Source: Nitrospinota bacterium (lineage in GTDB: Bacteria; UBA8248). From it: a stretch of 33,380 nt of DNA. The notes beneath the pieces were generated by a model, which was given only the letters and a program-made list of their open reading frames with translations, was not told the DNA's origin and made no database searches. A program made the position numbers and the translations under genes. Below, piece by piece: positions 1-33,380 of the stretch (position 1 is the stretch's first letter; the number at the start of each line of letters is the position of its first letter). The DNA is taken from NCBI GenBank assembly GCA_030754595.1, contig JASLZZ010000123.1, positions 1 to 33,380 on the forward strand, written 5' to 3'.

Positions 1-102
1 AAAAAGGACGGCACCTGGAACGCCGGCATCGCCATTAAGGAATTCCCCGACGACAGGGACAAATTCCAGACCTTCCTCGAGGGAATTCACCAGAAAACCT
101 GA
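1..102 (+). CDS. 3' end of a CDS truncated by the window edge (hypothetical; weakly PilZ C-terminus-like)
   Basis: Frame 1 is open from base 1: KKDGTWNAGIAIKEFPDDRDKFQTFLEGIHQKT, then TGA at 100-102, with GC3-rich codons. Confidence 0.5.
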   Translation, partial: KKDGTWNAGIAIKEFPDDRDKFQTFLEGIHQKT

Positions 103-340
103 CCCTTTCGATTTCCTCCAAACATCTCCGCTATATTCCGCTATCCGTAAATGAATCGCCGGGTTTTGAGATCGTGATCTCCAAGGTCAAATGGTTAATC
201 AAGGTTTAATTCCCCCTATAAGCACCCTTTTGATTTGGGCTCCCACGGCCCGGTTTTTGGAGCGGTCGTCCTGCGGTAAAGTCATCATTTGAAGGCTGGG
301 GGTACCCGCGATCTAATGGTTTCAGCTCAAAGGGCAAGCC

Positions 341-1357
341 TTGAAATTTTTCATCGTCGTCTTGGGTCTCTTCCTCATCTCGGGTCTTTTCCTTGACATC
401 CCGTCTCAGGAACCGGCGGCGAGCGAGAAAAAACGGGCGGCCTCGGCGGCGGGCCGCTACCGGGGCCCCGTCATCGACGCGCACAACCATCCCAAGAGAA
501 AAGACCATCACCTACAGGCATTTTTCGAGCAGGCGCGCGAGGCGAACGTTGAAAAAGTCGTCGTCATGACAACCCCCAACGAATTCCGAAAACACGGCGA
601 CGATATGCTGCGAAATTCCCGGTCGTATCCCGGGGCCGTTGCCCTTTGCACCGCCAACTTTGTCGGGTTCATCCACCGGAAAAACGAGGAGCGGGCGCGC
701 CGGGAGTTTGAGTGGATGAAAGCCGATTTGACGAGCGGTGTCTGCGGGGGCGTCGGGGAGGTGGGGCTTAGGCATTACGACAAGACAGCCAAGGAAGGCG
801 GGAGCAACCGGGGCCAGGACGTGGTGCTGGTCGATCTGAATCATCCCCTGGTGCTGGAAATGCTCGGTCTCGCCGACGGGCGCGGCGCGCCGGTCGTCCT
901 TCATATCGAGCCGGTCTACAGCCCGGCTGGAATCGACAATCTTTCAAAGGTCAAGAACTGGTACAAGCGCATCTGCCGCCGGTTTCCGGGAGCGAAGCTG
1001 ATCGCCGCCCACAACGGCATGATGTCGCCCGGGGATTTGGAGGCGCTTTTTTCGAGCTGCGGGAATCTCTTCGCCGATTTCAAGTTCATGCACAACCGTG
1101 GCTCGATCACCGGGTTCCAGGACCTTCATCCCATGAACGGCCTTGATTCCGGGCTTTTCCCGCAGTGGAGGAAAATGATCGGGAAATATCCGGGGCGGTT
1201 TCTTTTCGCGTCGGACTGGAAATACGGACGCCGCGGCTCGTTCGAGGATTATACGGGCCACATCCGGGCCGTGCGCGAGATGCTCGGTGTCCTCCCCCCG
1301 GCCGTGCAAAGAAAGGTTTTGTACGAAAACGCCAAACGCGTATTTTCGATCGATTGA
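341..1357 (+). CDS. Secreted metal-dependent amidohydrolase-family protein (TIM barrel)
   Basis: N-terminal hydrophobic signal, IDAHNH metal motif, GVGEVGL, VVLH, IAAH, FASDW and C-terminal LYENAKRVF; TTG start. Confidence 0.85.
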   Translation: MKFFIVVLGLFLISGLFLDIPSQEPAASEKKRAASAAGRYRGPVIDAHNHPKRKDHHLQAFFEQAREANVEKVVVMTTPNEFRKHGDDMLRNSRSYPGAVALCTANFVGFIHRKNEERARREFEWMKADLTSGVCGGVGEVGLRHYDKTAKEGGSNRGQDVVLVDLNHPLVLEMLGLADGRGAPVVLHIEPVYSPAGIDNLSKVKNWYKRICRRFPGAKLIAAHNGMMSPGDLEALFSSCGNLFADFKFMHNRGSITGFQDLHPMNGLDSGLFPQWRKMIGKYPGRFLFASDWKYGRRGSFEDYTGHIRAVREMLGVLPPAVQRKVLYENAKRVFSID

Positions 1358-1517
1358 GGGTTTTTTAGCGCCCGAACGGGGATTCCATCGGGGTGAAAAG
1401 GACTGCCTTCAGGGGTTGCGGCTAGAGGTTGCGGCGCGCTGACCAAACCCTACCTGAATGTCTCCTCCCCTCCCGCCGCCCATTTCTATTTCAGACAAAT
1501 CCCCCCGCTAAACCCCT

Positions 1518-1546
1518 TTGATTTGCGCCGCGCCTGCTGGTAGGGT
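1518..1546 (+). promoter_or_regulatory. Putative sigma70 promoter for the riboswitch-thiC transcript
   Basis: TTGATT-17 nt-TAGGGT with an extended TG, about 10 nt upstream of the TPP aptamer. Confidence 0.5.
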
Positions 1547-1556
1547 GGGGCCAGTT

Positions 1557-1627
1557 TGCTAGGGGTGCCAAGCGGCTGAGAACACACCCTTCGAACCTGA
1601 CCCGGCTAGCACCGGTGTAGGGAAGCG
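1557..1627 (+). ncRNA. TPP riboswitch (THI element)
   Basis: CTAGGGGTGCC...GGCTGAGA...ACACCCTT-GAACCTGA-CCGG...ACCGGTGTAGGGAAG matches the TPP aptamer consensus and lies upstream of thiC. Confidence 0.95.
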
Positions 1628-1789
1628 AATCTCATCTGATTCAACTCCGCTTCGCTTCCCCCGGGTTTCGAGAGAGCGGCGCTTCCAGCGCGGGGTGTTT
1701 GTCCACCTCGGCCCGGAAGGTCTCGGACCGCACAGCATCCCCGGCGCGATCCGCCTCGGCCCCCCGGCGCGGACCGTCAGACGGGATGA

Positions 1790-3580
<1,791 letters not shown>

Positions 3581-3605
3581 GACTCAATCCACCGCCGAGA
3601 ATAAA

Positions 3606-3644
3606 CACCCCCCGTCCGGGCCGGACCCTGGCGAGGGGTTGTTA
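3606..3644 (+). terminator. GC-rich hairpin after thiC
   Basis: CCCCCGTCCGGG...CCCTGGCGAGGGG followed by TTGTT. Confidence 0.6.
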
Positions 3645-3741
3645 TTCCCTTACTTTTTTTTCCTGATGACACATACGGCGCGTATAGCGTATCGGTGTAT
3701 TTGCAGTAAATGAACGGATGCCCCGGAATTGAGGATTCAAA

Positions 3742-3924
3742 ATGGCAAAAGGCAAAAAACAAACAGGTAAAAAACCAGTCTCAAATCTCAGGCAACTTCT
3801 AGAGAACAAAAAATCGGCCGCGGCGGCGAAGAATGTCACCCCGGCGGAGAAAAAAACCGCGGCCCTGGCCATGACGCAGGCGCCCATCAAACGGGGCGGC
3901 GGCGGCGGGAGAAAAGCAAAGTAG
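3742..3924 (+). CDS. Small basic hypothetical protein (60 aa, Lys/Ala-rich)
   Basis: GAGGA RBS before the ATG; ends KRGGGGGRKAK; followed by a hairpin and T-tract at about 3988-4025. Confidence 0.7.
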   Translation: MAKGKKQTGKKPVSNLRQLLENKKSAAAAKNVTPAEKKTAALAMTQAPIKRGGGGGRKAK

Positions 3925-4055
3925 CCTCCTCGATGCCCTTGATGGCGACATTCCCCTCCGGCGACCCCGAATGGCGGCGAAAACAGCAAGGCCCCCAATC
4001 CGTTTGGGTAGGGGTCTTTTGGTTTTCCCCTTTATTTCGAGTAAAGAGAGAAGAA

Positions 4056-4163
4056 GCCGCCAAACTCGAGATGGCCGGCGATGCCGGCCTCCAGGCGGGA
4101 CTCAAGGAAAAAGCCGAGGAATTCAAGAAGGGCGGTAGCGAGATTTACGTGAAGGAGGGGTAG
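4056..4163 (+). pseudogene. Direct repeat copy 2: displaced thiC 3' fragment
   Basis: Translates [35 protein letters not shown] versus thi[37 protein letters not shown]. Confidence 0.9.
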
Positions 4164-4214
4164 TTGCTCCTTCTCCCGCCGGGAGAAGGCTGGAGGGAAA
4201 GACCAAACCCAAGC

Positions 4215-4259
4215 AACAAAAACCCCCGTCAGGGATCCCTGGCGGGGGTTTGTTGTTTT
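4215..4259 (+). terminator. Intrinsic terminator, possibly bidirectional
   Basis: AAAAACCCCCGTCAGGG-AT-CCCTGGCGGGGGTTTGTTGTTTT, between convergent units. Confidence 0.8.
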
Positions 4260-4261
4260 AG

Positions 4262-4352
4262 GTTGTCATTCTGAGCGCCATCGGCGCGAGGAATCTGCTA
4301 TTTGCCCATCCAAGCAGATTCCTCTCTCCCTGCGCTCGCTCGGAATGACAAC
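4262..4352. repeat. Nested palindromic extragenic element (REP/MITE-like)
   Basis: Outer inverted repeat GTTGTCATTCTGAGCG / CGCTCGGAATGACAAC (15/16); inner perfect inverted repeat GAGGAATCTGCT / AGCAGATTCCTC. Confidence 0.8.
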
Positions 4353-4374
4353 GAATGCGTCTACTCGGCCGGGT

Positions 4375-5547
4375 CTAGCCGCCCGAACCGTTCCAGAAGA
4401 ACGCCGGGTCTTTTTGCTCGCCGTAGCCGAGCCAGCCGTGCATCCTGACGAGGAGGCGGTTGATCCATTTCCAGCGGAATGTAATCAGCCATTTGGCGAT
4501 GGCGTGGTGAAAGCCCTTCCCGTGGTTGAAGGGGCAAACCCGGATGCAGATGCCGCAGTTGGTGCCCACGTGGGCCCAGTAGCGGCGGCAGGACTCGTAG
4601 TTGGCGTACCATTTGAGGACGCCCGGGTTGCTCGAGATGTTGGTGCCCTCGGTGGTGCGCGGGCCCGAGGGGAGCGAGCCCACCGGGCACGAGTCGGCGC
4701 ATTTTTCGCACACCTCGCAGAATTCGATCACCCCGAAGTCGCGCTGGTTCTTCACCGCGCCGAGCGGCATGTCGGTGATGACCTTGCATAAGCGCACCCG
4801 AGGGCCGAACTCGGGCGTGATGGCGGGCCCGAGGCGGCTGGGCTGGGCGAGCCCCGCGTCGATGGCGAGCGGGACGTTGAGCGCCGTGTCGTTCAGCGAG
4901 GGAATCGCCGTGTAGCCCATCGCGCGGATGAACTGCGCCACCGAGCCCGAGAGGGCGGCCATGTTCGAATAGTTGCGGTGGGTTTCGGTCATCATGATGG
5001 CGGTCGGGGCCGTGGCCATCATGTCGTGGTCCATCCCGAGGCCCATGACGATCACCTGGTCGCACCCCTGGGGAAACTCGACGGGCGGGTTCTCCCCTTT
5101 TCCGTCCTCCCCCTTTCCGGGCAGGAAGTGGTTCGAGTAGACCCACCGCTCGTCGAGCGGGGTGAAGCCCACGAGGTCGGCCCCGAGGTAGCGGGCGACG
5201 CGGCGCACTTTGCTCTGAAGCTCGGCCGGGCTCCCCGCTCCGTCGACTTTCAGCTCCTCGGGCACCTCGCGCTCGTTCGAGGTCGAGAGCGGCTCCCAGG
5301 AGGTGAAGCCCGAGTTGGGCCGGTTGATTCCCGTTCCGAACGATGAGACGACGGCCATCGCCCCGGTGTCGAAGGCGAAGTCCAGGTGCCCGAAGCCCCG
5401 GTCTCCTTTCTCGATGTGCCCGGTGATGGCCTGTTTGCTACGCTCGCTGTAATCGTCGAGCGCCGGGTCCCACGCCGAGCGCATGATGACGTTGTTCTTC
5501 TGGTTGAAGCGCCGGTACTCCGGCCCGACCTCGTAGTTGACCGCCAT
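4375..5547 (-). CDS. Reductive dehalogenase (RdhA/PceA-like cobalamin and 2x[4Fe-4S] protein) without Tat signal
   Basis: YLGADLVG..LDERWVYS, FIRAMGY.AIP, PLAIDAGL, ITPEFGPRVRLCKVITDMPL, FCEVCEKCADSCP and C-x10-CGICIRVCP. GGGAG upstream of ATG 5547. Confidence 0.85.
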   Translation of the reverse strand: MAVNYEVGPEYRRFNQKNNVIMRSAWDPALDDYSERSKQAITGHIEKGDRGFGHLDFAFDTGAMAVVSSFGTGINRPNSGFTSWEPLSTSNEREVPEELKVDGAGSPAELQSKVRRVARYLGADLVGFTPLDERWVYSNHFLPGKGEDGKGENPPVEFPQGCDQVIVMGLGMDHDMMATAPTAIMMTETHRNYSNMAALSGSVAQFIRAMGYTAIPSLNDTALNVPLAIDAGLAQPSRLGPAITPEFGPRVRLCKVITDMPLGAVKNQRDFGVIEFCEVCEKCADSCPVGSLPSGPRTTEGTNISSNPGVLKWYANYESCRRYWAHVGTNCGICIRVCPFNHGKGFHHAIAKWLITFRWKWINRLLVRMHGWLGYGEQKDPAFFWNGSGG

Positions 5548-5685
5548 CCCTATCTCCCTCCCGCACACCGCCTAAATTTTTATCGAACAAACCCGTTGAG
5601 CGACGTAATGAGGATATTTTACTCCTGTTTTAGGGAGAGCGCAAAACTCCCCCGCTGGGGAGGCCGGGGGGGGAAGTCTCGAACG

Positions 5686-5717
5686 ACAACCCCCGCCCGG
5701 TGGAGTCCGGACGGGGG
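5686..5717 (-). terminator. Hairpin terminator downstream of the 343-aa hypothetical gene
   Basis: Minus strand CCCCCGTCCGG-ACTCCA-CCGGGCGGGGG followed by TTGTCGTT. Confidence 0.6.
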
Positions 5718-5795
5718 CCATATTCGCCTCACCCGCGCACTTGGCTTACGGGCGCTGACGCGGGAGTAATTCCAGCGCGGTGATCGGGCGCCGGA

Positions 5796-6827
5796 TTACG
5801 AGATTTTCAAAATCGTCAAATCGCCCTTGATCTCGGGAACTTCGGGCGAGAACAATTTTCTCCCCCTGTTATCGATGAAATAAAATTCCAGGGTCACTTC
5901 ACCGCCCTCGATTTTTTTATTTGTCTTGAGTTTCACCTTCCATTCACGGGCGTTGCGTGTCGGGGATTTTGCCTCCACTTTGACCGGAGCGCCGTTACTT
6001 TTCACTTTCGCCCTGAGGATCGCCGCTCCGGAGGCGAGTTTGGGATAGGCGCGATGAAAATTAGCGGGAAGCTTGAAAACAACCTTATCCGACAGCTTTG
6101 AAATCTTTTTGTCCTGATTGGCAAGACTAAGCATCGCTTCGTCGGGCGAGGGGTACAACACTATCGCGTTGCTGGCGATCAGTTCCGCCGGATTAAAATC
6201 CTGCCGCAGGACGAACAAGAGACCCGCCTCGAGTAGCGCTCCCTTGGCCCCGTATTTGAAGTTAAGAGTATCCTTATGCTTCCAGATTCCCTCATCATTC
6301 AAAGGTAGTGCGATTTTTCCTGAGTACGCTTTTCTGTCCGGCGATATGGCTGCCACCTTTTGCCTTACCCAGTTCACGGCGCCTCCCGCCGAAGCGGGTC
6401 TCAACCCTATATGTATCTCATACGAGGCGGACGGAAGATTCGCGACGTCGTCCACAACGATGGTCAGTTCCCCGTCGTTGACGAACCGGTTCCCCTTCAC
6501 ATTCGCGGACGAAGAGAAGGGCGCGCGCGCGAGCACAGGCGCGGGCTCGAGTTCGGGCTTGGGCTCGGGCGGCGCCTTTTTCTCGCACGACACCAACTCG
6601 ATTAGATAGCGCGCGGTGCCGCTCCGGGTCAGCACCGTCAGATAATTCCCCGTTTTCGGGACAAACTTCGGGAGGTCCTTGATGTTGAATGTGACCGAAA
6701 TTCCCGACATGTCGGGCAAGACTTTTATAGCCCCGTCAGCCGCCTCCTGCCCCCGGAGGATAACCCTTGGGTCGCGCCATAGATCGTTTCCGTACACAAG
6801 AAACTTCACATCCCCGGCGCCGTTCAT
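5796..6827 (-). CDS. Hypothetical beta-rich protein with a Pro-rich linker, possibly 5'-truncated
   Basis: 343-aa ORF with alternating hydrophobic strand patterns and a PPEPKPELEPAP linker; no recognisable family and no clear RBS. Confidence 0.7.
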   Translation of the reverse strand: MNGAGDVKFLVYGNDLWRDPRVILRGQEAADGAIKVLPDMSGISVTFNIKDLPKFVPKTGNYLTVLTRSGTARYLIELVSCEKKAPPEPKPELEPAPVLARAPFSSSANVKGNRFVNDGELTIVVDDVANLPSASYEIHIGLRPASAGGAVNWVRQKVAAISPDRKAYSGKIALPLNDEGIWKHKDTLNFKYGAKGALLEAGLLFVLRQDFNPAELIASNAIVLYPSPDEAMLSLANQDKKISKLSDKVVFKLPANFHRAYPKLASGAAILRAKVKSNGAPVKVEAKSPTRNAREWKVKLKTNKKIEGGEVTLEFYFIDNRGRKLFSPEVPEIKGDLTILKIS

Positions 6828-6902
6828 TACGAACCGGCCCCCGTTGACCTCCAGGGCGTAGCACCCCGGCGCCGGGAGGGACAGGAGAATCGGCCCGGAG
6901 GA

Positions 6903-8018
6903 CTATTCCTCGAGTTCTTTGGGCGCGACGGGAAGCCGCACGGCCTCGCCGCGCCTGGCCGAAAGATCCATGGCCTTCGAGATGACCAGGTTGCGGTGCC
7001 CGTCGTCGGCGGTGGCGTGCGTGGTGTCGCGGCCGGTCCGTACGCGGGTGAGCCAGGTCAGGGTTTCGTCCCGGATGGGCCCCCAGTGCTGGCCGAAGGC
7101 GAAGTCGCCCGCGGGATAGCTTTCGAGGAAATCGACGTTTCGCCTGATGTCGGGGGTGTAGCCCGCGGGCTGGCCCTTTTCGGTGGCGAGCACCTGATCG
7201 CGGTGGGTGTCGTCGATGGTGAGCACCCCCTCGGTCCCCACGATTCCGAACTCGTTGCTGCACACCGAGCCCGGCCAGACCTCGGGCAGGGCCCAGTTGA
7301 TGGTCATGCTCAGCATGGCGCCGTCCTCGAAGGTGACGATACCGAAGGTGGCGTCCTTGGTGCCGAGGGGAGCCATCGTTTTCGAGACCGAGCTTGCGTA
7401 GACTTTGGTGGGGGTTTTCTCCTCGAGAAACCACAACGAGAGGTCCAGGGTGTGCGTCCCGGCGATCACCATGGGGGTGAATTTTCCGGGGTCGTCCGCG
7501 CGTTCGACGATGGCGGTCGAGGCGATCCGGTTCATGAACGCCCGGGTCGTCATCGAGCTAATATCCCCGAGTTGGCCCGTCATGATTCTTTCCCTCGCCG
7601 TGAGAAAACGGCGGAGGAATCGGCGGGTGTAGCCCACCACGGCGTCAACGCCGGTGGACCGGAGCGTCTCGAGGACCCGGGCCGAGTCGCGCGCATCGAT
7701 GGCCAGCGGTTTTTCGACCATGATGGCGTGGCCGGCCTCCGCGGCGGCGAGCACGGGCTCCAGATGGTTTTTTTCATCCGTGGCGACGATGACGGCATTC
7801 ACCTCGGAGCGGCCGAACAGCTCCCGGTAGTCCGCCGTGAAAAAGTCGGCCTGTATTTCCTCGGCGAACGCCTTGCCGGTTTTTTCGTCCCGGTCGCAGA
7901 TGCCCAGCCAGCCGAGGCCGCCGGACTCACGCGCGATCTGGGCCCGGGTGCGACCGATCATGCCGCAGCCCACGAGAGCCAGGCCGAGGGGTTCGTGATT
8001 TTTCACATCTTCGCTCAT
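6903..8018 (-). CDS. Gfo/Idh/MocA family oxidoreductase
   Basis: LVGCGMIG Rossmann motif, VEKPLA, VGYTRRF and GTHTLD; GGGAG upstream of MSEDVK. Confidence 0.92.
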   Translation of the reverse strand: MSEDVKNHEPLGLALVGCGMIGRTRAQIARESGGLGWLGICDRDEKTGKAFAEEIQADFFTADYRELFGRSEVNAVIVATDEKNHLEPVLAAAEAGHAIMVEKPLAIDARDSARVLETLRSTGVDAVVGYTRRFLRRFLTARERIMTGQLGDISSMTTRAFMNRIASTAIVERADDPGKFTPMVIAGTHTLDLSLWFLEEKTPTKVYASSVSKTMAPLGTKDATFGIVTFEDGAMLSMTINWALPEVWPGSVCSNEFGIVGTEGVLTIDDTHRDQVLATEKGQPAGYTPDIRRNVDFLESYPAGDFAFGQHWGPIRDETLTWLTRVRTGRDTTHATADDGHRNLVISKAMDLSARRGEAVRLPVAPKELEE

Positions 8019-8037
8019 CGCGGCTCCCGCTTCTTTT

Positions 8038-8352
8038 CTACGCCGCCGTCCTGATCTCCCCGGCGGCGTTATCGACGACAACCGGGGTGTCGTAGTAGAC
8101 GATGGTGGGATCGACGTCGAAGGCCTTGATGAAGTTCTCGCGCCAGACGCCCGCGTAGCAGGCCTCAGCCGCCTCACGGCTCTCCCAGAGATAGACGCCG
8201 CCGCCCTTGCCCTCGTCCGCGCTGAAAAGAAAATTCTTCCTGACCAGGCCGGGGATGGTGCGGAAGCGCTCGGCGATCTTCATGGTGTTTTCCGTGTACT
8301 GCTCGAGGGTGAGGCCCTCGGGAAGGGGGGCCGATACGATGGCGGTGATCAT
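8038..8352 (-). CDS. YdhR-like putative monooxygenase (dimeric alpha/beta barrel)
   Basis: IPGLVRKNFL...GGGVYLWESREAAEA; strong AAAGGAG RBS before MITAIV. Confidence 0.85.
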   Translation of the reverse strand: MITAIVSAPLPEGLTLEQYTENTMKIAERFRTIPGLVRKNFLFSADEGKGGGVYLWESREAAEACYAGVWRENFIKAFDVDPTIVYYDTPVVVDNAAGEIRTAA

Positions 8353-8489
8353 GGCTAATCTCCTTTGGGATTTTGGATAAATACCGAAGCCGGGCTTTCC
8401 TTGATGCCGGGCTTTCTTTGTCAATATAGATCGAAATCCGGGTCGCCACACGCCGCTCGCCGCCCGGCGGTGGGCGGCAGGGGAAGGCG

Positions 8490-9689
8490 TCAGCGGCTTT
8501 TTCGGCTCTCCTCGGCCAGCCCCCGCGCCGTGCGAAGGAGGTTCAGGCTCCCGGTTCCATCGCTGTGGAGCGAGGTGAGAACGTCGCGGCAGAACCGCTC
8601 GAGCGGGAACGCTTTCATGACGCCGTTGCCGCCCGTCACGTCCAGCGCGCCCAGCATCACCTGGACCGCCGCCCGGTCGCAGTGGACCTTGAGGAGCCAG
8701 GTGTGGTTCGGGTCGAACGGCTCCCCGCCGTCGATGGCCCGCGCGGTGTCCCATAGATAGCCCTCGATGGCGTGGATGTGCATGCGCATCTCGGCGAGGA
8801 GCGAGCCCACCGTCGGATGCTCGACGATGGGGGCTCCCCCCTGCACCCGGCCGCGGGCGTAATCGAGCGCTATGCCGTACATGGCCTTCGAGAGCCCGAG
8901 ACTCGTGGCGGGATAGTCTACCGCGCCCGCGAAAAGGCGGCCGGCGCCCGCCCAGGCGCCGTCAACCTCGCCGAGGCGGTGGTCCGCCGGGAGGCGCACA
9001 TCCTCGAACGTGATGTCCCCGTTCGGGTACATGCGAAAACCCAGCTTGTCGTCCACCCGGGGAAAGCCGACGCCGGGCCACTCGGCGGGCACGATGAAGA
9101 GCGTCGAGCCCCGGTGGACGGGAACACCGGTGTCCGTCCGGGCGAAAACGAGAAGGCACCGGGCGAAACCGGCGAGGGAGACCCACTGTTTTCGGCCGTT
9201 GAGCACCCAATCGTCTCCCTCCCGCCGGGCCGAAAGCTTAAGTCCCCGGCCGGGGTCATCCGAGGGAATCAGGTTGTCCGAGCCCGCGCCGGGCTCGGTG
9301 AAGGCGGTGGCGAAGCAGTAGGCGTCGTCCCGGACGAAGGGCCGCAGGAATTTTTCGCGCTGCGCGGGCGCGCCCAGGTGGTAAAGAAGAAGAGAAGCCC
9401 GCCAGCTGGAATAAAAGCACTTGGCTAGGCCGGGATCGACCTGGCACATCTCCGCGAGCAGGATCGCGCGAGTCAGGACGCCCGCCGAGACGCCCCCCCA
9501 CTCCTCGGGAAGGGCGAGGGTCCGGAGTCCGAGGCGCGAGCCCGCCCGGATCAGGTCCCAGGGCATGCAGGCCGAGGGATCGGACCTCCCCTCGATCTCC
9601 CGGCAAACGGGGGCCACCTCACGGGCCATGAAATCCCGCACGGTGTCCCTCAGTTGTTTTTGAATATCGTCGAGTTCCGGCTCGGGCAT
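8490..9689 (-). CDS. Acyl-CoA dehydrogenase family protein
   Basis: ALPEEWGG, AFTEPGAGSD, WVLNGRKQWVS, KLGFR, FEDVRLP, YARGRVQGG and GGNG...LERFCRD. Confidence 0.93.
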   Translation of the reverse strand: MPEPELDDIQKQLRDTVRDFMAREVAPVCREIEGRSDPSACMPWDLIRAGSRLGLRTLALPEEWGGVSAGVLTRAILLAEMCQVDPGLAKCFYSSWRASLLLYHLGAPAQREKFLRPFVRDDAYCFATAFTEPGAGSDNLIPSDDPGRGLKLSARREGDDWVLNGRKQWVSLAGFARCLLVFARTDTGVPVHRGSTLFIVPAEWPGVGFPRVDDKLGFRMYPNGDITFEDVRLPADHRLGEVDGAWAGAGRLFAGAVDYPATSLGLSKAMYGIALDYARGRVQGGAPIVEHPTVGSLLAEMRMHIHAIEGYLWDTARAIDGGEPFDPNHTWLLKVHCDRAAVQVMLGALDVTGGNGVMKAFPLERFCRDVLTSLHSDGTGSLNLLRTARGLAEESRKSR

Positions 9690-9918
9690 CCGGCGCATCC
9701 TCTTTCAGTCAGAGTGTTATTTTTCCGGAATTATGCGGCAACGCCCCTCATTCCTCAAATTCCGGTCTGTTTGCCTTTCCTCGGGCGGCGCCTCACGCGG
9801 GGACGCAATCGGAGAACCGGGGGCTTTCCCATGAATGATATTTTCGCGGAGCACACCCGAGCGGAGCGGACCCGAAAAATCCAGGCGCTTGATTTCAAAT
9901 CAAAGGTCCGCGCGATCA

Positions 9919-10818
9919 CTATTCAATGGTCCGGGGATCGAGCGCATCGCGCAAACCGTCGCCTAAAAGGTTGAAACCCAGGACGGTGAACATGATGGCC
10001 AGGCCCGGCGCGACGACGATAGAGGCGGTGTCCTCGAGCGAGATGAGATTTTGCTTCAAATCAAAGCCCCACGAAGGGACGGGGGGCTGGGTGCCGAGGC
10101 CGAGAAAGGAGAGGCTCGCCTCGACGAGAATCGCGAATGCGATGGAGAGGCTCGCCGTGACGATAATGGGCGCCATGCAGTTCGGAAGAATGTGCCGGAA
10201 AAGAATATGAAAGTCGGGCGAGGAGACGGCCCTCGCGCCCTCGACATATTCCTTCTCCTTCACGGCGAGGACGCTTCCGCGCACCACGCGGGCGAAGATC
10301 GGTATTCGCACGAACGCCAGCGCGACGACGACGTTGGCGGTGCTCGGTCCGAGGATCACCATGATCAGAATGGCCAACAGAAAGATGGGAAAAGCGAGAA
10401 ACAGGTCCATCAGGCGCATCACGGTCATGTCGAACCATCCGCCGTAATAACCGGCGCAGACTCCGAGAGGTATCCCCACCGTGATAGCCAGGACGATGGA
10501 GCCCAATCCGATGAAAAGGGCGACGCGCGTGCCGTGGATAACCCGGCTGAACATATCGCGGCCGATTCCGTCGGTTCCGAACGGATGCCGCCAGGAGGGG
10601 GTCTGAAGGCCTTCTCCCGCGGGATTCTCGTAGGAAAAAGGCGCTATCCAATCGGCGAAGACGGCCAGGAAGAGCAAGAGGGCGATGATCATCAATCCGG
10701 CCATGGCCGATTTGTTGCGCCGCATCTTGCGCCATAGGATCGCGGACATGCCCTCGAACTCCTGGTCCTCCTCCGTATGCGCCCCGTCGACGCGGGGCGC
10801 TTCCCGTTCAGCTGCCAT
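9919..10818 (-). CDS. Peptide/nickel ABC transporter permease (DppC/OppC-like)
   Basis: HPFGTDGIGRDMFSRVIHG, EYVEGARA, HILPN and EASLSFLGLG. Confidence 0.95.
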   Translation of the reverse strand: MAAEREAPRVDGAHTEEDQEFEGMSAILWRKMRRNKSAMAGLMIIALLLFLAVFADWIAPFSYENPAGEGLQTPSWRHPFGTDGIGRDMFSRVIHGTRVALFIGLGSIVLAITVGIPLGVCAGYYGGWFDMTVMRLMDLFLAFPIFLLAILIMVILGPSTANVVVALAFVRIPIFARVVRGSVLAVKEKEYVEGARAVSSPDFHILFRHILPNCMAPIIVTASLSIAFAILVEASLSFLGLGTQPPVPSWGFDLKQNLISLEDTASIVVAPGLAIMFTVLGFNLLGDGLRDALDPRTIE

Positions 10819-11755
10819 AGCGGATTCTCGGATCGAGGAGAGCGTACGTGAAATCGACGATCAGATTGGCCAGAACGAATACGGTGGATGAGATCAAGAT
10901 AAATCCCATCACCGCGGGATAGTCGCGGCTCGCGATGGCGGAGATGCCGTACTGCCCCAGGCCGGGGATGGAGAATACCGTCTCGATGACAATGGTCCCG
11001 CCGACGAGGAATCCCACCTGAAGGCCCATGACCGTGACGACGGGGATGAGAGTGTTTTTAAGGGCGTGTGTGTTGATGACGAAAAATTCCGATATTCCTT
11101 TCGAGCGCGCCGTCTTGATGTAGTCCTGGCTGATGACCTCCAGCATGGAGCTCCGCACCAGCCGGGTCAGGATGCCCGCCCGGGTGAAGCCGAGGGTGAA
11201 GGCGGGCATGATCATATGCGATAGATGCTCCCAAGCACCGTCGGACAAGGGACGGTATCCCATCACCGGCAACCATCCCAGCTGGAGCGAGAATAGAAGT
11301 ACGAGCAGGATTCCGCCGAAAAACTCGGGGATCGACACGCCCATCATCGCCCCCGTCATGGCCGTATAGTCGATTCCCGTGTAGGGACGGACAGCGGAAA
11401 CGATGCCGGCGGGGATGGCGATGATGAGGGCCACGATCATGGCGCCGGCGATGAGCTCGGCGCTCACCCACAGGCGCTCCGTGATCCGGAGGAGGACCTG
11501 ATCGCCCGAGAGAACCTCCTTGCCCCAGTCTCCCTGGACCAGCCGTCCCACCCAACGAACGTATTGGGTGAGAATCGGCTGATCCAGGCCGTATTCGGCG
11601 CGGATGGATTTCGCGGTCGCCTCGTCGTAAAAACTGCCGAGATAGACCTCTACCGGATCTCCGGGAATCGCCTGCATCGCCAAAAAGACGATTAGGGTGA
11701 TCCCGAAGAGGGTGGGGATCAACAACAAGAGCCTGCGAATAACATATGTCTTCAT
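10808..11755 (-). CDS. Peptide/nickel ABC transporter permease (DppB/OppB-like)
   Basis: YVIRRLL, PGDP, YGLDQP, RSSMLEV..QDYIKTARSKG, HALKN, IETVFSIPGLG and DPRIRY. Confidence 0.95.
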   Translation of the reverse strand: MKTYVIRRLLLLIPTLFGITLIVFLAMQAIPGDPVEVYLGSFYDEATAKSIRAEYGLDQPILTQYVRWVGRLVQGDWGKEVLSGDQVLLRITERLWVSAELIAGAMIVALIIAIPAGIVSAVRPYTGIDYTAMTGAMMGVSIPEFFGGILLVLLFSLQLGWLPVMGYRPLSDGAWEHLSHMIMPAFTLGFTRAGILTRLVRSSMLEVISQDYIKTARSKGISEFFVINTHALKNTLIPVVTVMGLQVGFLVGGTIVIETVFSIPGLGQYGISAIASRDYPAVMGFILISSTVFVLANLIVDFTYALLDPRIRYGS

Positions 11756-11770
11756 GCGTTGCTATTGGCC

Positions 11771-13357
11771 TTACTTATCGAGCCAAACATCTTTCAGGTC
11801 GAAAGCCAGCTTGTTCAGGTATGTCCATCCCTTCACATAGGTTCTCGTCGCCTGGATGTAGGGCGAGCCAGCCAGTCCGGCGTAATAGGCTTTGTCAAAC
11901 ATGTAGCGTTGCATCCTGTGACTGACGGCTTTCTGCTTCTTGCGGTCGAGGGTGGAGCGCCACTCTTCGACCATCGCGTCGAGTTTCGGGTCCTTCATCA
12001 TATAGTAGTCGAGCGGTGTCTTGGAATAGAACGTGTGGCTGTTCGAGTTCGTGTCGAGAACGGGAACGGTGTCCTGGAGCGTCATATCCGTATTCCGCTT
12101 GCGCACGAACAGGGTCACCCATGTCGCCCGGTCCACCACGCGGATGTCCATCTTCACGCCCATCGATCCGTAGGTGGTTTTCATGATCTGCGCGATATCG
12201 ACGAAGGTGGGGTCAGTGTTGTTGATGGTCATGACGAATTTGAACGGCTTTGAAGACCCGAATCCCGCCTCGGCGAGCAGTTTTTTGGCTTTCGCCGGGT
12301 CGAAGGGACACTCCGAGGTGAGATCGATCGCGTCCGGAGAGCCCGGCGCCGAAAATGTCGCCCACGGAATGGTCAGCCCGCGAAGAGCGGTTTTGACGAT
12401 GAGTTTGCGGTTCACCCCGTAGCAGACGAGCGCCTTGCGGACGCGGATGTCCTTCCACGGGCCGCGCTGGTTGTTGATCGGGAAGGCGAAGGTGGTTGCC
12501 GCCTTGCCGGAGTAGAGCTTTACTTTCTTCGAGCGCTTCAGCGTTTTGACAAGTCCCTTGGGGACGTTGAGGATCACGTCGATCTGGCCCGAGCGCAGGG
12601 CGTTCAGCCGTTGGTTGGCGTCCGGCATGTAGTACACCTCAATCCGGTCGAGGTGGGGCCGGTTTTTCAGGAAGTAGCCCTTGTGGCGCTCCATGATGAC
12701 GTGGCGCTTGGGCTTGTATTCCACCATCTTGAAAGGCCCGGCGAAGATGGGGTGTTTCTTGAACTTGTAGCCGGCCTTGTCGTAGGCCGTGGGCGAGACG
12801 AGAATCAGGCGCGTGAAGTAGCCGGCGAGGGCGGGCAGCGTCTGGGCCCGGCCGACTTTCGCCTGATGGATGCGGACGGTGTATTTGTCCACCACATCGA
12901 CCTTTTTGATCTGGTAGAGGTATAGCCGGTAGCTGGATCGGAACTTGAGCTTGGGGTTTTTCTTCTGGGCCTTTTTCAGCCAGGAGGGCACGAGACGGCC
13001 GTTGATCAGGTCGAGGTTCCACTTCACGGCGGCGGCGTCGAGCGGCGTGCCGTCGTGGAACGTCCCTCCCTCGTGGAGTTTGAAGGTGATCGTCAGGCCG
13101 TCGTCCGAGACCTTCCACGACTTGGCGAGGTCGGGCACGATTTCCAGTTTATCGTTGAGCAGGAGTAGCCCCGCGCCCATCGTCTCACGGTAGAATTTGA
13201 TGGGGGTGCCCAGGGCGATGGTCCCGTCCATGTGAGGGATGTTCCCCTCCATTCCGATTTTGAGGGTTCCCCCCCGTTTGGCCGCCTCGCTGTCGGGCGC
13301 GGCCCCGAAAGCAAGAACGGCGATAGCTAACAGAATCACTGTCAATAAACGTTTCAT
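11771..13357 (-). CDS. Family 5 ABC substrate-binding protein (DppA/OppA-like)
   Basis: Signal peptide, KRGGTL, VPDLAKSWKVSDDGLTITFKL...FHDGTPLDAAAVKW, GPFK and AKKLLAEAG; GGAGG RBS. Confidence 0.93.
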   Translation of the reverse strand: MKRLLTVILLAIAVLAFGAAPDSEAAKRGGTLKIGMEGNIPHMDGTIALGTPIKFYRETMGAGLLLLNDKLEIVPDLAKSWKVSDDGLTITFKLHEGGTFHDGTPLDAAAVKWNLDLINGRLVPSWLKKAQKKNPKLKFRSSYRLYLYQIKKVDVVDKYTVRIHQAKVGRAQTLPALAGYFTRLILVSPTAYDKAGYKFKKHPIFAGPFKMVEYKPKRHVIMERHKGYFLKNRPHLDRIEVYYMPDANQRLNALRSGQIDVILNVPKGLVKTLKRSKKVKLYSGKAATTFAFPINNQRGPWKDIRVRKALVCYGVNRKLIVKTALRGLTIPWATFSAPGSPDAIDLTSECPFDPAKAKKLLAEAGFGSSKPFKFVMTINNTDPTFVDIAQIMKTTYGSMGVKMDIRVVDRATWVTLFVRKRNTDMTLQDTVPVLDTNSNSHTFYSKTPLDYYMMKDPKLDAMVEEWRSTLDRKKQKAVSHRMQRYMFDKAYYAGLAGSPYIQATRTYVKGWTYLNKLAFDLKDVWLDK

Positions 13358-13652
13358 GTTCCCTCCTCCCATGTATGAATGGGTTGTAGAAAAGACCGGC
13401 GGATTGGATACCCTCAATCCACGAAATAGATACGTACCGGAATATTGCGGGAATAATAAGTGTTTAGCAAATCATGACCTCTTTTTCCTCCACCTGGCGG
13501 CGCCTCTCTCGGAGAGCCTCATCAAGAGCGCCGAGACACTTTTGAGGCAGCTCCTGCCCAAAAAATCACGGCGCAAAGACGGCTCGGAGATATACTCGAA
13601 GGAAGGACGAAAACGCTGACAATCAGGTTGCTACCGGATGTACTCCCCCCCC

Positions 13653-14171
13653 CTACTCCACCCTCACCCGCGCGCCGGCCCCGATGCCGTTTCTTTTAAA
13701 CCAGCCCTGGTTCGCTTCGAGGGCGTAGCGCGCCGGTTTCCGGGAGCGATAGGTGAGTGGGTCGGCGTTACCCGCGGGCGGGTTCATCCGGATGATTTCG
13801 GTGATGCGCCAACCGGATGAAATAAAGGCGACCGAAAGGGGGATGAGGGCGTTCTTCATCCAAAACGCGCGGGGGCCGCTCGCGGGGTAGATGAAGAGCA
13901 TCCCCGCGCTTTCGGGGAGGCTCGCCCGGTGCATCAGCCCCCGCCGCCGGGCCTCGGGGGTGTCGGCGATCTCGACGGCGAGGCGAACGCTCCGGCTGCG
14001 CCGGGGCTCGCTCCCGGTGATCTTGCCTCGCTCGATGCCGGTCCCGCCCGTTTCGATGCCGGGCACGGTGATAATAACCGCGCCTTTTTTAACAAGAAGA
14101 CCGGGAGGCTGGGCAAAAGATACGCCGGTGAAAACCAAAACCACCAAAAGACCGATCAACAACCGCCGCAT
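13653..14171 (-). CDS. DUF192 family exported protein
   Basis: VEIADTPEARRRGLM, GMLF, FWMKN..IPLSVAFI and YALEANQG. Confidence 0.9.
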   Translation of the reverse strand: MRRLLIGLLVVLVFTGVSFAQPPGLLVKKGAVIITVPGIETGGTGIERGKITGSEPRRSRSVRLAVEIADTPEARRRGLMHRASLPESAGMLFIYPASGPRAFWMKNALIPLSVAFISSGWRITEIIRMNPPAGNADPLTYRSRKPARYALEANQGWFKRNGIGAGARVRVE

Positions 14172-14266
14172 GACGCTCACCTCAATTATTTTTTACGGGC
14201 CTCCAGGGGAGGTTACCGGCTAGGGCCCGGCTACGACGAGGCTGGGACTGGACTGAGAGGCCGGGG

Positions 14267-15148
14267 CTAGAGCACCCGGGTGATCTTCATGTTGAAATCG
14301 AGGGGTGGGGCCGAGCGCACCATCGCGCTCGTGGAGATGTAGTCCACACCGGTGCGGGCGATCTCGGCGAGGTCGCCGCCCTTGATCCCCGAGGCCTCGA
14401 GGATGTAGCGCTTCCCGGTCCGGGAGGCGGCGCCCCGCTCCCTGGCCCGGCCGACCGCGGCCCGGAGGGTTTCGGTGTCCATGTTGTCGAGGAGGATCAT
14501 GTGGACCCGCCCGTCCGCCATCACCTCGTCGAGCTCCCCGAGCGACTGGACCTCGATCTGGGCGTCCACCATGTAGCGCTTTCCCCACTGGGCGTCGACC
14601 GCCGCCCCGATGGAGCCCGCCACCTTGATGTCGTTGTCCTTGATCATATCGCCGTCGAACATGCCGAGGCGGTGGTTCACTCCGCCGCCGACGCGGGCCC
14701 CGTATTTTTCAAAATACATGAGCCCCGGCCGGCCCTTCCGCGTGTCGAGCACCCCCCGGAAGGTTTCGGGAAACTCGCCGACCCGGCTCACGGTGCGCGC
14801 TGTGTGAGTCGCGATCTCGGAGACGTAGGAGAGGATGTTCAGCGCCGTCCGCTCGGCCTTGAGGAGTATCTGGGCGTGCCCGCGCACCACGGCGAGCAGG
14901 TCTCCGGGGTGGATGGCATCGCCGTCCTCTTTTTCCCGGCGAATATCGACGGGCGCGGGGCTGTCCAGGGCGAGGAGGCGCTGCGTCTCCTCGAAGATAA
15001 CGCCGAGGAAGGGCCCTCCGGCGAGGATGCCCTCCGACTTCGCCCGAATCTCCGCCTCAGAGACGGGCTCGCTCCTCGCCTCGATCTGAAAGGGCGCATG
15101 GCCCAGATCGTCGAGTAGCCACTCCCGCACTCTCGCCCGAATATCCAC
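14267..15148 (-). CDS. nadC: Nicotinate-nucleotide pyrophosphorylase (quinolinate phosphoribosyltransferase)
   Basis: AERTALN, LDTRK, GGGVNHRLG, IKDN, IEV, ILLDNM, EASG and GVDYIS; lies downstream of nadA. Confidence 0.92.
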   Translation of the reverse strand: MDIRARVREWLLDDLGHAPFQIEARSEPVSEAEIRAKSEGILAGGPFLGVIFEETQRLLALDSPAPVDIRREKEDGDAIHPGDLLAVVRGHAQILLKAERTALNILSYVSEIATHTARTVSRVGEFPETFRGVLDTRKGRPGLMYFEKYGARVGGGVNHRLGMFDGDMIKDNDIKVAGSIGAAVDAQWGKRYMVDAQIEVQSLGELDEVMADGRVHMILLDNMDTETLRAAVGRARERGAASRTGKRYILEASGIKGGDLAEIARTGVDYISTSAMVRSAPPLDFNMKITRVL

Positions 15149-15246
15149 CCGTTGTATCCTCTTCCGTTATTGAGATTTATTTGGGGTGCCCGGACAACGT
15201 CCGGGCCGCAACCTGCGGCTGGGCCATGTCGGCGTCCGGGGCGGCG

Positions 15247-16365
15247 TCAGCCGATTGAAATCATCCGCTCGATGGGGACCTTCGCCCGCTCGGCGAGATC
15301 GTGGTCCACCTCCACCTCATGCACCATGTCGCGGAGCGATATGTAGAGATTTTGCAGCGTGTTCTGCTTCATGAAGGCGCACAGGGCCTCGCGGCTCGCC
15401 GGAACGAGCGTCTTCTCCGGGGCCGCCTTCGACATCGGATAAAGGTTGCCCACCTCGGTCGCCACGATAATGGTTTCCTGGGGCACCTCCCGGACCAGCT
15501 TCACCATCCCCTGGGTGGAGCGGAACTGCAAAAGATCCTCGGGGACAAGCCCCGTCGTCACCTGGCGCATGCAGGCGCTCGTGCAGCCGCACTCGGGGTG
15601 CACCACCACCGCCGCCTCGGGGTGGAGGCGCATCTGCTCGTTGACGTGGTGCGGGCGGATGGCCTCGTGCACATGGCAGGCGCCCAGCATCAGCCAGAGC
15701 CGGTCGAGCGGGTAGCCGCTCTTCTCGATGAACTTGGCCGCGAAAAAACCGAGAAAAACATCGGGGAGAAACAGGATCGGCTGATCGGGGTCGGAGTGGG
15801 TGAGGACATGCTCGAGCACCATCGCCGCGTTCGCCGAGGCGCAACAGTAGTCGCTCTCGGCCTTCACGTCGAGATAGGTGTTCACGTAGCTGATCACCAG
15901 CCCTCGCGGGTGATTAGCTTTCCACTCTCGGATTCGCTCGGGGTCGGCGTGGGCCGCGAGGGAGCAGACCGCCCCGAGGTCCGGCGCGAGCACCGTCTGG
16001 TGGGGTTTCTTCATCGCGGCGAGAATCTGATTCATGAACAGGACCGACGGCTCGCAGAGGACATCGGCGTCGGACTTCGCCCCCTCCCGCGCCAGGAAAA
16101 GGGAATCGCCCACCGCGTCCGATACGTCCTGAATGTCGCTCTGGACGTAATTGTGCGAGAGGACGATGGCGTTGCGCTCGGTTTTGAGGCGCATGATTTC
16201 CTTCTTCAGGCACTCGCGCTCTTCAAGCGGCGTGGAATCCGGATCGGCCTCGGGCGGAATCTCGGGAATATCGATCGTCGGGCCCAGGTCCACCTGATCC
16301 AGCATGGAAATGGCTTCTTTGGCGGGAAGGATTTCGCCGGCTACGACCTCGTCAATACTTGCCAT
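15247..16365 (-). CDS. nadA: Quinolinate synthase
   Basis: NAIVLSHNY, GDSL.LA, CSLA, YVNT, FLPD, CHVH, HPEC, ATEVG and CAFMK; GGGAG RBS before MASID. Confidence 0.93.
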   Translation of the reverse strand: MASIDEVVAGEILPAKEAISMLDQVDLGPTIDIPEIPPEADPDSTPLEERECLKKEIMRLKTERNAIVLSHNYVQSDIQDVSDAVGDSLFLAREGAKSDADVLCEPSVLFMNQILAAMKKPHQTVLAPDLGAVCSLAAHADPERIREWKANHPRGLVISYVNTYLDVKAESDYCCASANAAMVLEHVLTHSDPDQPILFLPDVFLGFFAAKFIEKSGYPLDRLWLMLGACHVHEAIRPHHVNEQMRLHPEAAVVVHPECGCTSACMRQVTTGLVPEDLLQFRSTQGMVKLVREVPQETIIVATEVGNLYPMSKAAPEKTLVPASREALCAFMKQNTLQNLYISLRDMVHEVEVDHDLAERAKVPIERMISIG

Positions 16366-16710
16366 TACGGTATTTCTCCCGGCCTTCGTCGAGGAAGGCA
16401 TTAAATATAACGGCCGTACGAAGATAAACAGCGACCCAGGCGGCATACTTGAAGAAGAGAGAAGGGCCCCTTCTAAAGGCGTAAAAATATTCCCCGCACG
16501 AATTCACGGGCAAACTTATTACAGTTTACAAGGGTAAAGTTACGAACACAACAAGAGAACGGGGATTCAAGGGAATTTCGCCCGGCGGGACACCCCATTT
16601 TTCAGTCCAAGGGGGCCGCCCACCCTTGGGAATTGCCCTTTAAAGTGTTAAACCGGGCCTATCCTTGGAACATTGACCAGTCCCTTTTTCCCGAAATGGA
16701 GGAAGCGCCG

Positions 16711-17097
16711 GTGAAAGAGTCCGAAAAATTCATGCCCATCAACACGGACGAGATCGAATGGCAGGACGGCGAGGAGATCCTCGGGCTTCCGCCCGGCCTC
16801 CAGGCGAAGATCATCGCCGAGGCCTCCGACGAGGTTTCCGAGCGGGTCGATAAATTCGTTCGCTTTCCTCCCGGATACACCGAGCCTAGGCACGAACACG
16901 ATTACTACCACAGCACCCTCGTCCTCGAAGGCGAGATGCACGTGGCCGGCAAGGTGCTCAATCGGGGAGATTATGTGTACGGCGGCGGCGCGGGTAATTG
17001 GCACGGCCCCTACAACTACCCCGTCGGCTGCATGGTCTACTCCGCGGGGCGGGCGAAGAAAATGAGCCAGATCCACCGCCAGGAAGACGAGGAATAG
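16711..17097 (+). CDS. Cupin domain protein (ChrR-like)
   Basis: RFPPGY.EPRHEH, VLEGEM, GDYV and WHGPY; GGAGG RBS before GTG 16711 (ATG 16732 is an alternative). Confidence 0.85.
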   Translation: MKESEKFMPINTDEIEWQDGEEILGLPPGLQAKIIAEASDEVSERVDKFVRFPPGYTEPRHEHDYYHSTLVLEGEMHVAGKVLNRGDYVYGGGAGNWHGPYNYPVGCMVYSAGRAKKMSQIHRQEDEE

Positions 17098-17149
17098 CCG
17101 GCCTCGAAGAGCAGGCATATATCCCATTTGCCTGGAGGGAGACCACCAG

Positions 17150-17962
17150 ATGAAAAAATGGCTACTCATCGGCGCAGTTGTATTGGTCATCGTTATCGGC
17201 GGCTCTGTATTTTTTCTCATCTCCTCTCTCGACTCGCTCGTCGCCGCCGGGGTGGAGAAATTCGGCTCGGAGATCACCCGGACCCGGGTCCGCCTCAAGG
17301 AGGCGAAGATCTCCATCACCTCCGGCGAGGGCGCCCTGCGGGGGCTCAGCGTCGGAAACACGAGTGGATTCAAGACTGAATACGCCCTGCGCCTCGGCGA
17401 AATCAGCGTCAGCCTCGACACCGACACGATCACCCAAAACCCCGTCGTCATCAAGAAAATCGTCATCGCCTCGCCCGAGGTCATTTACGAGCTGAGCGAA
17501 GGAGGCAGCAACATCGACGCCATCCAGCGGAACGTGAACGCCTACATGGCGAAATTCAAGAGCGCCCCGGCCGAGCAGAAAAAAGCCGGCGCGGGCGATG
17601 GGACGAAACCCATCATCGAAAATCTCTACATCCGCGGCGGCAAGGTGAACGTCAGCGCGGGCTTTCTTCAGGGAAAAACACTGGGCGCGGGTCTCCCCGA
17701 CATTCATATAAAGAATATCGGCAAAAGCCAGGGCGGCGCTTCGCCCGGCGAAATCGCCGAGAAGGTGATCAGTTCCATCCGGCGGCAAACCACCAAGGCC
17801 ATCGTCCCGCTCGGGCTCGACAAACTGGCCGGCGCCGCCAAGGCGGGGATAAAGGGCGCCGCGGAGATGATAGAAAAAGGCGCGAAAGGGGCGCTCGGCA
17901 GCCTTGAAAAGGGAGCGAAGAGCGCCGGGGACGCGCTCAAGGGTCTCCTTGGTGGTAAATGA
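17150..17962 (+). CDS. Membrane-anchored AsmA/DUF748-like protein
   Basis: N-terminal TM anchor followed by an AsmA-like beta-strand pattern (G.LRGL.VGN, VVIKKIVIASPEV.YE...SNID); GGAGG RBS. Confidence 0.75.
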   Translation: MKKWLLIGAVVLVIVIGGSVFFLISSLDSLVAAGVEKFGSEITRTRVRLKEAKISITSGEGALRGLSVGNTSGFKTEYALRLGEISVSLDTDTITQNPVVIKKIVIASPEVIYELSEGGSNIDAIQRNVNAYMAKFKSAPAEQKKAGAGDGTKPIIENLYIRGGKVNVSAGFLQGKTLGAGLPDIHIKNIGKSQGGASPGEIAEKVISSIRRQTTKAIVPLGLDKLAGAAKAGIKGAAEMIEKGAKGALGSLEKGAKSAGDALKGLLGGK

Positions 17963-19164
17963 GTACCGAACCGGAGCCGGGTAAATCCCTTGGCCCCGCC
18001 CCCTGGGGGGCGATGGGCATCCTGTTTCTCGTTCACTTCGTCGTGGACTCGCACGCGACGTTTTTCGCACCGCTGATCCCCCTTCTCCGCGAGAAATTCC
18101 AGTTCACCCTGGCGACGGCGGGAATTCTCATTTCGATCCAGTCGCTCACCAGCGCCGTGAGCCAGCCGCTGACCGCGCTGATGGTGGACCGCTGGCCCCG
18201 GATGCCGTGGCTGGCGGTGGGGATCGTCGGAACCTCGATCGCTTTCACCGCCTTGGGTTGGTCGCCGGTTTTTTGGGGTGTGGCTGCCGCCATTCCCGCC
18301 GGGGGGCTGCTCTTCGGCCTGTGCCATCCGGACATGGGCGCCCGCGCCGGGCGGCTGAGCGAGGCGCACGCCAGCCTGTCCGTCAGCGTATTCGTCACCG
18401 GAGGGCGGATGGGTTTCGCCCTGGGTCCCATCATCGTCCTCGGGATCGCGACGCGGCTGGGCATGGAGTGGCTCTGGCTATATGTTTTCGTCGCCCTCGG
18501 AACGATGGCGCTAATCGTTTGGGGACTGCCCAAGCCTCCGGGGCCGAAGGATAAAAAAAAGAGCGCCGCCGGAGGGGTTTGGGCCGCGATTGTCCGGGTG
18601 CGCAAGCCGATCTCCCTTCTTTTCGGGCTCGCCATCGTACGGTCGGTCATCATGGGAAATCTCAGCGGGTTCCTGCCCACCCTTTTCGTGGACGCGGGGA
18701 AGGGACTCTGGAGCGGCGGCTTCGCCAGCACCGTTCTTTTCACCAGCGGGGCGGTCGGCGTCATGGCCGGCGGGATATGGGGGGATCGCATCGAAAAGCG
18801 CTCCGTCATAGCCTTCGGCATGGCCATCGCCCTGGCGGGGATGATCGCGTTTCTCGTTTTTCCGCTCGATTATGCGTTTTTCTCCCTGGCCGTCATCGGC
18901 CTGGGCAATTTCATTCCGATGGGCGTCTCCGTCGCCCTGGCCCAGAAAACCCTGCCGGACCACAGGGCCTTCGCCAGCTCGCTCACCCTGGGCAGCGGTT
19001 GGCTGATAGCGAGCTTCACCTCGGCCCCGATTGCGGCGGCGGCGGAGCACTTCGGGCTGATTCGGGTTTTTTGGATCCTCCCGGCCGCTCTCGCGGCGGG
19101 CGTCGTAATCGCCCTGATGCTCCCCCGGGAGAAACCCGGATTTGCCCTGCCGGCCCAAAGCTGA
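17959..19164 (+). CDS. MFS transporter (Fsr-like)
   Basis: About 12 TM segments; HFVVD, QPL, CHP, GGRMGFALGP and GGIWGDRI; ATGA overlap with the previous gene. Confidence 0.9.
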   Translation: MSTEPEPGKSLGPAPWGAMGILFLVHFVVDSHATFFAPLIPLLREKFQFTLATAGILISIQSLTSAVSQPLTALMVDRWPRMPWLAVGIVGTSIAFTALGWSPVFWGVAAAIPAGGLLFGLCHPDMGARAGRLSEAHASLSVSVFVTGGRMGFALGPIIVLGIATRLGMEWLWLYVFVALGTMALIVWGLPKPPGPKDKKKSAAGGVWAAIVRVRKPISLLFGLAIVRSVIMGNLSGFLPTLFVDAGKGLWSGGFASTVLFTSGAVGVMAGGIWGDRIEKRSVIAFGMAIALAGMIAFLVFPLDYAFFSLAVIGLGNFIPMGVSVALAQKTLPDHRAFASSLTLGSGWLIASFTSAPIAAAAEHFGLIRVFWILPAALAAGVVIALMLPREKPGFALPAQS

Positions 19165-19205
19165 AACCATTTCGCAATCGTTAATCTTTCGCACTACGGG
19201 GACCA

Positions 19206-19698
19206 TGGACGAAAAACTGTATGGATACGAAAAGTCGGAGGTGATGGGGAAGAACTTTGATTTTATGTTGACCGAAGATACCAGTAACGATTATTCGTTC
19301 GGAAAGCAAATGCGCACCACCGGAAACCCGGTTCATTTCGACTCTTATCGCCTGGGAAAAGGCGACAAGCGGATACCCGTAAATATCGCTTTGTCTCCCA
19401 TCAAGGACCAGGCCGGGAATATTATCGCCACTAGCAGCATCCACAAAGACCTTACTCAGCAAATCGCGGCCGAGGAGGAAATCAGGTCACTGAACGCCGT
19501 TCTGGGAAAGCGGGTAGAAGCCAGAACCTCCGGGAAGCGCTACCGGAAGTGAAAATCATTTTTGCCAGCGCCTACAGCGAGGATGATAGCCGCGCCCGGG
19601 GGTTACTCAGAAGCGGCGACGTCTATATCACCAAGCCGTTTGAACTGAATGAATTGCTGGCCAAGATCCAGGAAGTCCTCAAAACGCGCGGCGGCTAG
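19206..19698 (+). pseudogene. Remnant of a hybrid sensor kinase: PAS-PAC fragment joined out of frame to the C-terminal half of a receiver domain
   Basis: One frame reads EKLYGY..SEVMGK...IPVNIALSPIKD..G.II......KDLT...EEEIRSLN..L.KRVEART; a second frame (19528-19698) reads LREALPEVKIIFASAYSE...YITKPFELNELLAKIQEVL*. Confidence 0.85.
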
Positions 19699-20111
19699 AA
19701 CCTGAAATTCTTGTGGCACTCCAGGCACGCGGCCTGAAGGCGGGCAAGGGCCGTGATCGATTCGGCCTGGCTTTTCTTTTTGGCGAGGGCCGCCATCTCG
19801 CCGGCGCGTTTTTCGAGGCCGCCGGCGAAATTCCGAAACGAACTGTCGTCTTCGTAGTTTTCGATCCGGGGCAGCAGCCGGGCCGTTTCCGCGATCTCCC
19901 CGAGGCGCTCGCTAATCTTGTCGGAGGGCGCCTCGTCACCCATCTCCTGAACGGGAAAGATCAGCAGGGAATTCACCACCTCGGTATAGGCGCCCTCAAT
20001 CCGGCTCATCACCTCGCCCACTTCAATCTCCTGGGAGCCGCCCGGCGCGGGAAAGACCAGGACGAGCGCCACAGCCGCCACAACCGCCGCCACGGCGAAA
20101 TTTTTCACCAT
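19695..20111 (-). CDS. Class II cytochrome c (cytochrome c'-like four-helix bundle)
   Basis: Signal peptide, helical body and a C-terminal ACLECHKNFR heme motif; start uncertain (20111 or 20165). Confidence 0.85.
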   Translation of the reverse strand: MVKNFAVAAVVAAVALVLVFPAPGGSQEIEVGEVMSRIEGAYTEVVNSLLIFPVQEMGDEAPSDKISERLGEIAETARLLPRIENYEDDSSFRNFAGGLEKRAGEMAALAKKKSQAESITALARLQAACLECHKNFRF

Positions 20112-20478
20112 CGCCCGGGGCCTTTCCTTTGGGACCATTTTCGGCGAAACCTTAATCGAGCACATATTGCCACCCCGCCTCCTCTTCCGGAAAAACCGTA
20201 GTGTCTCGGTAAACCTCGATGCAGAGTTCGCCCGGCGCCTTTGCGTCCGGCCCCGGTTCCAAAATCCCACGGGGCCAGTCCTGGCGCTATTAAGCGCTAG
20301 CCGCCCTCTTCCGATAAAAGGGCGCCGCGCGAAACCACAAAAAAAGCACGCAAGGCGTGGGCCGTCTGCGGAAATGATTGGGGCTATTCTAGCGCGGAGA
20401 CAAGCCCGGGGCGAGAGGGGAGAATTTCTCCCCTGCCCGGAAGGAATTTCCAGTTGTTAGCAGGGAATCGAGCGCCTT

Positions 20479-21402
20479 CTAGGGGAGGATGCTCACAGGC
20501 CCCCAAAACCAGGGGACGGCGAAGGGGACGCTTTCCGGCCCGACTTTCACCGGCGCCGGCTTCATCGCCCATCTCTCCTCCGGAAGGGCCCGTGCCTTTT
20601 TGAGAAGTTGCCGGACGGCGTTAATCCGGATGACCCAGCCGAGGCGGCCGGTCCCCATGAAAGTCCCCTGGGAGAGTCCGACCATCTCGAATCGCCCGTC
20701 CCGGATGGCGATGACGGGGGTTCCGCTGTCGCCCGGAGAAAGGCCGTTGCTCACCATGAAGGCGTTCTCGTTCTTCGCGTCCACCCGCGATACCTCCCGG
20801 GGGGCGCGCAAGGCGCTGACGATGCCCTCGCGGACGTTCACCCCCATGTTCATGGGGTTGCCCACGACATAGATGTAATTGCCCACCCGGAGATCGTCGC
20901 TGTCACCCATCGAATACGGAAACGAGGGCGGGCGCACGCCGGGCGGAATTTCGAACAGGGCGATATCGTCCTCGCGGTTCCGCACCAGCGCCTGAAGGGG
21001 ATGCTCCCTCCCGGTATGGCGAAGGGAGGTCTTCTCCCCCATTTTCTCGGCCTGAAGCTTCATCGGGCCCAGGGGCGTTTCGATCTCGATTTCGTGCTGG
21101 CCGATGGTGTGCTCGACGGTGAGGACGAAGCGGCCGCCGACGACCACCCCGCTGTCCACCAGCTTTTTCTCGAACGGGGTGACGTCCGGGAGCGTAAAAG
21201 TGGTCCGCGTGATCAGTGTGACGATGGAGGAGACCACCCGCGATAATTCCACCCGGGATGAATCCACCAGGTAGGCGTGGTTGTCGTAGCGCCCGTCCGG
21301 GCGCGGAATCACAGACTTGGGACTGACCGGGGCGGAGACACATCCGGAGATAACGAAAGCGGACAAGACAAGCGCCCATATACGATATTTCAAGGCCGAC
21401 AT
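20479..21402 (-). CDS. Trypsin-like serine protease lipoprotein, no PDZ domain
   Basis: Lipobox ISGC; triad motifs LTVEH, DIALF and PGDSGTP; VGNP and GIVS; GGAGG RBS. Confidence 0.88.
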   Translation of the reverse strand: MSALKYRIWALVLSAFVISGCVSAPVSPKSVIPRPDGRYDNHAYLVDSSRVELSRVVSSIVTLITRTTFTLPDVTPFEKKLVDSGVVVGGRFVLTVEHTIGQHEIEIETPLGPMKLQAEKMGEKTSLRHTGREHPLQALVRNREDDIALFEIPPGVRPPSFPYSMGDSDDLRVGNYIYVVGNPMNMGVNVREGIVSALRAPREVSRVDAKNENAFMVSNGLSPGDSGTPVIAIRDGRFEMVGLSQGTFMGTGRLGWVIRINAVRQLLKKARALPEERWAMKPAPVKVGPESVPFAVPWFWGPVSILP

Positions 21403-21860
21403 GAATCGACCCTCCTGAGGCGGCGGTGAGCAGCGCCTACCTTGGGCGCCCCCACTATACTCCTTATTAACTTATCGGCAAATTATTACTATCCGATAAG
21501 GTGTACCGTCACATTATTGTCTCTTGAAATACCTCTTATAGTCGCCTAAAAATCCCTAAAATAATTGTTTTCAATATGATACCCGATATTTCCCGAACCG
21601 GGAAAAGCTCCTGCCCAATAGAAGAGCATAAATCGTGCCGAAATCGGAATTTTCCGCCATAACAAACCGAAATATGAAATCCGGCCCACCTTTGCCGCGA
21701 AAAAAGCCCTTCGAGCCGGTAATCCGCGCCTCCCCCCCGGCAATGCTTGCCTTTCCGGGCATATATGGAGTATCCATCAAGCTCCCGGTTGCGCCGAATA
21801 CGCGATCGCCTCACGGCTTTCTCGCCGCGCCGTTATTCTCACGACAATAAGGAGACTCCC

Positions 21861-22646
21861 TTGTCCGTCATCATTAACGAGACGAAGAGAAAATCCCTAG
21901 AGGGAAAGGTGACCCTCGGCTCCGGTGTCCGGGCCGTCAAATCCGTCGAGATCGGAATGGCCATGGCCGCCAGCGGCTATGACTGGCTTTTCATCGATCT
22001 GGAACACGGCCCTTTCAACCTCGAGACGGCCACTCAGATCGCCATCGCCGCCCTCACTCAAGGAATCACCCCCCTCGTCCGCGTGGCCTCGCTGGACGCC
22101 GACCTGAGCACGCGCGTCCTCGACGCCGGGGCGCAGGGCATCGTCCTCCCCCACGTCAACAACGCCGAGGAGGCTCGCGAACTCGTTTCGATCTGCAAGT
22201 TTCCCCCGGAAGGGCACCGCAGCCACGGCGGCGGACTGCCCCACGCGGCCTTCGCCCCGCTCGGTTCGGACGAACTGCTTGAGAGCGTAAACCGGGAGAT
22301 GCTCCTGGTGGCGATGATCGAAACGCCCGAGGCCGGAGAGCGCGCCGACGAAATTGCCGCGGTCGAGGGGATCGATGTCCTGCTCATCGGGACCAACGAC
22401 CTGAGCACGGGAATGGGCATCCCCGGCCAGCACGACCACCCGAGGGTGAACCTGGTCTATGAACAAGTGCTCGCCGCCTGCGAGAAACACGGAAAAACCC
22501 CCGGCATGGGAGGCTCCTACGACCCCAAAATTCTCGAGCGGCGGATCAGGGAGGGGATGCGCTTCATCCTGAGCGGAAGCGACCTGGGCTTCATGATCGC
22601 GGGGGCCAAACGGCAAGCCGAACTGATTAGAGGGATTGAATTTTAG
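21861..22646 (+). CDS. HpcH/HpaI aldolase family protein
   Basis: YDWLFIDLEHG, PLVRV, LDAGAQGIVLPHV, MIET and IGTNDL; AAGGAG RBS before TTG. Confidence 0.93.
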   Translation: MSVIINETKRKSLEGKVTLGSGVRAVKSVEIGMAMAASGYDWLFIDLEHGPFNLETATQIAIAALTQGITPLVRVASLDADLSTRVLDAGAQGIVLPHVNNAEEARELVSICKFPPEGHRSHGGGLPHAAFAPLGSDELLESVNREMLLVAMIETPEAGERADEIAAVEGIDVLLIGTNDLSTGMGIPGQHDHPRVNLVYEQVLAACEKHGKTPGMGGSYDPKILERRIREGMRFILSGSDLGFMIAGAKRQAELIRGIEF

Positions 22647-22725
22647 TGAAAATACCGGAGGCCCGCAGGCCCTCCGGCCGCGCGGGTGCGAGCCGATGGA
22701 CTATTCACCTTCGAATGGAGAAAAC

Positions 22726-23577
22726 ATGAAACTCCTCACCTATGAAGCCGGTAACGGGCCCCGCGTCGCCGTCCTGACCGAGGCGGGGGTCGAGGATGTG
22801 GCGCCCGAAACGGGCGACGCCGCAGCGGTCATCGCCGCCGGCGGAACACCGAAAACGAACGGCAACCCCAAGCCGCTCGGCACGGTGAAGCTCCTCGCGC
22901 CCATCGCCGAACTCAAGCGGCCCGTCGTCGCCGTCGGGCTCAACTTCAAGCGCCATGCCGACGAGAGCGCGCACAGAAGAAACGAGCAGCCCGGCACTTA
23001 TCCGGAAATCCCCGTTTTCTTCTGCAAGTGGCCGGGGTCCCACAACGGCCCCGAGGGAGAGATCGTCCACCATTCGATTACGAATTATGTGGACTACGAG
23101 TGCGAACTCGTCATCGTCATCGGCAGGGAGGGGGTCGACATCCCCAAGGACAAGGCCCTGGACCACGTTTACGGCTACACCATCATGAACGAGGTCTCGG
23201 CCCGCGACATCCAGCGCAGACACGGCCAATGGTTCAAGGGCAAGGCGCTGGACACCTTCGGCCCCCTCGGGCCCTGGATCGTCACCAAGGACGAGACCGG
23301 CGACGGCAACAACCTGGGCATCGAAACCCGCCTGAACGGCGAGGTGCGTCAGAACTCGAACACCAACGACATGATCTTCGATGTCGAGACAGTGGTTTCG
23401 GTCCTCTCGGAGGGCTTCACCCTCTACCCCGGCGATCTGATCGCCACTGGCACCGCCGAGGGCGTGGGCCTTTTCATGGAGCCTTCCGGGGTGATGAAGG
23501 TGGGCGACGTGGTGGAGTGCGAGATCGAGAAAATCGGAATTTTGCGCAACAAGATCGTCGCTCCCGAAGGAGAATGA
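22726..23577 (+). CDS. Fumarylacetoacetate hydrolase family protein
   Basis: VGLNF..H, DYECEL, YGYTIMNEVSARD, GKALDTFGPLGP and PGDLIATGT. Confidence 0.93.
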   Translation: MKLLTYEAGNGPRVAVLTEAGVEDVAPETGDAAAVIAAGGTPKTNGNPKPLGTVKLLAPIAELKRPVVAVGLNFKRHADESAHRRNEQPGTYPEIPVFFCKWPGSHNGPEGEIVHHSITNYVDYECELVIVIGREGVDIPKDKALDHVYGYTIMNEVSARDIQRRHGQWFKGKALDTFGPLGPWIVTKDETGDGNNLGIETRLNGEVRQNSNTNDMIFDVETVVSVLSEGFTLYPGDLIATGTAEGVGLFMEPSGVMKVGDVVECEIEKIGILRNKIVAPEGE

Positions 23578-23774
23578 ACCGCTGAAGACTACATAGCGAT
23601 CGGTGACCTTTGGAGGTCAAAAGGTATATATTGATAAATGTCCGGTCGGCCCTTTACATATTTCTTGGCAGATGCCATGGGAATGGCGGGTTCTGCGAAT
23701 TCCCTGGGGTCTCCGAGGGCGGCGCTTTTTATATTGCCGGCCCGGGCCTCCCCGAGGAGTGAAAGGAGGCTGAA

Positions 23775-24977
23775 ATGACTTGGGATGTGAAAGACAAATG
23801 GTGGACGAGCCCGTTCAACTGGGAAGAGGATGTGCGAAAAGATCTCTCCCTTCCCGCCAAGGTCGAGATTCATGACGCGACCCTCCGGGACGGGGAGCAG
23901 ACCCCCGGGGTGGTTTTCCGGAAACATGAGAAGGTGGCCATCGCCAAAAAGCTGGATGAGATAGGTGTGGATCGAATCGAGGCCGGCATGCCGGCCGTCT
24001 CAAAGGAGGACATGGAGGCGATTAAAGAGATCTCCTCGCTGGGCCTCAACGCTAAAATAATGACCTTCTCAAGGGCGATGCCCGCCGATATAGACCGCGC
24101 CATCGAGTGCGGCGCCGACGGCGCCGTCGTCGAGGTCCCCAGCGGACTCCCCCGCCTCAAATACCAGTATAACTGGAGCCAAGAAGACATCATCGAAAGA
24201 AGCATCACGGCGGTGAAGTACGCCAAGGACAAAGGCCTTTTTGTCAACTTCTTTCCTTTCGATACGACCCGGGCGGAGTTCGACTTCCTGAAGCGGCTGG
24301 TGGGGGAAGTGGCCGAGAAGGCGAAACCCGACTCTCTATGCGTTGTGGACACGACGGGCTGCATCCTCCCCCGGGCCATGGGGTTCCTCGTCGGCGAGCT
24401 CGGGCGTCTGGTGGATATCCCCATCGAGGTTCACACCCACAACGACCTGGGCTGCGGCATCGCCACCTCCCTGGCCGCAGTGGAGGCCGGCGCGCAGACG
24501 GTCCATGTCTGTGCCAACGGCCTGGGCGAGCGGACCGGCAATGCCTCGCTTGAGGAGATGGCCGTAAGCCTGAAGACCATGCTGGGGGTGGATACCTCCA
24601 TCAAATACGAAAAACTGGAGGAGCTCTCCCAACTGGTGGAGAAATTGTCGGGGATGCGTCTCGGTGCGCAAAAGCCCCTCATGGGAGAGATCACATACAT
24701 CCGCGAGACCGGTCTCGGTATCGACGCCCTTCAGAAGGAGCCCCGGGTGGGCTATTCGGTCCAGGCGGAATTTGTCGGCAGGAAATACCGGTTCGTTCTG
24801 GGCAAAAAGAGCGGCAAACCATCGATCGAAATCAGGCTTAAAGAGATGGGCTTGGACGCCACGGAGGAGCAGATGCGCACCATGCTCGACCAGGTGAAAC
24901 TATTGTCTATCGAGAAGAAATCCTGGCTTAGCGACGCGGAGTTCCTCGAGATAGCCAAAGGCGTTCTCGGGAACTAG
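23775..24977 (+). CDS. DRE-TIM metallolyase (isopropylmalate/homocitrate/citramalate synthase-like, no regulatory domain)
   Basis: DATLRDGEQTPGV, IEAG, DTTG, HTHNDLG, NGLGERTGNA and LGKKSG; AAAGGAGG RBS. Confidence 0.88.
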   Translation: MTWDVKDKWWTSPFNWEEDVRKDLSLPAKVEIHDATLRDGEQTPGVVFRKHEKVAIAKKLDEIGVDRIEAGMPAVSKEDMEAIKEISSLGLNAKIMTFSRAMPADIDRAIECGADGAVVEVPSGLPRLKYQYNWSQEDIIERSITAVKYAKDKGLFVNFFPFDTTRAEFDFLKRLVGEVAEKAKPDSLCVVDTTGCILPRAMGFLVGELGRLVDIPIEVHTHNDLGCGIATSLAAVEAGAQTVHVCANGLGERTGNASLEEMAVSLKTMLGVDTSIKYEKLEELSQLVEKLSGMRLGAQKPLMGEITYIRETGLGIDALQKEPRVGYSVQAEFVGRKYRFVLGKKSGKPSIEIRLKEMGLDATEEQMRTMLDQVKLLSIEKKSWLSDAEFLEIAKGVLGN

Positions 24978-25008
24978 CGCGGGCCGCTTCGCCCGAAGCC
25001 TAAATACA

Positions 25009-25038
25009 TTCCGGCCCCCGGATTTTCGGGGGCCGGAA
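25009..25038 (+). terminator. 12-bp hairpin after the LeuA-like gene
   Basis: TTCCGGCCCCCG-6 nt-CGGGGGCCGGAA; no clear U-tract. Confidence 0.55.
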
Positions 25039-25411
25039 ACCTCCACAAATTCAAGGACTACAATACAAGACCAGAAAACCCTAAAAAAACATTTTCGGCC
25101 TTCGTTTTTTCCCCCGATTTTTCCCACCGAATCAGTGGAAAGAGTGTGGAAAAGGCTTAATTTTCGCCTCTAACATTAATGAATTCACGGACTTGGGTTA
25201 AAGTGCCCAGATACGATACACTTCCCCTAATTCATTTAAAATCAATAGCATAAACTAAATTTTCGCCCACCCGGGCCAGTCGCCTTCGTCTTAACCGCTG
25301 TTTTTTCACAGCTATTTGCCTCGGGGCGCCCAATTGCCCGACAATTTCGCCGCTATCAGGCAATTAATTTGCCGGACGAGGCGGCCGCCGCCTCCCCATG
25401 TGAGAGCCCCC

Positions 25412-26026
25412 ATGCCGGAAGAAAAAAATATCGACCGGAAGGATTTTTTCAAGGAAGGCCCCCTCTCCTTCCTGCGGACGTTCATGGAAGCGGCGCGAGA
25501 GGAACCTCCCCCGAGAAGAATGCCCCGGGACGAGGACATTCCCCTCCTCCGGCCTCCCGGCGCGGCGCCCGAGTCTGAATTCCTCTCGCTCTGCGAGGGA
25601 GGGGCGGCCTGCGCCGAGGCCTGCCCGGCCAAAGCCCTCCTTCTCGTCCCGCGAAAGGACGGCGACCCCGGCCGCGATGCCCCGATGATCGAACCCTCGG
25701 TGGCGGCCTGTGTCCTCTGCGACGATCTCGCCTGCATGAAAGCCTGCCCGAGCGGAGCGCTGAAACCGCTCGAAAGAGAATCGATTCGCATCGGCATCGC
25801 GAAAATCGACCGGGAGGAATGCTTCGCCTGGTCGGGGCTGGACGAGTTCTGCGACTACTGCGTCGATCGGTGTCCGATCGGAGAGAGCGCCATCCGGATG
25901 GAGACCCTTGAGGACAAAAGGGGCCCCGTCATGGGCGAGGGCTGCGTCGGTTGCGGTGTCTGCGAGTATCACTGCCCGGACTATCCGGCGGCCATCCGGA
26001 TATTCGAGCTCCCCGCCGAAAAATGA
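25412..26026 (+). CDS. NapG/MauM-like polyferredoxin
   Basis: RKDFF leader, LRPPGA..E.EFL..C, CVLCDDLACMKACPSGAL, IGIAKID...C, CDYCVDRCP and CVGCGVCEYHCP. Confidence 0.88.
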   Translation: MPEEKNIDRKDFFKEGPLSFLRTFMEAAREEPPPRRMPRDEDIPLLRPPGAAPESEFLSLCEGGAACAEACPAKALLLVPRKDGDPGRDAPMIEPSVAACVLCDDLACMKACPSGALKPLERESIRIGIAKIDREECFAWSGLDEFCDYCVDRCPIGESAIRMETLEDKRGPVMGEGCVGCGVCEYHCPDYPAAIRIFELPAEK

Positions 26027-26042
26027 CCCGGCCAACGGCCCC

Positions 26043-26426
26043 GTGAACGCCCCCGTCCCCAAGGCCGTTCTTCTCTGGGACGGAGACTGCGCCCTCTGCC
26101 GTAGCTGCGCCGGGTGGCTGGAGCGCCAGGACCGGGCCGGCGCCCTGTTGGCCCTTCCTTTTCAGCAGATCCCCTCCCCTCCGATGACCCCGGCCCTCGG
26201 GGCGAGGTGCCGCCGCGCCATCCAGTTCATCCCGCCGGACGGGCGGGCGCTCTCCTCGGGGCGGGCCGTCCTCGGGGTTTTGTCTTTGCTGGGCTGGAAA
26301 AAAAGCGCCGCCTTTCTATCGGCGGCGCCTTTCGTTTTCATCGTGGAGGGAGGCTACTGGCTGATCGCCAGAAACCGGGGCCTCATCGGCCGCTTGCTGA
26401 CCGGAAATTCCGGAAATCACCGCTAA
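26043..26426 (+). CDS. DCC1-like thiol-disulfide oxidoreductase (DUF393)
   Basis: LWDGDCALC and GYWLIARNR; GTG start inferred. Confidence 0.85.
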   Translation: MNAPVPKAVLLWDGDCALCRSCAGWLERQDRAGALLALPFQQIPSPPMTPALGARCRRAIQFIPPDGRALSSGRAVLGVLSLLGWKKSAAFLSAAPFVFIVEGGYWLIARNRGLIGRLLTGNSGNHR

Positions 26427-26658
26427 TTAGAGAGGCGGACTCCGGAATCATCAAACCCGGTACCGCCGCCGCTTCGAAGAAAGGCGAGCCCCCCGAAAGA
26501 GGGGGAGCGGCGGAAAAACCGCTCGCGACATACATGTAAATTGCCCGGAAAAACGTCTACTTGATCAGTTCAGTGGACTGGAGAGCCCGAATCGGACTGT
26601 TTGTTGGGAATGCCCGCCTTAAAAGGCGAATAACCCTAAATGCCCCCCCATATCCCGC

Positions 26659-26850
26659 CTACAGGGCCGGTATGATCGCCGCTATCAGGGGGCCGATGGC
26701 GGCTCCGAAGGCGGTCACCGCCGCCACGACGACAATGATGACGAGTGCGATGATCAGCGCATACTCGACGAGCGCCTGGCCCGCCTCGCGCCCAAGAAAA
26801 CCGGCCGCCGCCTTCGCGCCAAAGCGCCGCCATCTCGGTAATCCCGGCAT
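26659..26850 (-). CDS. Flp/Fap family type IVb pilin
   Basis: G|QALVEY prepilin motif (E+5, Y+6) followed by a hydrophobic helix; GAGGGAG RBS. Confidence 0.85.
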   Translation of the reverse strand: MPGLPRWRRFGAKAAAGFLGREAGQALVEYALIIALVIIVVVAAVTAFGAAIGPLIAAIIPAL

Positions 26851-26894
26851 CTTCAGCTCCCTCGTCCTTCGGGCTCAGTCATCGTCCCCCGGGT

Positions 26895-27413
26895 TCAGGA
26901 AAACTCCTCGCTCAGGATCTCCTGAATAAAGCGCTGGATCGCCAGCGGGTAGAAGCGCACGTTCGGCGTCCGGATCACGGCGGTGTCGGTGATCTCTTTT
27001 TTGAGCAACTCATCCATGACCTTCTCGACCAAGAGGTCGGGGCTCCACTCGTGCTGGGTCACCTTGAGATGCTCGGACTCGATCTTAAAGTTGCCCGAGA
27101 TCGACTTGGGAAATGCGAACACCCGGCCCACCAGATTCGAGTCCATCATTTCCTTGTCCTCGAAAAGGTCGCCGAAGGTTTTCTCCATCTCGGCGGGGGT
27201 CCAGATGATTTTCGGGCTGACGAACAAGCGGCCCGCGATTTGCACCGATCCGGCTCCCTCCTCCGCCTCAGGTCCCAGCACCCGGTATCCGAGGTCGTGG
27301 TAGCCGGCCACGATCCCGACGTAGGGCTTACGGAGAACCTCGGTCTCCGCCATGATTTTTTTCAGTTTCTCGAAATCCTGATGCTCGTCCCGTTGCTCAA
27401 AATCGTCGAACAT
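26895..27413 (-). CDS. Hypothetical cytoplasmic protein (172 aa)
   Basis: Protein-like composition and GC3-rich codons from MFDDFEQ; function unknown. Confidence 0.75.
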   Translation of the reverse strand: MFDDFEQRDEHQDFEKLKKIMAETEVLRKPYVGIVAGYHDLGYRVLGPEAEEGAGSVQIAGRLFVSPKIIWTPAEMEKTFGDLFEDKEMMDSNLVGRVFAFPKSISGNFKIESEHLKVTQHEWSPDLLVEKVMDELLKKEITDTAVIRTPNVRFYPLAIQRFIQEILSEEFS

Positions 27414-27691
27414 AGCGTTTTCGCAATCCCGGTTGAAAAGAACTCCTGATTCCCCGAACGAGCCGCCCGGCCAAGGCCGGTGTGGAAGGATTGTATATGC
27501 TCGGAGCAGCCACCTCAAGAAACGCTCGGAGGCGGTCCCCGGGGGACCGCCCACCTCCCGTGAACCTGCCCCGGCAATAAAATCCGCCGGCTGCGCGCAG
27601 CCTCGCTCGGGGGCTACATCCAACAGGATGGGATATTTGAAATCATCCTGTTTCCCTTGGCTGCAGCGGGCTTTTCGCTACGCGCTTATTG

Positions 27692-27720
27692 TTGCGAGAC
27701 TCCATTCTTGGGAATATAAT
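27692..27720 (+). promoter_or_regulatory. Sigma70 promoter for the Cys-rich ORF and radical SAM unit
   Basis: TTGCGA-17 nt-TATAAT, 52 nt upstream of ATG 27773. Confidence 0.7.
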
Positions 27721-27772
27721 CTATTAAATGAGGTTTTCCGCCCCATGATCGCCTTCCCGGGAGACAATTATC

Positions 27773-27988
27773 ATGTATCTATTTGAAACTTGCCCATTTA
27801 AAGAATTCTCCGGGACGGGCGAGCCGAGGTGCTTCGAAACCGAGATTCCTGGGTGCGTCAAACGCCACCGCAATACGATCCGGAAATTCTGCACAAAAAA
27901 TTTCACGCGCTGTCCCTACTACGAGATACAGGGCCTGCGTGACCGGTTCGAGGGAAAGATCCCATTCCGGTGGCAGAGGGCCCGATGA
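27773..27988 (+). CDS. Small Cys-rich protein (71 aa, 5 Cys)
   Basis: GGGAGA RBS, upstream promoter, ATGA overlap with the radical SAM gene; CPF...C...C...FC.KNF.RCPYY. Confidence 0.7.
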   Translation: MYLFETCPFKEFSGTGEPRCFETEIPGCVKRHRNTIRKFCTKNFTRCPYYEIQGLRDRFEGKIPFRWQRAR

Positions 27989-29301
27989 GCCGTCCGCCAG
28001 ACGCCGGGCCTGTCTCCACTGGGCCAATCGAGACCCCGGCCGGAGCGAGAAAACCCCGAATCGGCGAGTTCGACTTCGACCGATCCCCCTTTATCGTGAT
28101 CTGGGAGGTAACCCAGGCCTGCTCGCTCGCCTGCCTCCACTGCCGGGCCGAGGCCCGGCCCTGCCGGGACGCCGGGGAGTTGAACATCGAGGAGGCCTTC
28201 GCCCTCCTCGATGAAACCCGCCGGTTCGGCCCCGTCCTCTTCGTCATCACCGGCGGCGACCCCCTCGAGCGGCCCGATATCTTCGACATCATCCGCCACG
28301 GCTCCGAAATCGGACTGCGCATGACGATGACCCCGGCCGGGACCGAGAAGATGACCCGCGAAACCATCCTCCGGATGAAAGAAGCCGGCCTCGTCCGCCT
28401 CGCCGTCAGCCTCGACGGACACAGCTGCGAGAGCCACGACAAGTTTCGGGGCGTCGAAGGCAGCTTCGATTGGACGATGGACTCTATCCGCATCGCACGC
28501 GGGATCGGCCTCGAGGTTCAGGTCAACACCACCGTGACCCGCTTCAACCAGGACCGGATCCGCAAGATCGCGGAGATGCTCGCCGGCGAGGACATCGCCC
28601 TCTGGAGCGTGTTTTTTCTCGTGCCCGTCGGGCGAGGGGTCAAGCACTATATGGTCACCCCAAAAAAGCACGAGGCCGTCTTCCACGAGCTTTACGACCT
28701 GGGTCGCACAATGCCCTTCGACATCAAGACCACCGCCGCACAACACTTCCGCCGCGTCCTGATGCAGCGCGCTGCGCTGGACCGCCGGCGAGGGGCGCCC
28801 GGAAACGGGGGCGGCCCGCGCCCCTTAGCCTCGGCCCCCGACTTCAGCGCCAATCCCGCCGGGAACGGTCCCACCGGGACGGGTCCCGCCGGGGCCGGAC
28901 GCGCCGCCAAAGGAGTGAACGACGGCATGGGCTTCGTCTTCATCAGCCACCTCGGCGATATCATGCCGAGCGGCTTTTTGCCGGTGGCGGCGGGCAACGT
29001 GCGCCGCGACTCGCTTTCCGGCATCTACCGGGACCACGAGATGTTCCGCGCCCTTCGGCAGCCGAAGGGCTACGCGGGAAAATGCGGCTACTGCGATTTT
29101 CAGGACGTTTGCGGAGGCTCGCGATCGCGGGCCTGGGCGGTTTCGGGGAACTACCTCGCCAGCGAGCCCTACTGCACCTACCGTCCGAGGCGGCCGGGCT
29201 CTGATCGGCCCGCCTCGAACACCTACCGCGGGGAGGCCCACGCCGAGGCCGGCGCCCTCTCGCGCGATGAGGTCGCCGCCGCTCTTTCGGAAGCGGACTG
29301 A
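27985..29301 (+). CDS. Radical SAM/SPASM protein (NirJ/AhbD-like; resembles the TIGR04053 type)
   Basis: IWEVTQACSLACLHCRA (CxxxCxxC), TGGDPL, VSLDG, HDKFRGVEGSF, QVNTT, FFLVPVGRG and KCGYCDFQDVCGGSRSRA...EPYC. Confidence 0.9.
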   Translation: MSRPPDAGPVSTGPIETPAGARKPRIGEFDFDRSPFIVIWEVTQACSLACLHCRAEARPCRDAGELNIEEAFALLDETRRFGPVLFVITGGDPLERPDIFDIIRHGSEIGLRMTMTPAGTEKMTRETILRMKEAGLVRLAVSLDGHSCESHDKFRGVEGSFDWTMDSIRIARGIGLEVQVNTTVTRFNQDRIRKIAEMLAGEDIALWSVFFLVPVGRGVKHYMVTPKKHEAVFHELYDLGRTMPFDIKTTAAQHFRRVLMQRAALDRRRGAPGNGGGPRPLASAPDFSANPAGNGPTGTGPAGAGRAAKGVNDGMGFVFISHLGDIMPSGFLPVAAGNVRRDSLSGIYRDHEMFRALRQPKGYAGKCGYCDFQDVCGGSRSRAWAVSGNYLASEPYCTYRPRRPGSDRPASNTYRGEAHAEAGALSRDEVAAALSEAD

Positions 29302-29340
29302 ACCGTACGGCCCCCCCCCAGAAATTTCCCTTTACAGCTC

Positions 29341-30786
29341 TCAGGCGGCGGAAGCCGCGATGTAGTCGAGCAGGCTCGCTGCCGCCGCCCCCGCGCCGGC
29401 CGCGCAGTCGGGGATGCCCACCCCGCGGTAGGCGCTCCCGGCCACTGCGATCCCCGGCAATTTCCCCACCTCCTCGTCAATCTCCCGGACCCGGTCCAGG
29501 TGGCCGAGGCGGTACTGGGCCATGGCGCTTCCGTAGCGCGAGAGAACGGCGGCCTCGGGCTCGCCCCGGATTCCCAGCAGCGGACCGAGCTCGTCCATCA
29601 CGCGGCCGATCATCTCCTCATCGGACACGAAGAGGGCGGCCTCCCCGTAGGCGCCGCCAACGAAGGCGCGGAGGAGGACCTTCCCCTCCGGGGCGCGGCC
29701 CTCGAACTTCGAGCTCGAGAACGAGCAGGCCATGAGCATCCGCCCCTCGATTTCGGGAACGACGAAACCCATCCCGTCCAGGGGGTGGGCCACCTGCTCC
29801 CGGCTGAAAGCGAGGTTGAGGGTGGCCACCGAGCCGTAGGGAATCTCGCCCAGCCGTGCGCCCAGCCGCTCCGACAACGGCTCGAGCAGCCCCCGCGCCG
29901 GCTCCGTCGGCAGGGCGAGGCACACCGCGTCCGCCTCGATCTCGCCGCCGCCCTCGATTCCGATCCGCCAGCGTCCCCCCTCGCCGCGGAGGGAGGCCGC
30001 CCGCGCCTCGGGCCTGAGAGACCCGGCGGGTATCCGCTCGAGCAGCGCATCGATCAAGCTCCCCATCCCCGGCTCCAGGGTGAGGAAAAGGCCGTAGCGC
30101 GGCCCGCTGGCCGAGGCGGCCCGGCTCTTCGCCGCCCCCTCGCGCATCCGCTTGCGAAGCGCCCGGATGACGCTGCCGTGGGCGCGCTCCATCTCCAGGA
30201 ACTGGGGCATCGTCGCCTCGAGGCTAAGCTCCTCGGGGTCGGCCGAGTAGATGCCGCCGATCATGGGCTGGGCCATCCGTTCGAGCGCCTCCCGGCCGAA
30301 GCGCCTGCGGACGAAGCTCGCCAGCGTCTCATCGCCGCCCCCCCTTCGGGCCGGGATGAAAAAATCCATCGCCATCCGGAGCTTGCCCAGCGAGCTGAAA
30401 ATCGGGGTGGTCACGAACGGAAGGATCGACGAAGGCGCGAGCAGATAAAATCCCTCGGGCACCGGAATCAGCCGGCCCTTTCTGAGGATGAAGCTACGGC
30501 GATGGGCGGATTTCGTGCCCGCGAGGCGCCCCTCGAGCCCCAACTCGCGGCACAGGGCGATGCCCTCGGGCTTGGTGGACAAAAAGCAGTCCGGCCCCCG
30601 TTCCATGACAAAGCCCGCCTCGCGGGCAGTCTCGATGGAGCCGCCGAAGCGGCCGGAGGCCTCGGCCAGAGTCACTTCCAGGGAGATCCCCCGCTCACTC
30701 GCTCCCTGGATCAGCCGGTGGGCGGCTACGAGGCCGGTGATCCCTCCCCCGAGGACGACCGCTCGCCGAGGGGCGGGGGTGCTCAA
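29341..30786 (-). CDS. hemY: Proto/coproporphyrinogen oxidase (HemY type)
   Basis: GGGITGL, ERGPDCF, GGIYSAD, GMGFVVP, SSKFEGRAP, QYRLGH and GVGIPDC; TTGA overlap with hemH. Confidence 0.95.
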   Translation of the reverse strand: MSTPAPRRAVVLGGGITGLVAAHRLIQGASERGISLEVTLAEASGRFGGSIETAREAGFVMERGPDCFLSTKPEGIALCRELGLEGRLAGTKSAHRRSFILRKGRLIPVPEGFYLLAPSSILPFVTTPIFSSLGKLRMAMDFFIPARRGGGDETLASFVRRRFGREALERMAQPMIGGIYSADPEELSLEATMPQFLEMERAHGSVIRALRKRMREGAAKSRAASASGPRYGLFLTLEPGMGSLIDALLERIPAGSLRPEARAASLRGEGGRWRIGIEGGGEIEADAVCLALPTEPARGLLEPLSERLGARLGEIPYGSVATLNLAFSREQVAHPLDGMGFVVPEIEGRMLMACSFSSSKFEGRAPEGKVLLRAFVGGAYGEAALFVSDEEMIGRVMDELGPLLGIRGEPEAAVLSRYGSAMAQYRLGHLDRVREIDEEVGKLPGIAVAGSAYRGVGIPDCAAGAGAAAASLLDYIAASAA

Positions 30787-31754
30787 CCGCTCTCTCCCGC
30801 CCTGTGGGCCGCCACGATGTCGCGGAGCATCGAAATAAACTTGGGGTGGGAGCCGACGGTCCCCGCGCGGAAATAATCCATGCCGCGTTCCTCCGCCGCC
30901 TCCCTCGCCTCGACGTCGAGATCGAAAAGAACCTCGATATGATCGCAGATGAAGCCCACCGGAATCACGATGACGTCTTTCGCCCCCCCGTCCGCCGCCT
31001 CGCGCACCACGTCGAGCACATCGGGTTCGAGCCAGCTCCCGGGGAGAACGTTCGGGCTGCTCTGGAATCCGGTGAGGTGGCTCTCTCGGCCAAGAGCACC
31101 AGCCGCGAGGCGCGCCGTCTCCTCGAACTGCTCCCGGTAGGGAGAGGTCCTGGCCATCGAGACCGGAATCGAGTGGGCCGAGAATATCAACCGGGCGGCG
31201 CTGAAGCGCTCCTCCCCCATCGCCCCGGCGAGCTCGTTCACCCGGTCCACCGTCGCCCCGATGTAGCCCGGATGGTCGAACCAGGGGGTCCCGGCGAAGG
31301 TCACCTCGGGCGCCTCACCGCCCAACTCCCGGCGGGCCGACTCGGCCTCCCCACGGTAGGCCTCGAAGCTCACCTTCGCCCGGTGGGGGGCAAGGGCGAT
31401 GCCCAGGGTGCGTCGCAGCCCGCGGCGGTGCATCTCGGCCAGCGCTTCTTTCACGAACGGGGTCCAGAAGCGGTAGCCCACATAGACGGGCGCGATGATT
31501 CCCGAGCGCTCGAGCTCCATCTCCAGGGCGCCCGCCTGTTTCTGGGAGAAAAAAATGAACGGAGATACGCCCCCGAAATGCTCGTAGTGGGCCGCCACCT
31601 CGCGGATGCGCTCATCGCCGCTCGCCCGATCGCCCACGACGTTTTTAACGAAACAAAAAGCCTCTCCGGGGCAGTCCTCGTAGCGGCGGCAACACCCCCG
31701 CGTCGGCCCGCCGAAGCCGACCAGCAGGACCGAATCGTAGCGCGCCTCCGTCAC
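30783..31754 (-). CDS. hemH: Ferrochelatase
   Basis: LLVGFGGP, HYEHFGGVSP, GYRFWTPF, FSAHSIP, WLEPD and PVGFICDHIEVLFDLD; GTGA overlap with hemE. Confidence 0.93.
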   Translation of the reverse strand: MTEARYDSVLLVGFGGPTRGCCRRYEDCPGEAFCFVKNVVGDRASGDERIREVAAHYEHFGGVSPFIFFSQKQAGALEMELERSGIIAPVYVGYRFWTPFVKEALAEMHRRGLRRTLGIALAPHRAKVSFEAYRGEAESARRELGGEAPEVTFAGTPWFDHPGYIGATVDRVNELAGAMGEERFSAARLIFSAHSIPVSMARTSPYREQFEETARLAAGALGRESHLTGFQSSPNVLPGSWLEPDVLDVVREAADGGAKDVIVIPVGFICDHIEVLFDLDVEAREAAEERGMDYFRAGTVGSHPKFISMLRDIVAAHRAGESG

Positions 31755-32782
31755 GCCTCCGCCCTCCACTCGTGAACCAGGTCCACGAGATATTTCACGT
31801 TGTCCACCGGCGTCATCGGGAGCACCCCGTGGCCGAGGTTGAAGATGTGGCCCGGCCGCCCGCCCGCCTGCCGAAGAATATCCCCGGCGCGGCGGCGGAT
31901 GGTCTCCCGATCGGCGAGAAGGACGCAGGGGTCCAGGTTCCCCTGAACGGCCACCCGCCCCAGTGCGTCCCAGCTCTCGCCCAGGTTTACCCGCCAGTCG
32001 AGCCCGATCACGTCGCCGCCCGCTTTTTTCTGTTGGTCGAGGAGCGTGGCGGTTCCCGTACCGAAGTGAATGATCGGCGCAGGGCCCGAAATGGCGTCGA
32101 GTAGAAATCGAATGTGCGGAAAGACATATTCGCGGTAATCGGCCGGGCTCAGACAACCCGCCCAACTGTCGAAGATTTGAATCGCCTGCGCGCCCGCATC
32201 GACCTGGCTCCGGACATATCCCACGAGGGAGCGGGCGATCACGCTCATCAGGGCGTGCCACGCACCGGGGTCGCCGTACATCAGCTTCTTCGTCTCGGCG
32301 TAGTTGCGCGAGCCGCCGCCCTCGATCACGTAGGAAGCCAGCGTGAAGGGCGCACCGCAGAAACCGATGAGCGGGGTCTCCGGCCCGAGGGAGGAGCGCG
32401 TTTTTCGGATGGCGTCATAGACGAAAGAGAGGGCCTCGGGCGGGGCCTCCTCGAGGCGATCGACATCCGAGGCGGCGCGGACCGGGTTGCCCAGGACCGG
32501 GCCCTCCCCCTTACCGTAGGTGAGGTCCATCCCCATCGGAACGAGGATGAGAAGAATGTCCGAGAAAATAATGGCGGCGTCGGCCCCGATCCGCTCGACC
32601 GCGGTGACGGTCACCTCGGCGGCGAGGTCGGAGTCCCGGCAGAGATCCATAAAGGGGGTGCGCTCGCGCACCTCGCGATACTCCACCATGTAGCGGCCGG
32701 CCTGCCGCATGAGCCAGACGGGAGTGGTATCCGCCGGCTCGCCCCGGCAGGCCTTCAAGAATGGGGCATCGCCTGGGTTCAT
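31751..32782 (-). CDS. hemE: Uroporphyrinogen decarboxylase
   Basis: PVWLMRQAGRY, DAAIIFSDIL, GAPFTLASY, IQIFDSW, QGNLDP and IFNLGHG. Confidence 0.97.
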   Translation of the reverse strand: MNPGDAPFLKACRGEPADTTPVWLMRQAGRYMVEYREVRERTPFMDLCRDSDLAAEVTVTAVERIGADAAIIFSDILLILVPMGMDLTYGKGEGPVLGNPVRAASDVDRLEEAPPEALSFVYDAIRKTRSSLGPETPLIGFCGAPFTLASYVIEGGGSRNYAETKKLMYGDPGAWHALMSVIARSLVGYVRSQVDAGAQAIQIFDSWAGCLSPADYREYVFPHIRFLLDAISGPAPIIHFGTGTATLLDQQKKAGGDVIGLDWRVNLGESWDALGRVAVQGNLDPCVLLADRETIRRRAGDILRQAGGRPGHIFNLGHGVLPMTPVDNVKYLVDLVHEWRAEA

Positions 32783-32907
32783 CGGATCTATGGCTCCATC
32801 GGTTCAATCGGTAATGGGCACCGGGTATCGAGCAAAGAGCGCCGGGCATCGAACATCAAGCAACGGGCACCGGAAAAACTACCACCCTTTCGCTCGCGAT
32901 CCAAAAG

Positions 32908-32940
32908 CGAAAAACCCCCAGCCCCGAAGGGCTGGGGGTT
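32908..32940 (-). terminator. Intrinsic terminator
   Basis: Minus strand AACCCCCAGCCC-TTCG-GGGCTGGGGGTTTTT: UUCG tetraloop and U-tract. Confidence 0.85.
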
Positions 32941-33002
32941 ACGGTGAGCTGTTGAGATTCGCCAGGGCGGAGAAACCAGGCAGCTCCCCGGGTTTCTCCT
33001 GC

Positions 33003-33041
33003 CTAGACGGCAGTCACCTCGTCGCTACAGTCTATTCTCAT
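33003..33041 (-). CDS. Candidate 12-aa micro-peptide MRIDCSDEVTAV
   Basis: Preceded by AGAAAGGAGGTGGTC (15-nt SD) and a TTGGCG-17-GATAAT promoter; followed by a hairpin and terminator. Confidence 0.6.
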   Translation of the reverse strand: MRIDCSDEVTAV

Positions 33042-33306
33042 ATATTCGACCACCTCCTTTCTGACGTACCATCAATTATCCGGCACCGGGATCCGCGCGC
33101 CAACAAATATTTCCCGGGGGCGGGGGGAAGGGGCGACGGGCGCGGGAGGCGGATCGCGCTCAGGAGCATCGGGCCGGCGGAGAGTTCACTGGTGAACGAA
33201 AAGCCGGCACGAGCGGGCGGCGGGCTGGGCAGAGCGGCTCCTGCATGGTATACAGCGCAGGCTCTTTTCTAGGGGCCTACTTTTCGATAGCCTGAACCCG
33301 ATGCTC

Positions 33307-33380
33307 GGCGCCATAGCCAAGTGGTAAGGCAGAGGACTGCAAATCCTTTATCCCCGGTTCAAATCCGGGTGGCGCCTCCA
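33307..33380 (+). tRNA. tRNA-Cys (GCA)
   Basis: Acceptor stem GGCGCCA/TGGCGCC, D-loop AAGTGGTAA, anticodon arm GAGGA-CTGCAAA-TCCTT, T-loop GGTTCAAATCC and encoded CCA. Confidence 0.97.

Follow-up and report, generated by a model that had tools for sequence, protein, structure and literature searches.

The closest described relatives of the RNA analysed in this work are the members of the Rfam family RF02471, named "Actinobacteria sRNA Ms_IGR-5". According to excerpts of a preprint on Mycobacterium smegmatis, which cites Li et al. 2013, the family was first found as an sRNA; the IGR-5 gene of this species lies between MSMEG_5794 and MSMEG_5795, and its transcript, which is NAD-capped at the +1 A, is termed "validated but yet uncharacterized" (bioRxiv 10.1101/2021.12.14.472595). 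The same RNA is equated with ncMSMEG15794c in a passage of a further paper (PMC10454040). Excerpts of other reports indicate that the homologues of M. abscessus and M. smegmatis carry ribosome-protected reads (PMC4974804), that the member from S. lividans has been validated by RNA-seq (PMC8079986), and that the member from S. avermitilis is an sRNA transcription unit (PMC8780764). Our literature search, which covered only a minority of the subscription-journal papers, found no paper that assigns a function to Ms_IGR-5/RF02471.

Here we compare with this family a small transcription unit located near one end of a stretch of DNA of 33,380 nucleotides (hereafter: the window). Reading the minus strand from 33103 to 32903, we find a promoter, a segment complementary to the tail of 16S rRNA, an ATG codon, an ORF of 12 codons and, after a hairpin that opens at its stop, an intrinsic terminator (Table 1). 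An earlier note on this DNA had listed the promoter TTGGCG-17-GATAAT, the Shine-Dalgarno (SD) sequence, an ATG 6 nt further on, the 12-codon ORF, the hairpin at the stop and a UUCG terminator, and all these elements are indeed present on this strand; so is the second SD-like element, GAGGTGA, which the note had placed within the ORF and which occupies 33020..33014 of the minus strand. TTGGCG-17-GATAAT is the sole promoter-like site detected by the promoter scan in the region 32600..33380, compared to a mean of 0.2 in shuffled sequences. The transcript start at the A in position 33067 was deduced from its distance to the -10 hexamer and from the conserved A that opens the alignment.

Table 1. 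Predicted elements of the minus-strand RNA gene and its tRNA neighbour, with positions in the window
Feature	Position	Strand	Basis
-35 hexamer TTGGCG (in relatives: TTGAC)	33098..33103	-	promoter scan, alignment
-10 hexamer GATAAT, spacer 17 nt	33075..33080	-	promoter scan, alignment
Predicted transcript of ~165 nt, from A at 33067 to the T tract	32903..33067	-	RF02471 alignment, RNA-library contigs, fold
Helix H1, 5' strand CGUC, immediately 5' of the SD loop	33063..33066	-	covariation
SD1, AGAAAGGAGGUGGUC (RNA) / AGAAAGGAGGTGGTC (DNA), 15 nt	33048..33062	-	complement of own 16S 3' tail
Mini-ORF MRIDCSDEVTAV, 12 codons + TAG	33003..33041	-	ATG 33041..33039, TAG 33005..33003
Helix H1, 3' strand GACG (codon 7 + first G of GAG)	33020..33023	-	covariation
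Invariant GAGGUG (SD2, codons 8-9), always 9 nt 5' of the stop	33015..33020	-	alignments
Helix H3, 5' strand GGUGACUG	33011..33018	-	covariation, fold
Hairpin P2, GGCAGGAGAAACC...GGTTTCTCCGCC, opening at the G of the stop codon	32966..33003	-	fold, alignment
Conserved box GGCGAAUC	32956..32963	-	alignment, MFE fold
Helix H3, 3' strand CAGCUCACC, anti-SD-like CACC, one bulged C	32943..32951	-	covariation, fold
Intrinsic terminator: stem 32940..32913, 12 bp, UUCG loop, T tract	32903..32940	-	terminator scan, fold
tRNA-Cys(GCA), divergent neighbour, outside the RNA	33307..33380	+	Rfam scan

RF02471 gives no match in the window at the Rfam gathering thresholds, which are passed by just two elements there, a TPP riboswitch and the tRNA-Cys. 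In a permissive scan, the segment 33067..32905 aligned to positions 1-184 of the RF02471 model with 43.5 bits (E = 1.7e-8), which is 1.5 bits under the gathering score of 45 bits, and three relatives from the same genus or the same family exceed that score (55.1, 49.5 and 47.5 bits). The earlier note had named a search of Rfam with Infernal as a check, and a match to a described family as a result that would take away the novelty of the unit; the full-length match to RF02471 does remove most of it. When the model was run on 41 related genomes at E <= 1, it pointed to 28 places, of which 21 were judged by inspection to be genuine and 7 spurious. Beyond these genomes, 20 loci recovered by a motif-pattern search were scanned with the same model. 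Among the named loci of this set the score is 176.5 bits in Mycobacterium, 98.5 bits in Micromonospora, 95.2 bits in Streptomyces, 85 bits in Kineococcus, 66.8 bits in Cellulomonas, 48.8 bits in a member of Acidimicrobiales, 41.9 bits in Nocardioides (a genuine actinobacterial copy, yet under the gathering score), 41.0 bits in a member of Blastocatellia and 32.9 bits in a MAG labelled Syntrophobacter, while 11 of the 20 loci gave no match at E <= 0.01. Judged by these scores, the copy in the window is one point on a continuum of divergence that leads away from the mycobacterial seed.

The kinship is also apparent from the architecture of the RNA. The window RNA and Ms_IGR-5 are both stand-alone genes and share a 4-bp helix directly behind the +1 A, a loop of sequence GAAAGGAGGUGRUC with the start codon 8-10 nt on, an ORF of about 12 codons that ends GAG GUG RCN NNN NNN stop, an GCGAAUCC box, an CAGNCACC box and a terminal hairpin. 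In the consensus and multiple alignments the order of the blocks (SD loop, GAGGUGRC, stop 9 nt on, GCGAAUCC, CAGNCACC, terminal hairpin) is the same as in the members of RF02471, and helices H1 and H3 have covariation support both in the clade of the window and in actinobacteria. On the other hand, the window RNA pairs a further helix, H2, in a different register from the actinobacterial Ms_IGR-5, and its 3' domain is a plain terminator, whereas the actinobacterial RNAs possess an extra hairpin with the loop GUCC or AUCC. The divergent tRNA neighbour of the copies from the window's own family is a further difference. The element is a homologue of Ms_IGR-5 outside Actinomycetota and a member of a family that is already described but functionally uncharacterised.

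The taxonomic range differs too, for Ms_IGR-5 has been described as a feature of Actinobacteria, whereas the window copy belongs to a non-actinobacterial phylum with 51 genomes. Up to 150 genomes had been sought for this phylum, and since only 51 exist for it, while Actinomycetota comprise far more species than that, it is not Actinomycetota. A covariance model built from 70 diverse copies (R1) scores the window copy at 81.6 bits. According to R1, 43 of these 51 genomes have exactly one copy each, and a copy was present in 24 of the 29 genomes with completeness >= 90% and contamination <= 5%; by family, the counts are 37/41 in f1, 5/7 in f4, and 0/1 in each of f2 and f3. A motif-pattern scan of one genome per species returned at least 120 stretches. 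Apart from three loci dealt with below, those listed come from Actinomycetota (Actinomycetes, Acidimicrobiia and Thermoleophilia), Acidobacteriota (Terriglobia and Blastocatellia), and single MAGs labelled, as deposited, Zixibacteria, Ignavibacteria, Heliobacteriaceae and Syntrophobacter. The loci L070 (Leptospira) and L125 are weak matches to the pattern that reach only 22-23 bits with R1, and they were excluded from the members; L137, with TGG at the stop position and located inside a coding region, is a chance match. None of 14 named control genomes, including Corynebacterium glutamicum, B. subtilis and E. coli, contained a copy at the family cut-off.

For the SD sequence, the earlier note had claimed a 15-nt pairing on the basis of a generic 16S tail, and the claim holds for the 16S gene of the same genome, which ends ...GGATCACCTCCTTTCT: SD1 pairs with this tail over 15 nt with a single G:U. 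The SD is nearly unique in this genome of 3.55 Mb, which contains only four copies of the 11-mer GAAAGGAGGTG, namely in the SD of the sRNA, in the antisense of the 16S tail, in the SD of a 96-codon ORF, and in the interior of a long ORF.

The minimum free energy (MFE) of the window RNA, -72.6 kcal/mol, is below those of all 200 shuffled sequences (z = -4.26). RNAalifold applied to 20 copies from the phylum of the window returned H1 (CGUC/GACG), H3 (GGUGACUG with CAG-C-UCACC) and the terminator. For 70 copies from several phyla, a structure made up of the three helices H1, H2 and H3 plus the base of P2 has 85.2% of its positions paired, and its covariation score of 0.328 compares with 0.139 +/- 0.007 in shuffles (0 of 500 reach it) and with at most 0.088 for slid partners. 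H1 alone is 95.2% paired in these 70 sequences, with changes on both sides at three of its four pairs (in 34, 25 and 18 sequences), and at least 15 Watson-Crick versions of it can be recognized by eye, e.g. CACG/CGUG, CCAG/CUGG, CGCG/CGCG, CACC/GGUG and GCUG/CAGC. H3 exhibits the compensatory sets GGUGGCUAC/GUAGCCACC, GGUGACCAC/GUGGUCACC and GGUGGCCAG/CUGGUCACC around an invariant GGUG/CACC core. Mutual information calculated for 100 copies aligned with R1 ranks the pairs of H1 and H3 at the top (95-100% Watson-Crick or wobble); it gave only H1, H3 and P2, and hence no extra long-range pair or pseudoknot between the transcript start and H3. H2 is weakly conserved across clades, being 86% paired, with another register in the clade of the window, and P2 differs between lineages in both sequence and length. 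In the MFE fold, GGCG of the conserved box GGCGAAUC pairs with CGUC of codons 11-12, and AAUC(C) is unpaired.

In the resulting structural model, the SD forms a loop of 12-15 nt between H1 and H2, with the start codon in the apical loop. The 5' end of the RNA pairs with codon 7 in H1, codons 8-11 pair with the 3' CACC box in H3, and the stop codon opens P2; codons 7-12 and the stop are consequently locked in helices. In Actinomycetota, H3 is followed by a hairpin with GUCC or AUCC in its loop, and this loop covaries with one strand of H2: of 79 sequences in which the strand reads GGAC, 72 have GUCC, and of 13 in which it reads GGAU, 10 have AUCC. The loop is an alternative or a pseudoknot partner of the H2 strand. 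The window RNA does not possess this hairpin domain, and its terminator directly follows H3.

The mini-ORF is retained to an extent that is not matched by its product. Among 125 distinct sequences, 112 contain, 4-14 nt past the SD, an ATG, GTG or TTG from which an uninterrupted frame leads to the stop, compared to 0 and 13 sequences for the other two frames, while 13 of the 125 are without an in-frame ATG, GTG or TTG. When duplicates are included (141 parsed sequences), the start codon is ATG in 74, TTG in 40, GTG in 13 and CTG in 9 (Acidimicrobiia); the remaining five, of the Thermoleophilia type, have none of these four codons at the start position. The non-canonical starts of some lineages imply that canonical translation may not be universal. 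The stop position of the 125 distinct sequences holds TAG in 99, TGA in 13 and TAA in 13, counts that are biased by a search pattern that forced TRR there, with the consequence that only the absence of TGG is informative; TGG was seen only in the chance hit L137. The 21 copies found via the Rfam model, which are free of this bias, all end in TAG or TGA. In 23 distinct ORFs from the window's own family, the codons TGT, GAG and GTG (codons 5, 8 and 9) are present in all 23 and AAA (codon 2) in 21, without any synonymous variant at these four codons, and the residues at positions 3, 4, 6, 10, 11 and 12 change. Actinobacterial versions have R, W or G as residue 5 around a fixed GGAC, and T is replaced by M precisely in those sequences that have GAUCC in place of GGUCC; the residue preceding E can be R, L, D, G, S, C, P or T and tracks the variant of H1. 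These comparisons, based on counts of codons and residues, suggest that selection acts on the nucleotides and on the open frame, not on the peptide, although the invariant E-V pair could reflect a constraint on the peptide that is inseparable from the constraint on the RNA.

As to expression, the unit is represented in two metatranscriptome libraries, with contigs over 33051..32907 (identical to the window) and over 33045..32897 (a relative with 11 differences); that the flanks are uncovered in these contigs carries no weight in either direction. They are about 150 nt long and have a depth of about 3, and with DNA carry-over possible, they indicate presence in RNA libraries only; contigs from DNA runs span all 601 bases compared.

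Upstream of the RNA, a divergent tRNA gene is found in all 27 examined loci of family f1 (21 have Ser-GGA, and the 6 with Cys-GCA are from the genus of the window and one other genus), in 0 of 2 loci of f4, and in 4 of 60 loci of other phyla. A connection between the conserved Cys codon and the tRNA-Cys neighbour was considered and ruled out, as most family members adjoin tRNA-Ser(GGA) yet keep TGT. The adjacency is a case of lineage synteny and has no link to the codon.

The downstream side bears on the proposal, made in the earlier note, that the unit serves as a leader peptide or attenuator of a hemE-hemH-hemY operon. The RNA is co-oriented with hemE and lies about 120 nt upstream of it; a gene of the URO-D family (hemE) follows both in the window and at L007, and at L002, L003 and L005 the downstream ORF has 343 codons, which is the length of hemE (all these loci are from one genus, and the Pfam scan covered the window and L007). 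However, the rest of the family has other genes at this place, for a glyoxalase-fold protein, an amidase, YtoQ or a product without a Pfam match, and the sister family f4 has lexA. The 78 ORFs that flank 39 loci of other phyla (the first half of the set) include no universal neighbour, and the varied flanks exhibit merely local synteny, with a THAP4-like heme-binding domain (3), PNPOx (2), HNH (2) and amidohydrolase (2). The terminator is strong and folds independently of the rest of the RNA in both the MFE and the consensus folds, in which no anti-terminator alternative was seen by eye. Because the downstream gene changes between genera, we reject the hemE leader, which we regard as very improbable; the linkage to hem genes in relatives, which the earlier note had suggested checking, is confined to the window's own genus. 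The promoter that the note had assigned to hemE, TTGGAT-17-TAGTTT, does exist as a sequence at 32904..32876, but it agrees with the consensus at only 6 of 12 positions and is not listed by the promoter scan. The idea of a stand-alone unit, which that promoter was meant to favour, is nonetheless borne out, for the promoter, the RNA and the terminator form a conserved block, whereas the gene behind them differs from genus to genus.

For a stand-alone unit, it has to be considered what its active part is. The 12-residue peptide could be the functional product, with the structure of the RNA merely tuning its expression: the start and the stop are conserved, E-V is invariant, Cys is invariant in the window's own family, and the SD is very strong. 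On the other hand, the conserved codons do not exhibit synonymous variants, residues 2-7 and 10-12 switch class in step with the pairing of the RNA, the peptides of the various phyla are 11 to 19 residues long, and Cys is missing from most actinobacterial versions, all of which makes a peptide-based function unlikely in our opinion. Thus, of the micro-peptide envisaged by the earlier note, the start and stop are kept almost everywhere, but its functional role is weakened because the residues follow the RNA pairing. If translation were dispensable altogether, the RNA might act as a decoy that titrates 30S or 70S ribosomes with its 15-nt SD. The match of the SD to the full 16S tail, its display in a loop, the strong promoter, and the lineages without a canonical start codon would fit such a role; however, a decoy needs neither the in-frame start kept in 112 of the 125 sequences nor the true stop that always follows 9 nt past GAGGUG, and a single gene copy would require expression at ribosome-like levels, so this option seems to us improbable as well. 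The ribosome-binding or decoy sRNA of the earlier note survives as a ribosome-binding RNA, which is still the favoured reading, whereas the untranslated decoy is only a rival. It is also doubtful that we deal with an ordinary base-pairing sRNA, whose seed would be the conserved AAUCC/CACC region and whose ORF would be incidental. AAUCC is conserved and unpaired, CACC is invariant, and it was as an sRNA that the family originally came to light, as stated in excerpts of the preprint (bioRxiv 10.1101/2021.12.14.472595), but the conservation of a start and a stop in a specific frame speaks against it, and CACC is paired intramolecularly, with covariation in the adjacent positions.

We therefore favour, as the probable though by no means assured reading, a stand-alone, single-copy gene for a structured sRNA homologous to Ms_IGR-5 that acts via capture of the 30S subunit and translation, with the peptide being incidental. 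The steps of such a process can be sketched from the predicted structure. The 30S subunit would dock on the SD loop, where pairing up to GAUCC or GGUCC would compete with H2, and initiation followed by elongation over about 12 codons would unzip H1, H3 and P2. Once the stop codon has entered the A site, GAGGUG would be located 6 nt upstream of the P-site codon; this is an initiation-like spacing, so that the anti-SD could hold the terminating ribosome. As long as the ribosome is held, the CACC/AAUCC strand and the 5' end of the RNA would be free, and as candidate outcomes, ribosomes might be sensed, titrated or parked, the RNA might control its own decay, or a seed might become exposed. It is tempting to go further and to propose, quite tentatively and with more doubt than conviction, a housekeeping-type ribosome device common to multiple phyla, in which the complement of the 16S tail loads a ribosome, translation opens a nicked helix of ~13 bp that hides GAGGUG behind a CACC mimic of the anti-SD, and the SD then holds the terminating ribosome at the stop; in this way the RNA would either signal or determine how far free ribosomes (or release factor) are available, or it would park ribosomes.

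The window copy and the look-alikes from other phyla show that the combination of the SD loop, the mini-ORF and the GAGGUG-CACC helix is far older and wider than the name "actinobacterial sRNA" implies. Since the start and stop are retained but the peptide is not, the signal may well be translation itself, and this signature of translation without a peptide, together with the wide conservation, renders a long-ignored sRNA testable in M. smegmatis and Streptomyces.

Several known systems resemble the RNA in part. Like trpL/rnTrpL (PMC6614838), it comprises a short ORF followed by a terminator and would correspond to a liberated small RNA. Unlike trpL/rnTrpL, the window RNA is without a conserved downstream operon, without runs of regulatory codons, and without an anti-terminator that we could find. 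The dual-function RNAs SgrS/SgrT, RNAIII/hld, SR1/SR1P and Spot 42/SpfP have their own promoter and terminator and a translated small ORF; these sRNAs encode a conserved peptide with a function of its own, and their base-pairing region is set apart from the ORF. The RNA described here has no sequence relation to them, and it differs in that its ORF is placed inside the conserved helices and its peptide is unconserved. The frameshift site of prfB contains an internal SD-like element 3 nt before the stop codon. The mini-ORF contains neither a slippery site nor an extended second frame, and its spacing is 9 nt; with prfB it shares an SD-like sequence placed at a short, constant distance 5' of the stop, which we regard as an analogy of mechanism only.

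Within the window's own family (f1), the sRNA gene is always adjoined divergently by a tRNA gene (loci drawn from L001-L022 and L150-L177). The partner is tRNA-Ser(GGA) at 21 of these loci; the other 6, which belong to the window's genus and one other genus, have tRNA-Cys(GCA). Adjacency to a tRNA has been retained in this family while the partner itself was swapped. No adjoining tRNA gene was found in two loci of the sister family f4 (0/2), and in other phyla a tRNA gene lies beside the sRNA in only 4 of 60 loci. In two same-genus relatives (L003 and L007), an ORF on the far side of tRNA-Cys encodes a SAM-like domain of the phage-integrase type, which suggests that a hot spot for integration adjoins the sRNA locus.

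Coordinates of the sRNA's neighbours and of other features of the window
Feature	Location	Strand	Remark
TPP riboswitch	window 1551..1640	+	64.1 bits
ThiC gene	window 1811..3580	+	directly downstream of the TPP riboswitch
ORF weakly matching reductive dehalogenase and 4Fe-4S double cluster	window 4375..5568	-	
tRNA-Cys(GCA)	window 33307..33380	+	divergent neighbour of the sRNA gene
Phage-integrase SAM-like ORF	L003:1970-3136	+	beyond tRNA-Cys
Phage-integrase SAM-like ORF	L007:1-735	-	beyond tRNA-Cys

The arrangement of the TPP riboswitch and ThiC is ordinary. As regards the other side of the sRNA, a gene for a THAP4-like heme-binding beta-barrel protein follows it in three actinobacterial loci (L029, L041, L052), the first of which, from Mycobacterium, has a class IV aminotransferase gene preceding the sRNA. 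With hemE of the window's genus counted in, there are two heme-related neighbours, which is probably a coincidence. In the f4 loci L014 and L016 the gene directly downstream is lexA, and the terminator is immediately followed by a TTGAC box, which is also present in L179-L180 and replaced by CTTTAC in L181.

The 11-nt SD GAAAGGAGGTG recurs before only one other gene of the window's own genome, at G000:C43:31714-31724 (L184), namely a 96-codon ORF opening with MAEKFFGKVTHFF. One sRNA copy (L182, G014:C63:1-300) begins at a contig end and has unrelated sequence in place of the SD region, which probably reflects an assembly break. The mini-ORF itself varies among lineages. The f4 copies (L014, L016, L179-L181) have 14 codons, starting with TTG or ATG and ending with TGA, and the start position is occupied by CTG in the Acidimicrobiia copies L045, L053, L060, L081, L102, L132, L146 and L148. 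Five Thermoleophilia copies (L065, L072, L077, L129, L136) have none of ATG, GTG, TTG or CTG at this position, the TTG of their relatives being replaced by TTA, ACG or ATA; it is possible that the very long SD allows near-cognate initiation.
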